Notes under the pieces: generated by a model
The model's input: the letters and a program-made list of their open reading frames with translations, nothing else
The model's database searches: none
What the model was told of the DNA's origin: nothing
Position numbers and translations under genes: made by a program
Assembly (NCBI RefSeq): GCF_053078305.1
Contig: NZ_CP166879.1
Length of the DNA stretch: 64,000 nt
Reading direction: 5' to 3' (one strand)
Shown here: one piece after another, positions 1 to 64,000 of the stretch
How positions within the stretch are numbered: position 1 is the stretch's first letter
How the letters are laid out: each line of letters opens with the position of its first letter

Positions 1-319
1 GGATGATATTGGCGTTGTCCGGCACTTTAATACCGATGGCATCTTCGATGGCGTAAACCGAAGCCAGGGCGTGTACGCCAGTACAGACGCCGCAGATACG
101 TTCAACGAACGCCCACGCATCGCGCGGGTCGCGCCCTTGCAGGATGATCTCCAGCCCGCGAAACATCGTGCCGCAGGAGACGGCATTGGTGATCACATTC
201 TGATCGTTAATATTCACTTCGCAGCGCATGTGGCCTTCAATGCGCGTAATCGGGTCGACCACCAGGCGGCGTCCGGCATTATTGATGGTGTATCCCTGAG
301 TTTCGTACTGAGTGCTCAT
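1..319 (-). CDS. hyaB: Hydrogenase-1 large subunit, N-terminal part (runs off window)
   Basis: Reverse translation from ATG at 319-317 gives [30 protein letters not shown]..., matching HyaB; ATG overlaps hyaA stop. Confidence 0.9.
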
Positions 320-1434
320 GCCTGTTTATCCTCATTGCCTGGCTGATGTTCGGTTTCTGTAGGTTGCTGGTTATGACGTCTGCGCTGGTCAACGGCGCTG
401 GCGACTGCGTGCACACCAACAGCCGCTGCCACCACGCCAAGCGCGGTTAAACCGACGGTATCGGCGGTGGAATGAGTACCCATTTGCGGAATATCGACCA
501 CGCGGCTGTAGAACGAACCGCGATCCCAGAAACCATTTTCCGCACAGCCCAGGCAGCCGTGACCAGACTGGATTGGGAAAGAAACGCCATCATTCCAGCG
601 TGTGGAGGAACAGGCGTTATAGGTGGTAGGCCCTTTGCAGCCCATTTTGTACAGGCAATAACCTTTGCGGGCAGCGTCATCATCCCAACTCTGGACGAAC
701 TCTCCGGCGTCGAAGTGAGCGCGGCGATAGCATTTATCGTGGATACGCTGACCATAAAACATCAGTGGACGACCCATTCTGTCGACATCTGGCAAGCGAT
801 CAAAGGTCACCATGTAAGTAATGATGGCGCTCATCACATCCGGGATCGGCGGGCAGCCAGGTACTTTGATAATGGGTTTGTCGGTGATGACTTTGTCGAT
901 AGGCGTTGCCTGTGTCGGATTGGGTCGCGCGGCCTGCACGCAGCCCCAGGACGCGCAGGTTCCCCAGGCGATAATCGCGCTGGCTCCGGCAGCGGCACGT
1001 TTGAGTTTCTCAATAAACGGTCGTCCGCTGCTGATACAGAACATCCCCTGCTCGCCCAGCGGCGGATTACCTTCTACTGCGAGGATATATTTGCCATTGT
1101 ATTGCGTGATGATGTCTTCAAAGACTTCTTCCGCCTGGGTTCCGGCGGCAGCCATCAAAGTATCATCGTAATCGAGGGAAATCAGGGAAAGGATGACGTC
1201 CTTTGCCAGCGGGTGAGCGGAGCGGATAAAAGATTCGGTACAGCAGGTGCATTCCAGACCGTGGATCCATACCACTGGAATGCGGGGTTTATTCTCCAGC
1301 GCCCAGGCAATCTTTGGTGCCATTCCCGCGCCTAATCCCAGCGACGTGGCAGCCAGACTACAATATTTGAGAAAGCTGCGCCGGGTAACGCCCTGACGCC
1401 GCATGGCCTGGTAAAATGTTTCCTCGTTATTCAT
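316..1434 (-). CDS. hyaA: Hydrogenase-1 small subunit; ORF-track entry extends upstream from a TTG, real start is the ATG at 1434
   Basis: [30 protein letters not shown]... Tat signal and Cys-rich Fe-S motifs; K-12 synteny with serT. Confidence 0.9.
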
Positions 1435-1859
1435 ATCGCACGTCTCTCCTCCTTGCGACACCGGCAGGACACCGGGCGCACATGGTCGGCAAGCGACGTC
1501 CCTGTAGCAAGGCAAACCATCGCTTCACGTGAGATGCTGAAAACGAAAGCTCATCCTTCTGCACTGGCGCACGTCGCCAGAAAGTAATGTTAATAAAGCG
1601 TAGTGAAACTTTTGCACAAAACAATACAAACTGTGTGGATTTATCTTTTAGCGATAAAAATGGACCTATTTTTCTTTTTGCCGGGCGGTGGGATGTTTAG
1701 CCTGTTGCTAAACGAGTAAAAGAGAAGGAATTCATGGTGATGAAATGATCAATCTGCTGTTATTTCACGCTATCAATGCACTTTTGGCTGTTTTTCAGGC
1801 AAACAAACAAATTAGGGGTTTACACGCCGCATCGGGATGTTTATAGTGCGCGTCATTCC

Positions 1860-1947
1860 GGAAGTGTGGCCGAGCGGTTGAAGGCACCGGTCTTGAAAAC
1901 CGGCGACCCGAAAGGGTTCCAGAGTTCGAATCTCTGCGCTTCCGCCA
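1860..1947 (+). tRNA. serT: tRNA-Ser (anticodon UGA), intact; 3' 60 nt is the attL core
   Basis: GGAAGTGTGGCCGAGCGGTTGAAGG...CGCTTCCGCCA, long variable arm, anticodon loop cTTGAAAa. Confidence 0.9.
1888..1947 (+). repeat. attL core: 60-bp direct repeat, identical to 51881-51940
   Basis: Exact 60-nt match read directly in sequence; mismatch immediately upstream (1887 c vs 51880 t). Confidence 0.85.
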
Positions 1948-1953
1948 AACAAT

Positions 1954-1987
1954 CAAGGGGTTACCAAATGGTAGCCCCTTTCCTTTT
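1954..1987 (+). terminator. Rho-independent terminator after serT (prophage-side copy)
   Basis: Hairpin aggggttacc/ggtagcccct followed by T-tract. Confidence 0.6.
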
Positions 1988-2087
1988 TTTGCTCTTAGTA
2001 TACACTTGGTATACTAATTGGTATATTTAGCTCAATACACACTAGGTACATTGTTCTCTTTACGATTTATCGCTATACCGATGAATT

Positions 2088-2417
2088 ATGAATAACCCCA
2101 ATCCATGCATGACGTGTGGTGCCTGTTGTGCATTTTTCCGCGTCTCTTTTTACTGGGCAGAAGCTGACGATGCTGGCGGAAAGGTTCCGGTCAGTCTCAC
2201 TGAGCAAATATCCCCCTTTCATCGCTGTATGCGCGGCACCAGTCAGAAAAATCCCCGATGTGTCGCTCTGGCGGGAACTCCGGGTAAAAACGCATATTGC
2301 TCTGTTTACAAAAACCGTCCGTCCACGTGCCGGGAATTCGCAATGTCCGGAGAAAATGGCATCGCAAATGAAGCATGCAACCGCGCCCGGGCAAAATACG
2401 GACTTCCGGAAATCTGA
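2088..2417 (+). CDS. YkgJ-like Cys-rich protein (UPF0153, putative Fe-S or zinc binding); moron at prophage left end
   Basis: [31 protein letters not shown]... CxxCxxCC motif; opposite strand to tail genes; hairpin terminator at ~2540-2565. Confidence 0.55.
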
Positions 2418-2580
2418 AAAATCATCCATATCAACAGGATGCACGAAAAATGAGAGTTCCATCACTTCCGGAATTAACTTTTCCGTGGCACTATTTACTC
2501 GGCATAGTGTATATCTTCACAATAATGACATAATCAACGCAGTTCATGGGGGAGGTGATGGTCCCCCATCTTTTTGTCTG

Positions 2581-3252
2581 TTATTCCTGTGCCCAGCCAA
2601 CCCTGTATGCCAGGATCTCATCCGCACTGCTCAGCGATTCCAGGTCCTTCTTCATGGTGCGCTGGCGAATGTGGATTTCCATCCCTTTGGTGAACATCGC
2701 CTGCTCTGCCGCTTCACTCAGCGCAATAAGCTCTTCTGCTGTCACCGGCACATCATTGTTTTCCGCATCCGTCCAGAAAAACGCCTCCGGCAGTTTCCCC
2801 GATTTCGCTGCCGCCACCGACGGCTCAAGACGCGTCTGCGTTGACTTCCCGTAGTCCCATTTACGCCCATTGTGCTCAAACGTGTAGTTCGCCGCTTCCA
2901 TCGCATTACGCCAGGCGTTAATTTCATCGCCCTTCATCCCTCGCGCTTTCTCCGCGGTCAGCAGGTCCGTGATTTTCTCCCCGTCAAAACCCCAGCGCCC
3001 CGAGATGTCAGCTTTGCGGTTTTCTTCCGTATCCGCCACCTCCACCACACTCTGGCCCACTGGCCACAGAACTGATGCCACCCTGCTGATGCCGGTAATG
3101 ACTCCGGCACTGTTATAAACCACCTTCAGCGTCTCTGCTGAAAATAACGACTGACACTCATACCAGTCCTGACCATCCTCTGATTTCAGGTACATCGCAC
3201 CCGGCACATCCGGATTTTCCGGCGTGTATTGTCTGAAATTCTTTATGTGCAT
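2581..3252 (-). CDS. tfa: Tail fiber assembly protein (Tfa-like)
   Basis: Position immediately downstream of side tail fiber; size and composition typical of lambdoid Tfa. Confidence 0.65.
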   Translation of the reverse strand: MHIKNFRQYTPENPDVPGAMYLKSEDGQDWYECQSLFSAETLKVVYNSAGVITGISRVASVLWPVGQSVVEVADTEENRKADISGRWGFDGEKITDLLTAEKARGMKGDEINAWRNAMEAANYTFEHNGRKWDYGKSTQTRLEPSVAAAKSGKLPEAFFWTDAENNDVPVTAEELIALSEAAEQAMFTKGMEIHIRQRTMKKDLESLSSADEILAYRVGWAQE

Positions 3253-3293
3253 CTGTAAGTCCTCCCGGTTACATGTCTGAAAGATGATGCGCT

Positions 3294-5012
3294 TTATAAT
3301 GGAAAATACTCAAACCCCGAAGCTCCTGACGACACATACTCACCCACGCTGACTGTACGCCACTGAGAACCATCAAATGTCACCTGAAGCGGCCTGTAAG
3401 AAACCGATATCACACCATCTGCTCCTCTACTTTTCAGACCAGTAATCACAGCTCCTATACTCAGGCTTATTGACAGAAAACCAGAGCTCTCTTCTGCTCT
3501 GTAAGTCTGTTCATTACCCAGCCTGATACCCACAACCCGGCTCTTCCCGTCTGATGCCCCGGGCGGCCCCATCGGCCCGGTTTCTCCACGCTCACCTCTG
3601 GGACCGGGGTCGCCTTTCTCCCCTTTCGGTCCCTGCGCTCCCCGCGGACCAGCGGGGCCTGTTGCTCCCGTTTCACCTTTCGGACCCTGTGCTCCGGGGT
3701 CACCTTTCTCTCCTTTCGGACCGGGAACACCACCTCCTGCTGCAGCCTCTTCTGCCTTTGTTTTCGCTTCATTTGCCACATCCATTGCCGCCTTCACGGC
3801 CTTCGGCGTGGCTGCCTTTGTTTCGTCATTACTGCCAGTATCACTGCTTAACTGCACCACACCTTTCTGCGTCGTGCTGGCATCCCGCTGGCTGACCGTA
3901 TCCGGTTTGTTTTTTGTGCTGTAATCCACCCGCCAGTGGAAATACCGTGTGTCGCCGTAAACCGTACAGGTACAGACCGTGCCATTAATAAACCCCGTTG
4001 CACCGTATTCGCCAATGGTGACCCGGACTATGGCAGCCTCATACGTTCCCATCACCTCAATGACACAGCCACCCAGATTGAGTTTTCCCGGTCCGACATC
4101 CGTGATGACTTTATTCATTGACGCAAGCAGTGATGCCTTCATCATCCAGTAAGGCTGGTCAAATGCCCCTTTTTCTTTCAGCCAGGCAACAAACTCGCGT
4201 GTTTTCCATTCACCGGCCCCCGTATGAATGTCCCGCCCGTATACTCTGGCTGCTCCCACGGTGTTCAGAAACTTCACCTTATCCGGGATATCATCACCGT
4301 TTTTCGCTTTCTCCAGGCATCCGTCCGCTTTGTCCATTGCCGCTTTCACCGCTTTCGGCGTGGCTGCCTTCGTTTCATCATCACTGTCCGTTGCGCTGCT
4401 TAACTGCACAATTCCCTTCTGTGCCGTCGTCGCATCCGGCCCTCCCGGCTCGCCTTTTTCGCCCTTCTCTCCCCGTTCACCTTTCACACCCTGAAGCCCC
4501 TGTGGTCCTGTCTCACCACGCTCACCCTTTGGCCCCCGCTCGCCGGTATCGCCTTTTGGCCCGGGAATACCCTGCGGCCCGGTGTCCCCCTTATCCCCCT
4601 TCGGTCCCCGCGCATTCTCTGCCCGTTTCTTCGCTTCCTCTGCACTCGCCGCTGACGCTTCCGCACGTTTCAGGATTTCCGCTGCCACCGCTTCCAGCTC
4701 TGCAAGGGCTTTCGGGTAATACTGTGCGTCTTCCAGGTCCATCAGAAATTTATTCAGCGTTCCCGGTGCAGAATCCGCCTTCACCAGAATGTCACCCACA
4801 TATGACGGCGCGTACCCTTCCGTGTTCAGCGTCACCCGGTACAACCCCGGCTCAACATCCATACTGTAACTGCCGGTTTCCCCCGGCTGACCATACGCCA
4901 CCGTGGTGACAATCACCATCTCCGTTGTGCGGCGCGCTTTCAGCTCTATCGTGCATCCCGGTACTGGTTTTCCCGTACCATCCTTCAGCACACCCGATAT
5001 TCTGACTGTCAT
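3294..5012 (-). CDS. stf: Side tail fiber protein with collagen-like G-x-x repeats
   Basis: Two blocks of [13 protein letters not shown]... repeats; conserved [10 protein letters not shown] motif twice; follows J. Confidence 0.75.
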
Positions 5013-5154
5013 GGATTTCCCCCATAAAAAAACCGCAGTACCGGTTTCCCGGCCTGCGGTAAAATTTGTGGTTTGTTGGTGTTAAAACGGTGCCATCCGG
5101 CTGACCACCCTCAGCAACCGGTCGGCGGGGGATATTCTCCCCCGCCACGGTTTC

Positions 5155-5295
5155 TTACTGCTTACACTGTAAGAACGCCGCAATCTCCGCGCCCGCTATC
5201 CGGAACCGGAACTCGCACAGTGAACTGTGGGTGATCCAGATAATGAGCACTACCGTGATACAAATCACGGTGGTTTTTAACGGTTTTTGCGACAT
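5155..5295 (-). CDS. hok: Hok/Gef-family type I toxin (46 aa), not in ORF track
   Basis: Own translation: MSQKPLKTTVICITVVLIIWITHSSLCEFRFRIAGAEIAAFLQCKQ; TM helix plus LCE-R-R...AAF signature; AAGGAG RBS 9 nt upstream. Confidence 0.6.
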   Translation of the reverse strand: MSQKPLKTTVICITVVLIIWITHSSLCEFRFRIAGAEIAAFLQCKQ

Positions 5296-5493
5296 AAACG
5301 CTTGCTCCTTTTACGGAGAGGCGCTAACCTTCAATTTGCTGAAGATCGAAAGTCAGGCCTCGGGTTAAACATGAATGTTTGTCCGGGGCCTTCGTCTTTC
5401 CGGCCTTCAGGTGTTCCCTCCGGCCATCAGCCAAAGGCACCCGCGCATACTGTACGGTTTTTGTCTCCTTCCGGCAATCCCGGGGCGCGATGT

Positions 5494-8400
5494 TCAACTG
5501 ATGCCGATCCCCGCCGTGGATTTTTTCATGACCACAACCAGTAAATCACTGATGTATGTTGTCGGCGTCCAGTGGTTCACCCCGTTCGACCACACATTAA
5601 ACGTCAGGGTCACATGACCCCGTCCTGCTGGCATATCAATGACGGACGAAAACACCCGGGTGACATCCGTTGCCGGCTGATGAAAAATTACCCTTCCGTT
5701 CATCTGCACCTGTAACTGACACGTGGAATACCATGTTGAAGTGTGATCTTTGCTGGACTGGTGCTCATGTCTCGCCCCCCGGAACAGCACCGGTGGAATG
5801 ATAATCTGCCGGTCGAAGCCCTGGTCATCGTAAACCGTGACGGTTATCGTGCCACTGGCATAACTGTTATTCCGGGGAAAGGCTTTCCCCACCGTCTTCA
5901 CCAGATCGCCTTCAATCTGGTTCGCAGACAGTTTCCCTCTGATGACACAGTTCTCGTTAATGGTGACATTATTGAGCGTGCCGCTATTCGCTGTGACAGC
6001 TCCACTGATGTCCGCATTGCGGGCCGTCAGCCTGCCCTCCGGCGTCAGGGAGAACGTCGGGGGATTGCCGGACGAGGTGATGCTCACTGCAAACAGTCGC
6101 TTCAGGAACACATCGTTCATGAACAGCTGATTCCCCTGCGCCACAAACAGCGGCGTGGTGTTGCCGTTCTCCGGGTTAATCATCGCGATACGGTCCGCCT
6201 GCAGCAGAATATTGCTCAGGGGCTGGCCATCAGCATCCTCAATCCCCGCACCTATACCGGCAACATACGGAATGCCGTTTTTCGTTTTCTGCACCTTCAG
6301 CATATACAGCGCAGCCAGGTCGTTATTTGTGTCTGTCTGCACCCGCTGTATCTGCTGTATGGTGGCACTCTGGTCTTCCAGGGTTTTACTGACCGTCTGC
6401 GTGATTTCATTGCGGGTTTCGGTGATGGTGGTCTTCATCTCCGCCATCTCATCGTCAAGCTGGCTGTTATCAATCAGCTCCCACATCCCCTGTGCCAGAT
6501 GTGTCTTCCCGATTTCTCCTCTGAAAAAGTCCAGATACCCTTCCGCATCATTGCTCGCCCGGCCACTGGCTTCCACAAACGCAGATTTCCCCACCAGGTT
6601 GACGCTGCGCACATAAAACCAGAAATCCTTCCCCGGCTTGATGTGCGGGCCGGAGACGCTCCACTGGCTGCCTGTCCCCAGATAACGGGCAGAGGTTTCC
6701 ACCTGAGATGTGTCTGCGATTTTTGCCTCCGAGAACCAGAACTCAAACTGTACCGTCGGGTCATACACCGCCAGCACCGGTACTGCTGTTATCTGATAAT
6801 ACCCCGGCGTCAGCTCAATGCTGGCCGGTGCTGCAGGCGCATTAATCCGGAACGCGGTGGTGGCAGGTTCGCCCTGCTGGCCGTAGCTGTTTATCGCCCT
6901 GACCGTCAGGGTGTATTCCCCCAGAGGCAGGCCACTGAAACGGTGCTCCGTGTCGGCAGTGATGGCGGTGGTCACCAGGCGGCTGTTTTCACCGTTTCCG
7001 CTGGTCAGGCGCAGACTGAAGCGCACGCCCTTCACCACCCGCGGCGTGTCCCATTTCGCCAGCGCCAGATACTGGCCGTCTGAGGCACTCACCTCCACCG
7101 TGAGGTGCTGCACTGCCGGCGGGATAACGCTGTTCAGTGAACCGGACAGCGGCTCAAAGCGAGCCCCGTTATCCACAATGGCTTCTTTTTCCGGTACGTG
7201 CTGCACTGCCGTGATGGCAAAAGTGCCGTCCGTGTTTTCCCGGATGGAAACACAGCGGAACAGGCGACGACGCAGTGACGGCAGGGAGAGTCCCCACACA
7301 CCGTATGTCTCCACGCCATCCGGCAGGGCGCTGACCTGTATCCGGTCCGGCGCGGGGTGTGCAGTGATGTCCACGCGCACCGGCTTACCGCTGCCGTTAA
7401 TCAGGTTCACCGTCGATGTCCCTGCTTCCGGCAGTGTCACCTCACGGTCCAGCGTCAGTGTGCGGCTGGCGGCATCAATGGACAGGATGCGTCCGCCGGT
7501 CAGGGTCCCGGCATAGTCGTTATCACAGATTTCAATGATGTCACCGGGCGTATGCCGCAGCCCCTGTGACCCGAGCGTGAAATCCACCGTCTGCGTTTCC
7601 AGCAGTTCGGTCTTTATCACCCACAGTCCGGCACGGTGGGCCTGACCGCGGCTGGTACAGCCAAACGCATCCATCTTCAGCAGGTTGCGTCCGTAGCGCA
7701 GGATGGCGTCCGGGTCTTCCACCAGTTCCGTGGAGGTCTGCCAGCCGTTCTGCGGGTCGGTGTAATTCACCTCCACCGCCGTGTGCCGGTCCTTCAGGGC
7801 ACTGAAGCTGTAGCGGAACCCCACGCCGTTATCATCCACCACCACATCGCTGTTGGTGTACGGCCACACCACATCCGACGGACGGTCCTGAACGAACGTC
7901 AGCGTCTGGCCGTTCCATACCGGCATACAGCGCATCGCCGAGCAGAAATCCCCCAGGACATCCCACACCTTACGCTGCTGTGACAGGTACGCATTGAAAG
8001 TCATCCGCGGCTCTGTTCCCCCGAAACCATCCGGGACCGTCTGGTCGCAGTACTGCCCGATGGCATACAGTGCCCACTTGTCCACATCCGCGGCCCCCAG
8101 GCGTTTTCCCATGCCGTAGCGCGGGTGGGTCAGCATGTCCCACAGGCACCAGGCCGGGTTATTGCTGTATGCCGGTTTCAGACTCCCGTCCCAGATACCG
8201 CTGTAGGTGCGTTTTTCCGGGTCATAGTTTGACGGCACCTGAATGATGCGACCACGGATATGGTAGTTCACCGTCAGCTGCTGGCCACCAAACTGCTCCG
8301 CATCCACCTGCAGCCCCACAATGGCCGTGTTCGGGTAGCACTGTTTCACATCGATGATTTCGGTGTATGACGACCACAGCGTTCTGTTCTGCAGCTGGTC

Positions 8401-8970
8401 CGTGGTGCTGTCCGCCGTCTCCCTGACCATCCGGATGTTAAAGGGGCGCTCAGGGAGATTATTCAGAATCACAGACGTCAGGTACTGCGAGGTGGTCTTG
8501 CCGTTAATGGTGATATCCTTCTCCGTCACCCAGTGCCCGTTACGCTCAAGCTGAATCAGCAGGCGGACAGAAGAGGGATTACGGTCACCCTTTGAGGTGG
8601 TCTCCACCAGTGACTGCACCCCGAAGGTGACCCGCAGACGGTCAATGTTCGCTGACGTGATGGTGCGCGTCACCGGCTTTGCCTTCGTCACCTCCACGCC
8701 CAGTGCGGTTTCTGCCCCGGAGGACTCAAAGCCTTCCGGCGGTGTCTGCTCCTGCTCCCCGGCGCGCCAGACGGCGGTCACACCGTGTATCACGGGATTA
8801 CCGTCCGTGTCCGTCAGCGGGGTTTTGTTCACCAGAATACTCTGCAGTCCCTTCACCGGACCTTCCACCGGTCCCTCACCAATGGCATCAATCACGCTCA
8901 TCATCTGCGTGGATTTGAGATTGTCCTTCGCCTCACGCGGTGTGTGCCCCTTGCCGCCCCCTTTACCCAC
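5494..8970 (-). CDS. J: Tail tip / host specificity protein J; likely GTG start at 8970 (track ORF extends to 9021)
   Basis: (V)[21 protein letters not shown]... collinear with lambda J throughout; AGGAGA RBS before GTG. Confidence 0.9.
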
Positions 8971-9211
8971 TCTGCCCCCCTCTCCTGTCTGATGTCTGAA
9001 TCTGTTTATGCCCAAAAACAACAGGCACCCCGGAGGGTGCCTGTGTCATGACGGAATAAAATTTCTGAAATTCTTCACATTTCCGGCAATTGCCTGTAGC
9101 CGCAATAATGACGCTGCGTTACTTTTTTGATGCCTGAAAAATAACTCCATAAAGTTAATCTTCATCGTTCTCTCCCGCAGCTCCACTAACTCTGCGGGAT
9201 TTTTTTTATTT

Positions 9212-9892
9212 TTATCCCCGCCCGATAACCACCACTTTCCCGTCTCCGCCCTCATCACGGGTGCTGATGTCCTGGGATATCCGTCGTGAACCAACCAGCA
9301 TTTCACCGTAAGGCACCGGCATCGGGTTACCCTGGGCAATCATGTTGTCCAGTGACGAAAAATACGTGTTCTGTTTACCGTTATCCGTACTTTTATACTC
9401 CGGCGTCTTTGCCTTCGGGGCCAGCATCTGAGCCACACCACCCAGTATCATGCTGGCACCCAGTGAGAACAGCATCGTGGTGGCAGTCAGCCCTCCGGCA
9501 CTCAGGGCTGCGCCCCATGCCGCCAGTGTTGCACCACCAGTGAAAAATGACCCGACAATCGCTGCAACCCCCAGCACCACCTGAAAAACACCATTTCCCC
9601 CGGCTCCGGCCAGCCGCGGTACAATATGAATCACGGCCCTCCCGCTCAGTGGCTCATGAAGACGGGCATACACCGCCTCCGGCGCGGTATCCTCACCGGC
9701 AATACGTATCTGATACCAGCCTTCGTTCATCTGACCGCGGAATCCCGGCACCTGCAGCGACAGGGCACGGATGGCCTCCGCTGCCGTGTTCACATACAGG
9801 CTGATGCGGCGACCAAATCGTTGTAAATCCCCGTGAAGGCAGATGCGGACCAGTGGCGGTGACGCCAGACAGAATGCGTTCGTCGTTGCCAT
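9212..9892 (-). CDS. I: Tail assembly protein I
   Basis: MATTNAFCLASPPLVRICLHGDLQRFGRR... matches lambda I. Confidence 0.85.
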   Translation of the reverse strand: MATTNAFCLASPPLVRICLHGDLQRFGRRISLYVNTAAEAIRALSLQVPGFRGQMNEGWYQIRIAGEDTAPEAVYARLHEPLSGRAVIHIVPRLAGAGGNGVFQVVLGVAAIVGSFFTGGATLAAWGAALSAGGLTATTMLFSLGASMILGGVAQMLAPKAKTPEYKSTDNGKQNTYFSSLDNMIAQGNPMPVPYGEMLVGSRRISQDISTRDEGGDGKVVVIGRG

Positions 9893-10533
9893 TTTTCAGA
9901 ATACCTCTCCCGTTTACTCAGTTGTTCAGGTATATGGTGAAGCAGTTCACCGTTGCCACAGTAAATGGCGGCATGATTCGGCACCGATGCGCCAAAGCAG
10001 CACAGCAGGATATCGCCCGCCTGTGCACAGGACGGAGACACCCGGTAAAAGCCGTTGTCCGCCAGGTTGTCCAGGTACAGGTTCTGGCCGTTGTGCCACC
10101 AGTCATCCTCACGCACAAAATCCGGCAGCGTTATCCCCGCCAGATGGTAAGCATCCCGGAACAGGGTGTAACAGTCCGTCACACCGTGTTCAAAGCGCCG
10201 TCCGGTCAGGTGCGGCACACAGCGGAACCGGTGAATTTCACCCCGGCAGACCAGCCACCAGGGCAGGGCACTCTTTATCTGCAGCCGCCGGTCCGCCTCG
10301 CTCAGCCAGGGCAGACCACCGGGATGACTGTGGACCAGCGCCACAATCTCCCCCTGCATCTGTGCCTGCAGCCAGTCTTCCGGTGTAATACGAAAATACG
10401 CCTCCGGCTCTGCGGAGATATTCACGCAGGGCTGGTACCGTTCGCCCTCCGGGGTGCTTATCACGAAGCCGCACGACTCCGCGGGCGCACATCGCCGGGC
10501 ATGCGCCAGAATCGCTGATTCAGTCTGTGTCAT
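9790..10533 (-). CDS. K: Tail assembly protein K (NlpC/P60-like); start trimmed to ATG at 10533
   Basis: MTQTESAILAHARRCAPAESCGF... matches lambda K; track ORF has 87 extra N-terminal codons. Confidence 0.85.
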   Translation of the reverse strand: MTQTESAILAHARRCAPAESCGFVISTPEGERYQPCVNISAEPEAYFRITPEDWLQAQMQGEIVALVHSHPGGLPWLSEADRRLQIKSALPWWLVCRGEIHRFRCVPHLTGRRFEHGVTDCYTLFRDAYHLAGITLPDFVREDDWWHNGQNLYLDNLADNGFYRVSPSCAQAGDILLCCFGASVPNHAAIYCGNGELLHHIPEQLSKRERYSEKWQRRTHSVWRHRHWSASAFTGIYNDLVAASACM

Positions 10534-10543
10534 AAACCGGGAT

Positions 10544-11242
10544 TTACTGCGAAAGTTTGTTAATGGAAAGGAAACCGCCAAAATTGACCGCCATGCCGCG
10601 CATCTCACACCCGCGCATGCATTTACTGCATCTGTCCTTCCGGATATCCGTGGTGGGGTTGTCGAACTCATCCGCCACTGCCGGACCGTTATACCCGCAC
10701 TCATCGCCCCGGTAATCCCACATACAGGTGTTCGCCAGCATGATGCGACCGGGAAACAGCGCACCGTCCGTCTCCGTCGGTGTCGCCAGCACAAACGAGG
10801 CCGTCATGGCCGTCAGCGCTGACATCTGCTCCACCACCCACCGGTCCGTCAGCTCCTGCTCCGGGTCGGCCTCAGGATTGCCTGCCACAAAGTTCACCGC
10901 ATCCAGAAAACGCGCATACACCCGGCGGCGGACCACCGTGGCACCCACCAGGCTCTGCAAATCCTCCGCCATCCCGGTGACAAGGCCGAACAGATTGGAC
11001 ACCGTCAGCGACGGGCGGGCACTGCTGCCCTTTCCGTTCATCTCAAAGCCACTCCCCTCAATCGGGTACGCCTGATATTCACGCCCCTGCCAGGTCACCG
11101 GCTCCCCTTTTTCATTCAGCTCATTGCAGAAAAAATACCGCTCACCGCCCTGCACCGTCAGGTCGATTTCCCAGAGCACCACCCGCGGTGACTGCTCTGA
11201 CTTAACCGACTCGTTCAGGCTTGCTTCGTGAATATCCTGCAT
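10544..11242 (-). CDS. L: Minor tail protein L
   Basis: MQDIHEASLNESVKSEQSPRVVLWEIDLT... matches lambda L. Confidence 0.85.
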   Translation of the reverse strand: MQDIHEASLNESVKSEQSPRVVLWEIDLTVQGGERYFFCNELNEKGEPVTWQGREYQAYPIEGSGFEMNGKGSSARPSLTVSNLFGLVTGMAEDLQSLVGATVVRRRVYARFLDAVNFVAGNPEADPEQELTDRWVVEQMSALTAMTASFVLATPTETDGALFPGRIMLANTCMWDYRGDECGYNGPAVADEFDNPTTDIRKDRCSKCMRGCEMRGMAVNFGGFLSINKLSQ

Positions 11243-11571
11243 CAGTTCACCACCTGCTTAAACTCCGCGCTGAACTCAACGCGCAACATCCCGACCCGCG
11301 CAGACCACCCGGCACAGGTCACCTTTATCTGCCGGTATGCATAGGGTGGCTTCCACAAAAATGCCTTCCAGCCCCCGTGCTCTGCCAGGAACGCTTCCAG
11401 ATGCCGGGCCTCCTCCCGGCTCACGGAAAGCATCACCCGGTATGTTTTCAGGTCAGCATTCAGCCCTGCCGCCATACGCTGTGAGTACCCGTCACCAAAA
11501 CGCACTTCACGCACCGATGGCTGCGAGTTCACCTCCATATCCGGCTTCACTTTCCAGCGAAAGGTTTTCAT
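11242..11571 (-). CDS. M: Minor tail protein M
   Basis: MKTFRWKVKPDMEVNSQPSVREVRFGDGYSQR... matches lambda M. Confidence 0.85.
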   Translation of the reverse strand: MKTFRWKVKPDMEVNSQPSVREVRFGDGYSQRMAAGLNADLKTYRVMLSVSREEARHLEAFLAEHGGWKAFLWKPPYAYRQIKVTCAGWSARVGMLRVEFSAEFKQVVN

Positions 11572-14180
11572 CGCCCGCTCCCTGATAACATACCGCCATC
11601 ACGCAACTGCAGCCGGAGTTCATCCTGCGCCCCCTTACGGGCCATGTCATACACCGCCTTCATCAGCTGCGGCCCCGCCTGTCCGTTGATACCGTCGTTC
11701 TGAATCACCACGTGATTGTTCTGATTAAAATTAATACCTTCCGCCCGCCGCATCTGCGCCGGACTTCCGGCACCACCCACATACCCCCCTTCCGCATAGC
11801 CGCGCATCAGACGGTAAAGATTCCCCACGCCAATCCGGCTGGTTGCCTCCTTCGTGAAGACAAACTCCCCGCGGTGAACTATCCCCGCAGGCTCATATTT
11901 GCCGCCCGTCCCCGTAAATCCTCCGGTCGCGAAATGGGAGTTCGCCGCCGCAGCCTGAATGGCCGTCCCCGTGGAAGCGGATGCGCCACCACCGAAAGCA
12001 CCACCAATGGCGCTGCCGATACTCCCGACAATCCCCACCATCGCCTGCTTCAGAAAAATCTCTGTCAGCATGGAGAGCACGGAACGGGTGAATCCCCGCC
12101 AGTTCTGTTCGCTGCCGGTCAGCATCGCTGCCATATTCTGTGCAATACCGTCAAAGGTCTGCGTGGCCGCGCTTTTCACCTGCGAAAAACTGTCCGTCGC
12201 ACTTTCCGCCCACTCGCCCCAGCCGGACTTCATCCCGGCCATCCAGCTTCCACGAAGCTGCTCCTCTGCAGACCAGGTGTTCTTCAGTGCAGATGTGGCC
12301 TTCGCCAGCGCAGCCGGATTATCACCGTACACGTCACGAAGGCGCTGCTCTTCCGACTCCCGCTGCGCCTGACGGTCGGTGAGGCCGCGGGCTTTTGCGC
12401 TGATGGCGGCCTGCTTCGCGCTCTGCTGCTGTTCAAACCGCGCCGCCTGCTGTGCCAGCTCATTCAGCCGTTTCTGGTGTTCAACCTTGTCGCCCAGGTC
12501 AGCCAGCTGGCGTTTGTACTCCAGCGTCTCTTTCTCATGGGCCAGCAGGGATTTTTCCTGCCCGGATAACTGTCGTTTCGTGGCGGCCTCTTTCAGGACC
12601 GCATACTGACTTTCCGCCTTCCATAAATCACGGCGCTGCCGGCTGATTCTCTCATTCGCACCGCTGTGTTTTTCCAGCGTCCTGAGCTCAGCTTCAAGGG
12701 CAAGCAGAGCCTCTCTTGCCTGCTCCTCTTCCCTCTCCCCGGCAGAGCGCGTTTTCGGTGATGTATGCTTTTTACCTGTCAGCTCTTCAGCCAGACGGCT
12801 GACGGCTTCCTGCTGCCCCGGACCTTTGCTGACGCCTGTTGCACGCGAACGGTTGATGTACCCCATTTCCCCCTGGCGTATACGCGCATCCCGTTCCGCA
12901 ATGGATTTTCTCAGCGCCAGTTCATCGCGTTTTGTCTTCTCAATAAATACGCGGTTCTCTTCTGCCAGTTCACCAAACAACGCACCAACGCCGGGCACAT
13001 TCTTTGTCGTTTCCCAGGCTGACTGAATAAATTCAGCCAGCGCCAGATCCCCCTGCACAAGCAGCAGCTTCACCTGTTCAACGGTTCCTGCCACCACGTC
13101 AGTGATCAGACTGAGTGCCCCCAGTGTATGATCACCTATCCATGCCCATGCGTCAGAAGTCCAGGTTTTAACATCGTCCCAGATTTTTTCCACCGGCGTG
13201 GCCGCTTTATCAAGTTGCTCCAGACGTGCATTCATGACATCCGCAAACAGGGACATCGCCTCCGTTACCGCAGCCTGTTTACCTTTCGTGCGCTCAAGCT
13301 CATCAATATGGCGTAACTGGGAAACGCTCAGGAAGTTATACTGCTGATTCAGGGAGGCCAGCGCCTTCACCGGATCAGCTGCAATCCCTTCAAAGGCTTT
13401 TTCCACCTTCCCGGCATCGTCCCCCACCGTCTGCAGCCATCTCTGAGAGGTTTCCCCCATGATCCGTAGCTGCCCGGCGGTATATTTCCCGCTTTCTGCC
13501 AGACGGGCCAGATTTTCTGCCGCCTGTCTGATACCACCACCGGCTTCATCGCTGATCACCCCGGCCATTTTCCACAATTCTGCCGTTGTGGTGGCAGCCG
13601 CCCCTCCGGTCAGGGTCAGTGAACGCAACAAGGCCCGGTCAGCCTGCTCTGCCTGCCAGGCAGCGGCAGCAAGCGCGGCCAGTACGGCAACCCCGCCACC
13701 TGCCGCCACACGGGCCACCGACATAAATCGTCCCAGTTCACCGGCATTCCGGGCATTTTCAGCCAGTGCATTTGCCGTATCTGACAGCGAATCCTCTGAT
13801 GATTCAGAGGCATCCCTGATCCCGAGAAGTTCCTCCTTCAGCAGGGTAAGCAGGCTGAGCGGTCCACCGAATGAATCGCTGATCTGCCCCCCCTGCTGCA
13901 GCATGATAAGGAAGGGATTCTGACCACCGGCAAGCTGAGTGACAATATCCGTGAACTGTGCGGGCAGTGTGCGCATGGCAGCCTTATACTGTCCGACTGA
14001 TATCCCGGCTTTTTGTGCAGCCAGCGCCTGTCGGCTCAGCCCCTGTTCAACAGTACTGGCGGTTTTTCTGGCATCCGCCTCCAGACTGGAAAAATGGCGG
14101 CGTACCCGGGCCATCTGTTCATCAAACCGGGCCGCATCCAGACTCAAATCAATAACAAGATCACCCGCTGGCTGGGACAT
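11568..14180 (-). CDS. H: Tail tape measure protein H
   Basis: 870 aa, coiled-coil rich, Gly-rich C-terminal region; position between GT and M. Confidence 0.85.
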   Translation of the reverse strand: MSQPAGDLVIDLSLDAARFDEQMARVRRHFSSLEADARKTASTVEQGLSRQALAAQKAGISVGQYKAAMRTLPAQFTDIVTQLAGGQNPFLIMLQQGGQISDSFGGPLSLLTLLKEELLGIRDASESSEDSLSDTANALAENARNAGELGRFMSVARVAAGGGVAVLAALAAAAWQAEQADRALLRSLTLTGGAAATTTAELWKMAGVISDEAGGGIRQAAENLARLAESGKYTAGQLRIMGETSQRWLQTVGDDAGKVEKAFEGIAADPVKALASLNQQYNFLSVSQLRHIDELERTKGKQAAVTEAMSLFADVMNARLEQLDKAATPVEKIWDDVKTWTSDAWAWIGDHTLGALSLITDVVAGTVEQVKLLLVQGDLALAEFIQSAWETTKNVPGVGALFGELAEENRVFIEKTKRDELALRKSIAERDARIRQGEMGYINRSRATGVSKGPGQQEAVSRLAEELTGKKHTSPKTRSAGEREEEQAREALLALEAELRTLEKHSGANERISRQRRDLWKAESQYAVLKEAATKRQLSGQEKSLLAHEKETLEYKRQLADLGDKVEHQKRLNELAQQAARFEQQQSAKQAAISAKARGLTDRQAQRESEEQRLRDVYGDNPAALAKATSALKNTWSAEEQLRGSWMAGMKSGWGEWAESATDSFSQVKSAATQTFDGIAQNMAAMLTGSEQNWRGFTRSVLSMLTEIFLKQAMVGIVGSIGSAIGGAFGGGASASTGTAIQAAAANSHFATGGFTGTGGKYEPAGIVHRGEFVFTKEATSRIGVGNLYRLMRGYAEGGYVGGAGSPAQMRRAEGINFNQNNHVVIQNDGINGQAGPQLMKAVYDMARKGAQDELRLQLRDGGMLSGSGR

Positions 14181-15023
14181 ATCTCACACCTCCGGAAATC
14201 CCCGCTGAAGCCATCATTAATGCAACATCATCTTCGCTGACATCCACCACATCCGCAGAAGGTGAAATATCGCCCCCACCCACCCCACAGAACCGGACGC
14301 CTCCGGCAACTCCTGCCGCTTTCTGCATCAGCATGTCTTCCTCGTCCGGCATCTCCGTCTGCTCTTCCTCACACGCTGGCGCAAGCAGACTGAAATCCGC
14401 CGGATGCATATCCGGATCGCCAAAAAACAGGCTGAGTACGGCGTACATCAGCCCGGAAAAATGAGCGTCCAGTTGGGTATCCTGAAAATAATGCGTGCAG
14501 TAAAAACGTCGCCAGTCGGCATATTCGGTGGATGTCATCCCGGCAAGCATGGCGCGCCAGTCGGGTCTCCCCATCTCTCGCGCCAGTTTCAGGACAAAGT
14601 TCAGCTCGCCTTCGAATGCTTTTTTGATGTTACCGGCTCAGTCGCTTCTGCTTTCCCGGTTTGTTCAGGATCGGCATCGTGCCGGTTATCCAGCATACCT
14701 GAAAGATAAAGCACCCGGTTCGTTGCCTGATTCAGTGCATCAGCAGGCCATCCCAGCATCACTTCACGGCGGATCTGCTGCATCTCTGTCTCCGGAGAGG
14801 CCAGAGTGCCTTTGAGGGAATGGGAATGCCATAGCGACATCGCCACAAGCAGGGATGCCGTTTCCAGATATCGCTGGTTAATGTGCACGACATCATGCTT
14901 CGTTGTCCCCTGTTGTTCTGCGTCTGAAACAAACTTCATATAATCAAACCGCTGCAGCGCGGACAGCTCCGACAGCGTGACGGACACACCGTTATATTCA
15001 AATTGTTCTGTTTTCAGGAACAT
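14161..15023 (-). CDS. GT: G-T fusion tail assembly chaperone made by programmed -1 frameshift near 14619-14625
   Basis: Slippery heptamer A_AAA_AAG near G 3' end; -1 frame continues AFEGELNFVLKLAREMGRPDW... into ORF 14161-14574. Confidence 0.75.
14601..15023 (-). CDS. G: Tail assembly chaperone G; start trimmed to ATG at 15023
   Basis: MFLKTEQFEYNGVSVTLSELSALQRF... matches lambda G; 140 aa. Confidence 0.85.
   Translation of the reverse strand: MFLKTEQFEYNGVSVTLSELSALQRFDYMKFVSDAEQQGTTKHDVVHINQRYLETASLLVAMSLWHSHSLKGTLASPETEMQQIRREVMLGWPADALNQATNRVLYLSGMLDNRHDADPEQTGKAEATEPVTSKKHSKAS
14619..14625 (-). promoter_or_regulatory. Programmed -1 ribosomal frameshift slippery site
   Basis: + strand ctttttt = minus-strand A AAA AAG, 5 codons before G stop. 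Confidence 0.75.
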
Positions 15024-15039
15024 GCTTGATCTCCTCCCC

Positions 15040-15789
15040 TCAGCCCGCAGCGCCATCCGTGACGGTGATCTCCGCCACCGCCGCAAACTCACCGTTGCCG
15101 GTGACAACAGGGATCTGCGCTTTACCTGCCGCAACACCTTTCACGGTGATCGTGTTCCCTTTCACGGTAATGGTGGCGAAATTCTGATTTGCCGACGTTG
15201 CGCGGAATGTTTTATCCGTTGCGCCTTCCGGCTGAACGGCCACAGTCAGGGTGGTGCTCTGACCTTTTGCCACATTCCCCGTTAGTGGCGTCACGGTAAT
15301 ACCGGTGACCGGTGTGATTTCTCCCCGATCCTCCGCCAGCGACGGACGACCAATATTGGTGATTTTTACCGTACGGGTAATCACTTCTTTGGCAGTCACC
15401 GCTTTACCAATGGCGCTGACCCAGCCACGAAACACATCCACCGTGCCATTCGGAAAACGGATTTTATAGGCCCGGACATCGCCGCTTTCAAACCAGCCTA
15501 TAAGCCCTTTCTGGCCTTCCTCTCCCGGCTTCCAGGCCAGCGTAAAACTGGTATCACCGGCAGATTTCTGCCCCTGCCCGGTGGATACCCAGTCAGCATC
15601 CTCATCATCCAGATAGTTATCATCGTAGGATTCCGCCGTCATCTCGCCGGGGGTCAGATCCTTCACCTTCGCCAGTCGCTGCCAGTCATCGTCTGACAAC
15701 GGGTTTGCATAAGCATCAGCCTTGCCGTTGTAAACCCACAGTGTGGTACCGGAACCTTTCACCGGCTCAAGAGGATTTGGTGTTGCCAT
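15040..15789 (-). CDS. V: Major tail protein V
   Basis: [33 protein letters not shown]... matches lambda V incl. C-terminal Ig-like region. Confidence 0.9.
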
Positions 15790-15796
15790 ATCGTCC

Positions 15797-16192
15797 TCAC
15801 ATCTCGTATGTAATGGAATAAGTCAGATCCGCAGAGCTCCATAACGCCATATCGTCATCACGACGATACTCATAGCCCTGCGTAACCATCGTGGTAATCA
15901 TGCCTGCCAGTGCAGGGATCTCCGCCATCGCCGGGTAAATCCGGCTTTCCATCCACTGATCAAGCTCTGAATCCGGTACCTGTGCCGGTAAAAACACCTC
16001 AATATGCAGTGTGGCCCGCCAGGTATCAGCATCCAGCTCTTCACCGGTATACTCTGCATCCGTCAGATAAACCGCGACCGCCGGAAAATCCGCCTCCTCA
16101 AAAACAGCGGGGCGACCATCAAACAGCGTCGCCCCGGTGTCATGCTTCTCCAGTGCATCCAGTACGGCTGCACGGATATCAGTATGTTTCAT
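15797..16192 (-). CDS. U: Tail terminator protein U
   Basis: 131 aa, position between Z and V. Confidence 0.8.
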
Positions 16193-16767
16193 CGTTTTAT
16201 CGCAATCCTCAGTTGTTGTTTCAGCGCGTATGCCAGTTCTTCTGGCAGGCGTTCACGCCGGATACGTTCAATATTCTGTTTAAATGCTGTGGTCAGCGGC
16301 ACCGCCATCGGGATTTTCACCACATCAATGGGGTAACGGTTTTTCCCGGCCACACGCTGCATGACATGCCACCGCCCATTTTTCAGTTGCTGAATAAACG
16401 CGCCGGGAATGCGACGGTTACCCACCACAAGCACACTGCCGCCACCTTTCAGGGATGAACGCTGCCCCTTTTTACGTCGCCTTCGTCGGGACAGAACAAC
16501 CCGCGCATTACCCAGCCTGATTACGGGCAAATCCCCCCGGTTAACTTTGATTCTGACCTGCGGATTTTTAACCGTGGCCCTTTTCAGCCTGGCTCTTTCC
16601 TTTACCAGTTTCCGGCGTACCTTTGTCTCACGGGCAACCTGTGACGCCGACTGATTTATTGCCGTTGTGGCCACACGGTTAATGGCCATTGCTGAAGCAG
16701 CAGGAATGGCGTTTTTACGAACCCGGCTCAGATTGTCAATCGCCTGATCAAGTCCTTTTATCACCAT
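16189..16767 (-). CDS. Z: Tail completion protein Z
   Basis: MVIKGLDQAIDNLSRVRKNAIPAASAMAINRV... matches lambda Z. Confidence 0.85.
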   Translation of the reverse strand: MVIKGLDQAIDNLSRVRKNAIPAASAMAINRVATTAINQSASQVARETKVRRKLVKERARLKRATVKNPQVRIKVNRGDLPVIRLGNARVVLSRRRRRKKGQRSSLKGGGSVLVVGNRRIPGAFIQQLKNGRWHVMQRVAGKNRYPIDVVKIPMAVPLTTAFKQNIERIRRERLPEELAYALKQQLRIAIKR

Positions 16768-16782
16768 AATTTCACCCTGCGT

Positions 16783-17136
16783 TTATCGTCGCCGGTTAAC
16801 TGCGGGTGGTTGCCCACGGTTGAGCCAGAGATAACAGCTGCCCCCGTCATCCGGAGAAACACGATCCACCCAGAACATCTCGCCGTTAATGGTCAGCGTG
16901 TCACCACGCCGCACAGCACGCACCGTATCCGTCCGCACAAATAATGACGGGCTGCTTCCTTCAATACGGACCCCGCCACCGGCAAAACCCAGCGACTCCG
17001 GATCGTCAAAAACCCCCTGAACTTCGCCGCCACGCTGTGCACCGGAGGTGAACTGCGCACGGATCCCCATCACTTCAACGATCGTACTGTCCACCCCGGC
17101 GAGGGCAGCATCAAAGGCATTCTGAAAATCACGCAT
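16783..17136 (-). CDS. FII: Head-tail joining protein FII
   Basis: C-terminal ...WVDRVSPDDGGSCYLWLNRGQPPAVNRRR matches lambda FII. Confidence 0.85.
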   Translation of the reverse strand: MRDFQNAFDAALAGVDSTIVEVMGIRAQFTSGAQRGGEVQGVFDDPESLGFAGGGVRIEGSSPSLFVRTDTVRAVRRGDTLTINGEMFWVDRVSPDDGGSCYLWLNRGQPPAVNRRR

Positions 17137-17512
17137 ATTCAGCCGTTCCGTGCTGTATCATGGCCGTTGCCAGTGATGATGGCACCAGAACACGCATACC
17201 CCGTAACGCCAGCTCAACGGGACGACCTGTCTCCGGGCAATACCCCATTACTTGCAGGCACTTCCGTACCCGGACGGCTTTAACATCATCCGGAGAATCC
17301 GTGTTGTTCAACTGCTCACCATCGTCTGTGTCATTTTGATCAGACCCGCTCTCATCAGAGTGCATAATGCCCTCCCGGGAAGCTGCAAGCTCCTCTTCCC
17401 ACTCAGACACACGCAGAGCAATATCCGCAGCACTCCCCGACATATCCACCTCGCGCCCCAGCAGACCAGCCAGTTGACGAAGACGATTCAGGTTTTCTTC
17501 TTTTGTTGCCAT
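17129..17512 (-). CDS. FI: DNA packaging protein FI-like; start trimmed to ATG at 17512
   Basis: MATKEENLNRLRQLAGLLGREVDMSGS...; position between E and FII; acidic middle. Confidence 0.7.
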   Translation of the reverse strand: MATKEENLNRLRQLAGLLGREVDMSGSAADIALRVSEWEEELAASREGIMHSDESGSDQNDTDDGEQLNNTDSPDDVKAVRVRKCLQVMGYCPETGRPVELALRGMRVLVPSSLATAMIQHGTAEYA

Positions 17513-17563
17513 CTCAGCCCCCTGTGAAAAAAGACACGGGGGCATTTCGCCCCCGCTCCCGGA

Positions 17564-18592
17564 TTATTTCACCTGTACCACCACAAACTCATCCGGATCC
17601 GGCAGCACCATCAGCGGCGCGGACTGCGTCATGGTGAATTCACGGGCCGGATCGCCCACGGTCATCCAGTGTTTCGGATAACGGGAAGAGGCCACCACAC
17701 CTTCGGACAACGCCTGCGCATCCTGAATGGCACCATAGCAACGGATGCCCTCCGCTGACGTATTTCCCAGGACCAGCGTGCCCTCCGGCAGATAACGTTT
17801 TTCGGTACCGTCCTCTGCCACATAAGACGTTTTCGCCACCACAATGGCCAGATCGCCGTAATACCCCTTGAAGGACACCACTGCGCCCAGATCTTTCACT
17901 GCCGTTTCGAGTTGTGAATTTGAGCCGCGACGGGTATCCAGTTTTTCGCGGAACAGCTTAAAGCCATTCAGCAGACGCCAGACCGTACCGTCCATAATGG
18001 CGATATTCACAAGACCGCTGGCCTGATCGCAGTAGAGGTCAATATCATGCGTCGGATCAAACGTATCACGGTCCTGCTCAGACCATTTTTTACCGTCAGC
18101 CTGCTCAATGTTATTTCCTTCAGAGCGCCCGAAATCCACCTCGACAGTATCAAACTGCTCCCCTTCCATGGTGTATTTGCCATACAGCACGGCATTCACC
18201 GCCTGCATTTCCTCCACCTGGACAATGGCATGCTCTTCCTGTTTGAGGTTATCAGTGATGATACGCAGACGACGGTAGGCCGGGTCGTTCAGTTGCGCCG
18301 GATCTTCACCGGGAAGGCGCTCCACCGCCTGCTGGTAATTAAATTCGTGTTTCGGCTTGACGTAGCCCGGACGCAACACGCGGGTTTCACCACCACGATG
18401 ACGCAGCACTTTTCCTTCAACAACCGGGGAGACATAGGCTGCCACCGGCGTTTTTCCGGTAATTTTGTCCAGCATCACCTCTTCGGTGTGGAAATTCACC
18501 GTACGGCGGAAAAACAGTTCCAGAAACAGCGCACGAAATTTCACTTTTTGTTCGGTATAACCGAGTAACTGGCGGGTCGTAAACAATCCCAT
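17564..18592 (-). CDS. E: Major capsid protein E
   Basis: ...GYVKPKHE...AYRRLRII...KLDTRRGSNS...DPAREFTM... collinear with lambda E. Confidence 0.9.
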   Translation of the reverse strand: MGLFTTRQLLGYTEQKVKFRALFLELFFRRTVNFHTEEVMLDKITGKTPVAAYVSPVVEGKVLRHRGGETRVLRPGYVKPKHEFNYQQAVERLPGEDPAQLNDPAYRRLRIITDNLKQEEHAIVQVEEMQAVNAVLYGKYTMEGEQFDTVEVDFGRSEGNNIEQADGKKWSEQDRDTFDPTHDIDLYCDQASGLVNIAIMDGTVWRLLNGFKLFREKLDTRRGSNSQLETAVKDLGAVVSFKGYYGDLAIVVAKTSYVAEDGTEKRYLPEGTLVLGNTSAEGIRCYGAIQDAQALSEGVVASSRYPKHWMTVGDPAREFTMTQSAPLMVLPDPDEFVVVQVK

Positions 18593-18649
18593 AAATCAGT
18601 TCCTTTCATTCAGAAATCAGTCAGGCCAACGCGGTGGCCTGATAACGTG

Positions 18650-18997
18650 TTACGGCAGCGCCGCGTGACTCAGGGCTGTGCCGACAAAGGCGTTGGCCTT
18701 TTTGTGTTCATCCACACTTTCAGGCCAGCGGATTGCCTCCGTCGCAAAGGTCCCCGACTTGTAATACGTCAGCACCGTCTCTGTGCCTTCAAGCGGCAGT
18801 ACCAGTATGCCAGCCGCACTACCGGCTTTCTGTCCGTCCCAGACCACCAGTTTCCCGCTGGCTTCATCCAGCATCAGGGGCGTCAGTGCCGGTGTTGCCT
18901 GAGAAATCCCGCTGCTGCCTGTGGCGGTATGAGCCGGATCATTACCGGCAAAAATACGTACTTCTGCACGTTGTTCAGTGATGGTTTTCGTTACCAT
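18650..18997 (-). CDS. D: Head decoration protein D
   Basis: ...NDPAHTAT...TPLMLD...YKSGTF... matches lambda D. Confidence 0.85.
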   Translation of the reverse strand: MVTKTITEQRAEVRIFAGNDPAHTATGSSGISQATPALTPLMLDEASGKLVVWDGQKAGSAAGILVLPLEGTETVLTYYKSGTFATEAIRWPESVDEHKKANAFVGTALSHAALP

Positions 18998-19033
18998 ATT
19001 GTAAAAACCTCATATTGATGGTCAGCACTGACT

Positions 19034-20539
19034 TCATGGCATGGCCATGAGCATTTTCACGTCCGCATCACCGTCTGCCGACGTCTGTGACACGCCACCC
19101 TGCACGGCTGCCGGTGAATGGTTCGCCATGATGCGTTCAAACATGGCGGTTGTGGATGCAGAAACCGGTTCTGCTTTATCCGGCGATGAGGACAGAATGT
19201 CGCGGGCAGCCTCCACCGTCATTCCGGGAAACGCCGCCAGTTTTTCAGCCTGCGCCTCAGCCCCTTTTGCCTCATCCAGAGCCATAATCTGATCACGGAG
19301 TGAGGGTCCGGCATCCGCCTGCGGTGAAGCCGCCAGGATCGGGCGGGCTTTTTCCACCGTCATATCCGGCATCGCCGCCAGCGTTGCCGCCAGTTGTTCA
19401 CGACCTTTAGCTTCTTCACACGCCATAATGCGATCGGCTTCACTCTGCGCGGATGCCACCGGCTGCTGCGGTGCTGCCGCGGCCAGAATCGCCCGGGCCT
19501 GTTCAACGCTCATGCCCTGTTGTCCTGCCAGCATCGTGGCAAGCTGTTCACGTCCTTTCGCTTCCTGACACGTCAGGATCCCCATCACTCGCTGGTTCTC
19601 CTGCGCGGCGGCTTCCGTTGCAGTTAATTGCGGCATAGTGCCTCCTGTATCATGTGTGTTCAGCGCCGCAGCCATCACGCTGATGGCATCCGACGCATTG
19701 ATTAATTCATCCGCCAGCCCGGCCTCAATACCGGACTGACCTTCAAAAACGGCAGCCTCTGTCCCCGTGACAGCTTCCACAGACAGCCCCGTATACATCG
19801 CCACTTTTTCGGCAAACATCCGGTGCGCCGCATCAATCCGCTGCTGCATGTCCTGGCGAACCTCTGACGGCAACGCTTCAAACTGATTGCCATCCACCTT
19901 ATGCGCCCCGGCATAAATCAGCGTGATATCCACTCCGGCCTGCGCCAGATGACCGGCATAGCTGACATGGCCCATCATCACGCCAATGGAGCCGATACGG
20001 GATGTCTGGGTAACCAGCCGTCGGGAGCAGGCCGACGCCAGCAGCATGGCCGCAGAACAGGCCGTGTCATTACACAGTGCCCAGACCGGCTTCTGCTGCC
20101 GGAGGCGGTAAATCATGTCAGCGCAGTCAAACGCACCGGCGGCCTGCCCGCCCGGACTGTCAATATCCAGCAGTACGCCCCGGACAGAGGTGTCCGCCAT
20201 TGCCTGCTGAAGACAGGCAACAATGCCGTCATAGCCTGTCATTCCGGAAAATGGCCGCATACCACCCAGCCGGTGCACCAGCGTGCCGGTCACCGGCAGT
20301 ACCGCAATACCGTTCACCACCCGGTAAACACGGGCCGGTCGTTTACCTCCGGCCATGTACTCGTCCGTTTCAGCCAGCATCCCGGGAGCATCAAGCTGTA
20401 CCTGCTGTTGTGGTAACGAAAGACTTGCTGCCCCCATCTCGCGCCCCAGCGCGCAAAAGAAAACCCGCGCATAGGCGGGCTCCAGAAGCAGCGGTTCATT
20501 GAATGCTGCGGCAATAATGTGTGAAAGATTACGTCTCAC
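19034..20539 (-). CDS. C: Head maturation protease / scaffold (C, Nu3-like C-terminus) with three tandem ~40-aa repeats
   Basis: 501 aa; position between portal and D; repeated (Q/E)EAKGREQLA...M(S/T)VE(Q/K)AR(A/P)ILAA units. Confidence 0.8.
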   Translation of the reverse strand: MRRNLSHIIAAAFNEPLLLEPAYARVFFCALGREMGAASLSLPQQQVQLDAPGMLAETDEYMAGGKRPARVYRVVNGIAVLPVTGTLVHRLGGMRPFSGMTGYDGIVACLQQAMADTSVRGVLLDIDSPGGQAAGAFDCADMIYRLRQQKPVWALCNDTACSAAMLLASACSRRLVTQTSRIGSIGVMMGHVSYAGHLAQAGVDITLIYAGAHKVDGNQFEALPSEVRQDMQQRIDAAHRMFAEKVAMYTGLSVEAVTGTEAAVFEGQSGIEAGLADELINASDAISVMAAALNTHDTGGTMPQLTATEAAAQENQRVMGILTCQEAKGREQLATMLAGQQGMSVEQARAILAAAAPQQPVASAQSEADRIMACEEAKGREQLAATLAAMPDMTVEKARPILAASPQADAGPSLRDQIMALDEAKGAEAQAEKLAAFPGMTVEAARDILSSSPDKAEPVSASTTAMFERIMANHSPAAVQGGVSQTSADGDADVKMLMAMP

Positions 20540-22121
20540 GTGGTGTTGTCTCCTCTTCCGGCCTGCGGCTCTCCGCTATCTGCTGCTGATACGCCTGCGC
20601 TATCCACACCGGACGTGAGAGTCCGGCTTTTTCCCGCTCTGCGGATTCCCTGACCTGCTGGCGGAAAATGTCCTGATAATCCTCACCCATCAGCGCCAGC
20701 TCTTTCTCATACGTGCTCAGTCCGGAATCAATACGCATCACCGATTCCTGGACCTCCTTGAGCCCGTCAATGGCCATTCTTCCGGCACCAATCCACTCTG
20801 CCCGTGACCAGGCTGATCGCGCCTGATAAAAATCAAAACGTGCCCGTGGCGGACGGATAATCCCCCGAAGAAGTGCCTCTTCCAGCCAGCAGGAAAACAT
20901 CTGCGTGGCCAGCCGGGCCGCAATAAATTTTCGTCGTCCCATAAAATAGCGCCACGACTCATTGGCAGAGGCGCGGGCACTTGAATAACTGACCTTCGAG
21001 TAATCACGGGACAACTGTTCGTAGGAAACGCCAAGACCGGCGGCGATATACCGCAGCAGCGCCTGTTCAAGCGCCGAAAATCCATTGTCTGAATCCTGCG
21101 CGGTCTGCAGTTTCAGATCATCACCGGGGAAAAGGTGCGGAATTTTGACACCACCCAGCGTCACGTGATTCGTGTCATACCAGCTGGAGAACTTCTCCAG
21201 AATATTAATGAGCGGATTATCCTGCTGACCCTGTGGTGCCCCCGCGATATATTCAAAGGCCTTTTCGGTATCAAGTTCACTTTCAATCGTCGCTGCATAC
21301 ATCGCCTTCACTATGGCCGACTGAAGCTGTGTTGCCTGCAGGGAATCGAGCATCTTCAGCCGTTCCATGACGCTGTAAAACTGATTGGCCCCACGGGTCT
21401 GCCCGTCCTCCACCGGCTCGAAAATATGCAGCATGGCCGGACGCCCGGTGGGAAGTTCACGCGGGATCCGTTCCCATCGTCCACTTCCGGAGAACGGAAA
21501 ATCATCCTCACAGATATGGTACGCAACGGCACGGCCATATCGATCGACCTCCACACCGGCACGCAGAAAACGGTTCCCCATACCGTGTCCTGGCGTGTCC
21601 ACCCGTTTCGGACTCACGGCTTTAAAACGCGTGCGGAATAACTGCGTGGTTTCCGTATCCCAGACCGGCTGCACAAAGATTTCGCCGTTAAAGGCATGAA
21701 CGCCCACACCTTCACGGATAAATTCCGTGAACGTGCGTTTCCCTTCCACGTCGATCTCGCCAAACATCCCTTCTGCGTATTCCGACCAGGCCGCCTCCAC
21801 CTCATCGACAAAACTTTTTGCCGCAGTCTCCCGCATCCCCAGCCAGCGCCAGTTCGGACGGTAGCTGATAAGAAACATATGCCCGACAATATGATCCTTA
21901 TGCAGGGCCACCGCATTAGCCGCTATCCCGTTATTGCGTACCAGATCATCTGCACGGGCATTCCCCAGACGCAACGCGGGCAGCAGGGCCGCATCGGCAC
22001 TCTGCGCCGGTGGCAACCACTCCGCCATTTGCCCGCCAAATCCTGCACCGCCCCCGTGGTAGCTGAGACTCTCCCGAAGCGGAACGCCGTTCACATCAAT
22101 CAGGACAGGCGTTCGTTTCAT
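20529..22121 (-). CDS. B: Portal protein B
   Basis: 530 aa, position and conserved blocks as lambda B. Confidence 0.85.
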   Translation of the reverse strand: MKRTPVLIDVNGVPLRESLSYHGGGAGFGGQMAEWLPPAQSADAALLPALRLGNARADDLVRNNGIAANAVALHKDHIVGHMFLISYRPNWRWLGMRETAAKSFVDEVEAAWSEYAEGMFGEIDVEGKRTFTEFIREGVGVHAFNGEIFVQPVWDTETTQLFRTRFKAVSPKRVDTPGHGMGNRFLRAGVEVDRYGRAVAYHICEDDFPFSGSGRWERIPRELPTGRPAMLHIFEPVEDGQTRGANQFYSVMERLKMLDSLQATQLQSAIVKAMYAATIESELDTEKAFEYIAGAPQGQQDNPLINILEKFSSWYDTNHVTLGGVKIPHLFPGDDLKLQTAQDSDNGFSALEQALLRYIAAGLGVSYEQLSRDYSKVSYSSARASANESWRYFMGRRKFIAARLATQMFSCWLEEALLRGIIRPPRARFDFYQARSAWSRAEWIGAGRMAIDGLKEVQESVMRIDSGLSTYEKELALMGEDYQDIFRQQVRESAEREKAGLSRPVWIAQAYQQQIAESRRPEEETTPRET

Positions 22122-22324
22122 AACCTCACTCCCAGCGGACGACGGCGACGGCGGGTTGTCCCCAGTACCGACTCCGCATCATTGATCGCACGGTTAAGCT
22201 CATCCAGAGAAGCCGCCGTATATTCAATTCTGCGACCATCTTTCTGGACAGACACCACCCGTTTACCGGTTAATAAATCAAGGCGCGCCTGACGCAGCGC
22301 CTGCAGTTCAGCGACTGTAACCAT
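22118..22324 (-). CDS. W: Head-tail connector W
   Basis: 68 aa, ...LTGKRVVSVQKDGRRIEYTAASL... matches lambda W. Confidence 0.8.
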   Translation of the reverse strand: MVTVAELQALRQARLDLLTGKRVVSVQKDGRRIEYTAASLDELNRAINDAESVLGTTRRRRRPLGVRL

Positions 22325-24236
22325 TCACTCCTCCGGACAGCTTCGCTGCCAGTTCTTTCAGGGTTGGCCGGGTCGTCTCTTCTTCCCGGGATTTTGCCAG
22401 TACAGCCAGATCAAGCTGCCAGCGTTGCACGGACACACGTAATGCCGCGTAGGCATACACCAGGCAGTCCAGCGCTTCGTTACGCCGCTTTTTGTTATCC
22501 CACAGCAGACGCATCTTTCCTTTTTCCCACTTCTCCACCAGTTCTTCCGCCACCAGTTGCTGCGCCTCTGTCTGCGAAAAAATCTCCGGATCATCAGGAA
22601 AACGGATGGCATACGACGTGGCTTCATCCGCAGGCGTGGGATCGGCTTTCATACGGGCATAGAGAATTTCTTTTGCGGTGTCTGTCCCCACTTCACACAG
22701 ATACACGCCCCGCTGATTGCGGGTTTTTGGCATGGTGATCACCGGCTTGCCATAGACAGATGCGCCTTTTACCGGCAGCACCCGGAAAACACCGTGTTTT
22801 TTTGATCTCTGATAAACAATTTCACCATCGATCCCCCCGGTGTCCCAGCAGACACGGGAAATGGTCATTTCGGTACCGTCTGCATGGCGGTATTTTTTGT
22901 TGATCGCCGCATCCACACGTAACAGCGTCTCTTCCTCATCAGGACGCCCCATAATGATGATTTTATCCACCAGAAAGGCTTCCTCTCCCGGAGCCCATCC
23001 CCAGACATACATCTCAAAACGGTTACGCTGCGAGTCAATGCCCGCCGTCAGATAAACCACCCGGGCAGGCACCGCTGCCGTGTAATGCACGACCTTATCC
23101 ATCAGCACCTGGTGATCGAGTTTTTCGCCCACGGCCTCTTCCCAGGTCTCGCCCAGCGTGGTGTTCACAAAAGTTTTCAGGCCGTTGGGATCTTTCAGTG
23201 CATCCAGCCAGTCATAGACTATCTGTACCCAGGTGGTGAACGGACTGTACGCCGTCCAGATATGGAAAGTGATGGAGCGCGGCGGCGGAATTTCATTACC
23301 CGCAGCGCTGAAAAACGTCAGGCCGTCACGGGTCCACATGCCCGTGTTTTCACAGATCCACCGCCCGTTGCTCTGGTCAAGCTCAGACTGATGGATCACG
23401 CAGCCATGATGTTCACAGAGATAGAAAACGCTTTCGGGGCTGTCCTTCTCCCATTTAAGGCCAAAAGGCGTGGACTCATCGCCAAATTTCAGATACTGCT
23501 CCTCCCCACAGTGCGGGCAGGGCACATAAAAACGCATGAAATGCGCCGACTCGTTGGCCGCTTTTTCGATCTGGCAGGAGCCTTTTATTTTTGGCGTCGA
23601 GCCGCGAATGGATTTTGGCCATACCGAGCCCTCAATACGCTTATCCCCCAGCAGGGTTGGCGAGCCCTCTTTTTCGACATCCGGCTCGAACGAGGAAAGT
23701 TCGTCATAGCAGACCACGTCCACGGATTTTTCACGGTAGTTTTTTGCTGCCGCACCACCCAGGCACCAGAAGCCCACCCCCGATGAAAAGCGTTTCAGCG
23801 TGAGAGTATTGTCACGATGTTTACGACCCAGCCACGGGGAAAGATCTTTCAGGCATGGCACGTCCCGAATCGTCGCCTCCACGTGAGACTTCATAAAATC
23901 TTCAGCGGCAGAATCCGTGGGCTGAAAAAGCAGACTGTTTCGGGATTTATGCTCAATAAAATACCCGACCACCCCCAGCAACATCTTTGTATAGCCAACA
24001 CGGGCAGATTTAATCAGATTAACAGTGCGGATCTGATCATTCCCCATGCTGTTCATGATGGCGATCTGGAATGGCAGCGTTTTCCATTCTCCGTCACCGT
24101 ATGAGGAGTCTTTAGGCAAATAATAATTTTGATCAGCCCATTCAACTGCCGTCATCGGTACAACTCTGACCAGAGGCTGCAGCGCAACCGAAACGGCAGC
24201 CATCATATTATTCAGTTGTTGCTCTGATATATTCAT
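22308..24236 (-). CDS. A: Terminase large subunit A; start trimmed to ATG at 24236
   Basis: MNISEQQ...TAVEWADQNYYLPK...GSVWPKSIRGSTPK...CPHCGEEQYLKFGD... collinear with lambda A. Confidence 0.9.
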   Translation of the reverse strand: MNISEQQLNNMMAAVSVALQPLVRVVPMTAVEWADQNYYLPKDSSYGDGEWKTLPFQIAIMNSMGNDQIRTVNLIKSARVGYTKMLLGVVGYFIEHKSRNSLLFQPTDSAAEDFMKSHVEATIRDVPCLKDLSPWLGRKHRDNTLTLKRFSSGVGFWCLGGAAAKNYREKSVDVVCYDELSSFEPDVEKEGSPTLLGDKRIEGSVWPKSIRGSTPKIKGSCQIEKAANESAHFMRFYVPCPHCGEEQYLKFGDESTPFGLKWEKDSPESVFYLCEHHGCVIHQSELDQSNGRWICENTGMWTRDGLTFFSAAGNEIPPPRSITFHIWTAYSPFTTWVQIVYDWLDALKDPNGLKTFVNTTLGETWEEAVGEKLDHQVLMDKVVHYTAAVPARVVYLTAGIDSQRNRFEMYVWGWAPGEEAFLVDKIIIMGRPDEEETLLRVDAAINKKYRHADGTEMTISRVCWDTGGIDGEIVYQRSKKHGVFRVLPVKGASVYGKPVITMPKTRNQRGVYLCEVGTDTAKEILYARMKADPTPADEATSYAIRFPDDPEIFSQTEAQQLVAEELVEKWEKGKMRLLWDNKKRRNEALDCLVYAYAALRVSVQRWQLDLAVLAKSREEETTRPTLKELAAKLSGGVNGYSR

Positions 24237-24714
24237 CGAGTAAATCCGGTAATTTATCCCCTGCCCGCGCACACTGATTTGCGCCCTTTGCAATAAGGGT
24301 TTTCAGATGGTCAATATGACGTGGCGTTAAATCCGGGAACTGTCGCTGCATGGATAACGGAATGGAATCAAGCGTACTGGACAATGCCATCGCCAGTTTG
24401 CTGAGGGCGAAAACGCAGAAGTCTGAATCGATGAGCTTACCTTCGGTTACCTGATTTTTAAGTTTTTGAGCTACAGCCTGTTCTTCTGTCAGTTCAGCTC
24501 TGGCCCGAAGCAGCCTTTCCTCCAGTTCTCCTCCGTCATCAGGTGTTCTCTGATTGTGTTGTCGCCGCTCGCGATCTATCTCCAGTACAGTTTTAACGTC
24601 ATATAAAACTTCCCTCCCCCGACGTTCAACAGGAGGAACGCCCCATTTATCAAATGCCTGAACAGAGATACCGATGGAGGAGGCCATATCACTTTTATTC
24701 AATAAAAAGGCCAT
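24208..24714 (-). CDS. nu1: Terminase small subunit Nu1; start trimmed to ATG at 24714
   Basis: ...VLYD...LPLSMQRQFPDLTPRHIDHLK... matches lambda Nu1 C-terminal half; immediately downstream of cos. Confidence 0.8.
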   Translation of the reverse strand: MAFLLNKSDMASSIGISVQAFDKWGVPPVERRGREVLYDVKTVLEIDRERRQHNQRTPDDGGELEERLLRARAELTEEQAVAQKLKNQVTEGKLIDSDFCVFALSKLAMALSSTLDSIPLSMQRQFPDLTPRHIDHLKTLIAKGANQCARAGDKLPDLLDEYIRATTE

Positions 24715-24930
24715 CTCCTCTCCATAAGTCATCGATAAAAAGCGAAACAACAACCATGTGTTTTTGCAAAACCATTTGATATCATTGACATTTTTCGCAT
24801 TGACGACATCAAAACACATCGTAAGGTTGTTGTATTGATTTTATTTTCACCTTACTTATCAAGTAGATATACCAAACAATTAAACAACAACCACCCCCTC
24901 AAAAAATCTCATAAATAGTGAAAACGCGCG

Positions 24931-24942
24931 AGGTCGCCGCCC
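24931..24942 (-). other. cosN cohesive-end sequence (GGGCGGCGACCT on minus strand)
   Basis: rc of 24911-24942 = GGGCGGCGACCTCGCGCGTTTTCACTATTTAT, near-identical to the lambda left end. Confidence 0.85.
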
Positions 24943-25201
24943 CGTAACGGGTCCATATGCCGGAAAGGACCCGAGAAAATGATAATGATTATCAGTTGCA
25001 ACAAAATCCAGTTTCTTCCACCATCGCACCGGACCAGCGACCATGAGGGGACAACGCCGCGCTCCGTTAACGCGGTAAACCCCGGTGTGTATCGTTTTTG
25101 ATTATCCCCGCACACTCGCGCAGAGGAGTCTCCCTGTCGGGCTGCGGTCTCTGTTAATGCAGGAATACGGCGACAATACCGCGCATGGATAATAAGGTCG
25201 C

Positions 25202-25426
25202 TCAACACACTGGCTGTAATGCAGCCGATACCATGCGGCATTTAGCTGCATTCATCGTACACTCAACGGTTAGCTCTTCATTCGTGGCATTCACCTGAAA
25301 GGTCCGGGAGTGTAATTGCGTACATTTACCACTGAACGAACCTTCAACAAGAACACGACCACACTGCAAAATACGGAACGGAATTGTTCCCTGAAAAGGC
25401 TTTACGGTTACCAGTAATTTCTTCAT
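25202..25426 (-). CDS. Hypothetical 74-aa protein between Rz and cos
   Basis: MKKLLVTVKPFQGTIPFRILQCGRV...; GGAG RBS 5 nt upstream of ATG at 25426. Confidence 0.4.
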   Translation of the reverse strand: MKKLLVTVKPFQGTIPFRILQCGRVLVEGSFSGKCTQLHSRTFQVNATNEELTVECTMNAAKCRMVSAALQPVC

Positions 25427-25449
25427 GCATTCTCCGGATAACAAAAATA

Positions 25450-25917
25450 CTAGTTAATACACTGAGTGCGGATATATTCCTTCGCCCCTTCCAGCTGCTT
25501 CTGCATTGTCATCAACCGTTCTCTGAGGATGAAATAATCCCGTTCAGCGGTGTCTGCCAGTCGGGGGCCGGTTGCATTATCCACGCCGGAGGTGGTGGGG
25601 GCTTCACGCACGGAGCCTGGACAGGTGGCTTTAACCCGCAGGCGCTTACGACCAGCGGCAACATCAGCACGCAGAGTTTCATTTTCAGCTCTCGCATCGG
25701 CTAATTCCCTCGAGTATTTAGCATCGAGCGCAGCAACATCGCGCTGGCGCTGCTGCATATCAGTAATGGTTGCGTTTGCCAGCTCCAGCTCTCTGGCTTT
25801 TTTATCGCGCTGCGCTTTGTAGGTGATGGCGTTATCGCGGTAATGATTCAGCCCCAGACTAAGCGCACCACAGGCCACCAGCAGGACAATAATCACCACA
25901 CACAGAACACGGTTCAT
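25450..25917 (-). CDS. Rz: i-spanin Rz
   Basis: ...[45 protein letters not shown]... matches lambda Rz. Confidence 0.9.
25512..25697 (-). CDS. Rz1: o-spanin Rz1 lipoprotein, embedded in +1 frame of Rz
   Basis: ...[27 protein letters not shown]... matches lambda Rz1; lipobox VSAC. Confidence 0.85.
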
Positions 25918-26849
25918 ATCACCACCATTTCACTGTTTTCTTTTTCCAGACGTTTTTTTGCAACAGCGAAATACCGGTCATCCTTTTCTATTCCGGTAAA
26001 CCGTCTCCCCGTCCGGATACATGCAACACCTGTTGAACCACTCCCCATAGTAAAATCCAGTACCCTGTCGCCAGGGTTGCTGTACGTCTGAATCAGCTCT
26101 TCCAGTAATGCAACTGGCTTCTGGGTCGGATGCCATCGCTCCCGCTCCCGCGCGTACTCCAGAATATTTGCGCGGTATTTTTTCCCCTGAGGGAGATTAA
26201 AAACCACAGTGCCGTAACCGGAATTCACTTTGCACATTTCTTCATATGTCATGAAACCCGGCATACGGTCGATACCAAAGCGTTTAATTAACTCGTTGTA
26301 CGTATCCTGTGAGCAGAGGGAAAACTGGACTGTGTTCACGCGAAAAAAATGCTCTGCCCGACAGTGCCCCAGTGTTTTGTTAACTTCCTTGTCTGTCCTG
26401 TGGCCAATGAAAGAAAGGATATTTCGGGCGTACTCCCTCAGCGGGTGGTTTTTCTCACTGTCATATTTTTTCCGGAAAACAACGATATCCTCGAATAAAG
26501 ATACAGGTGCTTTTTTTACTGAAAGCGGGTTGGGGAAATGCTCCTTCTTCCACACCATACGATATAAAAACGGCAGGTTTTTATCCGCCAGAGTAATCAT
26601 CGTGCTTGTATGCGGCTCCTGGCTGAACATGACCAGCACACCGCCCACCCTCAGCAGTCGTTCGCACTGTGTGAAAATATCTTCAGGATTTAAGGCATCG
26701 TCCCATGCTGTCGTACTCTTATCCCATGTACGGAGTGTAAGCCCTTTAATGGTTCCATACGGCGGGTCACATAAAACCAGGTCAACACTTCCCGGTAGTA
26801 ATGAAGGCATAACATCAAGACAGTCACCGGAATACAGTACACATTTCAT
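25914..26849 (-). CDS. DNA methyltransferase, beta-class (DPPY, N6-adenine or N4-cytosine); stop overlaps Rz start
   Basis: [10 protein letters not shown] near N-terminus; HPTQKP and FTMGSGSTG (SAM-binding) near C-terminus; ATGA overlap with Rz. Confidence 0.75.
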
Positions 26850-26856
26850 GTTTCTG

Positions 26857-26988
26857 TCACCCCACCAGCCCTGACAGAGTTAAGACGCGCCAGGCAGTGG
26901 AAAAGCAAATAGCAACCAGCATTAGTGAAAATGAAATGCCGACGATTACACAGAGGATCTTCGCCAGCATTATGAGTTTGTCTGACAT
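26857..26988 (-). CDS. Small single-pass membrane peptide (43 aa)
   Basis: MSDKLIMLAKILCVIVGISFSLMLVAICF...; GGGAGG RBS; ends 5 nt before the MTase start. Confidence 0.45.
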   Translation of the reverse strand: MSDKLIMLAKILCVIVGISFSLMLVAICFSTAWRVLTLSGLVG

Positions 26989-27002
26989 GTTTAATCCTCC
27001 CT

Positions 27003-27185
27003 TCACGATTTCAACGCAATGACCAGTTTTGCCAGCCCATACAGCATCGGAGACACAGCGATACCGACCGCCACCCACTTAATAGCAAAAGCCAGTGCTC
27101 TGCTGATGTCATCAGTTACTGGCGCTTTCAGTTCAAGGCCGTTTTTCATAGTCAACCTCAACAGAATTCGTTTATACTTTTCCAT
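27003..27185 (-). CDS. Small membrane protein (60 aa from ATG 27185; track ORF uses GTG at 27218)
   Basis: MEKYKRILLRLTMKNGLELKAPV...IKWVAVGIAVSPMLYGLAKLVIALKS; GGGAG RBS; C-terminal TM helix. Confidence 0.45.
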   Translation of the reverse strand: MEKYKRILLRLTMKNGLELKAPVTDDISRALAFAIKWVAVGIAVSPMLYGLAKLVIALKS

Positions 27186-27227
27186 GTTCTCCCTTGCCTT
27201 ATCCAAGGTCAGAAACACAAAACCCCG

Positions 27228-27256
27228 CTTGCTGCCAACAAACGGGGTTTTTACTT
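27228..27256. terminator. Bidirectional hairpin terminator between endolysin and downstream insert
   Basis: aaaaccccg...cggggttttt with A-run and T-run flanks. Confidence 0.5.
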
Positions 27257-27341
27257 TTATTCACTTACATTTTGCCAGTTCGCAGGATTTCGTGTTATCC
27301 GTCCATGTAAGCAAACCTCATTTTTCAGCAAAATATTCTGC

Positions 27342-27875
27342 TTATCTGTCGATTTCCCAGCACGCCAGCGCGCTCTCCTGGTCTCTCCGGGATACCTGAC
27401 CGTAACAGTTATTTGAGCGAATACGGCAGTCTCTGCCACCGTCCTTAATCCACCAGCGAATCGCCTCACACGCTCCCCTGCGATCGCCTGCATTAATTCG
27501 TTTATAAAACGTCGACGGGAAACACTTACCTGGGCCAATGTTGTAAGGACAGAATGACGCGATCCCCGCTTTCTGGGGTTCAGTCAGTGGCACTTTGATG
27601 TTTTTCGCCACCCATGCCAGCGCCTTATCACGTTCAATGGCGTTAACCTGGTCGCATTTTTCCTTCGACAGCTTCATGCCAGGGACGACAGGCTTACCAT
27701 CCACCCGGGTGGCACCACGGCAGATGGTCCAGATACCCGCACCATCACGGTATGCCGTGCTGTGGTTACCTTCTTTTTCGTCAAGAAACTGGTCGAGGAT
27801 TTCAGGCGCAGGCGCACCTGCGGCAATCAGCGCCAGAACAGCAGCTGACAGGCCGTATTTGATTTTTGCGTTCAT
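27342..27875 (-). CDS. R: SAR endolysin (phage lysozyme with N-terminal signal-anchor-release domain)
   Basis: N-terminal weakly hydrophobic Gly/Ala-rich TM (LSAAVLALIAAGAPAPE) then lysozyme-like body; pinholin partner upstream. Confidence 0.8.
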   Translation of the reverse strand: MNAKIKYGLSAAVLALIAAGAPAPEILDQFLDEKEGNHSTAYRDGAGIWTICRGATRVDGKPVVPGMKLSKEKCDQVNAIERDKALAWVAKNIKVPLTEPQKAGIASFCPYNIGPGKCFPSTFYKRINAGDRRGACEAIRWWIKDGGRDCRIRSNNCYGQVSRRDQESALACWEIDR

Positions 27876-27911
27876 GTATATATTAAATATTCAGCCGCTG
27901 TCCCTGGCCCA

Positions 27912-28898
27912 CTAAATACGCACTTTAAGATAAGTCAGCCCCGGCTGGATCCAGCCATCAGGCTCTTTCTTAAAGGGTGGCGTATTGAAATCACAAAGAA
28001 GAGCCTCCCGCACCGCAGCATCCCTGTCTGCACCACTGGCAAGTGCTTCAATCTCTGCCGCCAGCTGCAGATATCCCATGCAGCGACCAATGCGCTTCAT
28101 CAGCCCCTGTTTTTTATTGTTCTTCAGGTAATCAATGGCAAATTCAATGAGCGTCTCACTGTGCTGGTGCGATGGCGGTGTTACTTTTCCATTTTCTGAT
28201 ATGGTGATTTTCCCGTCATCACCGGATACAACAAAGGATGGCCGGTTACACTCCCGTTCCTGGTTTTTGTCCGACACAGGCACAGTAAAATCACTTTCAT
28301 GCCCGTTTTTACGACAGTCCTCGCCACGTACCGCAGCAAATACCGACAAGGCATACTCCTTTGCTCTCGCTTCATAGTCGCTGAATGTTGTTTTCGGATC
28401 GTAGTCTTCCCTGTACATAACCGACAGAACTTCCTCATGATCAATATGAACACTGACCACGCTGCCTATTCTTTTGGTCAGCACAAGACGAGAATCTTCC
28501 CCGACTTTCACTCCTGGTGTCACACGTGCCGGAAGCTCCACATTAACCATCGCGCTCTGCACATCATCAGGCGCATTTTTTACCGGTTCGTTGACCTTTT
28601 CACGCCCCGGGTAAGTGGCGATTTTTTCCGGCATTGTCCATGAAGAAATATTCTGAAAGCCACATCGCGCAGTCCCTTCGCGTAATCCGAGAGCCGCATC
28701 CATGAAAAACTGCTTCGCCTGTTTTTTCGCCTCAGCTTCGTAAAATTCCAGCGTGGCACCTTCAGTACGGTCAAGACTAATCGCCACATATGGCGACAAC
28801 AACGACGGCTGACCGGCAATTTCCAGTGCCACCGTAACAGTTATCTTATCCGGGTAATGATTTATCCCTTTTACAACCAGTTCATATTTGTTATTCAT
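27912..28898 (-). CDS. Unknown 328-aa protein inserted between holin and endolysin
   Basis: MNNKYELVVKGINHYPDKITVTVALEIAG...; GGGGAGAG RBS; start 5 nt after S stop; no TM or signal peptide; no motif I can assign. Confidence 0.7.
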   Translation of the reverse strand: MNNKYELVVKGINHYPDKITVTVALEIAGQPSLLSPYVAISLDRTEGATLEFYEAEAKKQAKQFFMDAALGLREGTARCGFQNISSWTMPEKIATYPGREKVNEPVKNAPDDVQSAMVNVELPARVTPGVKVGEDSRLVLTKRIGSVVSVHIDHEEVLSVMYREDYDPKTTFSDYEARAKEYALSVFAAVRGEDCRKNGHESDFTVPVSDKNQERECNRPSFVVSGDDGKITISENGKVTPPSHQHSETLIEFAIDYLKNNKKQGLMKRIGRCMGYLQLAAEIEALASGADRDAAVREALLCDFNTPPFKKEPDGWIQPGLTYLKVRI

Positions 28899-28902
28899 CG
28901 CT

Positions 28903-29118
28903 TTACTCTCCCCGGGCCGCCTTACGCCGGTCTTCTCTGATTTTAAAATACAGGTTCGTCAGGTATGTCAGCAGACCAAACAGCAGACTCCCCAGCACGC
29001 CTATTGCCGCCCACTGAGACGGGGAAACCCTGTCCAGCAACTGCAGGAACCAGTAGCCCGTTCCCACCGCTGACGTGGTGTATGACACACCTGTTGTGAT
29101 TTTTTCCATCTGGTACAT
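28903..29118 (-). CDS. S: Class II pinholin (phage 21 S-like), dual-start motif MYQMEK
   Basis: ...[51 protein letters not shown] matches S21; GGGAGACGGGG RBS. Confidence 0.85.
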
Positions 29119-29194
29119 ACCCCGTCTCCCGCAATCCGGAAGCTCACAACAATATAAAGACCACCGGCACACACCGATGGTCCCTTGCGCATGC

Positions 29195-29440
29195 TTACAT
29201 CATCATGTCGCTGTCAGGTGTGGGTTCACCGCCATCTGAAGCACTCCCCTCACCCGCAATGCCTTCCGGCTCCGGAACTGCCGGTGCGCCCAGCAGTTCA
29301 TCCAGAATGGCATCCACTTCTGCATCAAGACGCGCCTCAAGGTTCTGGCGGAGTTTCTGTTTCAGTGCGCTCAGGACTTCTTCAGAGCGCAGGACTTCCT
29401 TCACTGCCTCTGCAGTGACCAGGGATGTAATTTCTGACAT
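29195..29440 (-). CDS. Hypothetical acidic 81-aa protein
   Basis: [30 protein letters not shown]... from internal ATG of track ORF 29195-29614. Confidence 0.4.
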
Positions 29441-29480
29441 GGGATTTTCTCGTCGAAAGGTGTGATTAAGAAAGTTGCAG

Positions 29481-29660
29481 CTAAATGAGCGGCTCTTCGG
29501 GTTTGCTTCCGGCTGACTGACTGGCGCTGATTTTCTCTGCGGCCCTTTTATCAATCTGCCTGCGCCAGAAATCGCGCACTGCCCTGTACCCACCCGAAAG
29601 AAGATACAGCACACAGACCGCCGTACAGAAGTACAGCATCACCTGATGAATAAATGTCAT
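29481..29660 (-). CDS. Hypothetical small membrane protein (59 aa), not in ORF track
   Basis: Own translation MTFIHQVMLYFCTAVCVLYLLSGGYRAVRDFWRRQIDKRAAEKISASQSAGSKPEEPLI. Confidence 0.4.
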   Translation of the reverse strand: MTFIHQVMLYFCTAVCVLYLLSGGYRAVRDFWRRQIDKRAAEKISASQSAGSKPEEPLI

Positions 29661-29798
29661 AATTTCTTACCGTTATGGTTGACAATAAAAACTGTTTTCA
29701 TTTAAAAAACAACCGATGTACGAAAGCATCTTTTCTTTACATTCTCCATTGGGATTACCTCCGCCAGCTTCCATTCCTGCCGCTGGCGGCTTTTTTTA

Positions 29799-31766
29799 TC
29801 ATGCCGCGACGTCCGCGTTGTTCACTTCCACCTTCACACTGTCAATCAGCAGCGTATATGCCGCCGCCTTTGATATGTCTGTCAGTTGCAGTTTGTCCGC
29901 CGACCCTGATGCCGGAGATTTCACCAGTGTGAACGGTGTACCCCGTTTCTCATCCAGTACCGGCATCACCTGAATGCTGTTGTTTCCGGCAAACTCAAAA
30001 GCCAGTGTGTGCCATCCGTTATCAAAGACCCCGAACGTATCCAGCTTCGCATTCTGCTTCTTGTGGTACATCGCGTTCAGGTTCGTCGCATCCGTCTGCA
30101 GGAAGAAGGACATCAGCATGTCGTTGCCTTCCTCTGACAGCGTCACTCCCTCCGGCAGGGACGGCAACTGCCAGTAAATACCCAGGGCAAACTGATTCGG
30201 CACCAGTGCGCCCGGCACCTTAAACCGCACGCTCACACGTCCGCCTTTCTTCAGCAACTCTGCTCCCTGCCCGGCGGCATCATGCTCCAGAAACCAGATG
30301 TGGCTTTCCGGTTTGTTCAGTTGCAGGGCCTTACCACCGGTGGCACCCTCATCACTGACCACAGCCTCAGCGATGTTTTTATCAACACTGTCTCCGCTCG
30401 CCGGTTTGTGATAATAGCGCCAGCCCTGTGATGCCAGGTCTTCACCGGACGCCAGCAGACTCATCAGGGTTCGGTTACTGACCGGGGCTTCCGGCTCTCT
30501 CTCCGGGCCTTCACCGGAAGGTCCGGTGGGCTTCACCGTATCAGGCTGTTTTCCGGTAATGAATTCAGCGGTTCTCCCGGCATGCACCAGAATCGCCGTT
30601 GCCAGACGGTCGGAAATAATCCCACGGCGTGCCCAGGTGCTGAAATGGCTGGCCCTGTCCACAGATGTCCAGGTCTTCTGGTCATTACGCCACTTTGAAC
30701 CGTAATAACCGACGGCTTCCAGGTCCGGGTCTTCTGCCGGGTCATTGGTCTGCACATTCGCACCATTCTCATCCGTCATTAACGGTACAAAGAAAATGTT
30801 CTGCGACTCCTTACCCTTATACCCTCCGTATACTGATGCATACCCTTCCGCATGACGCTGCTTCCAGAAATACGTTGTGTCCCCGCAAATCCACGGTACC
30901 GTTGATGCGCTGCCTCCTGTGCACTGTGATGCCTGACCGGCAAGGTCCGTTCTGAACTGATTCACCATCGCACTAAACAGCCCCGGATGCTGCGCATGCG
31001 TCCCCACTGCCGCATCACCTTCTCCCTGCATCCACACCACCGCAAGCAGACGGTTTTTCGGGTTCTTCGCCAGTGCGGCTTTAGTCCGGCTCACCAAATC
31101 CTGATACAGCGGCTTACCCACACCCCAGCGCAGTGAATTTTCCGATGCACCGGCTGATTCGCTGTATGTGCCGTCTGCACCCGTTGTGAATGCCGAAGCA
31201 CCACGGCAGCACGGAACCAGCAAAATGCCCGCATTCGCCGGTATAAACGGCAGCAGTTTTTTGGCGATATGCAGCCCCTGCCCCACGGTTCCGTACTGCC
31301 CCTTTGACAGGTCCGCTTTCGGATGGTTAAGACGGCTCATGTCCTGCACATCATGCAGACAATGGTCCGCCGGAATAATGTCGTTATACTTACAGGCGGC
31401 ACCGCCCGGTGTCACCGTACTGCGACGCGCCAGCTGCTTAATACGCGGGTCCGGACGGTCATATGTCTCCGGCAGCGGAAGGCCTTCACCATACGACATG
31501 CCGTTTGACTGCCCCGCCAGAACAACAACAAAGTAATACTCCGGTTCGCTGGTGGCGCTGATAACTGTGCCTTCTCCATCCGACGGCTTCACCACCACAG
31601 GTGTGGTGACATCACCTTCCGCCGCAATAGCCTGCATCAGGGTATAAGGCGTGATGGCCACCGGACTGCCAAATGGCTGCCACCCCTCCTTCAGTTTTTG
31701 AGTCAGTCGCTCCGCAAGGTCTGACGGCGACGCCGCCCTGACCACGTCATAGTGTTTAAATGCCAT
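29799..31766 (-). CDS. nanS-p: NanS-p-like sialate O-acetylesterase (DUF1737 N-terminus + SASA/SGNH domain)
   Basis: VVLAGQSNGMSYG catalytic-Ser motif; 655 aa; occupies the position seen downstream of stx in Stx phages. Confidence 0.7.
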   Translation of the reverse strand: MAFKHYDVVRAASPSDLAERLTQKLKEGWQPFGSPVAITPYTLMQAIAAEGDVTTPVVVKPSDGEGTVISATSEPEYYFVVVLAGQSNGMSYGEGLPLPETYDRPDPRIKQLARRSTVTPGGAACKYNDIIPADHCLHDVQDMSRLNHPKADLSKGQYGTVGQGLHIAKKLLPFIPANAGILLVPCCRGASAFTTGADGTYSESAGASENSLRWGVGKPLYQDLVSRTKAALAKNPKNRLLAVVWMQGEGDAAVGTHAQHPGLFSAMVNQFRTDLAGQASQCTGGSASTVPWICGDTTYFWKQRHAEGYASVYGGYKGKESQNIFFVPLMTDENGANVQTNDPAEDPDLEAVGYYGSKWRNDQKTWTSVDRASHFSTWARRGIISDRLATAILVHAGRTAEFITGKQPDTVKPTGPSGEGPEREPEAPVSNRTLMSLLASGEDLASQGWRYYHKPASGDSVDKNIAEAVVSDEGATGGKALQLNKPESHIWFLEHDAAGQGAELLKKGGRVSVRFKVPGALVPNQFALGIYWQLPSLPEGVTLSEEGNDMLMSFFLQTDATNLNAMYHKKQNAKLDTFGVFDNGWHTLAFEFAGNNSIQVMPVLDEKRGTPFTLVKSPASGSADKLQLTDISKAAAYTLLIDSVKVEVNNADVAA

Positions 31767-31963
31767 GAATCCTCCCGGTCGGGATAATGTTGTGAGTCAG
31801 ATAAGGGGCGGGCTGAAGTCCGGAAGTTACAGGACAATGGCAGGAGGAAGACTACAGCCCGCAATACGAAAAAGGCCGCGCAGTTGCGCAGAGTGATTAC
31901 TGTCGGGTATTATTCGCCAGCTGAAAAATTGATTACTTCACGTTTTGTTGTTTATTCCTTGCT

Positions 31964-31993
31964 GCCCGCATCTCACCATGCGGGCTTTTTTTA
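31964..31993 (+). terminator. Rho-independent terminator on + strand
   Basis: cccgcat-ctcacc-atgcggg hairpin followed by cttttttta. Confidence 0.5.
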
Positions 31994-32000
31994 TCCATAA

Positions 32001-32238
32001 GAAAGCCCCTCCGGAGAGGGGCTGGAGTAGCGCTATGTACCGTTCATTACATGATGCCGGGTGCCTCCCGGTGAGTTCAGCCCGGTGCCACCGAACCCGC
32101 GTCATTCTCGCTAACGATCATCAGAGACCATTCCGTACACCAGCCGCCCCTCCGCACAGGGGGATTCATCATGCAGAAATTTTTTAACAAATTCTCAGTC
32201 GGGAAGACAACCTTCAACTGACTGAATTGTGAGCAACA
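32001..32238. repeat. Structured repeat unit 1 (~238 bp), diverged copy of unit at 32489-32723
   Basis: Shared blocks: gcccctccggagaggggc hairpin, gccgggtgcctcccggtgagttcag, cccctccgcacagggggattca-ATG, ttttaacaaa, ctgaattgtgag. Confidence 0.7.
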
Positions 32239-32488
32239 TAGCATTTAACGGGGAACCTGTTTTCTGCAGTAAAAAGGCCCACCGGAGCGGACGGGCCTGG
32301 AAGGATAGCGGTCATGTGATGCCGGTTTCCCGGTAACTCAGCACCGGTATCTGAGTCAACGTTTTCTCTACTGGGTCATTTCCGATACGCCCTGCCTGCT
32401 GACAGGCTTTCATCACATCTGAAAATATAGCACCCTGACTGATACTGTAGTACCCAAGGTTCCAGAAACTGTGATGTATCCGGCACAG

Positions 32489-32723
32489 AAAAGCCCCTCC
32501 GGAGAGGGGCTGACGCTGCGTATCTGTATCATCATGCGCATGGTGCCGGGTGCCTCCCGGTGAGTTCAGTATCAGCACCTGAACCCGCACAGAAAGGATA
32601 AGGGATGTAACCAAACACCTGTCGCTGATATGCCCCTCCGCTCAGGGGGATTCACCATGCCAGTTTCTTTTAACAAACTCCCCGCAAATCAGACAACTGT
32701 CAACCGTCTGAATTGTGAGACAT
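32489..32723. repeat. Structured repeat unit 2 (~235 bp)
   Basis: Same block order as unit 1; hairpins preserved by compensatory changes (ccgcaca vs ccgctca loop). Confidence 0.7.
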
Positions 32724-32789
32724 TTAAAATTTTCGGGGCAACAGGAAGACAATCATCACGACACCGGCAACCAGCGACCGGCACCAGAT

Positions 32790-33725
32790 TTAACGTATGT
32801 GCACACAACCTGAACCGGCATCAAAAAACAAACCGTGCACTGACAGAAAACGGGAAACCTCCGTCCGCTGATCATCACTCATTAAGGACCACACAAAGGC
32901 GTTATGCTCATCTTCAAGTTTCCGTCTTCTTGTTTGCCTTACAAGCAACTCAGCCGTCACCTGTACAATGTCAATGACCACCTTCTCTTCAGCAATGTAC
33001 GGCCTGTTCCAGTTCTCTGTGTTAATCTTCTCCGTCACCGGCGCTGACTTTTTGCAAGTTTCCCCATTAAACCCGACGCCATAAACAACAACATCATCGC
33101 TTTGCTTTTCGTTATCAATAATGACGAATAATACAGAAACCGATGTATCAGCGAACCCGCCTGAAATCTGAACCAACTCAACAACGCGGTTGCCAAAATA
33201 CTGACGCATTGCCAGCTCACCACGCCTGTAACCAACCCCGGGAAAGCACAAAAAAAATGAAAATCTTGCCTTCATACTCGCCAGAACATAAAACGCGTCA
33301 TCCAGAACACCGGAGGTCTTTTTATAAGGCATCATCGCTGAAATCTTCTCCCTGATATCCGCGCTCTGTGCTTTGTACTGTAGCGAAAAAGGCGGATTCA
33401 TGATGACACAATCGAACGTGTCCGTGTCACTGACATCATCTATGGCGTTGAAGAAATTTTCATTGACCGTCTTCACTGTGGCATCCGGAAAGTTATCCGG
33501 GATATGCAACAACGGAGAGGCCTGTATATCCACAGCATACAGACTTCCCACCGTGAGAAACTGCTCCAGTTGCCCGGAGCCACACGCACCATCAAAAATA
33601 CTCAGGGGCAGATCACCACAATATTCCCGCACTTTTTCAGCGACAAACCGACGCAAAGGAACGGACGTGATGTACTCTGCGTATTTTCTGGCGACTTCGC
33701 GATTATTGGATTCCTGAAAAACCAT
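32790..33725 (-). CDS. Putative N6-adenine DNA methyltransferase, gamma-class-like (motif I before NPPF)
   Basis: IFDGACGSGQL (SAM-binding) then VIMNPPF; 311 aa, too small for a separate target-recognition domain; lies at stx-equivalent locus. Confidence 0.6.
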   Translation of the reverse strand: MVFQESNNREVARKYAEYITSVPLRRFVAEKVREYCGDLPLSIFDGACGSGQLEQFLTVGSLYAVDIQASPLLHIPDNFPDATVKTVNENFFNAIDDVSDTDTFDCVIMNPPFSLQYKAQSADIREKISAMMPYKKTSGVLDDAFYVLASMKARFSFFLCFPGVGYRRGELAMRQYFGNRVVELVQISGGFADTSVSVLFVIIDNEKQSDDVVVYGVGFNGETCKKSAPVTEKINTENWNRPYIAEEKVVIDIVQVTAELLVRQTRRRKLEDEHNAFVWSLMSDDQRTEVSRFLSVHGLFFDAGSGCVHIR

Positions 33726-33810
33726 TTGTGAAAGGCTCTGTGGTTGATATGCGCCGGGCGTGGCACGGAGACAAAAAAGGCCCGCAAAAGCGAGCCTGGG
33801 AAAATAAGTG

Positions 33811-33887
33811 TGGCGCGTTGTACTGGATTCGAACCAGTGACCGATTGCTTAGAAGGCAATTGCTCTGTCCGACTGAGCTAACAACGC
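33811..33887 (-). tRNA. argO: tRNA-Arg (anticodon UCU), argO-like
   Basis: Cloverleaf folded by hand: acceptor GCGTTGT/ACAACGC, anticodon loop CTTCTAA, T-loop GGTTCGAATCC, CCA end. Confidence 0.75.
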
Positions 33888-33900
33888 ATGATGCTGATAA

Positions 33901-33977
33901 TGGACCGCCATCGGGGACTTGAACCCCGCGCAGCCAGCTTCGAAGGCTGGCGCTCTGTCCCGATGAGCTAATGGCGG
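33901..33977 (-). tRNA. argN: tRNA-Arg (anticodon UCG as read), argN-like
   Basis: Acceptor CCGCCAT/ATGGCGG, anticodon loop CTTCGAA, T-arm CGGGGTTCAAGTCCCCG. Confidence 0.65.
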
Positions 33978-33986
33978 TATGTGATA

Positions 33987-34062
33987 TGGTGGCCCTTGCT
34001 GGATTTGAACCAGCGACCTGGCGATTATGAGTCGCTCGCTCTCACCACTGAGCTAAAGGGCC
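33987..34062 (-). tRNA. ileZ: tRNA with CAU anticodon, ileX-like (tRNA-Ile2 via lysidine, or Met)
   Basis: GGCCCTTTAGCTCAGTGGTGAGAGC...CTCATAA...GGTTCAAATCC...CCA; close to E. coli ileX. Confidence 0.75.
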
Positions 34063-34102
34063 GGGTGCAGGATAATAACGGTACGTAACTAATCCTGCAA
34101 TA

Positions 34103-35161
34103 TCATCCGTTCTGACTGGCTAAATCCTGAACTTCCCTGACCGTCTGCTCAAAACGTTCAGTCTCCAGCTCAACGCCAGTTGCACGACGCCCCAGCGCCA
34201 TCGCGGCTTTGACTGTCGAACCCGACCCCATGAAAAAATCTGCAACCAGGTCCCCCGGACGACTGCTCGCGCTGATTATCTGCTGCAGCATTTCTGCCGG
34301 TTTTTCGCACGGATGTTTCCCGGGATAGTACTGCACCGGTTTATGCGTCCACACATCCGTGTACGGCACCTGCGCCGTCACACCGAAATACCGCCGCAGA
34401 TGCTTATATTCACTCTGCAGTTCCGCATACTGCCGGTTCAGTGAAGTATATGTCTCCAGCAGCTGGTGGTGGGGCTTTTCCAGTTCACCCCGCTGATGCT
34501 TCTCTTCTGCCACCCGGGCAAACAGCGCCTGTAATTTCAGATAATCACTTTCGTTCGGCAGCTGCCACTGACTGGCACTGAACCAGTGCGACACCATGTT
34601 TTTCTTTCCTGTGGCATCCACTATCTGTTTTGCCGTTATCCCCAGGGCAGCGCGCGCATCACGAAAGTAAGCAATCAGCGGGGCCATCACATGCTGTTTC
34701 AGTGCCCTGCCCTTCGCCTCATACCCGGCATCTTTCGGACGATACGGCCCCTGATAATGTTCCGCGAACAGAATGCGCTCTGTGGCGGGGAAATACGCCC
34801 GCAGGCTTTCCTTGTTGCACCCGTTCCAGCGTCCGGACGGCTTTGCCCAGATGATATGGTTCAGCACACTGAAGCGTTCACGCATCATGATTTCAATGTC
34901 AGACGCCAGGCGATGACCACAGAACAGGTAAAGACTTCCGGCAGGTTTCAGCACCCGCCAGAACTGCGCCAGACACTGGTCCAGCCACTTCAGGTAATCA
35001 TCGTCGCCCTTCCACTGGTTATCCCAGCCCTCGGGCTTCACTTTAAAGTATGGCGGGTCTGTGACTATCAGATCGACAGAGTTTTCCGGTAAGGTCTGGA
35101 TAAATTCCAGGCAATCAGCGTTGATTAACTCACAACTGGATATTTTTACAGTATTAAGCAT
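34103..35161 (-). CDS. DNA methyltransferase, beta-class (DPPY ... FxGxG), 352 aa
   Basis: DLIVTDPPYF near N-terminus; DFFMGSGSTV near C-terminus. Confidence 0.75.
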   Translation of the reverse strand: MLNTVKISSCELINADCLEFIQTLPENSVDLIVTDPPYFKVKPEGWDNQWKGDDDYLKWLDQCLAQFWRVLKPAGSLYLFCGHRLASDIEIMMRERFSVLNHIIWAKPSGRWNGCNKESLRAYFPATERILFAEHYQGPYRPKDAGYEAKGRALKQHVMAPLIAYFRDARAALGITAKQIVDATGKKNMVSHWFSASQWQLPNESDYLKLQALFARVAEEKHQRGELEKPHHQLLETYTSLNRQYAELQSEYKHLRRYFGVTAQVPYTDVWTHKPVQYYPGKHPCEKPAEMLQQIISASSRPGDLVADFFMGSGSTVKAAMALGRRATGVELETERFEQTVREVQDLASQNG

Positions 35162-35311
35162 GGATCATTAAGCCTGTCTCTGATAGGCTCATTCTGCTTT
35201 TGCGCAAAGCAGTGGGCCTGAGGTTTGCTTGTGACCCCAACGCATGAGCAGATGGCTGGTGAGTGCCCCTAACACCCACCAGCCGCCCATTTACCACAAA
35301 TAAAAAAGCCT

Positions 35312-35509
35312 TCAGGACTGAAGGCGTCTGTAACAACCGAACTGATAGTCTGCCAGACCCGCCATAACAAGCTGGGTCAGTATTAACTGACAGCGTTCGC
35401 GTGAAAGGTAAGTATTCTGCGCAATCTCCCCGACTGTCGCCGGTTCGGTGACGCTTAATTCATTAAACACCACTCTGGCGGTTTCGGTCATATCCTGCTG
35501 TTTCAGCAT
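35312..35509 (-). CDS. Hypothetical small protein (65 aa); start uncertain
   Basis: MLKQQDMTETARVVFNELSVTEPATVGEIAQNTYLSRERCQLIL...; longer track ORF crosses a terminator hairpin so N-terminal extension rejected. Confidence 0.3.
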   Translation of the reverse strand: MLKQQDMTETARVVFNELSVTEPATVGEIAQNTYLSRERCQLILTQLVMAGLADYQFGCYRRLQS

Positions 35510-35632
35510 GTCTTTTTCCCTTTTCCGGTTAACGTGACACACCAATAACTCTTGTCGAAAAAGCCAGCAAGCTGAAAGACCCGTATTCGCAACCACCAGC
35601 GCGTTTACTGTACTGACGCGATTTTCGGACAT

Positions 35633-35660
35633 AAAAAAACCACCTGGCGGTGGTTTTTTC
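35633..35660 (-). terminator. tR'-like rho-independent terminator downstream of Q
   Basis: aaaaaaaccacctggcggtggttttttt palindromic hairpin with flanking A/T runs. Confidence 0.55.
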
Positions 35661-35720
35661 TTACTTTGCCATCGCGTACAAAATCGGCAAAATATCAGAT
35701 TTATACGAAACATACGCGAT

Positions 35721-36410
35721 TTAATTGACTTTTGCAATATCTCGTCGTGAAAAGGTCGCTTTTTGTTGCGCTCTTATTTTCACGGAGCAAATCAAGGATT
35801 CTCTATCGAGGCGCTTAAAAATATCGCACATCTCACGCCAGTAGTTCGCATAATTATGGCTCCAGTTATCAGGCTTAACTCCACACAGTCTGGCAAGCTC
35901 CTGTCTCTGGTAGACCTCACACCCGGTAACCCATCCTCTGACATCCTGTGCCGCCAGCCAGATCAACTTCTTCACACGCTCCAGCGTTTTCACTGCAATT
36001 TTTCTGGTACCAGACTGAGTTTTAAATTCATTCCACACCCACTGCGTTATCGCGATCTGATGCTCCCAGCAAATGTTTCCGCCATAACACCACAACAACC
36101 ACGCCTTCTGATGTTCTTCCAGTTCCAGAAGGGCACGCCGCCACGATGATGTTGCAAACTCAACAGGACTGACCAGCGCAATTGATGAGCCTTTCGCCAG
36201 TGATTGTTTACCCGGGATTGGGGGATTATCCCGCGTGATCATTTTTCCGGTTACCTCATCGCGGTAACGAATTTTTTTGCGTCTGTAACGCCCTGTATCG
36301 AACAGGGCATTTTCCTGCCAGGCTTCCAGTTGACCTTTTGTCGCCCCACTGAGATCCGCAGTGGCAATCATGAGTTGCTCACGAACAAACTGTAAATACT
36401 GGTTATTCAT
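35721..36410 (-). CDS. Q: Late antiterminator Q-like protein
   Basis: Position directly upstream of terminator and late genes, downstream of rusA; ~230 aa as Qin-type Q proteins. Confidence 0.55.
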   Translation of the reverse strand: MNNQYLQFVREQLMIATADLSGATKGQLEAWQENALFDTGRYRRKKIRYRDEVTGKMITRDNPPIPGKQSLAKGSSIALVSPVEFATSSWRRALLELEEHQKAWLLWCYGGNICWEHQIAITQWVWNEFKTQSGTRKIAVKTLERVKKLIWLAAQDVRGWVTGCEVYQRQELARLCGVKPDNWSHNYANYWREMCDIFKRLDRESLICSVKIRAQQKATFSRRDIAKVN

Positions 36411-36766
36411 GCACACCCCACCTCTGTAATTTTTATCTCCAGCCGTCCACCAGATACTGGCTTGCCACGTACAATATTGATTTCATCAAACTGCTCGTCA
36501 TCAATAAGCACTCCCGCATGCGTCAGCGCATCCAGCGGTGCTTTCAGAATATTGTCCAGGTCACGACGACGCTTATCCGGTGGCTCTGCAATAATTTTTA
36601 TTGCCAGCCGTCCGGACAGGCTTAATTTCAGCCGCTGCTGGCGAACAATAAGCGCCACTGCACGGCGATAACGCTCCCCGGCTTTTGATACAAAATATGT
36701 GCTGCCACGGCGTCGCCAGTAAGTGTTCACCGTCGGCGGGTAAGGTAAAACCAAATCTATGAGCAT
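36407..36766 (-). CDS. rusA: Holliday junction resolvase RusA
   Basis: ...PYPPTVNTYWRR...KRRRDLDNILKAPLDALTHAGVLIDDEQ...GGRLEIKITE matches RusA. Confidence 0.85.
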   Translation of the reverse strand: MLIDLVLPYPPTVNTYWRRRGSTYFVSKAGERYRRAVALIVRQQRLKLSLSGRLAIKIIAEPPDKRRRDLDNILKAPLDALTHAGVLIDDEQFDEINIVRGKPVSGGRLEIKITEVGCA

Positions 36767-36778
36767 CAGTCACCTCTT

Positions 36779-37861
36779 TTACCCGAGCACGCCAGTCGCA
36801 AAGGCGTGATCAAGAAAACGAAAAATTAACTCAATCTGAGAGCCGTACTTTTTCTCAAACTCCAGCGGGTCTGCATGAAGTTCGTTGTGGTGCTCCCGGC
36901 ACAACGGTAGCGTGAAAATATCGTGGGCCTTTGTCCCCATTCCCCCCTGACCATGACCAATCAGGTGATGCGGATCGTCAGCAGGCTTACCACAACACGC
37001 ACACGGCTGTGTCTTTACCCAGCGCGTGTATTTCTCATTAACCCAACGGCGACGTTTAGGCCGCCTCATGAACGATTCAGGAGACTCCGGATCAACGGCG
37101 ATACTGACAACCGTTTTTTTCTGTGGTGGATTTTGTTGCTGGTGGACGTGAAGTGGCAGCGCAATATTTTTTGTGCGCTGCTTCAGTATGCTGATGGCTG
37201 TCTGTTCTCCCGGTACGATGTCACTCTCACGGTATACGGAGCGGATTTTTTCCGCTGGTAATCCCAGCGAACGACGCGCTACTGCCTCAGGTAGTGCATC
37301 CACCACCTGATTGCAGGCCGCCCACCAGGATAATTCGGCCAGCGATAACTCCCTCTCCTGCGTGCCGCTTATTGCGTGACGGATGACGTCAATCATCCAG
37401 GCAACCAGATTCTGCTGAGCAAGTTGATCGAGTGATTCTGATGTCTGGTCGCGCAGCTGGTTGTCACAGTGCCAGCACAACACCATCGCGCCGGTACCGT
37501 AACGGTGAATGACGGTTTCGCTGTGATGATAATCGCCATGTGGCCACTGGCAGGATTTCACGTGACGTAATAACCAGTCAGACAGCGCACCAGCACCGCC
37601 AGCGGCACGAATCACCCGTTCATTGCTGAAAAATGGCAGTAATGATTTATCCTCAGCCAGCGGCTGGCAAACGACAGGAACAACCCCGGACGGCAAACTC
37701 CGCATGCTTTTGGGTTCCGGCTCCACCAGCACCCTGCCGCGATGAAAAACCGGCAGTAATTCGCGACCAGGCTTAATGACCACCAGGCCAAGTTCCGGGA
37801 CCAGAACAGGTCGAAGTAATACCCGCACATTATCTCCAGACACGCTGACGGTAGCAGGCAT
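36779..37861 (-). CDS. DUF968 (YdfU-like) nin-region protein
   Basis: 360 aa; C-terminal Cys/His cluster CACCGKPADDPHHL...CREHHNELH; position as Qin ydfU. Confidence 0.55.
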   Translation of the reverse strand: MPATVSVSGDNVRVLLRPVLVPELGLVVIKPGRELLPVFHRGRVLVEPEPKSMRSLPSGVVPVVCQPLAEDKSLLPFFSNERVIRAAGGAGALSDWLLRHVKSCQWPHGDYHHSETVIHRYGTGAMVLCWHCDNQLRDQTSESLDQLAQQNLVAWMIDVIRHAISGTQERELSLAELSWWAACNQVVDALPEAVARRSLGLPAEKIRSVYRESDIVPGEQTAISILKQRTKNIALPLHVHQQQNPPQKKTVVSIAVDPESPESFMRRPKRRRWVNEKYTRWVKTQPCACCGKPADDPHHLIGHGQGGMGTKAHDIFTLPLCREHHNELHADPLEFEKKYGSQIELIFRFLDHAFATGVLG

Positions 37862-38102
37862 TTGTTCGTGGCAGATGTGCGCGAACAGGAAGATATACAG
37901 AAACGGTCCAGGTCAGACGATCAACGTTCAGACTCCGCTCCACACGGACACCGCGACGCAGATACGCCTCTTGAAGCATATCTGCCTCATCGGTCGTACA
38001 GAACAGATAGTGAAACCAGCCATACTGAGGCGTACGAAAACGCCACCCCCGCTTAATTTCCGGGTCGGCTTCAGAATTGTGGGATTTTATGTGTTGTGTC
38101 AT
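37830..38102 (-). CDS. Hypothetical nin-region protein (90 aa)
   Basis: ORF with coding-like composition; no family recognised. Confidence 0.35.
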   Translation of the reverse strand: MTQHIKSHNSEADPEIKRGWRFRTPQYGWFHYLFCTTDEADMLQEAYLRRGVRVERSLNVDRLTWTVSVYLPVRAHLPRTNACYRQRVWR

Positions 38103-38172
38103 CGGATTCTCCGGTGACAGCAGGTGTCAGTTGTTCAGGCTGACGGCGCGAATTGTAAGTCAATACGCCTGG

Positions 38173-38205
38173 AATGTACAAACAGAAAACCCGTCAGTAA
38201 GACGG
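38173..38205 (-). terminator. Rho-independent terminator after YgiW-like gene
   Basis: Minus strand cccgtcttactgacggg followed by ttttctgtttg. Confidence 0.55.
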
Positions 38206-38224
38206 GCTTAGCAAGCCGGGACGG

Positions 38225-38569
38225 TTACTTTAATAATTTCAGTGCCTTTACATCAACTTCAACACTGCTCAGGTCTTTATCAATTTCACCCTCAATTCTT
38301 ACTTTGTCTTTCGGAGAAACATTCTGCCCGGCCCATACGCTGTCATCAATATCCGTGACAATTGTCCCGCTATTGTCACGAAACTCATAACGTTCATCAC
38401 CCACTTTTTTAATGATGCTCCCTTCAAGGATAACCCATGCATCATCCTTCAGTTCTTTTGCCTGCGCTACTGTTGAACGCTCTGCTTCAGGCCCCTGGAA
38501 ACCACCCTGCTGTGCAAAAACGCCAAAAGACACACCGGAAATAAGTGCTGCAATCAATACCTTTTTCAT
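38225..38569 (-). CDS. Periplasmic OB-fold protein, YgiW/YdeI (BOF) family; moron
   Basis: Signal peptide MKKVLIAALISGVSFGVFA; QGGFQGP...AKELKDDAWVILEGSIIKKVGDERYEFRDNSGTI... resembles YdeI/YgiW. Confidence 0.7.
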   Translation of the reverse strand: MKKVLIAALISGVSFGVFAQQGGFQGPEAERSTVAQAKELKDDAWVILEGSIIKKVGDERYEFRDNSGTIVTDIDDSVWAGQNVSPKDKVRIEGEIDKDLSSVEVDVKALKLLK

Positions 38570-38690
38570 TCATAGTCCTCTTTCAGAAATGAACATTCAA
38601 ACAGCATTTTCAGTATGGTAAAGCGCGGGTGCGTTGAGGATGCCTGACACATCAGAGGTGGCGAGGGATTTCTCCCTCGCCTGGTCACTC

Positions 38691-38846
38691 TTACTTCTCA
38701 GATTCGTAGTCTACGAAGACAGCAACCTCCGTCTGGCCGGTTCGGATTCGTACCTCGCAGAGGTCTTTCCTCGTTACCAGTGCCGTCACAACAACGGTAA
38801 TACAGATGACGATCAGGGCGATTAACATCGCCTTTTGCTGCTTCAT
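38691..38846 (-). CDS. hok: Hok-family type I toxin (51 aa)
   Basis: MKQQKAMLIALIVICITVVVTALVTRKDLCEVRIRTGQTEVAVFVDYESEK; track ORF extends upstream (mok-like reading frame). Confidence 0.8.
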   Translation of the reverse strand: MKQQKAMLIALIVICITVVVTALVTRKDLCEVRIRTGQTEVAVFVDYESEK

Positions 38847-39136
38847 AGCCTGCTTCTCCTTGCCTTTCGGCACGTAAGAGGCTAACCTACGTTTGTGAAG
38901 CATAGATTGGGCCTCAGATTAATGTTAAGCGTCCTGCAAGACGCGTAATGTTAACTGGGGCTTTTCTCTGTCTGCCTTACGGCGGCATGCCCGAGGCAGA
39001 CAGCCTCAAGCACCCGCAGCAATTCTACTTAACTCTTCTTTCCCCGCAAACCGTTTTTATCCCCAGCGGCAAATCGAATACACCACCAGCGCCACCGCCA
39101 TTGCAATACCAACATTTGAGAAGGCCTCAGGCCAGC

Positions 39137-39490
39137 TCATTGGCGCACCTCCTTCGGCGGTTCTGGTAGCGGCATCCAGTGTGTGGCTTCACACACGATA
39201 GGCGCACCGAAACACTGCGCATACTGGAAGTCACCCGTATTATCCAGGTTAAAACCTGTAAACTGTTCCCCCGTGCTGGACACAAACAGTTGTACATCAA
39301 CACCAACTGGCGGCATTCGCTCACTACAGCTTATCCAACCATCCGGAGTTACCGGAGAATTGCCAGCCTTGCACATGGCAATCTCCATGATTTCAACCAT
39401 ATCTCCTGGTGGAATTTTACAATGCTGACCAATATGCCTCTGCTGCCTGGCATATTCGAGGATGTGCTCCAGTTTGGTTCGATCAATCAT
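39137..39490 (-). CDS. Hypothetical nin-region protein (DUF551-like?)
   Basis: 117 aa, Cys-containing; family assignment from memory only. Confidence 0.35.
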   Translation of the reverse strand: MIDRTKLEHILEYARQQRHIGQHCKIPPGDMVEIMEIAMCKAGNSPVTPDGWISCSERMPPVGVDVQLFVSSTGEQFTGFNLDNTGDFQYAQCFGAPIVCEATHWMPLPEPPKEVRQ

Positions 39491-39855
39491 GATTTATCTC
39501 CATTAAGCATTGCAGCACGGCAATCGTTCCATCCTTCAGCATAATCACTATGCGCAAGAGGCCAACCTCTTATGTATTCACGCGGCGACTTATCAGGCAC
39601 TACCAGCGCTGGCGGGACGGCAAATAGATATCCGCCAAAGTCAGGAAGCTCTCCAATGGCCTGTACGAACTTTTGTTTGCCTACGTCAACTCCTAATGGG
39701 TAATGAGCTATAATCTTTGCCACTGGCTCTGCTTCCAGCGATGCCAGTGCGATAAGCGCCAGCTCACGAATTTCACCGCCGTCTATATCGTCAATGTCAT
39801 CGCGGCCAGAAATGTTAGCCAGCCATTGCAGTCGCTCTTTGGTAATAGTGGTCAT
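39487..39855 (-). CDS. Hypothetical protein
   Basis: 122 aa ORF, stop-start overlap with neighbours. Confidence 0.35.
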   Translation of the reverse strand: MTTITKERLQWLANISGRDDIDDIDGGEIRELALIALASLEAEPVAKIIAHYPLGVDVGKQKFVQAIGELPDFGGYLFAVPPALVVPDKSPREYIRGWPLAHSDYAEGWNDCRAAMLNGDKS

Positions 39856-39856
39856 C

Positions 39857-40201
39857 TCACTCTCCTTCTATGCGAATACCAGCAACAGTCAGTGCGGCAT
39901 TGACCTCATCAGCGTAGTAGTACGTTAATCCACTTGATGATTTAGCCAGCTTGAATGGTTCTGGTAACTTCACTATGCGGGACTCCTGCTCGTCGATACG
40001 CTGTTTTGCTTCCTCCAGTTCATCCAGCAAATCAGCGATAATATCCACTTCACGATGACGGATTTCACACTTAAACGCAGCCAAAGCTGCATCACAATCC
40101 TGCTCAGCGTTTGGACTGTCTGGTTTCTCCTGATACCACGCCAGCATCGACCGATAGTTTTGTGCTGCCTCACGCAATGCCTGATAGTCAATCTTGCTCA
40201 C
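39857..40201 (-). CDS. Ead/Ea22-like protein, short paralog; GTG start
   Basis: (V)SKIDYQALREAA...; AGGAGGCAACCA-GTG initiation region identical to the downstream paralog. Confidence 0.5.
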   Translation of the reverse strand: MSKIDYQALREAAQNYRSMLAWYQEKPDSPNAEQDCDAALAAFKCEIRHREVDIIADLLDELEEAKQRIDEQESRIVKLPEPFKLAKSSSGLTYYYADEVNAALTVAGIRIEGE

Positions 40202-40848
40202 TGGTTGCCTCCTTTGCGAAGCTGGGCAGCAAAGTCAACTAACCACTCAGTCATTTCAACCTTCCCTATCAGGTCTGAACCAGGGTGCATACAGCAATCA
40301 CTCTGCGCCGCTTTGAAATCCTTATACTCATATTCTTGGGCCACCAGATTTTTTGCAGCTTCTATAGCAGCATCCACCCCCAGCGCCCGCACTTCAGACA
40401 GGAAAGCATCGGTGGCTGGCATATTTCCTGTTGCCTTCATGGCCTCCAAAATAACCAGAACGCCATCTCTCCCAACCTCCTCGCAGATAACCTCGGTGTT
40501 GTCGCCAACAACATCGCAGAATGCCTGAACTGCTTTACGAGCAAGTGCATTCTCCGCCGCCAGCGCCACAAGATTAGCTTCCAGCTCGGCAATACGTTTG
40601 CTTTGGGCTTCCCGTTCATCCAGCAGTGCCTGTACTACTTCAGGGTTGAAAGCTGCAATAAATTCTGCGTTGTTCTCTGCATTTTTCTGGTCATCAAAGC
40701 CAGGCCATTTGATAATGTCTCCGCAACGTTCATCCCCCGGCGTATGCACCGCATATGTATCAGTGCCCGGCGAAATGAATGCGACCCATTCGCCCTGGGT
40801 TGCCAGTTTTGCTATCTCACGTAGCGTCTGATAATTAATTTTTCTCAC
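40198..40848 (-). CDS. Ead/Ea22-like protein; GTG start at 40848
   Basis: (V)RKINYQTLREIAKLATQGEW...; AGGAGG RBS 6 nt before GTG; coiled-coil middle. Confidence 0.5.
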   Translation of the reverse strand: MRKINYQTLREIAKLATQGEWVAFISPGTDTYAVHTPGDERCGDIIKWPGFDDQKNAENNAEFIAAFNPEVVQALLDEREAQSKRIAELEANLVALAAENALARKAVQAFCDVVGDNTEVICEEVGRDGVLVILEAMKATGNMPATDAFLSEVRALGVDAAIEAAKNLVAQEYEYKDFKAAQSDCCMHPGSDLIGKVEMTEWLVDFAAQLRKGGNQ

Positions 40849-41140
40849 TGGTTGCCTCCTGGAAAATAACCGCATGTCCCAGTTTCTCCGCCAGTGCCAG
40901 TTCTGCCTTAGCGCCTGCCGACCGCTGCCAGCCTTTCAGCATATAAACCGCATCCACACAACGAATCATTGCCATGCAAATATCCATGTACTGCGGCTGA
41001 GTCAGCCCGTCCGGAAGTACTGCCGGGTTTAAAACGGTATGCCCTTCCCGTTTCAGTGCTTCTTCCGCCCTGTGAAATGCCTCGCGGTTGAAATTTTCAT
41101 ATCCCGTCATTGGACCGGCGATATAAATGCTCACCCTCAC
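40835..41140 (-). CDS. DUF4406-like (nucleoside 2-deoxyribosyltransferase-like fold) protein
   Basis: MRVSIYIAGPMTGYENFNREAFHRAEEALKREGHTVLNPA... Confidence 0.5.
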   Translation of the reverse strand: MRVSIYIAGPMTGYENFNREAFHRAEEALKREGHTVLNPAVLPDGLTQPQYMDICMAMIRCVDAVYMLKGWQRSAGAKAELALAEKLGHAVIFQEATSEKN

Positions 41141-41391
41141 GCCTGAACCCTCCTGTCGAAATAAACGTAGTTATTCACTATGCGCAGCGGCATGCCTAAT
41201 TTTCTGGCAATTTCCCTTCTTTGCATGCCTCTCTGATGCAGTTGCCGCGCCAGCTCAATATCACGCTGAGAATATTTTGCTGACTGGTGATAATCACCCC
41301 GTAACATCATGCTGATACCCAGTTCCCGCGCTTTCGTCCTGACGGCTGACTCACTACGGCCAATCAGATAACCGATGCTTTCGACTCTCAT
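41137..41391 (-). CDS. Hypothetical HTH protein (84 aa from internal ATG)
   Basis: ...MQRREIARKLGMPLRIVNNYV... HTH-like segment; start uncertain. Confidence 0.3.
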   Translation of the reverse strand: MRVESIGYLIGRSESAVRTKARELGISMMLRGDYHQSAKYSQRDIELARQLHQRGMQRREIARKLGMPLRIVNNYVYFDRRVQA

Positions 41392-41450
41392 CGTTCCCGC
41401 ACACTGCCGGAGTATCAGGATTTCAGCCCAGCTCCACTTCTTCCAGCCAC

Positions 41451-42212
41451 TCACCGCTGCTGCCCTCTGGTGGCCGTAATATCCCGGAGAATATCCCTGT
41501 GTTTGTTCAGTTCCCGCAGCGCAGCACAGACTCGCTCCCACTTCTGAACATCACTTTTCGCCCTGCGCAGCGCCAGGTTTGCCCTGCACAGGGACAGAAA
41601 AATCAGCTCATCTGCTTGCGTTTCGGTAAACGATGGCAACGACTGCACAATGTCCGCCACTGTTTCTGTTTTAATATCTTCCTGTGTTGCAGATTCCTGT
41701 ACTGGTAACGCAACACCTGCTGGCTGAGGAAAGGCCTTACCATCATTTTCCGTTACCGGCACGGCTTTCGGCTCTGCTGGTAAATTATCGCCCGGCATGC
41801 AGTAACGAAATTTACCGTTCTGATTTACGCGTGCCAGGCGTCCCGTTGCGGTTACCACCGCCAACGTGGAAGCAACCTTGCGAATGCTAACACCGAACTT
41901 ATCCGCCAGTTCCTCACACGTTTTAGCCCCCTCCTGACCGATAAACTCAATCATCATGTCTGCGGTAACTTTTTGTTCGACCTCCCCGGTCAGCACATCC
42001 GGTACTTCAGACTGTGCTGGCTGCTCTTCGGTTACCCCGGATTCACCTTCGCCAGCCAGAAACCAGATGTGACCCGCTTTATCAACAACGCCATTTCTTT
42101 TGAGTTCCCACAGTTCGTTGAGAACCTCTTCACGACTGATATCAAGCCGCTCAGCCAGTCCAACAGAGCTGGCTTTTCCCATTGCTTTCAGTGCGTCAAA
42201 AACGGTTTCCAT
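41451..42212 (-). CDS. Hypothetical protein with N-terminal winged-helix-like region
   Basis: [43 protein letters not shown]... Confidence 0.4.
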
Positions 42213-42245
42213 TAAAATTTCCTCCTACAAAATCGCTTCTCAGAT

Positions 42246-42788
42246 TCAAATAAAACCAGCTGCCTTCCGGCGTTCGTATTCCTGTTTCAGCCGTTCAATT
42301 GGCGTTGGCCCTTGCGGGTGTTTCGCCCCTTCCAGTTGTCGTCGCACTGGCGGAACACTCATCCCGTTACCAACATGCTTTGCCCATTTCGTCAGTTGCC
42401 GTTCCGCAAGTCGTTTTAACTCACCCTGCGTCATCTGGCGCTCAATCCCTCTGGTACGCATTTCGAGGCAGATGTGGTACAGCACAGGCTGTGGCCACGG
42501 GTATTTATCACTCCCGTCGTATCGCCAGGATTCATTGCGCCAGCGCCGGTACTCTTCCATCACGGCATCCACCGTAAGACCAAATGGATTTGCCCCACTC
42601 TCCGAAATCAGCGCAACAAACTCAGCCAGGTCCGGGGGCCACGTTTCACCCGCCCGACAGCGGTCCATGCACTGACGGCAGACCTGCCGGATTTGCTGTT
42701 CAGTCATCGCACCAATCTGGGCAATCCAGAGCTTCGAAGGTGCGGCCCCGTTCTTCTGAGTCCAGCGGTTCGAATACACCTCCCCCAT
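42246..42788 (-). CDS. Replication protein P-like (helicase loader); start uncertain
   Basis: Blocks resembling lambda P C-terminal half (...EFVALI..., ...YPWPQPVLYHICL...); follows O-like gene. Confidence 0.5.
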   Translation of the reverse strand: MGEVYSNRWTQKNGAAPSKLWIAQIGAMTEQQIRQVCRQCMDRCRAGETWPPDLAEFVALISESGANPFGLTVDAVMEEYRRWRNESWRYDGSDKYPWPQPVLYHICLEMRTRGIERQMTQGELKRLAERQLTKWAKHVGNGMSVPPVRRQLEGAKHPQGPTPIERLKQEYERRKAAGFI

Positions 42789-43710
42789 AAGCTCCCACAG
42801 CTTCCAGGCCGTTTCCGTTGCTGATAAATCCGTTGTCACGTTCCCACTGTTCGCGTGCTGCCCGGATTTCCTGAACTGCCCGTGATGCCGTGCCACCTGA
42901 TGCTGCATGGCTTACCCCCTTGCTGACTGGTTTTACCTGTGCCCTGACGTGCTGCACGTGGCGGGCAAATTTCTGCTCCCACTGAACCTGCGTGAAAACC
43001 TTCCCCTCCGCCATCCAGTAATCCCGGAATGCGACAAGCTCAGCAGGTGTAAATTCCGGCTCAGGCAGAGCCATACCCCACACTGCTGCCCGTTGTCGAA
43101 AATCCGGCGACGGCTGCCAGACAGTGGTCATCGAAAATTTCCCGATCGGTTCGCTCAGGCCGTCCAGGTATTCAGGTTCGGCTGTCTGCAACGGCGCACC
43201 ATGCAACTCACTGGTCGGAATACTCTCGCGTTCACGCACGTTATGTGTGGGGTTTAATTCTTTTAGATCTGTATCTTTATTAGTTGCTTTTGTGTTTGCG
43301 TCATGTTCAAACACAACACCAACATTTGTTTGAACACCTGTTAAATCTCTCTCTTGTTTTGTTTGAACATATACTTCCTTTCTGCTTCTTCTGGCCTGAA
43401 CAGATGCTTTTCCGGCGGCTGATTTTTTGGTCAATTTTTCCCTGACTGATGCCAGATCTTCCTCAATCCGAAGATGCACCCATTCATCGCCGTTATCGCA
43501 AAAAAACTCACGCAAGGATGGTTCCACATCAGCCCATCGCTCGTTAGTCAGACGGGAAATTTTTGCCAGCCTGTTTTTAGGTATTGGTTTCCCTGTTTGC
43601 CAGTAATTGAACATCAGCAACAAATACGCACCGTGCTCCTCTGCGGACAAATGCATGGTGTCAGCCAGGTAATCAGCTATGTACAGTTGCATGTATGGTA
43701 ATGCGGCCAT
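42700..43710 (-). CDS. Replication initiation protein, O-like (DUF1376 N-terminus, DnaT-like C-terminus)
   Basis: MAALPYMQLYIADYLADTMHLSAEEHGAYLLLMFNYWQTGKPIP...; position after cro/cII-like genes. Confidence 0.55.
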   Translation of the reverse strand: MAALPYMQLYIADYLADTMHLSAEEHGAYLLLMFNYWQTGKPIPKNRLAKISRLTNERWADVEPSLREFFCDNGDEWVHLRIEEDLASVREKLTKKSAAGKASVQARRSRKEVYVQTKQERDLTGVQTNVGVVFEHDANTKATNKDTDLKELNPTHNVRERESIPTSELHGAPLQTAEPEYLDGLSEPIGKFSMTTVWQPSPDFRQRAAVWGMALPEPEFTPAELVAFRDYWMAEGKVFTQVQWEQKFARHVQHVRAQVKPVSKGVSHAASGGTASRAVQEIRAAREQWERDNGFISNGNGLEAVGAYGGGVFEPLDSEERGRTFEALDCPDWCDD

Positions 43711-43796
43711 AATTGCCTCATCTTGTGACGAACCATCCTCTGGTGATATTCTGTGATTCCCCAATCAACAGAATCAGCAGGGGGCTGGCATAAATA

Positions 43797-44234
43797 TCAA
43801 TGCACCACAACAGACTCGCCGGATGACCCGCCGTCGCTGAAATACGCTTTCCGGTAAACGGCCTGGACAGCATCATCATGTGCATCAATTGCCGTGCTCA
43901 ACGCTTCCTGCGCCGCCAGTAATGCACGGCGCTCAACAGTGTCAAAAATACTGAGGTGATAACGCAGTTCACGCGGAAGAACAGTCAGGATAGCCGGAAT
44001 TAGTGCCTGAATTTTTTCAACAGCATCAGGCGTATCCTTTTCAAGCCAGCGAAAAATATTTTGTATATTCAATCCAATACCCTCTGTCGTAGAGGTGTCA
44101 TGCATTGGTGGATAAGTCATTTCAAGCTCAAAATATGCTGTCGCTATATCATCAGCGATTTTTTTGCGCCCTACCCTCGGATAAAGCAGCCACGCATTCA
44201 TCGCCATGCGGATGTGCTCATGCTTGATTTTCAT
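43797..44234 (-). CDS. YdaT-like (CII-like regulator / toxin YdaT family)
   Basis: MKIKHEHI...ALIPAILTVLPRELRYHLSIFDTVERRALLAAQEALSTAIDAHDDAVQAVYRKAYF... resembles Rac YdaT. Confidence 0.6.
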   Translation of the reverse strand: MKIKHEHIRMAMNAWLLYPRVGRKKIADDIATAYFELEMTYPPMHDTSTTEGIGLNIQNIFRWLEKDTPDAVEKIQALIPAILTVLPRELRYHLSIFDTVERRALLAAQEALSTAIDAHDDAVQAVYRKAYFSDGGSSGESVVVH

Positions 44235-44491
44235 GAATCAACTCCCGCCGCTGCTTGTGCGTTAGCCTGATACTCAACAGGTAAACCATCGGTTGGATTA
44301 GGGTATTTATCAGGGCGCAATTCATGCGGAGTTACTCCCCAGTCAAGCGCCTCACATGCTGGTATAACCTCCTCCGCTGGCACTCGTTTTTTAAACCACC
44401 CACTTATGGTTTGCGGTGTTTTACCAAGACGACGCCCTAATTCTGATTGGCTCATTATTGACAGGATTTTCACTTGAGTACTTTTTTGCAT
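44231..44491 (-). CDS. Cro-like HTH protein (YdaS/DicC-type)
   Basis: ...SQSELGRRLGKTPQTISGWFKK... HTH; divergent from repressor gene. Confidence 0.6.
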   Translation of the reverse strand: MQKSTQVKILSIMSQSELGRRLGKTPQTISGWFKKRVPAEEVIPACEALDWGVTPHELRPDKYPNPTDGLPVEYQANAQAAAGVDS

Positions 44492-44611
44492 GTTTCCCTC
44501 CGAACTTTACGATGACACCGATGATTACAAATTTAAATTTAAATTTCAACTTCTATTTGTAATGCCACTTATCAATTTTTTCTGTAGGATCGCGGAACTA
44601 GTTTACGAGGG
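44492..44611. promoter_or_regulatory. Immunity-region intergenic spacer with candidate operators / divergent promoters
   Basis: Inverted repeat ttacaaat ... atttgtaa flanking aatttaaatttaaattt, between divergent repressor and cro-like genes. Confidence 0.4.
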
Positions 44612-45010
44612 GTGGTGATGATCTTTGTAAAACGCCTTCAGCAGGTGTTGCAGGAATTGAATATAAACCAGTCAGAGCTGGGAAGACGTCTTGGTGTAAA
44701 ACCCCAATCCGTGCAAGGTTGGTTGAAAGGCGTGATGCCAAGAATGGATAAACTGGAAAAATTAGCAGAGCTCTCACAACATCCCGTCCATTGGTTCTTT
44801 ATGGAAGAAGAAACTCTCGGCGATAAAATGGCTGTATCCAGTAATGACAACCAACCGCAACTTACAGAACAACAACGAAAAATCATATCGCTTTTAGATG
44901 AGTTACCTCAAAGCGACGCAGAGCAGATCATTCGTGATATGGAGCAAAAACGCGATTTCTATAAACGGAAACTTGAAGAGTTACTGCGGCAGAAAAACAA
45001 AACTGCCTGA
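44612..45010 (+). CDS. Immunity repressor, DicA/RacR-like (HTH only, no peptidase domain)
   Basis: ...LNINQSELGRRLGVKPQSVQGWLKG... HTH; C-terminal ...LTEQQRKIISLLDELPQSDAEQII... resembles DicA. Confidence 0.65.
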   Translation: MVMIFVKRLQQVLQELNINQSELGRRLGVKPQSVQGWLKGVMPRMDKLEKLAELSQHPVHWFFMEEETLGDKMAVSSNDNQPQLTEQQRKIISLLDELPQSDAEQIIRDMEQKRDFYKRKLEELLRQKNKTA

Positions 45011-45056
45011 TGCATTCCTTTTCTGGAACGAGCATCAGGCAAATGACTAGCAGATT

Positions 45057-45416
45057 TTATAATCCAACCAGGCTTTCCAGGGGGATACCAAATTGATTAT
45101 GAAGACGGCGAATCATTGGTAACGTAAGGCTTCTGGTACCATTCAACACCTCATAAACCCGATTTTTTTTCCCAATTGCGGGTTCCAAATCTTTCACAGT
45201 CAGCCCCTGCTGTTCCATGCGAAATCTTATAGCTTCAATTGGGGATGGTGGCTCAATGGGATAATGTTTTTTTTCATATTCCTCTATTAGCAAACACATC
45301 ACCTCAAAAAAATCCCCCTCAGGCGTGTCAATTTCGGGCTCATTGTCGAACATGGGTTCAACAGCACGCAACGCGGCTTCATAATCTTGCTCTGTACGAA
45401 TAGGTTTGATGTTCAT
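45057..45416 (-). CDS. higA: HigA-like antitoxin (C-terminal HTH)
   Basis: ...GLTVKDLEPAIGKKNRVYEVLNGTRSLTLPMIRRLHNQFGIPLESL...; downstream of and adjacent to toxin. Confidence 0.65.
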   Translation of the reverse strand: MNIKPIRTEQDYEAALRAVEPMFDNEPEIDTPEGDFFEVMCLLIEEYEKKHYPIEPPSPIEAIRFRMEQQGLTVKDLEPAIGKKNRVYEVLNGTRSLTLPMIRRLHNQFGIPLESLVGL

Positions 45417-45418
45417 GC

Positions 45419-45721
45419 TTACTCCAGTTCGATGGTATCAGCATCAATAGCATCGTATTCCTTGTGGTTTCCGATGAATTTAACAAATACCCATCCTCGC
45501 TGATACGCAATTGCAACAATTAAACGGTAATGATTACCTTTTATGTTGAATACCACGCGCCGGTTTTTCAATATACTGGCCGTTCGGTATTGTGCCTTAA
45601 TGTCTGCTGGGCTTTTCCAGTCAGCTTTTGCCGCCTCATCCACCCATGCCCTTAGCGGTTGTTCTGCATCAGGATTCTCCGCCCAAAAATCCCTGAGTGT
45701 TTTAACTGAGATAATCTTCAT
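45419..45721 (-). CDS. higB: HigB-like toxin (RelE/ParE fold); start trimmed to ATG at 45721
   Basis: MKIISVKTLRDFWAENPDAEQ...NIKGNHYRLIVAIAYQRGWVFVKFIGNHKEYD... Confidence 0.65.
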   Translation of the reverse strand: MKIISVKTLRDFWAENPDAEQPLRAWVDEAAKADWKSPADIKAQYRTASILKNRRVVFNIKGNHYRLIVAIAYQRGWVFVKFIGNHKEYDAIDADTIELE

Positions 45722-45995
45722 AACTGTATAGTAGTCCCATTTTGGGACTGATGCAACAGCTCGCAATTACAAATTTAATAATAAACATGTTGACCAGTTA
45801 AATTTTAATTTGTAAATTGTATCCATAAACCCACCCCGCCCCACAGAACGCAGGGCAATACTTCGAGTTACCCGGCAGTGGTCAGGGGTTAAGTAGCCAG
45901 CCTGAGGCGTATGAACATGACGGCGGGGATTACGTTTAACTATGCAGCAGGTTTTTTGTTCCGCTACCCCGGCGTTAAGGGGAAATGAGGTCAAC

Positions 45996-46148
45996 ATGGA
46001 TACGCTCAATCTTGGCAACAACGAATCTCTGGTATGCGGTGTGTTCCCTAACCAGGACGGCACGTTTACCGCGATGACGTATACCAAAAGTAAAAAGTTT
46101 AAAACCGAAGCTGGCGCGCGTCGCTGGTTAGCCAGAAACACTAACTGA
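45996..46148 (+). CDS. ydfA: YdfA/YdaF-like small protein (DUF1391)
   Basis: MDTLNLGNNESLVCGVFPNQDGTFTAMTYTKSKKFKTEAGARRWL...; GAGG RBS. Confidence 0.6.
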   Translation: MDTLNLGNNESLVCGVFPNQDGTFTAMTYTKSKKFKTEAGARRWLARNTN

Positions 46149-46412
46149 TTAGCACCAGTAAAAACAGGTTGCCACTGGTTAATTTACCCTGAAAAGTCAG
46201 GGCACAACAGAAAGCACACGGCGAAGGCGTCTTTTCCTTAGAAGGCTTGTCGTTAGATTTCTTCGACCGTGTGCTTCCGGTTGTGGCAATCCGCGAAATG
46301 GCGCGGCGGTAAATATGGCTGGGGGTTTTTATTTCTTTTCCCCTCATTGAGGACACCGGGTTGTCAGGTTGACCATATGCCTGAGTGACAACCCCGCCAC
46401 AACATCTCCATG

Positions 46413-46475
46413 TTTCAATGGCAGTGGTACCTTTGGCGGCATCAGTTTATTAGCTTTCTGATGTCCGCCCTTTTT
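46413..46475 (+). ncRNA. dicF: DicF-like sRNA (ftsZ translation inhibitor homolog)
   Basis: tttggcggcatcagttta...ctgatgtccgccc + T-tract; downstream aaagtgaattttgtgatg..gtgaatgcggct.agcgcacgcggaac recalled as matching the Qin dicF region. Confidence 0.5.
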
Positions 46476-46933
46476 AAAGTGAATTTTGTGATGCGGTGAA
46501 TGCGGCTAAGCGCACGCGGAACAGTTAAAACCGTAAAGTGGTCTTTTACGGGGCGTAACGGGCATACTTCTGTATTCCGGCGTTAATTGTTAACTGGTTA
46601 ACGTCACCTGGAGGCACCAGGCACTGCATCGACAAAGTTCACTTCGGTGATGAAAGGTAAGAGAAAATGTTGAATGTAGCTATTGAAAACCAGAACGGGT
46701 GGAATTATAGTGCACCTGCACCTCATAAAGCGGGTGCCGGGATTGCTACCCCGATGTTCATCATGGCGCATAACCGCGCTCAGGCGTTTTTTTTATGCGT
46801 AATGCACAGCCACATTCAGATTATGGTGGGGCGTGCAGGGCAGCCGCAAGGCTGGCCGGGTTCCATGATGACCGGTTGTAGCAACCCTGTGCGTCTCACC
46901 ACCCATGAGATTGCTACCTCCGGTGGTGAGTTA

Positions 46934-47518
46934 ATGAAATTCATCATGGAGGCTGCCATCATGGCTACTATCCCTGCCCTTTCTCACCCTGAAATTACTA
47001 TCGCCAATGGGCGTGCTGTTACATCCTCTTTAGCTGTTGCCGAGTATTTCCGGAAACCACACAAAGATGTACTGGCAAAAATTTCACGTCTAGACTGTTC
47101 AGCAGAATTCACTGAGCGAAATTTTTCGCCCAGTGAATATACCGACTCAACCGGGCGCAAACTCCCTATGTACCAAATCACCAAAAACGGCTTCGTTTTC
47201 CTGGTGATGGGCTTCACCGGCAAAAAAGCCGCTGCATTTAAAGAAGCCTACATCGCTGAGTTCGATCGCATGGAGAAAGAACTGCGCCAGAATAACGCCC
47301 CGTCTCCCGACAAAATGATTCACGGGGACGGACGTACCCTGGTTATCCGTCTCGACGAACACGGCAATATCAAATTCACTGAAACCGTTCCTGATGGTGC
47401 AATGGTCTGCACCCTGGATACCTTCCAGTTTTATCTGGAGAAACAAGGCTGGACTCTTGTAAACCGGAGCGCAATTAAAAATATGACTGTGGAGCAATTA
47501 CTAAAAATTCATTGTTGA
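46934..47518 (+). CDS. rha: Rha-family phage regulatory protein (start uncertain: 46934 or 46961)
   Basis: ...ITIANGRAVTSSLAVAEYFRKPHKDVLAKISRL...PMYQITKNGFVFLVMGFTGKKAAAFKEAYI... Rha domain. Confidence 0.65.
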   Translation: MKFIMEAAIMATIPALSHPEITIANGRAVTSSLAVAEYFRKPHKDVLAKISRLDCSAEFTERNFSPSEYTDSTGRKLPMYQITKNGFVFLVMGFTGKKAAAFKEAYIAEFDRMEKELRQNNAPSPDKMIHGDGRTLVIRLDEHGNIKFTETVPDGAMVCTLDTFQFYLEKQGWTLVNRSAIKNMTVEQLLKIHC

Positions 47519-47528
47519 GGACGCGATA

Positions 47529-47717
47529 ATGGAAACGTTATTACCAAACGTTAATACGTCTGAAGGGTGTTTTGATATTGGTATTCTGCTCAGTAACCGG
47601 GAGTTTACTGAAGATGCCATTAAGATGAGAAAATATGAGCCTTATCTTCTCAATGATAATTCCATACTCTCCAGAATTGCCCTTCTTAAACTTGGTATTT
47701 TCGGAGGGCAGCAGTGA
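47529..47717 (+). CDS. dicB: DicB-like cell-division inhibitor
   Basis: METLLPNVNTSEGCFDIGILLSNREFTEDAIKMRK... matches DicB N-terminus. Confidence 0.7.
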   Translation: METLLPNVNTSEGCFDIGILLSNREFTEDAIKMRKYEPYLLNDNSILSRIALLKLGIFGGQQ

Positions 47718-47902
47718 CTTCTGCATTTGCACTGGTGATGACGGTTTTTCTTATAACGGGTGAGCCACAGAATGTGATTACCGGAATTTATGCCAGTAAA
47801 GAATCATGCCTCCGTGCAAGAGACGAGCAAAAAATTTCTGGCGAATGCCTCCCGTTAAAAAAAGTATCGCTGTACCTGAATAACGAAATACCGGCTGGAT
47901 AA
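47714..47902 (+). CDS. ydfD: YdfD-like small membrane (lysis) protein; GTG start
   Basis: (M)TSAFALVMTVFLITGEP...EQKISGECLPLKKV...NEIPAG resembles Qin YdfD. Confidence 0.6.
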   Translation: MTSAFALVMTVFLITGEPQNVITGIYASKESCLRARDEQKISGECLPLKKVSLYLNNEIPAG

Positions 47903-47994
47903 TCCACCAGCCATATTAACGCCATACCCGTTGATTAAGCATGCCAGCAATGGCAGGGGTTCGTACAACCTTAAAATAGTTATGAGGTTTATCC

Positions 47995-50433
47995 ATGAGC
48001 ACTGATAAAGAAGAATTTTCGCTATATTGCGAAGCAAAAAATGACAAGGTCAGAAAACGCCTTGGGATTAAAGGAGGTTTTTACTGGACTACAGCAAAAA
48101 AATTATCTGTTGCCATCTCACGGTGCGTTGTTGCAATGGACGAGGCAGGCTACGACGCTGATGATTTCAAAAAACCTGTCCGCGTCCATTTCCCCGTTGT
48201 GAATGACCTTCCACCGGAAGGCGTGTTTGATACCGAATTCTGCAACCGCTATGAAAAAGGCGGGGAAGATGGCATCACAATGATATTTATAGCGCCTTCC
48301 CCCTCAGTTCAGGACAAACCAGCCAGCACTGACAATACCAACGTCAATGGCGAAGACATGGCTGAGATTGAGGATAATATGCTCCTGCCGATTTCCGGTC
48401 AGGAACTGCCCATTCGCTGGCTTGCGCAACATGGCAGCGAAAAACCGGTAACGCACGTTTCACGGGAAGAACTTCAGGCATTACATATCGCACGAGCTGA
48501 AGAACTGCCGGCTGTTACTGCCCTGGCTATTTCCCACAACACAAAGCTGCTCGACCCGCTGGAGATTCGCGACCTTCATAAACTGGTACGCGACACAGAC
48601 AAAGTTTTCCCTAATCCCGTTAATTCCAGTCTGGGGTTAATGACTGCTTTTTTCGAAGCATACCTGGACGCTGACTATACCGATCGAGGTCTGCTGACAA
48701 AAGAGTGGATGAAAGGAAATCGTGTTTCTCGCATCACCCGCACGGCTTCCGGTGCAAATGCCGGTGGCGGAAATAAAACCGATCGTAATCCTGACTTAGT
48801 ACACACCCTCGATACTCTGGATGTGGAGGCTGCAGCAGCCACACTTCCGATGGATTTTAATATTTATGAAATACCCGTGAGCGTTTATCGTCGCGCAAAA
48901 GAAATCGTCCTGAAAAAAGAAAGTCCGTTCAGGGAATGGTCCGCAGCACTTCGCGCAACCCCTGGTATCCTGGACTATTCCCGCGCAGCTATTTTTGCAC
49001 TTATCCGGAGCGCCCACCCTGAGTTTTATCACTACCCGGGACGCCTTCAGGGGTATATCAATGCCAACCTGACAGAAACTGATCACGAGAATCCCACAGC
49101 TGAAACGCTCATGGCTGCCCGGCATACACCGGAAAAAGATATCCTGGAAGAAATTAACGGCGGACTGGCTGCTGAGTGCAAAACAGAAGAAGAAAAAAAT
49201 GATGAAGAAAACCCGCAACCATCTGGCGCAATGGCAGATGAACAGGCAACGGCTGAAACAATGGCAGCGGATACAGTTGAACATCATCAGGACCCGCAGC
49301 CGCTGGATGACAAGTCACAGGTAAAAGTTACTGCTGAAGAAGTAAATAAAATTATGGAGGCAGCAGACATCAGTCGACCAGATGCCGACAAATTGCTTGC
49401 CGCTTCTCGTGGTGAGTTTGTTGAAGGGATTAGCGACCCGAATGATTCGAAATGGGTTAAGGGGATTGAAACCTGCGATTCTGTGAACCAGAACCAGCAA
49501 GAAACGGAACAGAACGGTCAGAAAGCGGAACAAAACAGCCCAAATGCGTTACAAAACGAGCCAGAAACGAAACAACCTGAACCAGTAGTGCAACAGGAAG
49601 AGGAAAAAGTTTGTACCGCATGCAATCAGACTGGTGGTGGTAACTGCCCTGATTGTGGCGCAGTGATGGGGGACGCAACCTACCAGGAGACATTCAACGA
49701 AGAAAGCCAGGATGAAGCCCGGGAAAAAGATCCGGAGGAAATGGAAAGTGCCGGACTCCCGAACAAGGAGTGCACCGAAGGCGATCAACATGCCAATGGC
49801 AATAATGAAACAGGCGAGACAGCAAATCCCTTAATTAAGGTGAACGGTCATCGTGAAATCACATCCACCAGCAGGTTATGGCACCATCTGATGATTGACC
49901 TTGAAACAATGGGCAAAAATCCTGACGCACCAATAGCCTCAATAGGCGCTGTATTTTTCGATCCACAAACCGGAGAGCAGGGGCCTGAATTCAGCAAAAT
50001 AATTGATATGGGTACATGTGGCGGCACTGTAGACATAAGCACCATCGAATGGTGGCTTCAACGCTCTGGCGAAGCCCGTGCCGCCATTTTAGCTGATCGA
50101 ATACCGCTTGATGATGCGCTTTTACAATTACGGGAATTTATAGACGAAAACTCCGGTGAGTTTTTTGTTCAGGTCTGGGGAAATGGAGCCAACTTCGACA
50201 ACGTGATTTTACGCCGTTCATATGAACGGCAGGAGATCCCCTGCCCGTGGCGTTACACCAATGATCGTGATGTAAGAACGATTGTTGCCCTGGGGCTGGT
50301 GATGGATTTCGATGCTCGAAGTGTCATCACATTTGAGGGTGAACGCCATAATGCCCTGCACGATGCGCGTTACCAGGCAAAATACGTTTCAGCTATCTGG
50401 CAAAAACTGTTCCCGAATCAGGCTGATTTTTAA
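47995..50433 (+). CDS. Large early-left protein: RecE-like N-terminal region + acidic linker + Cys4 zinc ribbon + C-terminal DEDDh 3'-5' exonuclease domain
   Basis: C-terminus MIDLETMG ... WGNGANFDN ... [10 protein letters not shown] (Exo I-III motifs); [16 protein letters not shown]; N-terminal blocks recalled as RecE-like. Confidence 0.6.
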
Positions 50434-50499
50434 TGTTCAACCCATATCGCCGCCCACAAGCTATAGTGGCGGCGGTCATGCTGTAAGGCACGTGACCAC

Positions 50500-50751
50500 A
50501 TGTACGAATTAACTCTATCGCCAGCAGAAATTCAAGAGATCACGAGATACGAACGGTATACAAAACAGCAACAACAGTTAAGGTTGCACGGTATCCCATT
50601 TGTACCCGGTCCTAAAAACGAACCAATAGTTCTTCGCAGTGATGTCCCGCGCGGACTGACTGCGATACCGAAAGTATCTGAACTGGTTTCTGCTGACCCC
50701 GATTTTGAGGCGCTGAACAATGGGAAGACCAAGAAAAAACAAAAAAGATAA
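50500..50751 (+). CDS. xis: Putative excisionase
   Basis: Small basic protein immediately upstream of and overlapping int. Confidence 0.5.
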   Translation: MYELTLSPAEIQEITRYERYTKQQQQLRLHGIPFVPGPKNEPIVLRSDVPRGLTAIPKVSELVSADPDFEALNNGKTKKKQKR

Positions 50752-51739
50752 TGCACTACCGCCACGTGTTAGATCGAATGGTTACAGTTACGTATGGAAA
50801 CCCGAAGGAAGCACAAAAACTATAGGGCTAGGAAGAGTGCGGGAAACCAGCATAGCTAAAGTCTGGCAGAATTATGAACTGGAAAAAGCAAAACGCCACA
50901 ACATAATGACCGTCGCTAAATTATGGCACATGTTTATGGATTCCCCCGCATTTACAGAACTGGCCCCCAGAACCCAAAAAGATTATCGGCAACATCAGAG
51001 GGCGTTACTGGCAGTCTTCGGAAAAGTACTGGCTGATAATGTAAAAATTGAGCAGGTAAGAATTTTCATGGATAAACGGGGGATTGAGAGCAAGACCCAG
51101 GCAAACCATGAACTGGCAAGTCTCAGTCGTGTATACGGGTGGGGATATGAGCGTGGATATGTGAAGAATAACCCATGCAAAGGAGTCAGGAAATTTACGC
51201 TTAAAGCCCGCACTGTTTACATCACAGATGAACAGTATGCGGCGATATATGCGGAAGCAATACCACAGTTACGCATTGCAATGGAGATATCCTATCTTTG
51301 TGCGGCAAGACTCGGTGATGTGCTCGAGCTGAAATGGCAGGATATTATGGATAAAGGAATCTACATTGAGCAAAACAAGACCGGCACCAAACAAATCAAG
51401 GAATGGTCTCCACGATTACGAACCGCGATCCAGTTAGCCAGAAATGTATCTTCAGGCACATGTGAATATGTGATCAACACAACCAAGGGCGGGAAGGTCA
51501 TAGCTAAAACGCTAAACAACTGGTGGAACCAGGCTAAACACGCAGCCGAGAAAAAATCCGGCGTCCCGTTTGGGTGCAATTTCCATGACATAAAAGCCAA
51601 AGGAATATCAGATTACGAAGGAAGCAGTCGCGACAAACAGATTTTCAGTGGACATAAAACAGAAAATCAGGTGTTGATTTATGATCGTAAAACAAAAATC
51701 ACGCCGACACTGGATTTGCCACTTGTGGTCAGCAAGTAG
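50720..51739 (+). CDS. int: Tyrosine integrase
   Basis: 339 aa; catalytic R (AARLGDV), H-x-x-K and terminal HKTENQVLIYDRK (Tyr) motifs; adjacent to attR. Confidence 0.85.
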   Translation: MGRPRKNKKDNALPPRVRSNGYSYVWKPEGSTKTIGLGRVRETSIAKVWQNYELEKAKRHNIMTVAKLWHMFMDSPAFTELAPRTQKDYRQHQRALLAVFGKVLADNVKIEQVRIFMDKRGIESKTQANHELASLSRVYGWGYERGYVKNNPCKGVRKFTLKARTVYITDEQYAAIYAEAIPQLRIAMEISYLCAARLGDVLELKWQDIMDKGIYIEQNKTGTKQIKEWSPRLRTAIQLARNVSSGTCEYVINTTKGGKVIAKTLNNWWNQAKHAAEKKSGVPFGCNFHDIKAKGISDYEGSSRDKQIFSGHKTENQVLIYDRKTKITPTLDLPLVVSK

Positions 51740-51880
51740 GCAACTCAGGAAATTTTCTGGCAAAAAAGACTTGGTATACTAACTCTGAAAGCTCCCTAAC
51801 AGCCTGATTTTTCTAGGTGTTAAGTTTGGTTAATTTTTCAGCTATTTTTCGTATTGCATTGATTTTTATTTATTTTTCAT

Positions 51881-51940
51881 CGGTCTTGAAAACCGGCGAC
51901 CCGAAAGGGTTCCAGAGTTCGAATCTCTGCGCTTCCGCCA
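51881..51940 (+). repeat. attR core: 60-bp direct repeat (displaced serT 3' fragment)
   Basis: Identical to 1888-1947. Confidence 0.85.
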
Positions 51941-51946
51941 GATAAG

Positions 51947-51985
51947 ATAAGGGGTTAGCTAAATGCTAACCCCTTTTTCTTTTGC
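51947..51985 (+). terminator. Rho-independent terminator (likely the original serT terminator)
   Basis: aggggttagc-taaat-gctaacccct perfect hairpin + T-tract. Confidence 0.6.
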
Positions 51986-52146
51986 CTGTCGAAATTCTCA
52001 GGGCGTTATATTTGCTTAATGACCTGATAATCCGCTGTTAAACCTGTTCCAGATCAAATGCGTAAAGATGGGTAAAACTTCTGGGTGCCCTTACGCATTA
52101 TCATTATGCTGCTTAATTAATTACATCTGTCATAGAGAGTGACTCA

Positions 52147-52806
52147 ATGGATCGTATTGTTAGTTCTTCACATGACCGTACATCACTGCTTAGCACCCAT
52201 AAGGTGCTGCGTAATACCTATTTTCTGCTGAGCCTGACGCTGGCCTTTTCGGCGATTACCGCAACTGCCAGTACGGTGCTGATGCTGCCATCTCCGGGTC
52301 TGATTCTGACGCTGGTGGGTATGTATGGTTTGATGTTCCTGACCTATAAAACGGCGAATAAGCCGACCGGGATTATCTCCGCATTCGCCTTTACCGGTTT
52401 TCTGGGTTATATCCTCGGACCAATTCTGAACACCTATCTGTCTGCCGGAATGGGTGACGTAATCGCTATGGCACTGGGCGGAACGGCGTTAGTGTTCTTC
52501 TGCTGCTCTGCATATGTGCTGACCACCCGCAAAGATATGTCGTTCCTCGGCGGTATGCTGATGGCGGGTATTGTGGTGGTGCTGATTGGTATGGTTGCTA
52601 ATATCTTCCTGCAACTGCCTGCTCTGCATCTGGCGATCAGCGCGGTCTTCATTTTGATCTCCTCTGGCGCTATTTTGTTTGAAACCAGCAACATCATTCA
52701 TGGCGGTGAAACGAACTATATTCGTGCCACGGTTAGCCTGTATGTTTCGCTGTACAACATCTTCGTCAGCCTGCTGAGCATTCTGGGCTTCGCCAGCCGC
52801 GATTAA
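52147..52806 (+). CDS. yccA: Inner-membrane protein YccA (BAX inhibitor-1 family, FtsH modulator)
   Basis: [34 protein letters not shown]... Confidence 0.9.
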
Positions 52807-52896
52807 TCTCACCCGCTAACACTTTCATAGCCTCGCTTTATGCGGGGCTTTGTTTTTTGTTACACTGCCGGCAGTCTGATTAAGGTAGTAATAATT

Positions 52897-53226
52897 ATGC
52901 TGATCTTCGAAGGTAAAGAGATAGAAACGGATACCGAAGGCTATCTCAAAGAAAGCAGCCAGTGGAGTGAGCCGCTGGCAGTGGTGATTGCAGAGAACGA
53001 AGGGATTTCGCTGTCGCCAGAACACTGGGAAGTGGTGCGTTTTGTGCGTGATTTCTATCTGGAATTTAATACGTCTCCGGCGATTCGTATGCTGGTAAAA
53101 GCGATGGCGAATAAATTTGGCGAAGAAAAAGGTAACAGCCGCTATTTATACCGACTGTTTCCGAAAGGTCCGGCTAAGCAAGCCACCAAAATTGCTGGCC
53201 TGCCAAAACCGGTAAAATGTATTTAA
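52897..53226 (+). CDS. tusE: Sulfurtransferase TusE
   Basis: [36 protein letters not shown]... Confidence 0.9.
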
Positions 53227-53501
53227 CGGATACGAAAATCGGTTAATTCACCCGAGGGATGATGCGGCTCGCTGAGCACCCGTTCTACACGCGCAGAACG
53301 CGGGCCGCCACTCTTTAACCACTGCATTAATTTTTCTACCTGCCCTTCTTCACCGCAAGCAACCACTTCCACGCTGCCATCGTCAAGATTTTTGGCGTAC
53401 CCGCTTAACCCGAGTTTTTTCGCTTCGTACTGCGTGGTATAGCGAAATCCTACGCCCTGAACTCGCCCGTAAACCCAGGCAATTATGCAGACTTTCGACA
53501 T
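53223..53501 (-). CDS. yccX: Acylphosphatase
   Basis: [32 protein letters not shown]...; start trimmed to ATG at 53501. Confidence 0.9.
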
Positions 53502-53595
53502 TGCTGCTCTCCTTATCCTTAATGGACGCGTTGCAAATCCATGGAAAACTCCGGACAATGACGCCCATTTCTTTGCATCGACAGAAAAGTAAATT

Positions 53596-54786
53596 ATGAG
53601 TGTACGTTTAGTGTTAGCCAAAGGGCGCGAAAAATCATTACTTCGTCGCCATCCGTGGGTCTTTTCCGGGGCCGTTGCCCGCATGGAAGGTAAAGCCAGC
53701 CTCGGTGAAACCATCGATATTGTTGATCATCAGGGAAAATGGTTAGCACGCGGCGCTTATTCGCCAGCTTCGCAAATCCGGGCGCGCGTCTGGACGTTTG
53801 ACCCGTCTGAGTCTATCGACATTGCTTTTTTTTCCCGCCGTTTGCAACAAGCACAAAAATGGCGTGACTGGCTGGCGCAAAAAGATGGCCTCGACAGCTA
53901 TCGTTTAATCGCCGGTGAATCTGATGGCCTGCCGGGTATTACTATCGATCGTTTCGGTAATTTTCTGGTGCTGCAACTGCTGAGTGCTGGGGCAGAGTAT
54001 CAGCGCGCGGCATTAATTAGTGCCCTGCAAACGCTGTACCCGGAATGTGCGATTTACGATCGCAGCGATGTTGCGGTACGTAAAAAAGAAGGGATGGAGC
54101 TGACCCAGGGCCCCGTCACCGGCGAGTTGCCGCCTGCCCTGCTGCCGATTGAAGAACACGGCATGAAGCTGCTGGTGGATATTCAGCACGGACACAAAAC
54201 GGGCTACTACCTGGACCAGCGTGATAGTCGCCTGGCTACCCGCCGCTACGTTGAAAATAAACGCGTACTGAACTGTTTCTCCTATACCGGTGGTTTCGCC
54301 GTATCGGCACTGATGGGCGGTTGCAGCCAGGTTGTCAGCGTTGATACCTCCCAGGAAGCGCTGGATATTGCACGGCAGAACGTTGAGCTGAACAAACTGG
54401 ATCTGAGCAAGGCGGAGTTTGTCCGTGATGATGTCTTTAAATTGCTGCGTACTTATCGCGATCGCGGTGAAAAATTTGACGTTATCGTGATGGACCCGCC
54501 GAAGTTTGTTGAGAATAAAAGCCAGTTGATGGGCGCGTGTCGTGGCTATAAAGACATCAACATGCTGGCGATTCAGTTGCTGAATGAAGGCGGTATTCTC
54601 CTGACTTTCTCCTGTTCCGGTCTGATGACCAGCGATTTATTTCAGAAAATCATCGCGGATGCCGCAATTGATGCCGGCCGTGATGTACAATTTATAGAGC
54701 AGTTCCGTCAGGCAGCCGATCATCCGGTGATCGCTACCTACCCGGAAGGGCTATATCTGAAAGGGTTTGCCTGTCGCGTCATGTAA
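53596..54786 (+). CDS. rlmI: 23S rRNA m5C1962 methyltransferase RlmI
   Basis: [27 protein letters not shown]...; 396 aa. Confidence 0.9.
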
Positions 54787-55161
<375 letters not shown>

Positions 55162-55205
55162 TCCCTGAACAAATCCCCGGAAGGTTTTTGCCTTCCGGGG
55201 ATTTT

Positions 55206-55619
55206 TTATTTGGCCAGGCCCAGGCGAGGGATCTCAATAGCCGGGCAGCGATCCATCACCACATTCAACCCGGCATCCCGTGCCAGTACTGCCGCTTGCT
55301 CATTAATCACCCCCAGTTGCATCCAGAGGGTTTTCGCGCCAATGGCAATAGCTTCCTGTGCCACGCCCCACGCCGCTTCTGAATTACGGAAAACATCGAC
55401 CATATCGACCTTTTCCGGAACGTCTGCCAGCGTGCCGTACCCCTGCTGGCCCAGCAGCGTTTTGCCGGCAACTTTTGGCGAAACCGGAATGACGTGATAC
55501 CCCTGGTCGAGTAGATATTTCATCACGCGATAGCTGGGACGATCGGGTTTGTCGCTTGCCCCCACCAGCGCAATGGTGTGAGTGGACGTTAAAATGCCTG
55601 CAATATCGGTTTCTTTCAT
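55206..55619 (-). CDS. yccU: CoA-binding protein YccU
   Basis: [41 protein letters not shown]... Confidence 0.9.
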
Positions 55620-55791
55620 TATTTCCTCCAGACTGTTTCACAAAGTGTACGACAAAGCCGACATGCCAACCATGCAGCTAATACGAATGAATGAGAGCAA
55701 AAGCGGGAAATATGTCTATATGTTAGTAAGTATGATTAAAGAAAAATTTTGACACATTATTATTCGGGCGGTCTTTTGACAGGAGCTACCT

Positions 55792-56454
55792 ATGAAAACC
55801 GGCATCGTGACCACCTTGATTGCATTATGTTTGCCGGTATCCGTTTTTGCCACCACGCTGCGGCTTTCAACCGATGTCGATCTTCTGGTACTCGACGGCA
55901 AGAAGGTCTCCAGCTCTCTGCTGCGCGGTGCGGACAGCATTGAACTGGATAATGGACCGCATCAGTTAGTGTTTCGCGTTGAGAAGACGATTCATCTTTC
56001 CAATAGTGAAGAACGGCTGTATATCTCCCCACCGCTGGTGGTCAGTTTTAATACCCAGCTCATCAACCAGGTCAATTTTCGCCTGCCTCGCCTGGAGAAT
56101 GAGCGGGAAGCTAACCATTTTGATGCCGCGCCGCGCCTTGAATTGTTGGATGGCGATGCGACGCCGATTCCGGTAAAGCTGGATATTCTCGCCATTACCT
56201 CAACGGCAAAAACGATTGATTATGAGGTCGAGGTTGAACGCTATAACAAATCCGCGAAACGCGCTTCACTACCGCAATTTGCCACGATGATGGCAGATGA
56301 CAGTACGCTGCTTTCGGGTGTTTCCGAGCTGGATGCTATTCCACCGCAGTCTCAGGTGCTCACAGAACAACGGCTGAAGTATTGGTTTAAACTGGCTGAC
56401 CCACAAACGCGAAATACTTTCCTGCAGTGGGCGGAAAAACAACCATCTTCCTGA
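55792..56454 (+). CDS. yccT: UPF0319 protein YccT
   Basis: [34 protein letters not shown]... Confidence 0.85.
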
Positions 56455-56549
56455 GATTTTTGTGCCTGTGCGCAGGCTTTTTCGGTCTTTAACTTGCAGC
56501 GATAAGTGCTTACAGTAATCTGTAGGAAAGTTAACTACGGATGTACATT

Positions 56550-57008
56550 ATGGAACTGACGACTCGCACTTTACCTGCGCGGAAACATATTGCGCTGGTG
56601 GCACACGATCACTGCAAACAAATGCTGATGAGCTGGGTGGAACGACATCAACCGTTACTGGAACAACACGTACTGTATGCAACAGGCACTACCGGTAACT
56701 TAATTTCTCGCGCGACCGGCATGAACGTCAACGCGATGTTGAGTGGCCCAATGGGGGGTGACCAGCAGGTTGGCGCATTGATCTCAGAAGGGAAAATTGA
56801 TGTATTGATTTTCTTCTGGGATCCACTAAATGCCGTGCCGCACGATCCTGACGTGAAAGCCTTGCTGCGTCTGGCGACGGTATGGAACATTCCGGTCGCC
56901 ACCAACGTGGCAACGGCAGACTTCATTATCCAGTCGCCGCATTTCAACGACGCGGTCGATATTCTGATCCCCGATTATCAGCGTTATCTCGCGGACCGTC
57001 TGAAGTAA
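56550..57008 (+). CDS. mgsA: Methylglyoxal synthase
   Basis: [34 protein letters not shown]... Confidence 0.9.
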
Positions 57009-57039
57009 TATTGCACAGGTGGCAAACGCCACCTGTTTC

Positions 57040-59094
57040 TTACGGTTTTCTCGCCACCGGCACATCCAGATTTTTCAGTATTTCCACAAAGGGAGAGGGA
57101 TTCTCTTTGTTAAACAGTGCCCATACCCGATGGCGTGCCCGGGTCAGCGCCACGTACATTAACCGCCGTTCTTCAGCGTCCGGGAAATCCTCAACCGGTG
57201 GCAGTAGCGCCTCTTCCATAATCGACTCCCGCGCCGCAGCCGGAAAACCATCACTTCCCTCCTGCAAGCCAACGATGATGACGTAATCCGCCTGTTGCCC
57301 TTTGCTGGCATGAATGGTCATAAAGTCGATTTGCAACTTCGGCCAGCGTGTTGCCGCTTTTTCCAGGCTGGCAGGCCTCATGTGATGGTAACGCGCCAGG
57401 ATCAGAATGCGCTCTTCCGGTTTGGCATAACCAGAGAGCTTATCCAGCAAAGCGTCAAGATGGCTCTCATCCAATAACGTGACGGCTTTTTTGTCTCCAT
57501 TGGTTAAGCTGTTTAGCGGCTTTTTCAGCTGGCCTGGGTTCTGCTGAATAAACCGGTTTGCCACCTCACCGATACGACTGTTAAAACGGTAAGTCGTGTC
57601 TAAATCGCAGCGATCGCCTTCACCAAAGTTTTCATGGAAAGCGGTGGTGAGCGACATTTGCGCACCGCTGAATCGGTAAATCGCCTGCCAGTCATCACCA
57701 ACGGCGAACAACGTCGTCTGACTGTTTTGCTTGCGTAATGCCGCTAACAACGCTGCCCGCTGCGGCGAGATATCCTGAAATTCATCAACCAGAATATGCT
57801 TCCACGGGCTGATAAAGCGACCTTTCTCCAGAATCACAATCGCCTGGTGAATAAGGCCCGAAAAATCGACAGCGTTTTCTGCCTTCAGCGCACCTTTCCA
57901 GGCTTTTAATAACGGAGCCATCAACTTGATACGTTTACTGAACAGATCGCGAATCTCTTCGGGTGCACTGGCAATCATTTCTGCCTGTGCACCACCGTGC
58001 ATCCGCATCAGACTTACCCAACGATCGAGGCGTGAGGCAAGACGACGCTGTAATTTTTCATCATCCCAGAAGTTACCTTCTGGCACTGACCACTGCATTT
58101 CTTCCGTCAGCCATTGCCGCCAGCCCTTCGCCTGCGCTTTCTTTTCGCTGCATTGCTTGCGCCACTCAGCAATAAAGAGTTCATGACGGGCAGCGGTATC
58201 ATTTTCCAGTTTGCTGACTATCGGAACTTTTTTGCTGCCCTGCTGAATAATATGCAGCGCCAGCGCATGAAACGTGCGTGCGGTAATGTCTTCGGTATGT
58301 AGCCGTTCGCGAATACGCTCGTCCATCTCTTCAGCGGCTTTGCGACCAAACGCCAGCAATAAAATTTGCTCAGGGGACGCTTCACCACGCGCCAGCAACC
58401 AGCCTGCACGGGCCACCAGCACCGACGTTTTTCCGCTTCCTGCACCTGCCAGCACTAACAGAGAATGCTCGCCATTAACGACTGCCCGGGCCTGCGCCGG
58501 ATTCAGCGGTGAAGACTCGACCTGGCGGAAAAAATCCGCATACTCGGTAAGCATGGCTTCGGTATACGCCTGGTTATGCTGCAACCGAGCGCTTTCAATA
58601 TCTTTCAACCAGGCCTGACATTTACGCCACGCCTCACGGCAGTTATCGAATTCTTCCAGTCGGTTAACCGGCAACGGCAACGCCGACAAAGCCTGGCGGA
58701 TTTGTTGCTGAACGCCAGAGGTTTGCTCACGCGTCAGCCATTTATTTTCTCCAGTGCGCGTGGCAATCAAATCCAGTTGCTGGCGTAAAACACCAGACGC
58801 AATTTCGCTCATCTCGCCACTCCACCGCCGCCAGTGAGCATCAAGATGATGGTAAAAACGCTGCGTCTCGCCCCATTCGGTGCCGTGCAAACGCACCACT
58901 TTTTCGTCCGGCAGTACAAATTCCAGCTCGCCCCATACCAGACCGCGCTTACAGTGAATCGCCAGTAATTGATTGAAAGGAATAAGGTATTCGTGGCGAT
59001 CGCCGGAGACTTTAATACCGGCATTGAGGATCACCGCCCGATCGTAAGGGTGCTGTGCCAGACGTTTTCCAAGCGTTGTCGCTTTCAGTTCCAT
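57040..59094 (-). CDS. helD: DNA helicase IV
   Basis: MELKATTLGKRLAQHPYDRAVILNAGIK...; Walker A LAGAGSGKTSVL; start trimmed to ATG at 59094. Confidence 0.9.
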   Translation of the reverse strand: MELKATTLGKRLAQHPYDRAVILNAGIKVSGDRHEYLIPFNQLLAIHCKRGLVWGELEFVLPDEKVVRLHGTEWGETQRFYHHLDAHWRRWSGEMSEIASGVLRQQLDLIATRTGENKWLTREQTSGVQQQIRQALSALPLPVNRLEEFDNCREAWRKCQAWLKDIESARLQHNQAYTEAMLTEYADFFRQVESSPLNPAQARAVVNGEHSLLVLAGAGSGKTSVLVARAGWLLARGEASPEQILLLAFGRKAAEEMDERIRERLHTEDITARTFHALALHIIQQGSKKVPIVSKLENDTAARHELFIAEWRKQCSEKKAQAKGWRQWLTEEMQWSVPEGNFWDDEKLQRRLASRLDRWVSLMRMHGGAQAEMIASAPEEIRDLFSKRIKLMAPLLKAWKGALKAENAVDFSGLIHQAIVILEKGRFISPWKHILVDEFQDISPQRAALLAALRKQNSQTTLFAVGDDWQAIYRFSGAQMSLTTAFHENFGEGDRCDLDTTYRFNSRIGEVANRFIQQNPGQLKKPLNSLTNGDKKAVTLLDESHLDALLDKLSGYAKPEERILILARYHHMRPASLEKAATRWPKLQIDFMTIHASKGQQADYVIIVGLQEGSDGFPAAARESIMEEALLPPVEDFPDAEERRLMYVALTRARHRVWALFNKENPSPFVEILKNLDVPVARKP

Positions 59095-59216
59095 GACTCT
59101 GTAGATCCACACGAAATTATTTCTTATCAGTGTAACCGTCAGAGAAAACGTGCTCCAGCCCAAAAAAACGTTACAATTGCCGCCCATTACTGAAAACCAC
59201 AGTAAAGCGAGGTTTT

Positions 59217-59663
59217 ATGCGTACCGTTTTGAACATTCTGAACTTTGTGCTTGGCGGATTTGCCACCACTCTGGGCTGGCTGTTGGCGACTCTGGTCAGT
59301 ATTGTGCTGATTTTTACCTTACCGCTGACACGATCCTGCTGGGAGATCACTAAACTGTCTCTGGTGCCTTATGGCAATGAAGCTATTCATGTCGATGAAC
59401 TGAACCCGGCTGGCAAAAATGTGCTGCTGAATACTGGCGGTACGGTATTGAATATTTTCTGGCTGATTTTCTTTGGCTGGTGGTTATGCCTGATGCACAT
59501 TGCAACGGGCATCGCACAATGTATTTCCATCATTGGCATTCCTGTCGGTATTGCGAACTTTAAAATTGCCGCTATTGCACTATGGCCGGTTGGTCGTCGC
59601 GTGGTATCGGTAGAAACAGCGCAAGCTGCGCGTGAAGCCAATGCACGTCGTCGTTTTGAATAA
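59217..59663 (+). CDS. yccF: Inner membrane protein YccF
   Basis: MRTVLNILNFVLGGFATTLGWLLATLVSIVLIF... Confidence 0.9.
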   Translation: MRTVLNILNFVLGGFATTLGWLLATLVSIVLIFTLPLTRSCWEITKLSLVPYGNEAIHVDELNPAGKNVLLNTGGTVLNIFWLIFFGWWLCLMHIATGIAQCISIIGIPVGIANFKIAAIALWPVGRRVVSVETAQAAREANARRRFE

Positions 59664-59672
59664 TCCACTAAT

Positions 59673-61835
59673 ATGGCCTTTATGCTAAGTCCTTTGCTCA
59701 AACGCTATACCTGGAACAGCGCCTGGCTGTATTACGCGCGTATTTTTATTGCGCTTTGTGGAACCACAGCGTTTCCGTGGTGGCTGGGTGATGTAAAACT
59801 GACGATTCCGCTAACGCTGGGGATGGTGGCAGCGGCGCTGACCGATCTCGATGACCGACTGGCGGGACGTTTGCGTAACCTCATCATTACGCTGTTCTGC
59901 TTTTTTATCGCCTCGGCCTCAGTAGAATTGCTGTTTCCCTGGCCCTGGCTATTTGCGATTGGCTTAACGCTCTCTACCAGCGGCTTCATTTTGCTCGGCG
60001 GTCTGGGTCAACGCTATGCAACAATTGCCTTCGGTGCATTGCTGATCGCTATTTACACTATGTTGGGAACATCACTGTATGAGCACTGGTATCAGCAGCC
60101 GATGTATCTGCTGGCCGGTGCCGTCTGGTACAACGTCCTGACACTTATTGGTCATCTGCTGTTCCCGGTCCGCCCGCTGCAGGACAACCTGGCGCGTTGC
60201 TATGAACAACTGGCGCGTTATCTTGAGCTCAAGTCGCGCATGTTTGATCCTGATATTGAAGATGAAAGCCAGGCACCGCTGTACGATTTGGCTCTCGCCA
60301 ACGGTCAGCTGATGGCGACATTGAATCAGACGAAACTCTCGCTGCTGACCCGCTTACGTGGCGATCGTGGTCAACGGGGAACGCGTCGCACGCTGCATTA
60401 TTACTTTGTCGCACAGGATATTCACGAGCGTGCCAGCTCTTCTCATATTCAGTATCAAACATTGCGTGAACATTTTCGCCACAGCGACGTGCTGTTCCGT
60501 TTTCAGCGGCTGATGTCGATGCAGGGCCAGGCGTGCCAGCAACTGTCACGCTGTATTTTGCTGCGTCAGCCTTATCAACATGATCCGCATTTTGAACGCG
60601 CTTTTACGCATATTGATGCTGCGCTGGAGCGGATGCGCGATAACGGCGCGCCTGCCGATTTACTCAAAACACTGGGATTTTTGCTGAACAATTTACGCGC
60701 CATTGATGCCCAACTGGCAACAATTGAATCAGAACAGGCCCAGGCACTGCCCCATAATAATGACGAAAATGAGCTCGCTGATGACAGCCCGCACGGATTG
60801 AGTGATATCTGGCTGCGTCTTAGCCGTCACTTCACGCCGGAATCCGCCCTCTTCCGTCATGCGGTAAGAATGTCGCTGGTGTTGTGCTTCGGCTACGCCA
60901 TCATTCAAATAACCGGAATGCATCACGGGTATTGGATCTTGCTGACAAGTTTGTTTGTCTGCCAGCCAAACTATAACGCCACGCGCCACCGCCTGAAGCT
61001 AAGGATTATTGGTACGCTGGTAGGTATCGCCATTGGCATTCCTGTGCTGTGGTTTGTGCCATCACTGGAAGGGCAGCTGGTGCTGCTGGTTATTACCGGC
61101 GTGCTCTTTTTTGCCTTCCGTAACGTGCAATACGCTCATGCAACGATGTTCATCACACTTTTGGTGCTACTGTGTTTTAACTTACTGGGTGAAGGTTTTG
61201 AAGTAGCGTTACCTCGCGTAATCGATACGCTGATTGGTTGTGCCATTGCGTGGGCGGCAGTGAGCTACATCTGGCCTGACTGGCAGTTTCGCAATCTGCC
61301 GCGCATGCTCGAACGCGCCACAGAGGCCAACTGTCGCTATCTCGATGCCATACTGGAGCAATACCATCAGGGGCGTGATAACCGTCTGGCGTATCGTATT
61401 GCCCGCCGCGATGCACACAACCGTGATGCTGAACTGGCGTCGGTGGTATCAAATATGTCCAGCGAACCGAACGTTACCCCGCAAATTCGCGAAGCCGCGT
61501 TTCGGTTGCTGTGCCTTAACCATACGTTTACCAGCTATATCTCAGCCCTCGGTGCTCACCGGGAGCAGTTAACTAATCCTGAAATTCTGGCATTTCTTGA
61601 TGACGCAGTTTGCTATGTTGATGACGCGTTACATCATCAACCTGCTGATGAAGAACGCGTCAATCAGGCATTAGCTGGCCTGAAACAACGGATGCAGCAA
61701 CTTGAACCACGGGCAGACAGCAAAGAACCTCTGGTCGTACAACAAGTTGGGTTATTGATTGCATTACTGCCTGAGATTGGTCGTCTGCAACGCCAGATTA
61801 CTCAAGTTCCGCAGGAAACTCCTGTTTCGGCGTAA
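59673..61835 (+). CDS. yccS: Inner membrane protein YccS (FUSC-like)
   Basis: 720 aa polytopic membrane protein; K-12 synteny. Confidence 0.9.
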   Translation: MAFMLSPLLKRYTWNSAWLYYARIFIALCGTTAFPWWLGDVKLTIPLTLGMVAAALTDLDDRLAGRLRNLIITLFCFFIASASVELLFPWPWLFAIGLTLSTSGFILLGGLGQRYATIAFGALLIAIYTMLGTSLYEHWYQQPMYLLAGAVWYNVLTLIGHLLFPVRPLQDNLARCYEQLARYLELKSRMFDPDIEDESQAPLYDLALANGQLMATLNQTKLSLLTRLRGDRGQRGTRRTLHYYFVAQDIHERASSSHIQYQTLREHFRHSDVLFRFQRLMSMQGQACQQLSRCILLRQPYQHDPHFERAFTHIDAALERMRDNGAPADLLKTLGFLLNNLRAIDAQLATIESEQAQALPHNNDENELADDSPHGLSDIWLRLSRHFTPESALFRHAVRMSLVLCFGYAIIQITGMHHGYWILLTSLFVCQPNYNATRHRLKLRIIGTLVGIAIGIPVLWFVPSLEGQLVLLVITGVLFFAFRNVQYAHATMFITLLVLLCFNLLGEGFEVALPRVIDTLIGCAIAWAAVSYIWPDWQFRNLPRMLERATEANCRYLDAILEQYHQGRDNRLAYRIARRDAHNRDAELASVVSNMSSEPNVTPQIREAAFRLLCLNHTFTSYISALGAHREQLTNPEILAFLDDAVCYVDDALHHQPADEERVNQALAGLKQRMQQLEPRADSKEPLVVQQVGLLIALLPEIGRLQRQITQVPQETPVSA

Positions 61836-62427
61836 GAGAGTCAGCCCATTCTGCAAGCTCCTGGCGGCGTGCCACCGGGAGCGCAGCTTCATGAATGCCG
61901 ATAATGGCACCTTCAAGCATAAACAGAATCTTTTCTGTCACCAGACTGTTTTGCTGCCGCAGTCGCAACCAACACATTTTTGCCCCAAGTATACGTAACG
62001 CCCGTACATCCTTAATCCCCACCTCCCCGAGAATCGCTTCCAGATGAAAAGACATATTGGGCAAATCTTTCAGTCTTTCCCGGGTATTGCGCGTGCTTTT
62101 CTCTTTCAGCGCTGCATCGAGAGAATATTTCGACAGACGCACCAGCTTCAGTTGATTTCGCCATAGACTTTCATCAACCCGATAGTAATTGAGGGTAACG
62201 GATCGGCCACACTTTTTATATGTCAGCCAGACAGGCGGATGTTTTACACAGTACTGTGCACTTTGCTCACAAGCCCGAAGATATAACTCACCATCAGAAA
62301 CCATCGCAAACACCGTGTCGTCAACGGTCAGGCTGTAACTACCAAACAATGATCGGTATTCAATTGTGCCCAACGTTGCCAGGTATTCTTGTGATTTATA
62401 GATCCGCTTATAGGAGAGGCTTTTCAT
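61798..62427 (-). CDS. sxy: Competence regulator Sxy/TfoX
   Basis: MKSLSYKRIYKSQEYLATLGTIEYRSLFGSYSLTVDDTVF... Confidence 0.9.
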   Translation of the reverse strand: MKSLSYKRIYKSQEYLATLGTIEYRSLFGSYSLTVDDTVFAMVSDGELYLRACEQSAQYCVKHPPVWLTYKKCGRSVTLNYYRVDESLWRNQLKLVRLSKYSLDAALKEKSTRNTRERLKDLPNMSFHLEAILGEVGIKDVRALRILGAKMCWLRLRQQNSLVTEKILFMLEGAIIGIHEAALPVARRQELAEWADSLTPKQEFPAELE

Positions 62428-62603
62428 AAAATTCCTTTTAAAATCATAACATAAAAGAATGATTCACATTAACGGATCCGTTAAATACGAAAATAGGCAA
62501 CTTATTCTTTAGGGGCAAGATTAATTTATGTTTTCCCGTCACCAACGACAAAATTTGCGAGGCTCTTTCCGAAAATAGGGTTGATCTTTGTCGTCACTGG
62601 ATG

Positions 62604-62623
62604 TACTGTACATCCATACAGTA
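62604..62623 (+). promoter_or_regulatory. LexA (SOS) box upstream of sulA
   Basis: TACTGTACATCCATACAGTA fits CTGT-N8-ACAG, 23 nt upstream of sulA ATG. Confidence 0.85.
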
Positions 62624-62645
62624 ACTCACAGGGGCTGGATTGATT

Positions 62646-63155
62646 ATGTACACTTCAGGCTATGCACATCGTTCTTCGTCGTTCTCATCCGCAGCAAGTA
62701 AAATTGCGCGTGTCTCTACGGAAAACACTACAGCCGGGCTTATCAGTGAAGTTGTCTATCGCGAAGATCAGCCCATGATGACGCAACTTCTACTGTTGCC
62801 ATTGTTACAGCAACTCGGTCAGCAATCGCGCTGGCAACTCTGGTTAACACCGCAACAAAAACTGAGTCGGGAATGGGTTCAGGCATCTGGGCTACCCTTA
62901 ACGAAAGTAATGCAGATTAGCCAGCTCCCCCCTTGCCACACTGTGGAGTCAATGGTTCGCGCTTTACGCACGGGCAATTACAGTGTGGTGATCGGTTGGT
63001 TGGCAGATGATTTGACTGAAGAAGAGCATGCTGAACTTGTTGATGCGGCAAATGAAGGTAACGCTATGGGGTTTATTATGCGTCCGGTAAGCGCATCCTC
63101 TCACGCAACGAGACAACTTTCCGGGCTAAAAATTCACTCTAATTTGTATCATTAA
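62646..63155 (+). CDS. sulA: SOS cell-division inhibitor SulA
   Basis: [38 protein letters not shown]... Confidence 0.9.
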
Positions 63156-63511
63156 GTAAATTTAGGATTAATCCTGGAACTTTTTTTGTCGTCCAGCCAA
63201 TGCTTTCAGTCGTGATTAATTTTCCTTGCGGAGGCTTGTCTGAAGCGGTTTCCGCGATTTTCTTCTGTAAATTGTCGCTGACAAAAAAGATTAAACATAC
63301 CTTATACAAGACTTTTTTTTCATATGCCTGACGGAGTTCACACTTGTAAGTTTTCAACTACGTTGTAGACTTTACATCGCCAGGGGTGCTCGGCATAAGC
63401 CGAAGATATCGGTAGAGTTAATATTGAGCAGATCCCCCGGTGAAGGATTTAACCGTGTTATCTCGTTGGAGATATTCATGGCGTATTTTGGATGATAACG
63501 AGGCGCAAAAA

Positions 63512-64000
63512 ATGAAAAAGACAGCTATCGCGATTGCAGTGGCACTGGCTGGTTTCGCTACCGTAGCGCAGGCCGCTCCGAAAGATAACACCTGGTACAC
63601 TGGTGCTAAACTGGGCTGGTCCCAGTACCATGACACTGGTTTTATTCCTAACAATGGTCCGACCCACGAAAACCAACTGGGTGCAGGTGCTTTTGGTGGT
63701 TACCAGGTTAACCCGTATGTTGGCTTTGAAATGGGTTACGACTGGTTAGGTCGTATGCCGTACAAAGGCGACAACATCAATGGCGCATACAAAGCTCAGG
63801 GCGTTCAGCTGACCGCTAAACTGGGTTACCCAATCACTGACGATCTGGACATCTACACTCGTCTGGGTGGTATGGTATGGCGTGCAGACACCAAGGCTAA
63901 CGTACCTGGTGGCGCATCCTTTAAAGACCACGACACCGGCGTTTCTCCGGTTTTCGCAGGTGGTGTTGAGTACGCGATCACTCCTGAAATCGCTACCCGT
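63512..64000 (+). CDS. ompA: Outer membrane protein A, N-terminal part (runs off window)
   Basis: [44 protein letters not shown]... Confidence 0.9.

Follow-up and report, generated by a model that had tools for sequence, protein, structure and literature searches.

A mosaic lambdoid prophage located beside yccA in E. coli has its immunity functions and early-left control at 43,797–47,902 of the window (the whole 64-kb stretch of DNA analysed), and all constituent parts of this region belong to known kinds (Table 1). The rightward order, on the minus strand, runs from a Cro-like YdaS to the CII analogue YdaT and on to the replication genes, and the leftward order, on the plus strand, starts with a short repressor, followed by a HigBA pair and, beyond it, a Qin-type dicBF operon. 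The reading frames named in an earlier note on this DNA are all present, where it placed them, in the list of open reading frames; the HigBA pair was missed by it.

Table 1. Genes, RNA elements and candidate control sites of the region (positions in the window)
Feature	Position	Strand	Evidence or remark
YdaT, CII-like activator	43797-44234	-	58% identity to Rac YdaT, E 8e-52; PHROG 163 CII-like, E 5e-37
YdaS/Cro-like HTH regulator	44231-44491	-	PHROG 35, E 5e-25; 42% identity over 50 aa to Rac YdaS
Operator-like palindrome TTACAAAT...ATTTGTAA	44524-44563	.	between Cro-like gene and repressor gene
HTH immunity repressor, short (130-132 aa), DicA-like architecture	44612/44618-45010	+	
HigA-type antitoxin (HTH)	45057-45416	-	PHROG 1373, E 2e-41; RefSeq annotation of 99.4%-identical locus
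HigB-family toxin	45419-45721	-	PHROG 5734, E 2e-46; RefSeq 'type II toxin-antitoxin system HigB family toxin'
Left operator/promoter candidate	45765-45818	+	TTACAAAT half-sites either side of TTGACC-17-TAAATT
ydfA homologue (DUF1391)	45996-46148	+	88% DNA identity to K-12 ydfA; PHROG 751, E 2e-34
DicF-like RNA/terminator hairpin, 'class II' allele with replaced seeds	46420-46475	+	
Structured spacer, STnc100-like core	46477-46645	+	closed by ~22-bp long-range helix
Cassette inserted relative to Qin, 862 bp	46642-47503	+	imperfect direct repeats ACAAAGTTCACTT / AAAAATTCATT at ends
Promoter-like site TTGAAA-17-TATAGT	46683-46711	+	ends 7 nt before IsrK-like RNA; consensus match only
IsrK-family RNA with weak terminator	46718-46794	+	Rfam isrK 58.1 bits (gathering score 50); weak c4-a1b1 match
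Decoy sites in IsrK-family RNA	a1 46743-46749, b1 46758-46766	+	motif search
C4/CI-family antisense RNA	46819-46906	+	Rfam C4 77.9 bits (gathering score 45)
C4 RNA complementary loops	b' 46863-46871, a' 46878-46884	+	
C4 target sites	46911-46952: a2 46911-46917, b2 46941-46949	+	b2 abuts Shine-Dalgarno GGAGG (46948-46952)
Rha-domain regulator/putative antirepressor, 185 aa	46961-47518	+	Pfam PF09669 E 1.5e-30; TIGR02681 105 bits; PHROG antirepressor families
dicB, cell-division inhibitor	47529-47717	+	NCBIfam NF049927 109 bits (cut-off 100); 60% identity to K-12 DicB
ydfD homologue (DUF1482)	47714-47902	+	overlaps dicB stop; 48% identity to K-12 YdfD; PHROG 1092, E 4e-33

On the immunity side, the resemblance is to Rac and not to Qin. 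As in the racR-ydaS-ydaT-ydaU segment of Rac, the YdaS-like protein and YdaT, both correctly recognised in the earlier note, are followed by a DUF1376 replication protein, and no similarity of the YdaS-like protein to DicC was found. In contrast to Rac, the repressor is only 23% identical to RacR and the left operon is Qin-type. YdaT had been listed alongside the division and lysis effectors; on the basis of its PHROG match and the K-12 annotation it is instead a CII analogue. The repressor starts at 44,618 in RefSeq (44,612 is a mechanical GTG start), and its likeness to DicA, as claimed earlier, lies in architecture only: it is 22% identical to DicA over its whole length and reaches 50 bits on the NCBIfam DicA profile, under the curated cut-off of 101, for which reason membership of the DicA family was rejected. 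No S24 peptidase domain match was found in it and, as no protease domain is recognisable, the repressor is probably not self-cleaving. The palindrome beside its gene (inverted repeats I5 and I11) shows 94% complementarity over 18 nt to the site 45,798–45,815, and the left operator candidate comprises repeats I2, I4, I14 and I17 with a promoter-like match at 45,790–45,818; operator half-sites are thus common to the left dicBF promoter region and the repressor/cro intergenic region.

In the left operon, as in the K-12 Qin dicBF operon, the order is ydfA, dicF locus (flanks and downstream structured spacer included), dicB and ydfD, and operator-like sites of a short repressor overlap the left promoter region, which bears out the Qin-like character, and the DicB and YdfD homologues, proposed from the sequence. 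The claim that a lambda N gene is absent also holds, no N-like reading frame being found in the list for the plus strand between the repressor and ydfD. The two operons differ in several respects: the DicB and YdfD proteins have diverged to the identities in Table 1, ydfB and ydfC are absent from the left operon here (a loss not mentioned in the earlier note), the repressor shares only 22% identity with DicA, the cro side is Rac-like and not dicC-like, a HigBA pair separates the repressor from the left promoter, DicF has other seeds, and a putatively RNA-controlled cassette with its own promoter-like site precedes dicB, whereas the K-12 operon is transcribed from dicBp alone.

In the case of the DicF-like element, alignment to K-12 dicF upholds the homology of position and flanks and the retention of the terminator hairpin and U-tail, but the 5' tail is identical at 6 of 13 positions and the loop plus 3' arm at 11 of 21. 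Both seeds have been exchanged for other sequence, and the CUCC that K-12 DicF pairs with the ftsZ ribosome-binding site is lost with them. On the Rfam DicF model the element scores 36.4 bits (E 2e-5 in a 5-kb search), compared with 76.7 bits for K-12 dicF and a gathering score of 48 bits. Because both seeds are replaced and the score stays below this threshold, a role of the RNA in ftsZ repression, and with it one of the three division/lysis effectors counted earlier, is doubtful. We regard it as unlikely that the RNA still represses ftsZ, via its GGCGG/CCGCC arms and other contacts, and that the prophage keeps three such effectors: the position, flanks, hairpin and U-tail are those of dicF, the Rfam E-value also speaks for it, and an extended duplex with the ftsZ leader is still obtained on cofolding, but the predicted gain of -8.6 kcal/mol (-16.3 for K-12 dicF) is no better than that of shuffled controls (about -10.7 +/- 3.4). 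Cofolding energy is a weak discriminator, shuffled sRNAs averaging about -11 to -12 kcal/mol, and some residual pairing of the variant with ftsZ may persist. Moreover, the element lacks the loop CUCCG that faces ftsZ GGAG and departs from K-12 DicF at 10 of the 21 positions of loop and 3' arm, and in the 3' region of K-12 DicF the point mutation DicF23 weakens ftsZ repression and the mutants DicF9 and DicF21 abolish it (PMC5069750). The hairpin (-17.6 kcal/mol, z -2.4) is also more stable than that of K-12 DicF, so that the RNA would be less accessible. Most likely, the element would serve as a terminator and processing element, retaining the hairpin and processing context with different single-stranded sequences, or possibly as an sRNA acting on targets distinct from ftsZ. 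This allele is found in 4 of 5426 genomes. The spacer that follows (MFE -69.3 kcal/mol, z -5.7) is 80% identical to its counterpart, the K-12 dicF-dicB spacer, and contains a weak STnc100 match, as does the sequence after dicF in K-12 and other loci.

Between this spacer and the ribosome-binding site of dicB lies the cassette, whose ends are sharp, as judged by the junction sequences and by where BLAST alignments to K-12 and to an O26-type relative break off. The earlier note had placed a Rha-family regulator here; the Rha domain and the insertion stand, but the description understates an insert that appears to be an antisense-RNA module in which Rha most likely starts at 46,961. Two Rfam-supported RNA genes in the insert had been missed. 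The promoter-like site is the best match of the region (10 of 12 positions) and is kept in 8 of 9 related loci. The C4 fold is paired in 99.6% of alignment cells, with 7 pairs changed on both sides, in an alignment that took in the P4 CI RNA; slid controls give 36–44%, and none of 500 shuffles reaches the observed value. Within the 64 kb, the composite motif TTGCTAC...TCATCATGG is present at three places and no others (a1b1, the complement in C4, and a2b2), with 0.00 occurrences expected by chance. Co-varying classes across the 9 related loci number 6 for b1/b'/b2 and 2 for a1/a'/a2, and cognate duplexes are predicted at -8.8 to -17 kcal/mol, non-cognate ones mostly at -2 to -9; the window's own cognate duplexes with a2 and b2 come to -8.8 and -16.0 kcal/mol, its a'/a2 pair not discriminating cognate from non-cognate.

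The RNA genes occupy the first part of an open frame, 46,667–47,518, that RefSeq annotates as a 283-amino-acid two-domain Rha/Ash regulator. Variable sites in 46,667–46,960 are spread evenly over the three codon positions (34/98, 34/98, 34/98), compared with 26, 24 and 65 of 108 in the Rha N domain and 20, 12 and 42 of 77 in the C domain, so that the third-position substitution bias starts at 46,961. No other start codon has a Shine-Dalgarno sequence that is kept in all loci, the ATGs at 46,934 and 46,946 not being conserved, and we conclude from these patterns that Rha most likely starts at 46,961 and not at 46,667. The Pfam Ash match (amino acids 14–109) coincides exactly with the RNA block, and an obsolete 'cI protein' frame of phage P4 has the same Ash match with an Rfam C4 match inside it; P4 epsilon matches a different family. 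It is quite improbable that the insert is a plain protein-coding 283-amino-acid Rha gene in a Qin-like operon, with DicF, DicB and YdfD acting as in K-12. The open, RefSeq-annotated frame, the Ash and Rha domains reported by Pfam, the many 283-amino-acid database proteins and a frame kept across a 3-nt indel would fit such a gene, but its Ash part lacks the strong codon periodicity of the Rha part, its hypervariable sites alter amino acids yet preserve RNA complementarity, Rfam matches above gathering scores fall on the same bases, it contains a promoter-like site and a terminator, locus L031 has the frame closed ahead of the C4 block, and the replaced seeds speak against K-12-like action of DicF. 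All 9 loci keep the frame open across the C4 region, and 8 of the 9 do so across the IsrK region, and an N-terminally extended Rha from the ATG at 46,823 may be made, given that Gifsy-1 'orf45' is translated and required for anrP expression (PMC4825925).

As a whole, the explanation that we consider the probable one is that the first ~98 codons of this frame are RNA genes rather than a protein domain, and that the cassette is an antisense-RNA module of the P1 immI, P4 CI and Gifsy-1 isrK type, a switch controlled by small RNAs. In P1, immI consists of c4-icd-ant, silencing of ant needs C4, and Icd blocks cell division (PMC8198154). Compared by description, P1/P7 immI (c4-icd-ant1/2) shares with the cassette a C4-family RNA with loops complementary to a1 and b1 upstream and a2 and b2 downstream, a b2 located where ribosomes bind for the following gene, one transcription unit for a regulator or antirepressor together with an inhibitor of cell division, and specificity alleles that vary between relatives, as between P1 and P7. 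Here, however, division is inhibited by DicB, which has no relation to Icd and comes after the regulator rather than before it, and the regulator has a Rha domain. The P4 immunity region (seqA-CI RNA-seqC) has isrK-family (60.8 bits) and C4-family (74.9 bits) matches in the same order, with the Ash match over both, and its CI RNA aligns with the window's C4 through compensatory changes; in contrast, the P4 module terminates the phage's own leader transcript before the replication genes, whereas rha, dicB and ydfD lie downstream here. In the Salmonella Gifsy-1 isrK-orf45-anrP locus, an IsrK-family RNA with its own promoter and leaky terminator is likewise followed by a ~90-nt conserved block, which conserves nucleotides and not amino acids, and by an antirepressor-type gene. 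IsrK acts in trans on isrK-orf45-anrP and turns antirepressor translation on (PMC4825925, in which phage P1 is not mentioned), and a processed 'orf45' RNA of ~80 nt (STnc1160) exists (PMC7067206). The differences are that orf45 is separate, its stop overlapping the anrP start, whereas that frame is fused to Rha in the window, that a 9-codon frame (46,905–46,934) is present here in another frame, and that the module lies within a dicBF operon.

By analogy with these systems, the promoter-like site is placed to drive the short IsrK-like RNA, with the C4-type RNA arising from read-through. Pairing of C4 with a2/b2 would block Rha translation and cause premature termination, so that rha would stay silent; since dicB starts 10 nt past the rha stop and no convincing terminator was found in the gap between them, dicB-ydfD would also be silenced on any transcript crossing the cassette, a gating suggested by gene spacing and the P1/P4 precedent. 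The IsrK-like RNA, with its copies of a1 and b1, could titrate C4 or remodel the leader and thereby turn expression on. It appears very unlikely that the cassette is a remnant in decay that regulates nothing in its present setting: partial or duplicated chimeric copies do occur elsewhere (L092), but in the window each of the three site pairs is intact and complementary to the others, the C4 fold is fully paired, the promoter-like site is conserved and the coding part of Rha is under purifying selection.

What Rha acts on is more finely balanced. Antirepressor annotation is found on related phage genes, PHROG antirepressor families match Rha, the same type of cassette controls antirepressors in P1 and Gifsy-1, and the window's repressor is one of the short repressors that are known to need antirepressors, as with DicA of Qin, which is under antirepressor control. 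These points weigh against the alternative, to which we give a little less than even weight, that Rha is not the antirepressor of its own prophage's repressor and that its target is conserved, be it a host factor, a feature shared by many short repressors, or DNA, with Rha as a transcription factor. The C-terminal domain of Rha is 99–100% identical in loci whose repressors are 26–35% identical to that of the window, and this near-constancy across divergent repressors argues against a repressor-specific antirepressor. A conserved target would also fit the winged-helix DNA-binding fold of the Rha domain (PMC8951638) and the effect of AnrP, ascribed by the Gifsy-1 authors to 'activated transcription' (PMC4825925). 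Furthermore, the dicF-cassette-dicB layout is found in 333 of 5426 complete E. coli genomes, and the window's immunity region accompanies it in only 7 of these 333.

The dic-like region is the immunity and early-left part of a complete-looking lambdoid prophage adjoining yccA, as judged from the ORF list and the RefSeq annotation (the latter taken from a 99.4%-identical locus of E. coli FHI_NMBU_10), and every part of it belongs to a known kind. Compared with the Qin prophage of K-12, ydfA is shared at 88% DNA identity, window 46184-46641 is an 80% match to the stretch that runs from 3' of ydfC across dicF nearly to dicB, and the sequence from 47504 onward matches the dicB start, whereas ydfB and ydfC are missing. 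As the earlier note had claimed, homologues of dicB and ydfD are present, with DicB above its NCBIfam cut-off and 60% identical to K-12 DicB (its C-terminal half is divergent), and a lambda-type N is lacking, in that no N-like ORF is found on the + strand from the repressor to ydfD. The insertion of Rha between dicF and dicB, also claimed there, is real, but what has been inserted is probably not a plain Rha gene but an RNA-controlled cassette, as judged from Rfam matches to isrK and C4. Overall, the observation made in the earlier note is partly confirmed and its interpretation partly supported.

Features of the dic-like region and related matches, with positions in the window unless a locus is named
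Feature	Position	Strand	Match or remark
YdaT	43797-44234	-	58% identical full-length to Rac YdaT, E 8e-52; PHROG CII-like
Cro-like HTH gene	44231-44491	-	PHROG 35; 42% identity to Rac YdaS across 50 aa
HTH repressor, 130-132 aa	44612/44618-45010	+	aligns end to end with DicA
HigB/HigA toxin-antitoxin pair	45057-45721	-	between repressor gene and left operator/promoter; missing from the earlier note
DicF-like element	46420-46475
Weak STnc100 matches	46491-46629; L001 4433-4642
IsrK-like RNA	46718-46794		Rfam RF01394, 58.1 bits (gathering score 50)
C4 antisense RNA	46819-46906		Rfam RF01695, 77.9 bits (gathering score 45); full length 1-87
DicB, 62 aa	47529-47717		NCBIfam NF049927, 109.2 bits (cut-off 100); ydfD next
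YdfD	47714-47902		48% identical to K-12 YdfD
Late-region STnc100/tRNA observation	31993-32203, 32483-32689, 33814-34062	-

The limits of the insert (46642-47503) follow from its break-points relative to Qin and to an O26-type relative, and its 3' end lies just before the Shine-Dalgarno sequence of dicB. Imperfect direct repeats, ACAAAGTTCACTT and AAAAATTCATT, are found at the two ends (46634-46647 and 47497-47511); each is similar to the right arm of the spacer helix in K-12, and the final codons of Rha reuse sequence that in K-12 lies 5' of dicB. The IsrK and C4 matches, obtained with Rfam at gathering threshold, both fall inside the 283-aa Rha ORF annotated by RefSeq. The best promoter-like site of the region, TTGAAA-17-TATAGT (46683-46711, 10/12 match), ends 7 nt before the IsrK-like RNA, which has a putative weak terminator composed of a short G+C stem and U8, with the Rha gene located downstream. 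A LexA box was sought near this promoter-like site and none was found; the sole perfect LexA-box core (CTGT-N8-ACAG) of the window is at 62606-62621, near host sulA at the window's right end.

A composite motif, TTGCTAC...TCATCATGG, is present in exactly three copies in the 64-kb window, with 0.00 expected by chance: in the IsrK-like RNA (sites a1 and b1), as the reverse complement in the C4 loops (a' at 46878-46884 and b' at 46863-46871), and 3' of C4 (a2 and b2). The b2 site (46941-46949) abuts a GGAGG at 46948-46952, 8 nt before a conserved ATG at 46961. A 9-codon ORF (46905-46934, MRLLPPVVS) spans a2 and ends in a TAATG that overlaps a non-conserved ATG at 46934; its own ATG is absent from other loci.

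The cassette is found at the same place in 10 of 120 dicF loci from IMG/VR, behind both main allele classes of dicF (classes I and II, see below) alike. Substitutions in the cassette alignment are mostly in the a and b sites, which change together, and nine loci can be sorted into six classes by b1/b'/b2 and into two by a1/a'/a2. Cognate pairs have duplex energies of -8.8 to -17 kcal/mol and non-cognate pairs mostly of -2 to -9 kcal/mol, with the window's own a'/a2 duplex (-8.8 kcal/mol) being non-discriminating; its a-class was found in no other complete module. In one IMG/VR locus (L092, 6291-7060), a tandem, partly duplicated isrK-C4 block was observed, the first copy of which is chimeric, combining an a1 of the window's class with a C4 of another class, which suggests recombination between specificity classes. 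The C4 fold itself, in an alignment that includes the phage P4 CI RNA (P4, not P1, is the reference for the C4/CI family), consists of 27 pairs; 99.6% of cells are paired and seven of the pairs show changes on both sides, a level not attained in any of 500 shuffles, and slid controls pair at 36-44%.

Comparison of the cassette loci also bears on where the Rha protein begins. Between 46667 and 46960, variable sites are spread evenly over the three codon positions (34/98 at each), whereas the counts by position are 26, 24 and 65 (of 108) for the Rha N domain and 20, 12 and 42 (of 77) for the C domain; protein-type selection therefore starts at about 46961. Only the ATG at this position, preceded by a Shine-Dalgarno sequence, is conserved as a start throughout the loci; those at 46934 and 46946 are non-conserved. 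Read from 46961, Rha has 185 aa. An extended form of Rha may nevertheless be made, as the frame is open through the C4 block in all loci and the counterpart of the ATG at 46823 in Gifsy-1 is the first AUG of orf45, which is translated and on which anrP expression depends (PMC4825925).

The upstream part of the long ORF is also where a protein domain has been annotated. Pfam Phage_ASH (PF10554) matches aa 14-109, which correspond to window 46706-46993 and thus exactly to the RNA block, and the excess of third-position substitutions expected of a protein domain was not found in this Ash part (34/34/34). In phage P4, the immunity factor is a processed CI RNA and not a protein. The obsolete P4 'cI gene product' ORF (8168-8705 of L127, phage P4) has the same Pfam Ash match and contains an Rfam C4 match of 74.9 bits, with an isrK-family match of 60.8 bits just upstream. 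The P4 helper derepression protein, epsilon, matches another family, PF25738, although PF10554 has been used in another study as an epsilon/Ash profile. In Stx phages, 'Rha/Ash' proteins have been described next to cI, with no function assigned to Ash (PMC8951638). These observations indicate that the Ash family is probably the footprint of RNA genes and looks like a translated RNA locus. Neither a description of this identity between Ash 'domain' and RNA genes, nor a published link between IsrK/orf45 and C4, nor an account of Ash as an RNA footprint was found in a literature search, which does not show their absence.

A module of this kind suggests a mode of control for the genes behind it. 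In the P1 immI locus, the order is c4-icd-ant, silencing of ant needs C4, and Icd blocks division (PMC8198154), and in Gifsy-1, IsrK acts in trans to activate an inactive read-through transcript (PMC4825925, PMC7067206). Reasoning from P1, P4 and Gifsy-1, C4 would pair with a2/b2, blocking Rha translation and polarising transcription, and the IsrK-like RNA with its a1/b1 sites would compete for C4 and thereby turn expression on. The stop codon of rha and the start of dicB are separated by a 10-nt gap, with no convincing + strand terminator between them. The a2/b2 sites would be carried by any transcript crossing the cassette, including those from the repressor-controlled left promoter, and the module may therefore gate dicB, ydfD and genes beyond as well. 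The arrangement would resemble P1 immI, which is known here from the literature, in placing a regulator and a division inhibitor under C4 control, but DicB and Icd are unrelated and the genes come in another order. After ydfD, an 812-aa ORF annotated as 'exonuclease' (47995-50433) has a long acidic low-complexity middle and a nuclease-like C-terminal end; in the near-identical locus of FHI_NMBU_10 it is followed on the same strand by genes for a DUF4224 protein and an integrase.

In a joint reading, whose chances we consider evenly balanced, Ash would represent translated RNA immunity loci of many specificity classes, one of which, inserted into a dicBF operon, would act as an RNA checkpoint. 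Such loci would have the P4/P1-type order of a1b1/IsrK, then C4/CI, then a2b2, would underlie the Ash annotation of many proteins named 'Rha/Ash' or 'ash family' in E. coli prophages, Stx phages and P4-like satellites, and would fall into many mutually non-cross-reacting specificity classes. The checkpoint would gate the regulator or antirepressor, DicB and YdfD, and possibly also the genes beyond them for the exonuclease, an excisionase-like protein (DUF4224) and the integrase.

As regards the protein encoded by the cassette, the assignment of the Rha domain is firm at the level of profile matches (TIGR02681, 105.4 bits with a cut-off of 45.95; Pfam PF09669, E 1.5e-30). It is plausible that Rha acts as an antirepressor, because PHROG antirepressor families match, because related phage genes carry this annotation, and because the repressor is of the short, antirepressor-dependent type found in Gifsy prophages and Qin. 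The C-terminal domain of Rha is 99-100% identical in loci with repressors that are 26-35% identical to that of the window, and the N-terminal domain is about 80% conserved, below the C-terminal domain (window 47285-47515 compared with the IMG/VR loci L017, L046 and L076). This lack of covariation of the C-terminal domain with the repressor appears to count against a repressor-specific role.

The repressor had been called DicA-like. It is 22% identical to DicA and 23% identical to RacR and scores 50.1 bits on NCBIfam DicA (NF007257), under the curated cut-off of 101; it is therefore DicA-like in architecture, in view of the end-to-end alignment, but not a family member by the NCBIfam test. YdaT lies after the cro-like gene, as expected of the CII analogue of Rac and CP-933P, and is followed on the - strand by genes for a DUF1376 protein and a P-like replication protein. 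The intergenic region between cro and the repressor gene contains a palindromic motif, TTACAAAT...ATTTGTAA (44524-44563), which is present again at 45765-45816, around a TTGACC-17-TAAATT promoter-like site 5' of ydfA. The shared motif fits a single repressor controlling both arms, with binding predicted from the repeated sites.

The DicF-like element is, by alignment to K-12, the positional counterpart of dicF. Conserved features are the U-tail and the GGCGG/CCGCC ends of the stem, as well as AAGTGACAACCCCGC...TCAAT on the upstream side and TTTTTAAAGTGAATTTTGTGATG on the downstream side. Identity to K-12 dicF is 6/13 for the 5' tail, 13/14 for the 5' arm of the stem, 11/21 for loop and 3' arm together, and 6/6 for the end. 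A terminator hairpin is present, with one bulge in its 11-bp stem and UUUUU after it (-17.6 kcal/mol, z -2.4), and is somewhat more stable than that of K-12 DicF. The DicF-like sRNA proposed in the earlier note thus stands as to homologous position, flanks and hairpin, but the ftsZ-pairing loop is replaced and the Rfam score is sub-threshold: the K-12 loop CUCCG, which faces ftsZ GGAG in the cofold, reads UUAGC in the window, and on Rfam DicF (RF00039; gathering score 48) the element reaches 36.4 bits (E 2e-5 in 5 kb), compared with 76.7 bits for K-12 dicF in a control search of the same type. DicF of K-12 uses its 3' region to pair with the ftsZ ribosome-binding site and its 5' end to pair with xylR, and mutations in the former reduce or eliminate ftsZ control (PMC5069750). 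The predicted gain from cofolding with ftsZ is -8.6 kcal/mol for the window allele, a value that falls among those of shuffled controls, and -16.3 kcal/mol for K-12; cofolding is a weak measure and a poor discriminator, because shuffled controls gain about -11 kcal/mol too, yet it points in the same direction as the seed replacement. Cofolding was chosen after duplex prediction that ignores intramolecular structure had given long, meaningless pairings of DicF with ftsZ for both alleles. In our reading, the element serves as a conserved hairpin for termination and processing, and its sRNA activity, if any, is probably not aimed at ftsZ.

A pattern scan of IMG/VR recovered 120 dicF loci, which were sorted into allele classes: class I, the canonical allele, with about 100 loci, and class II, with about 15 loci, which is marked by the stem GGCGGCAUCAG/CUGAUGUCCGCC, by 5' tails that vary and by a loop lacking CUCC. 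The stems of the two classes differ by a compensatory C-G / U-A change, and both lie 171-198 nt 5' of dicB where the cassette is absent. On Rfam DicF, alleles of class II reach 34-45 bits and are therefore missed by its threshold and by standard annotation. The window allele has the class II stem with a loop and tail of its own, and is rare (4/5426 complete E. coli genomes). A third dicF type, directly after a tRNA, was seen in the IMG/VR locus L027.

The spacer that follows (46477-46645), the counterpart of the K-12 dicF-dicB spacer, is predicted to adopt a multi-branched fold closed by a helix of about 22 bp (-69.3 kcal/mol, z -5.7). Weak STnc100 matches (29-38 bits, gathering score 47) are found in the post-dicF spacer of every locus examined, including K-12, which suggests that spacer and STnc100 may have a distant common ancestry. 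STnc100 has been described as a prophage sRNA related to PasD. The possibility that the STnc100-like segment is a put-type antitermination RNA found no support, the match being sub-threshold in every locus.

The layout of dicF, cassette and dicB occurs in 333 of 5426 complete E. coli genomes (about 6%, counting matches that cover at least 80% of the query), including strain 042; the whole 4.1-kb combination occurs in 7 genomes. The isrK-C4 block is found in 183 sequenced phages, in features named antirepressor, transcriptional regulator or ash family protein. A literature search returned no description of the cassette as a recurrent insert of dicBF operons, nor of class II DicF alleles; a published dicF survey admitted only sequences more than 99% identical. 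We see the main value of these results in a corrected annotation of the Rha ORF and in caution on DicF function. The DicF and DicB copies of pathogenic E. coli are usually assumed to act like those of K-12. A recurrent, seed-swapped dicF class missed by Rfam means that fewer RNAs target ftsZ than counts of 'dicF' copies imply. K-12 dicB has one DicA-repressed promoter, whereas in about 6% of complete E. coli genomes dicB stands immediately after a cassette that is under antisense-RNA control and has a promoter-like site of its own, so that the control of toxic dicB may differ there. The annotated long 'Rha/Ash' ORF hides two RNA genes, as it does in Stx phages, where the position of Rha/Ash genes next to cI could bear on induction of the toxin phage.

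The late region holds two complete copies of STnc100 (164 and 135 bits), located downstream of three tRNA genes and next to a 655-aa ORF and methyltransferase-like ORFs. DicF-like hairpins were looked for upstream of both copies and none was found, and the ORFs of 85 aa or more between 29500 and 36500 included no stx genes. Finally, two sok-family antitoxin RNA matches at 38841-39015 and 5284-5442 (- strand; 118 and 63.5 bits) indicate hok/sok-type modules in the prophage.

Follow-up and report, generated by a model that had tools for sequence, protein, structure and literature searches.

Several described systems resemble, in sequence or in genomic position, the locus considered here. The HigBA pair of Escherichia coli K-12 (YgjN/YgjM; structures 5IFG, 6KML and 5YCL) acts in a translation-dependent manner, is autoregulated by HigA and requires Lon for the activation of its promoter (PMC2814082), and its toxin cleaves translated mRNA with a codon-position bias (PMC8546651). 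In the three-component HigBAC system of E. coli NT1F31, a SecB-like chaperone senses the phage tail protein gpV, and HigB causes a fast and specific shut-off of translation (Mets et al., bioRxiv 10.1101/2024.02.24.581848). PD-lambda-2 is a further validated defence system (Vassallo et al. 2022). A different type of toxin-antitoxin (TA) module, paaR2-paaA2-parE2 of the prophage CP-933P, stabilises plasmids, and a role in guarding the immunity region against recombinational replacement has been put forward for it (PMC8630535).

Here, we describe a two-gene locus that lies within the immunity module of a lambdoid prophage of E. coli, on a stretch of DNA of 64 kb that was analysed as a whole and is referred to below as the window (Table 1). 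Sequence comparison confirms that the locus is a real HigB/HigA toxin-antitoxin pair of the K-12 YgjN/YgjM (PF09907) type and not a product of chance open reading frames (ORFs). That it is a bona fide HigBA module with the wiring proposed below is very probable, and we consider it likely that it forms a functional, self-contained operon that has long resided as a passenger in the interval separating the repressor gene from the OL/PL region.

Table 1. Features of the immunity module and of the embedded higBA operon (positions are those of the window)
Feature	Coordinates	Strand	Description
cro analogue, YdaS family	44231..44491	minus	Pfam YdaS_toxin and HTH_3; right-hand edge of the immunity module
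OR-type operator region	44524..44563	none	separates the cro-like gene from the repressor gene; ATTACAAATTTAA ... ATTTGTAAT
Immunity repressor gene	44618..45010	plus	DicA-like HTH protein, 130 aa; HTH_3 E=7e-9; RefSeq WP_000578360.1; convergent with higA
higBA intrinsic terminator (predicted)	44990..45042	minus	hairpin 45042..45003, then GUUUUGUUUUUCUG
higA	45057..45416	minus	ATG 45416, stop 45059-45057; 119-aa antitoxin, N-terminal toxin-binding part and C-terminal HTH
higB	45419..45721	minus	ATG 45721, stop 45421-45419; 100-aa toxin, RelE fold, PF09907 HigB_toxin
higA Shine-Dalgarno sequence, GGAG	45422..45425	minus	within the last higB codons, 5 nt before the higA ATG; read from the sequence
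Predicted higBA promoter	45728..45756	minus	-35 TTGCAT (45756..45751), 17-nt spacer, -10 TACTAT (45733..45728)
Predicted HigA operator	45733..45749	none	perfect 7-3-7 palindrome AGTCCCA-TTT-TGGGACT
OL/PL-type region	45766..45818	none	plus-strand promoter with inverted operator half-sites on either side, TTACAAATTTAA and TTTAATTTGTAA
DUF1391/YdfA-like gene	45996..46148	plus	opens the early-left arm

A preliminary description of this DNA, made from the sequence alone, had placed a toxin-antitoxin pair at positions 45057-45721, with a RelE-fold toxin first, a 2-nt gap and an antitoxin with a helix-turn-helix (HTH) domain second. Two minus-strand ORFs fall exactly on these coordinates, separated by 2 nt (45418-45417) in the ORF map of the window, and the toxin-first layout is borne out by the ORFs, by Pfam and PDB searches and by structural modelling. 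HigB matched the Pfam profile PF09907 HigB_toxin over all 74 profile positions (E=4.8e-33, 113.7 bits, with a cut-off of 27 bits) and retrieved the K-12 and Shigella HigB structures in a PDB sequence search (E~3e-7). Its AlphaFold model (pLDDT 92.3) was matched by Foldseek to K-12 HigB (5IFG_A) with a TM score of 0.84 and an rmsd of 1.3 Å, and gave weaker structural matches to RelE, YoeB and the HigB of Proteus vulgaris. In HigA, residues 63-115 correspond to HTH_3 (Pfam, E=4e-6) and residues 6-112 matched the K-12 HigA structures (5IFG_B and 5YCL_A, E~3e-9); in the alignment, the protein terminates directly after the HTH, with neither a ChAD nor a peptidase extension. No NCBIfam model matched either protein, the RefSeq name of the higB product is “type II toxin-antitoxin system HigB family toxin” (WP_000692026.1), and a literature search found no papers on the accessions of the two proteins.

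Both genes are under purifying selection, with dN/dS values within the prophage lineage of 0.07-0.08 for higB and 0.02-0.04 for higA. Eight HigB residues (F58, N59, G62, N63, R66, H86, Y89 and D90) are invariant among 30 homologues, and the toxin-first order is kept, with a spacing of 0-5 nt, in all homologous loci examined. A longer, 115-aa form of HigB starting from a TTG codon at 45766 was considered and rejected because the homologues all begin with MKI(I/V) and the extension would cover the promoter and the operator.

Judging by these and the flanking sequence signals, higBA is a self-contained unit with its own predicted promoter and terminator. The promoter was recognised by comparative alignment and the terminator by folding, both having been missed in the consensus scan: the promoter, with weak hexamers (7/12 consensus positions), was not called, and the automated terminator search passed over a stem that is long and interrupted, which accounts for the miss. 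The terminator hairpin (dG -23.5 kcal/mol, z = -2.95 against shuffled sequences) contains a 10-bp perfect inverted repeat and overlaps the stop codon and the last codons of the convergent repressor gene; on the plus strand, it is followed by no U-run. The spacer of the predicted promoter is filled by the 17-bp palindrome, for which a role as the HigA operator is predicted. The palindrome (AGTCCCA-N3-TGGGACT) occurs as a single copy within the window, and more than 30 unrelated contexts, on chromosomes, plasmids, phage-plasmids and phages, have it immediately ahead of a higB homologue; most relatives carry two palindromes and the window copy one.

Only 6 nt separate the end of the predicted -10 box from the higB ATG, so that the higB mRNA is predicted to be leaderless. 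The same geometry, in which the distance from the -10 box to the ATG is 5-8 nt (mostly 6) and a usable Shine-Dalgarno (SD) sequence is lacking, was found in 23 of 32 contexts, the window included, and another 7 of the 32 have a leader of 21-31 nt with an SD sequence. A literature search for leaderless higB yielded nothing specific.

The surrounding module is organized as a lambdoid immunity region. Against the NCBIfam DicA model, the repressor scored 50 bits, below the cut-off of 101 bits, and the stop codon of its gene is reached 46 nt past the higA stop. On the other side of the pair, the OL/PL region and the predicted higBA promoter are placed back to back, about 10 bp apart, and a PL-like promoter (TTGACC-17-TAAATT, 45790-45818, plus strand) reads into the ydfA-like early-left genes. 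The operator motif TTACAAATTTAA was observed three times in the window, with 0.24 occurrences expected, and only at OR (44525-44536) and OL (45767-45778 and 45804-45815). Because the motif occurs only at these two sites, which bracket the repressor and TA genes, the pair occupies the slot equivalent to that of rexAB in lambda. Its placement with the immunity repressor on one side and the early-left genes on the other, as reported in the preliminary description, is correct, the comparison with rexAB made there holds topologically, and the label of a defence hotspot agrees with the literature, in which the repressor-to-OL slot is described as a hotspot of defence genes and mosaicism (PMC8585504; bioRxiv 10.1101/2024.02.24.581848). 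The neighbouring YdaS/YdaT “toxin” genes were considered as a possible second TA system and rejected on published evidence, according to which YdaS acts as a Cro analogue and YdaT as a CII analogue (PMC8630535).

With regard to the age of the insertion, the pair had been taken for an acquired moron, given that the equivalent position in Qin is empty. The empty slot is real: in K-12 Qin, the dicA-ydfA gap spans 166 bp and contains no gene, and the same slot is also empty in phages Tritos and mEp460. A recent insertion, however, does not follow, as Qin is heteroimmune and the pair is fixed within its own immunity type. Qin was rejected as the ancestral empty site of this element because it carries a heteroimmune cassette with no DNA similarity to the window before 45958; similarity to other Qin-like phages at the DNA level sets in again at about 45828.

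The TA pair accompanies this immunity type in all 147 complete E. coli genomes in which the latter was found, out of 5426 (about 2.7%), and the block 44231-45050 occurs in the same 147 genomes; this sample is oversampled, 135 of the 147 copies being at least 99% identical, and many of the carriers are Shiga-toxin-producing strains of serogroups O26, O103, O111 and O45. The pair is further retained in all 22 IMG/VR loci, in an E. coli variant with a repressor that is 89% identical, and in a Salmonella relative in which the repressor is 74%, the Cro analogue 72%, HigA 88% and HigB 80% identical. Both arms flanking the immunity cassette vary, and the TA genes were never found apart from the cassette. 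No empty-site allele of this repressor was detected among the E. coli genomes and IMG/VR loci examined, and the GC content of the TA genes (42-44%) shows no anomaly relative to the surrounding immunity region (39-43%); a recent moron insertion was rejected on the strength of the unremarkable GC content and the lack of an empty-site allele in E. coli. Fixation within the immunity type, including the variants with 89% and 74% identical repressors, therefore implies an old acquisition, and higBA is an old, fixed part of this immunity module. Behind related repressors, the cargo varies: an orphan PaaA2-like gene and an HTH-peptidase gene are present in Salmonella Javiana, and nothing in Sodalis. 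When a phage collection was searched at the DNA level, none of the sequenced phages proved to carry this TA, and only the ydfA side was matched.

Beyond this module, Plesiomonas plasmids carry homologous cassettes beside partition and hok genes, and further ones are present on phage-plasmid-like replicons of ~86-97 kb (one of 65 kb) and in intergenic sites between housekeeping genes, for example, between ybaB and recR. Cassettes with the same promoter-operator were also found in Klebsiella metabolic genes, in tail operons, and next to integrase and antirepressor genes. Homologues with 83-91% identity reside both on phage-plasmid-like replicons and on plasmids, where their neighbours include par, hok and H-NS genes, and homologues recur at phage moron sites and defence hotspots.

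In the proposed mechanism, HigA dimers would bind the palindrome in the promoter spacer and repress higBA, as suggested by the conservation of the palindrome and by the autoregulation of K-12 HigA. The toxin gene is probably translated poorly, from an mRNA that is likely leaderless, and the antitoxin gene has a good SD sequence; because of this difference, antitoxin would be expected in excess despite the toxin gene coming first. HigA would sequester HigB, as homology to the solved K-12 complex suggests. Once HigA synthesis stops and the remaining HigA is degraded, free HigB would shut down translation, most likely through ribosome-dependent cleavage of mRNA, as suggested by K-12 HigB and, provided that it is like BP-4795 ORF22 (43% identical to the window HigB), by NT1F31 HigB. 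Expressed in a lysogen, the module would abort infection by superinfecting phages that shut off host gene expression, and the same module would also penalise the loss or replacement of the immunity module.

Whether any of these effects is the one under selection is a separate matter. By analogy with the defence systems found in this slot, abortive infection may be the selected role of higBA, and we put this reading forward tentatively: phage sensing by HigBAC needs the HigC chaperone and the ChAD tail of HigA, PD-lambda-2 needs its C component and has a B component with a peptidase domain, these parts being absent here, and the plasmid, phage-plasmid-like and housekeeping contexts of the related cassettes would fit addiction or selfish spread equally well. 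An addiction module or guardian, which would be lethal or growth-arresting to cells that have lost the prophage or had its immunity region exchanged through recombination with a heteroimmune phage, and would not act against infecting phages, is a possible though rather unlikely alternative. It has a precedent in the same prophage family and slot, paaR2-paaA2-parE2 of CP-933P (PMC8630535), and is consistent with the inseparability of the TA genes from an immunity cassette whose flanking arms both vary and with the company of par, hok and H-NS genes kept by the plasmid-borne homologues. The perfect linkage, however, is also predicted by physical position alone, the TA lying between the repressor gene and OL, and comes from the oversampled set of near-identical copies; moreover, chromosomal TAs are often poor stabilisers, and a combined role in addiction and defence would be compatible with the same observations. 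It is unlikely that the pair is a selfish passenger, a 0.7-kb cassette whose spread and persistence would be due to the difficulty of losing it, with no benefit to phage or host. The spread of cassettes with the same promoter-operator over many unrelated sites (the ybaB-recR interval, Klebsiella metabolic genes, plasmids and tail operons) points in this direction, but both TA genes have stayed intact with low dN/dS even as the repressor and the Cro analogue diverged to 74% and 72% identity, respectively, and the cassettes have repeatedly been placed at phage moron sites and defence hotspots.

Two further alternatives concern the activity of the pair itself. HigB might not be a ribosome-dependent mRNase and could act through a different chemistry, for instance, by binding RNase III, as has been reported for SehA of Salmonella. 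This PF09907-like toxin, which shares 40% identity with K-12 HigB, was described in 2026 as an inhibitor of RNase III that has no RNase activity of its own (PMC12817084); the low identity of the window HigB to K-12 HigB (28%) would leave room for such a change. We regard this as improbable given that K-12 HigB cuts translated mRNA with a codon-position bias, that the fold match to this toxin is very close (rmsd 1.3 Å), and that NT1F31 HigB, a closer relative if it is like the 43%-identical BP-4795 ORF22, shuts off translation fast and specifically. It is highly improbable that the locus is a decayed or silent remnant with no working TA. One IMG/VR copy has a 1-nt deletion in the A8 run of higA, and the window copy has one operator palindrome where most relatives have two; yet both frames are intact in the translated loci and under strong purifying selection, the predicted promoter, operator, SD sequence and terminator are all retained, and the lone frameshift, falling in a homopolymer, may be a sequencing error.

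More speculatively, the bare two-gene HigBA could be a stand-alone device for both defence and guarding that needs no dedicated sensor, is inseparable from the repressor and its operators, and is built around a leaderless toxin mRNA; as a whole, this picture is doubtful. The leaderless design, shared by about two thirds of the HigB subfamily, would keep toxin levels low in healthy lysogens, and the toxin would prevail once host transcription has been stopped by an infecting phage or the immunity module has been lost. The close adjacency of the higBA promoter to OL/PL (about 10 bp) could, in addition, couple toxin expression to the state of the repressor.

The protein family, the slot and the general idea have already been published and the RefSeq annotation already names the pair, so that current concepts are unchanged. 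Should the pair block superinfecting phages or stabilise the prophage, it would have a bearing on phage therapy and on the exchange of Stx phages in the carrier lineages. It would also be a naturally occurring minimal system to set beside HigBAC and PD-lambda-2 when asking what the extra sensor parts add. The conserved promoter, with its operator in the spacer and 6 nt between the -10 box and the start codon, amounts to a prediction of how the output of toxin may be held down in toxin-first operons.

Compared with the known systems, the window pair shares with K-12 HigBA the PF09907 toxin, the toxin-first order and the antitoxin with a C-terminal HTH, and the modelled fold of its toxin is nearly superposable on that of K-12 HigB (TM 0.84), although the two toxins are only 28% identical and the two antitoxins only 37%. 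A palindrome of 7-3-7 layout lies in the promoter of both, namely the predicted operator AGTCCCA-N3-TGGGACT in the window and the operator GTTGCCA-N3-TGGCAAC in K-12; the K-12 higBA mRNA has a leader, whereas the window higB mRNA is predicted to be leaderless, and the K-12 genes are embedded in a chromosomal housekeeping context, in contrast to the prophage immunity module described here. The HigBA of Rts1 and P. vulgaris agrees with the window pair in name, in the toxin-first order and in the RelE superfamily fold, but its toxin belongs to PF05015, whereas the window toxin matches PF09907 only, and the structural match of P. vulgaris HigB to the window model is weak (Foldseek, TM 0.60, E=0.06).

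Among validated defence systems, PD-lambda-2 and HigBAC come closest, and the sensor parts of both are absent from the window pair. HigBAC of NT1F31 was represented in the comparison by the BP-4795/H-19B locus, with which it was equated by matching architecture: ORF22 of BP-4795, a HigBAC-type HigB (PF09907), is 43% identical to the window HigB, and the HigA core is 41% identical. The locus of BP-4795/H-19B follows cI, and the window pair likewise lies just after a lambdoid immunity repressor gene. HigA of the HigBAC type carries a ChAD tail of ~95 aa (218 aa in total in BP-4795), whereas the alignment with the 119-aa window HigA stops at the HTH. The gene for a SecB-like chaperone, at the position of which BP-4795 ORF20 matches PD-T4-9_C (PADLOC, E=3e-11), has no counterpart downstream of the window pair, and HigBAC is co-oriented with cI, whereas the window pair is convergent with the repressor gene and has its own predicted promoter. 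PD-lambda-2 is the best match in the defence database (PADLOC), with HigB aligning to PD-Lambda-2_A (PDLC03979) at E=1.1e-40 over positions 1-96 of 97 and HigA to PD-Lambda-2_B at E=2e-42 over only positions 1-119 of 402. The C-terminal peptidase domain of PD-lambda-2B, itself the toxic part, is lacking in the window HigA, and the third gene, C, which PD-lambda-2 needs for defence, is not present at the window locus.

In terms of position, the paaR2-paaA2-parE2 module of CP-933P (E. coli O157:H7) is also a type II TA located right after the repressor gene in an immunity region of the ydaS/ydaT (Qin/Rac-like) type, but it combines a ParE toxin with an antitoxin that has no DNA-binding domain, in place of HigB and an HTH-bearing HigA, and is transcribed together with the repressor gene under the control of the phage repressor, whereas the window operon is autonomous, convergent and predicted to be autoregulated. 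Lambda rexAB and bstA of BTP1 occupy the same topological slot, a hotspot of abortive infection and mosaicism, with proteins and mechanisms unrelated to HigBA. The genes of rexAB, bstA, HigBAC and paaA2-parE2 all share the transcript of the repressor, whereas the HigBA pair described here is encoded on the opposite strand.

The observation in the preliminary description of a HigB/HigA-like pair at 45057-45721 is confirmed, and the pair is real, intact and under constraint: two minus-strand ORFs fill this interval in toxin-first order, with the described 2-nt gap between them. HigB covers the full Pfam HigB_toxin profile (PF09907, RelE-like; E=4.8e-33) and matches the solved HigB proteins of E. 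coli K-12 and Shigella (E~3e-7), and its AlphaFold model (alignment of 30 homologues, pLDDT 92.3) superposes on K-12 HigB (5IFG_A) with a TM score of 0.84 and an rmsd of 1.3 A, with RelE, YoeB and Proteus HigB giving more distant superpositions. HigA contains an HTH_3 domain (residues 63-115) and is matched by K-12 HigA across residues 6-112 (E~3e-9). When the genes are compared with their counterparts in diverged versions of this prophage module (94-96% identical in DNA), dN/dS comes to 0.07-0.08 in higB and 0.02-0.04 in higA. The pair is an uncharacterised member of a known family and was annotated in RefSeq beforehand, the toxin (WP_000692026.1) as "type II toxin-antitoxin system HigB family toxin" and the higA product as an HTH protein or, in newer records, "HigA family antitoxin". 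The higA copy of one IMG/VR contig (2526164630_000030, ~2603) has lost 1 nt from an 8-base homopolymer (T8 in plus-strand and A8 in coding-strand terms; window equivalent 45267-45274), which shifts the antitoxin frame and leaves higB intact; a sequencing error could explain this, or the site could be prone to slippage.

Features of the immunity module and the higBA operon, in window coordinates
Feature	Position	Strand	Details	Basis
Replication genes	before ydaT-like	minus		local gene order
ydaT-like (CII analogue)	between replication genes and ydaS-like	minus		local gene order
ydaS-like (Cro analogue)	44231-44491	minus		local gene order
OR region	between ydaS-like and repressor genes			local gene order
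DicA-like repressor	44618-45010	plus		local gene order
higA, then higB	between repressor and OL/PL	minus		local gene order
OL/PL region	after higB, before early-left genes			local gene order
Early-left genes	after OL/PL	plus	ydfA-like, sRNAs, Rha, dicB, exonuclease, integrase	local gene order
higBA -35-like box	45756..45751	minus	TTGCAT	comparative alignment
higBA -10-like box	45733..45728	minus	TACTAT	comparative alignment
higB	ATG 45721, stop 45421-45419	minus	100 aa	ORF reading
higA Shine-Dalgarno (SD)	within final higB codons	minus	GGAG	sequence reading
higA	ATG 45416, stop 45059-45057	minus	119 aa; begins 2 nt after higB	ORF reading
higBA terminator hairpin	45042..45003, then GUUUUGUUUUUCUG	minus	dG -23.5 kcal/mol, z = -2.95

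The window is E. coli chromosome with a ~50-kb lambdoid (Qin/Rac-like) prophage that ends at tRNA-Ser(tga) (1860-1947) and at the integrase gene (50720-51739) adjoining yccA; strain FHI_NMBU_10 is 99.8% identical to it across a 1.8-kb query. The repressor operator motif TTACAAATTTAA occurs in OR (44525-44536) and, inverted, twice in OL (45767-45778 and 45804-45815) and nowhere else in the 64-kb window (3 matches observed, 0.24 expected). A promoter directed into ydfA on the plus strand (TTGACC-17-TAAATT, 45790-45818) is flanked by the OL copies. The pair is thus part of the immunity module, with the repressor gene on one side and OL/PL on the other, and its slot is topologically that of lambda rexAB, as had been proposed.

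Several other features of this region deserve comment. The cro-like and cII-like genes (43797-44491) match the Pfam families "YdaS_toxin" and "YdaT_toxin", and RefSeq calls one product a "toxin YdaT family protein"; these names mislead because the CP-933P counterparts are Cro and CII analogues and no toxin-antitoxin pair (PMC8630535). In the early-left arm, isrK (46718-46794, 58 bits) and C4 antisense RNA (46819-46906, 78 bits) match Rfam above gathering scores, both within the 5' third of the "Rha family" ORF 46667-47518 (283 aa), so that the Pfam "Phage_ASH" match at its N-terminus (residues 14-109) coincides with two RNA genes. This ORF may have a mis-set start codon, and 46718-46906 looks like a P1/P7-type c4-antirepressor control unit. 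A DicF-like sRNA match (46422-46470, plus strand; 36.4 bits, under the 48-bit gathering score) lies upstream of dicB (47529-47717), as in Qin. The prophage also contains a cluster of tRNA-Arg(tct), tRNA-Arg(tcg) and tRNA-Met (33811-34062); tRNA clusters within a prophage are typical of Stx-type lambdoid late regions.

Upstream of higB homologues, a 17-bp palindrome, (A/G)GTCCCA-N3-TGGGACT, is kept in every unrelated setting compared, in two copies at many loci and in one in the window (45733-45749, the sole copy in 64 kb) and in the Salmonella tail-operon cassette. In the window, the palindrome is itself the 17-nt spacer between the -35-like and -10-like boxes, and the higB ATG follows 6 nt past the end of the -10 box, leaving too little room for an SD. 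Among 32 contexts (the window and 31 homologous loci), the -10 box ends 5-8 nt, mostly 6, before the ATG in 23, and 22 of these lack an SD-like motif, the sole GAGG (L105) falling within a 6-nt leader; a leader of 21-31 nt that includes an SD is present in seven others, the gap in L111 is 16 nt and lacks an SD, and L095 gave no match in the palindrome search. Lambda PRM-cI likewise has its -10 box just before the ATG, and from this shared geometry we predict a leaderless mRNA as the template for higB translation. The window hexamers are weak (7/12) and were missed by a consensus scan, and the promoter and leaderless predictions are based on comparative conservation rather than on a mapped transcription start. 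K-12 higBA shares the 7-3-7 layout, with two palindromes of different sequence, and has a leader; there, HigA represses its own promoter, the activation of which needs Lon (PMC2814082). The stop codon of the repressor gene, which converges on higA, falls in the terminator hairpin. The operon is thus autonomous: it has a promoter-operator and a terminator of its own, the toxin gene, and an antitoxin gene led by an SD. In Salmonella locus L135 (3388-3535), the repressor and higA stop codons are ~148 nt apart (46 nt in the window), and the spacer between them includes GGTCTTC repeated four times in tandem.

The pair had also been described as an acquired moron, given an empty equivalent position in Qin. 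In K-12 Qin, the 166 bp from the dicA end to the ydfA start are indeed without genes, and phages Tritos and mEp460 likewise have nothing in this slot. Similarity of Qin DNA to the window begins only at 45958, and that of other Qin-like phages resumes at ~45828, just past OL; these cassettes are heteroimmune and are not empty sites of this element. The pair is present in 147 of 5426 complete E. coli genomes, the same number that carry the cro-repressor block at at least 80% coverage, with variable flanking arms, and all 22 IMG/VR contigs with the window-type repressor carry it. It is also kept in an E. coli variant whose repressor is 89% identical and, in the same convergent arrangement and with similar OL sequence, in Salmonella prophages (repressor 74%, Cro analogue 72%, HigA 88% and HigB 80% identical). 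The pair is fixed within this immunity type and shows no GC anomaly, so its association with the immunity module is old and co-diverging, and the pair is not a recent insertion into a Qin-like backbone. Acquisition at greater depth is supported by sequence comparison with more distant relatives: a Sodalis element (repressor 71% identical) lacks the pair, and Salmonella Javiana and relatives (72%) have different cargo in the slot, namely an orphan 63-aa PaaA2-like antitoxin without ParE, a TM2-domain protein, a 219-aa protein and a 366-aa HTH-Peptidase_M78 protein. An E. coli A34 prophage with the same immunity module and HigBA (NZ_CP028741.1; locus 4428-5526) has a "tRNA-OTHER" and a Phd/YefM-RelE/ParE toxin-antitoxin pair in its early-left arm.

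The cassette family is promiscuous. Cassettes with a toxin 74-91% identical occur in five further settings: a phage-plasmid-like element of E. coli (65-97 kb long in the listed records, mostly ~86-97 kb), the ybaB/recR intergenic site of Enterobacteriaceae, a Klebsiella metabolic locus, Plesiomonas plasmids (adjoining par, H-NS, hok and mob genes) and the tail operon of Salmonella lambdoid prophages. Distant homologues on IMG/VR contigs adjoin tape-measure, tail-sheath, DNA-circulation, integrase, ORF6N and cI-type repressor genes. In the tail region of Salmonella enterica lambdoid prophages (L021-L023), HigBA (toxin 77% identical) lies on the opposite strand between tape-measure and minor tail genes, and the far side of the tape-measure gene has another toxin-antitoxin pair, whose toxin is PF05015 HigB-like or PF06296 RelE and whose partner is an HTH protein.

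That higBA is a working module wired as described is very probable. Its nearest solved and characterised relative is K-12 HigBA, whose toxin is a translation-dependent mRNA interferase with codon-position bias (PMC2814082, PMC8546651), and by analogy HigB would most likely shut off translation via ribosome-dependent mRNA cleavage. A non-nuclease mechanism of the kind reported for SehA in 2026 (PMC12817084) is improbable, although window HigB is just 28% identical to K-12 HigB.

The testable parts of the earlier interpretation are supported; the defence role of the pair is unproven. The candidate roles do not exclude one another, so their weights, which are rough, overlap. Abortive infection or exclusion is a serious possibility, short of an even chance, favored by the slot, by homology to validated defence toxins and by repeated placement as a phage moron, but the known sensors that those relatives need are absent here. 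Addiction, or guarding of the immunity module, is somewhat less likely; it has a precedent in CP-933P and fits the plasmid contexts of the cassette. A selfish passenger is less likely again.

Earlier publications cover the family, the slot and both candidate roles; we add the conserved promoter with the operator in its spacer, the prediction that the toxin mRNA is leaderless and the bracketing of the pair by OR and OL. Published work treats the slot as a defence or mosaic hotspot (PMC8585504; bioRxiv 10.1101/2024.02.24.581848), Owen et al. doing so for BstA; in CP-933P, a ydaS/ydaT-type prophage, paaA2-parE2 occupies the slot and is proposed to stabilise the immunity region (Jurenas et al., PMC8630535). 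A tblastn search of phage genomes placed a 42-43% identical PF09907 HigB directly behind cI in the Stx phages H-19B, BP-4795 and ST2-8624 and in many Stx1a phages; next come a 218-aa HigA that is extended by a C-terminal tail of ~95 aa and a gene matching the SecB-like PD-T4-9_C model (in BP-4795, NC_004813.1 8720-10061, the products are 95, 218 and 134 aa). Judged from its predicted products, this is a HigBAC-type toxin-antitoxin-chaperone locus, which is without annotation in most Stx1a phage records. [quoted passage not shown] Among defence-database profiles, HigB matches PD-Lambda-2_A (E=1e-40) and HigA matches PD-Lambda-2_B at positions 1-119 only of 402; in PD-lambda-2, defence needs the C component and toxicity resides in the B component, whereas the window pair has neither the B peptidase domain nor the third gene. 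Compared with these known systems, the window pair is a bare two-gene core, convergent with the repressor and autonomously regulated.

Follow-up and report, generated by a model that had tools for sequence, protein, structure and literature searches.

RecE and RecT are the workhorse of recombineering, and two thirds of RecE are without an assigned function. In RecE of the Escherichia coli K-12 Rac prophage (exonuclease VIII) the PD-(D/E)XK 5'-3' nuclease domain occupies residues ca. 592 to 866, and its gene is among the last of the early-left operon, ahead of xis and int. Among the DEDDh exonucleases, phage T4 DexA (PDB 8KEL/8KEN) and E. coli EcD are both DNA exonucleases, and the 5hmC-recognising, anti-T4 DexA/EcD enzymes are referred to as HREX (PMC12153337). 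In that study residue W152 of DexA was reported to be needed for the cleavage of 5hmC DNA, upon which it stacks, and loss of the tetramer-forming Asp (D90 of DexA) to give a defensive, dimer-only form; plasmid-expressed EcD breaks down T4 DNA and shields E. coli from the phage, the tests being by overexpression only. The same article has T4 DexA process double-strand breaks in the course of intron homing. Rv2179c of Mycobacterium tuberculosis, the founder of Pfam family PF16473, is an RNase.

Zheng et al. (2025; PMC12315714) have described a “no Rec module - high Chi” (LLS) class of lambdoid phages, whose many Chi sites favour the orientation to which RecBCD responds when it comes in at the right end of cos. 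They place DnaQ-type nuclease genes close to int, outside the Rec modules, and state that DnaQ-type exonucleases usually inhibit recombination. Here we describe a prophage gene in which a RecE-type N-terminal scaffold is joined to a DEDDh head. This fusion was not described in the literature on Rv2179c in phages, on RecE with DEDDh domains or on ydfE, and neither it nor its either/or relation to recT appears in PMC12315714. On balance we favour its interpretation as a stand-alone accessory early 3'-5' DNA-end exonuclease, rather than a RecET-type recombinase, built upon the scaffold of RecE.

Gene and genomic setting

The window, by which we mean the whole 64-kb stretch of DNA analysed, contains an ORF of 812 amino acids with an ATG start at 47995..50433, as the initial annotation had it. 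This and all other features given below are on the plus strand unless stated otherwise. A GAGG Shine-Dalgarno sequence (47984..47987) can be read 7 nt before the ATG. Immediately upstream is a ydfD-like DUF1482 gene (47714..47902; PHROG scan, and PGAP annotation of a near-identical prophage), and upstream in the same operon lies dicB, specifying a cell-division inhibitor (47529..47717; phrog_1251, and PGAP name in near-identical prophages). The gene immediately downstream is that of the excisionase (xis, 50500..50751), followed by the tyrosine integrase gene (int, 50720..51739) at the prophage end adjoining yccA; both were recognized from the ORF list, by PHROG and by PGAP in a near-identical prophage. 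The exonuclease ORF is thus placed in the repressor-controlled early-left operon, in the same slot as Rac recE, and the position taken by xis is the recT slot of a RecET module. Downstream of the 812-amino acid ORF, unlike at the Rac locus, there is no recT, ralR or rcbA.

A scan for promoters and terminators returned 10 sites against 12.6 expected, that is, no excess over chance. A 9/12 site at 47950-47977 is no indication that the gene has a promoter of its own. An isrK/C4-RNA element is found upstream of the ORF and includes the highest-ranking promoter-like site hereabouts (46683-46711), and so this promoter region could permit some expression of the exonuclease in lysogens.

The RecE-type scaffold

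Residues 50-614 share 56% identity (BLASTP) with residues 42-591 of K-12 Rac RecE, where the alignment stops, which bears out the proposal of a RecE-like N-terminal region. The NCBIfam RecE model NF007259 likewise covers only residues 1-614 (profile positions 1-602 of 877) with a score of 879 bits, under its curated cutoff of 1269. Pfam Exonuc_VIII (PF06630) matches residues 51-189 (48145..48561; E 4e-34), a match which, despite the name of the family, is to the non-catalytic N-terminal region of RecE.

The scaffold opens with an alpha/beta domain (residues 1-100; 47995..48294), followed by helical domain 2 (residues 113-250; 48331..48744; pLDDT of about 85-95 in the AF2 model), which is 72-92% identical to that of other RecE-type proteins, and helical domain 3 (residues 257-395; 48763..49179; AF2 pLDDT of about 90-98), which is also common to the YdfE/Tritos-type variant. 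These three confidently modelled domains are without solved structural relatives. Next come an acidic linker (residues 399-444; 49189..49326; 28% D+E), disordered in the AF2 model, and a small conserved helical motif that includes GISDPND (residues 445-484; 49327..49446), delimited from the RecE alignment and the AF2 model. RecE and the two DEDDh variants all keep the motif, whose sole Pfam match is a weak one to HYPK-UBA (E 0.03). A four-Cys zinc ribbon, CTAC-N7-CPDC (residues 540-554, the first Cys being C540; 49612..49656), is conserved in K-12 RecE and is followed by a second acidic linker (residues 561-625; 49675..49869), within which the homology to RecE ends, at residue 614 (RecE 591). 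The D+E content is 25-28% in the two linkers, as counted over residues 399-445 and 561-625. The initial annotation had correctly noted a zinc ribbon and an acidic linker, but had given the spacing as CxxC-N9-CxxC, where it is N7, and had treated both as features of the fusion junction. As judged by alignment, ribbon and linkers are instead part of the N-terminal region that is conserved in RecE, and K-12 RecE has them too; together with the PF06630 region and the helical domains they make up what the two proteins have in common.

A second arrangement is seen in the 823-amino acid exonuclease of phages Tritos and mEp460 and of the Qin-YdfE type. It is about 80% identical to our protein over residues ~443-812 (helical motif, zinc ribbon and head) and shares the dicB-ydfD-exo-xis-int synteny, whereas its N module (YdfE-type) is unrelated to the RecE-type module. 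We rejected the idea that ydfE of the K-12 Qin prophage is an N-terminal remnant of the 812-amino acid protein, the two having no similarity; K-12 ydfE, which is interrupted by IS2, instead shares 99% identity with the other N module, that of the Tritos-type protein.

The DEDDh head

Residues 630-802 (49882..50400) match the DEDDh (Rv2179c-like or DexA-like) 3'-5' exonuclease family PF16473 (E 1.7e-62) over the full length of the model (positions 1-177 of 177). The catalytic residues D635, E637, D735, H785 and D790 are all present, in the motifs DLETMG (residues 635-640) and WGNGANFDN (728-736) and in a third motif at 785-794, and the columns of Exo I (D-x-E), Exo II (D) and Exo III (H-x4-D) are invariant or nearly so in the family alignment. 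All three motifs had been picked out in the initial annotation, along with the substitution of a DEDDh head for the PD-(D/E)XK nuclease. The latter domain of RecE (Pfam DUF3799) had no tblastn match anywhere in the 64-kb window, and the alignments show the DEDDh head to start exactly where Rac RecE starts its own 5'-3' nuclease domain.

An AF2 model of residues 613-812 (pLDDT 84, pTM 0.82) gave T4 DexA as its best PDB match in Foldseek (E 1e-10, TM 0.72). There were 144 PDB matches at E ≤ 0.001, and the best 50 of the 144 were without exception DEDDh exonucleases, with DexA and RNase T in front, so that none of these 50 gives the C-terminal domain a non-nuclease fold. As modelled, then, the head is a complete DEDDh domain with an RNase H-like alpha/beta fold of the DnaQ type, and Mg-dependent 3'-5' exonuclease activity is predicted. 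T4 DexA (8kel; E 2e-5) was also the only PDB sequence match at E ≤ 1, and Rv2179c, although of the same Pfam family, gave no such match and is thus the more distant of the two.

These relationships bear on the substrate. An exoribonuclease acting upon the 3' ends of host or phage RNA would be in keeping with the Pfam family being named for the Rv2179c RNase, with the name “3'-5' exoribonuclease” often given to the protein by NCBI, and with a fold which in Foldseek also resembles those of RNase T and Orn; furthermore, ISG20-like DEDDh exonucleases of prophages (“TONDO”), whose auxiliary domains vary, defend against the RNA phages MS2 and Qbeta (2026 preprint, PMC13344964). The closest relatives are nevertheless DNases, namely DexA and EcD, the latter 41% identical to the head, and the scaffold derives from a DNA enzyme, so that we consider an RNA substrate highly doubtful.

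T4 DexA shares the DEDDh residues and the Pfam family with the head and is likewise a phage early gene product, but the identity is about 23%, and DexA is a stand-alone protein of 227 amino acids with extra loops and no RecE scaffold. EcD (its sequence inferred from a primer and an A78 statement in PMC12153337, and not from an accession) is 41% identical over residues 633-810. It too is a compact, prophage-borne DEDDh domain; it differs in being a stand-alone protein of 189 amino acids, from the early region of a P2-like prophage. The published “bacterial” anti-T4 exonuclease is therefore a phage early gene of the same family. In the column of DexA W152 the 812-amino acid protein has Thr755 and EcD has Trp, the subfamily as a whole showing T, Y, C, W or H; in the column of D90 the residues are D707 and, in EcD, Ala. 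DexA S87 aligns with P704, and DexA D169 with D771 in the HMMER alignment, the same loop aligning ambiguously with EcD.

With EcD as a relative, one may ask whether the prophage protein is an HREX-type nuclease of superinfection exclusion, degrading the 5hmC DNA of incoming T-even phages. Beyond the resemblance to an enzyme that degrades T4 DNA and protects its host, the dicB operon carries other host-modifying genes, and the isrK/C4 promoter region could allow expression in the lysogen. Against this, the equivalent of W152 is a Thr in a position variable across the subfamily, D707 is retained where the dimer-only defensive form lacks that Asp, the gene is in a repressor-controlled early-left operon, and EcD is itself a phage gene whose protective effect was seen on overexpression. 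We regard a defensive role of this kind as quite improbable. PADLOC returned a weak generic DEDDh match (E 2e-5, domain alone) and assigned no defence system.

Relationship to recT

The initial annotation had remarked upon the absence of a RecT or Bet partner, xis following directly, and our searches agree. A six-frame tblastn of the whole 64-kb window with RecT, Bet, Erf, lambda Exo, Gam, Abc1 and Abc2 found none of these, the best E value for an annealing protein being 0.68, and no annealing protein appeared in PHROG scans of 20 neighbouring ORFs or in the PGAP annotation of a near-identical prophage. For GamL and MuGam the coverage is that of PHROG scans of the early-left ORFs, which showed neither.

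The same holds across the family. At all 14 DEDDh-type loci examined (the window, L001, L003, L004, L005, L010, L013, L045, L047, L049, L050, L056, L057 and L058) xis/int directly follow the exonuclease gene and RecT is lacking, whereas recT adjoins the exonuclease gene at each of the four PD-(D/E)XK-type loci examined (K-12 Rac, L051, L052 and L053). This linkage, as compared between loci, shows that the unit exchanged in the family is a PD-(D/E)XK head plus recT on the one hand and a DEDDh head alone on the other. Among cluster representatives at 50% identity, ~20 combine the RecE-type scaffold with a DEDDh head and ~16 with a PD-(D/E)XK head. The scaffold of RecE is, in other words, joined to a 3'-5' DEDDh head about as often as to the RecE nuclease head, and recT travels only with the latter, which indicates that the job of the scaffold is independent of RecT and of the polarity of resection.

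The protein might alternatively be a functional replacement for RecE, in which the scaffold would deliver the nuclease to double-strand ends, where trimming or 3'-5' resection would feed host RecA, RecBCD or RecFOR, or an annealing protein supplied in trans. The slot in the genome and the ~600-amino acid scaffold are those of RecE, and full-length RecE, unlike its nuclease domain alone, boosts linear-linear recombination (reviewed in PMC11611040), which implies that the scaffold matters for end-joining events. The role ascribed to DexA in intron homing (PMC12153337) also points this way, and many E. coli genomes have several prophages, with up to 7 DEDDh heads. But the polarity is opposite to that which makes 3' tails, the inhibition of recombination usual for DnaQ-type exonucleases (PMC12315714) argues the other way, and the count of adjoining annealing proteins is 0/14 as against 4/4 for loci with a RecE head. 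Host RecBCD, moreover, would already be able to resect the DNA of a Chi-rich phage without a RecBCD inhibitor. We therefore think such a replacement unlikely.

Chi sites and phage class

The prophage (about 50 kb) contains 12 Chi sites where about 2 are expected, an enrichment which is a correlation only. All are located between the late-gene junction and int, and one of them (49865..49872, minus strand) is inside the exonuclease gene. Nine of the 12 are on the minus strand, which corresponds to the lambda top strand and would presumably be the orientation active from the right end of cos. Phage Tritos has the same Chi pattern. Lacking an annealing protein and a RecBCD inhibitor, and rich in Chi with an orientation bias, the prophage fits the “no Rec module - high Chi” lambdoid class of PMC12315714. 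Along with the linkage data for recT, this lends comparative support to the suggestion, made in the initial annotation, of a role other than Red/RecET recombination, for which anti-defence and host DNA processing had been named as conceivable examples.

Distribution and intactness

The gene is common, not rare, and already carries the NCBI name “exonuclease”. Hundreds of E. coli contigs encode an identical 812-amino acid protein, under that name or as “3'-5' exoribonuclease”; a DEDDh head is found in 3237 (about 60%) of the 5426 complete genomes of E. coli, with up to 7 per genome, and the gene is present in many STEC prophages. Two shorter forms were considered and set aside. A pair of Klebsiella grimontii ORFs (423 and 239 amino acids) which looked like a natural two-gene version is a single reading frame in which the TGG codon of a conserved Trp has become TAG, and the “stand-alone” DEDDh proteins of 180-183 amino acids in E. 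coli are mostly contig-end fragments or frameshifted copies of the long gene.

Damaged copies do exist, one locus being split (L001) and another in three pieces (L006); with the K. grimontii nonsense change and the interruption of K-12 ydfE by IS2, they might be taken to indicate a decaying mosaic remnant without a selected function. That explanation is scarcely credible given that viable phages (Tritos, mEp460) and hundreds of genomes have the gene intact, that its catalytic residues are invariant or nearly so among representatives at about 40-80% identity, and that its synteny is kept at five different integration sites.

Proposed function and significance

In our preferred reading, that of an accessory DNA-end exonuclease, the protein would be a nuclease of modular build, encoded in the early-left operon of the phage and made with the products of dicB and ydfD after induction or infection. 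By two-metal catalysis it would remove nucleotides from free 3'-OH ends, most likely of DNA, since the nearest two characterised relatives, T4 DexA and E. coli EcD, are DNases. The outcome would be a DexA-like trimming or degradation of 3'-ended DNA, with the scaffold giving the DEDDh head the same targeting or assembly function that it has in RecE. The protein would not be the resection half of a RecET- or Red-type recombinase, because the polarity is wrong for 3' tails and there is neither an annealing protein nor a RecBCD inhibitor; recombination-dependent growth is probably left by this Chi-rich phage to host RecBCD and RecA. That the gene is maintained, intact, in viable phages and hundreds of genomes favours our reading; weighing against it are the position in a recombination-nuclease slot and the retention of the RecE scaffold, which argue for a role in recombination-related DNA-end metabolism, the naming of PF16473 after an exoribonuclease, Rv2179c, the part of DexA in double-strand-break processing (PMC12153337), the annealing proteins of other E. 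coli prophages, which could act in trans, the correlative nature of the Chi enrichment, and the isrK/C4 promoter region, from which the gene may be expressed in lysogens.

A wider and more speculative idea, which we hold to be unlikely, is that the N-terminal ~600 amino acids of RecE form a self-contained targeting or assembly platform with swappable heads of opposite polarity, the DEDDh version being a new one-protein module that is independent of annealing proteins and cooperates with host RecBCD and Chi. Its work might then be the trimming or editing of 3' ends, at cos or where DNA is broken, or the destruction of such ends on competing DNA. If true, this would amount to a third strategy beside “own Rec module” and “no Rec module”. 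Given how widespread the gene is, with about 60% of complete E. coli genomes having it, often more than once, and many STEC prophages as well, its activity, be it DNA-end trimming, phage exclusion or interference with recombination, could affect prophage induction, recombination between prophages and the outcome of phage therapy.

Gene and protein architecture

The exonuclease gene is an ORF of 812 codons (47995-50433, + strand), with a GAGG ribosome-binding site 7 nt 5' of its ATG. The initial annotation had described its product as a RecE-like N-terminal region joined to a DEDDh C-terminal domain, and apart from two small corrections this observation is confirmed. Pfam returned Exonuc_VIII (PF06630) at aa 51-189 (E = 4e-34) and a full-length Rv2179c-like domain (PF16473) at aa 630-802 (E = 1.7e-62). 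By BLASTP, aa 50-614 correspond to residues 42-591 of K-12 RecE (56% identity), the homology ending just short of the RecE nuclease domain; likewise, aa 1-614 cover positions 1-602 of the 877 in the NCBIfam RecE model, with a score (879 bits) below the curated cutoff of 1269 bits. The three motifs quoted earlier were all located, namely DLETMG (aa 635-640), WGNGANFDN (aa 728-736) and a third of ten letters (aa 785-794), and together provide the DEDDh residues D635, E637, D735, H785 and D790. The corrections concern the zinc ribbon, which is CTAC-N7-CPDC (aa 540-554) rather than having an N9 spacing, and its position: the ribbon and both acidic segments, previously read as features of a fusion junction, lie within the stretch aligned to RecE and are found in K-12 RecE too.

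An AlphaFold2 model of aa 1-620, built from 40 diverse homologues, has three confidently folded domains in this RecE-type scaffold: an alpha/beta domain (aa 1-100) and two helical ones (aa 113-250 and 257-395). An alternative N-terminal module exists in the 823 aa protein of phages Tritos and mEp460, the start of which is unrelated to the RecE-type module; the common part is aa ~443-812 of the window protein. This alternative module matches the K-12 Qin pseudogene ydfE (L014:4079-4999) at 99% identity; ydfE represents the first 256 aa of the Tritos-type DEDDh exonuclease (L004:3641-6109) interrupted by IS2.

Prophage context

The gene is the last but two in the early-left operon of a lambdoid prophage of ~50 kb, flanked by the host serT tRNA-Ser(tga) gene (1860-1947, +) at one end and yccA (52147) at the other. 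The order is CI-like repressor (44612-45010), a HigB/HigA-type toxin-antitoxin pair between the repressor and the early-left genes (45057-45766, - strand), DUF1391, a 283 aa Rha/antirepressor ORF (46667-47518), dicB, a ydfD-like DUF1482 gene, the exonuclease, xis and int; xis does, as had been stated, follow directly. Within the 5' part of the Rha ORF Rfam recognized the Hfq-binding sRNA isrK (46718-46794, +; 58 bits) and a C4 antisense RNA (46819-46906, +; 78 bits), and the best sigma-70-like promoter site of the region (46683-46711) lies just 5' of this element. The arrangement looks like the c4/isrK-antirepressor switch of the P1/Gifsy type, with the real antirepressor start probably near 46934, and transcription of dicB-ydfD-exo may be under its control as well. 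The prophage also carries a tRNA cluster (Arg-tct, Arg-tcg, Met-cat; 33811-34062, - strand) upstream of its late region. A bidirectional terminator-like hairpin with a perfect 11-bp stem (51949-51975) is located between int and yccA, near the prophage-host junction.

Distribution

Hundreds of E. coli contigs encode the identical 812 aa protein, named "exonuclease" or "3'-5' exoribonuclease". Of 5426 complete E. coli genomes, 1220 have the whole gene (coverage of at least 80%); a search for just the DEDDh head finds it in 3237, with up to seven copies per genome. The order dicB-ydfD-exo-xis-int recurs in the viable phages Tritos, mEp460 and vB_EcoS-640R1. Since the gene is common and already named in databases, it is not a new entity; set against each of the characterised systems (RecE/RecT, DexA and EcD), it is a variant with swapped domains. 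Broken copies also occur: at L001:12001-14439 the annotation gives a partial RecE pseudogene and, separately, an "exonuclease", and the copy at L006:737-3127 is in three pieces. Database entries of 180-370 aa called "partial 3'-5' exoribonuclease" are in many cases broken copies or contig-end truncations. An apparent two-gene version in Klebsiella grimontii (L010:5880-6060; 423 aa Exonuc_VIII and 239 aa Rv2179c-like proteins) is instead an in-frame TGG-to-TAG change, present in three independent samples, which hits the conserved Trp of ...DPNDxKWVKG....

The C-terminal nuclease domain

The only sequence relative in the PDB with a nuclease fold at E ≤ 1 was the 3'-5' DNA exonuclease DexA of T4 (8KEL/8KEN, E = 2e-5). 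With an alignment of 17 sequences as input, AlphaFold2 modelled aa 613-812 at a mean pLDDT of 84 and a pTM of 0.82; the top Foldseek matches of this model in the PDB were DexA chains (E = 1e-10, TM 0.72), with RNase T, Cap18, Orn and further DEDDh enzymes ranking next. On these sequence and structural matches the head is a bona fide DnaQ-like exonuclease with its active site intact, and not a non-nuclease fold. DexA-like scavenging or end trimming is one possible role for the phage.

Another possibility is the exclusion of rival DNA. Kang et al. (NAR 2025, PMC12153337), in the HREX paper, determined the structure of DexA. They also reported EcD, a homologue from E. coli, to degrade T4 (5hmC) DNA but not dsDNA without the modification, and to be protective upon expression from a plasmid. 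A scan of IMG/VR with the 17 gene-specific nucleotides of their forward primer yielded a candidate EcD of 189 aa which starts MIDTET and has Ala at position 78, matching their statement; it is 41% identical to the head of the window protein. This candidate (L024:6401-6991, - strand) belongs to the early genes of a P2-like prophage, with an adjoining DNA methyltransferase and a gpA-type replication nickase nearby. In the window protein Thr755 aligns with DexA W152, a column which varies (T/Y/C/W/H) across the subfamily, and D707 keeps the Asp that is lost in the dimer-only defensive form; because of these two residues, the protein is not predicted by the criteria of Kang et al. to be 5hmC-specific.

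Exchange of nuclease domains and linkage to recT

An exhaustive search of 50%-identity cluster representatives gave 10,916 matches, the best 150 of which were classified by BLASTP against the separate modules. Among these, about 20 combine RecE-type scaffold modules with a DEDDh head, about 16 combine them with a PD-(D/E)XK head, and 64 are DEDDh-only proteins. In all 14 DEDDh-headed loci examined (the window, L001, L003, L004, L005, L010, L013, L045, L047, L049, L050, L056, L057 and L058, which range from about 38 to 100% in identity and occupy five or more integration sites) xis/int is directly next and RecT is absent, whereas in 4/4 PD-(D/E)XK-headed loci (K-12 Rac, L051, L052 and L053) a PF03837 RecT gene is immediately next. 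The exchanged unit is thus [RecE nuclease + RecT] versus [DEDDh head] on a constant scaffold, and this split supports the earlier view, in which the protein does not make up one half of a RecET-type recombinase. By implication, the function of the scaffold is independent of RecT and of resection polarity. We found no description of the either/or linkage with recT or of the shared scaffold in the literature searched.

Recombination functions and Chi sites

The absence of a RecT/Bet partner was borne out by PHROG scans of 20 ORFs (36.8 to 51.7 kb) and by a prophage of strain FHI_NMBU_10 that occupies the same site and is 97% identical: neither the scans nor its PGAP annotation revealed an annealing protein. 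Six-frame tblastn of the whole window with RecT, Bet, Erf, lambda Exo, Gam, Abc1, Abc2 and the RecE C-terminus gave a best E of 0.68, so that Gam and Abc are absent as well.

A survey of lambdoid Rec modules by Zheng, Casjens, Davidson, Amundsen and Smith (Genome Res 2025, PMC12315714) recorded DnaQ-type nuclease genes that occur sporadically close to int and are not part of a recognisable Rec module. It also showed phages without a Rec module to be Chi-enriched and helped by RecBCD. The window contains 19 Chi sites (GCTGGTGG) against 2.6 expected, seven of them in the flank 52311-59483. The prophage has 12 against about 2 expected, all at 25875-49872 between the late-gene junction and int, with none in the structural-gene half (2-25.8 kb); nine are on the minus strand, which corresponds to the lambda top strand. 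Given this enrichment and orientation bias, the prophage fits the class without a Rec module. Tritos, with no annotated annealing protein, has 11 Chi sites, nine in the equivalent orientation.

Proposed role

We suggest that the protein would be made together with dicB and ydfD upon induction or infection. Restriction of its expression to the post-induction period is uncertain because the isrK and C4 element (46718-46906) with its promoter-like site lies upstream in the same orientation. Two-metal catalysis would remove nucleotides from free 3'-OH ends. DNA is the most likely substrate, since both characterised near relatives are DNases. Action on RNA is a further possibility; according to a 2026 preprint (PMC13344964), RNA phages are blocked by ISG20-like DEDDh exonucleases of prophages, the auxiliary domains of which vary. 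The enzyme would be a stand-alone accessory nuclease, with recombination supplied by host RecBCD/RecA, though it might itself play some part in recombination. The initial interpretation, a role other than Red/RecET-type recombination, is partly supported. The protein is chiefly of value for probing what the RecE N-terminal region does, and what use phages without a Rec module make of a 3'-5' exonuclease.
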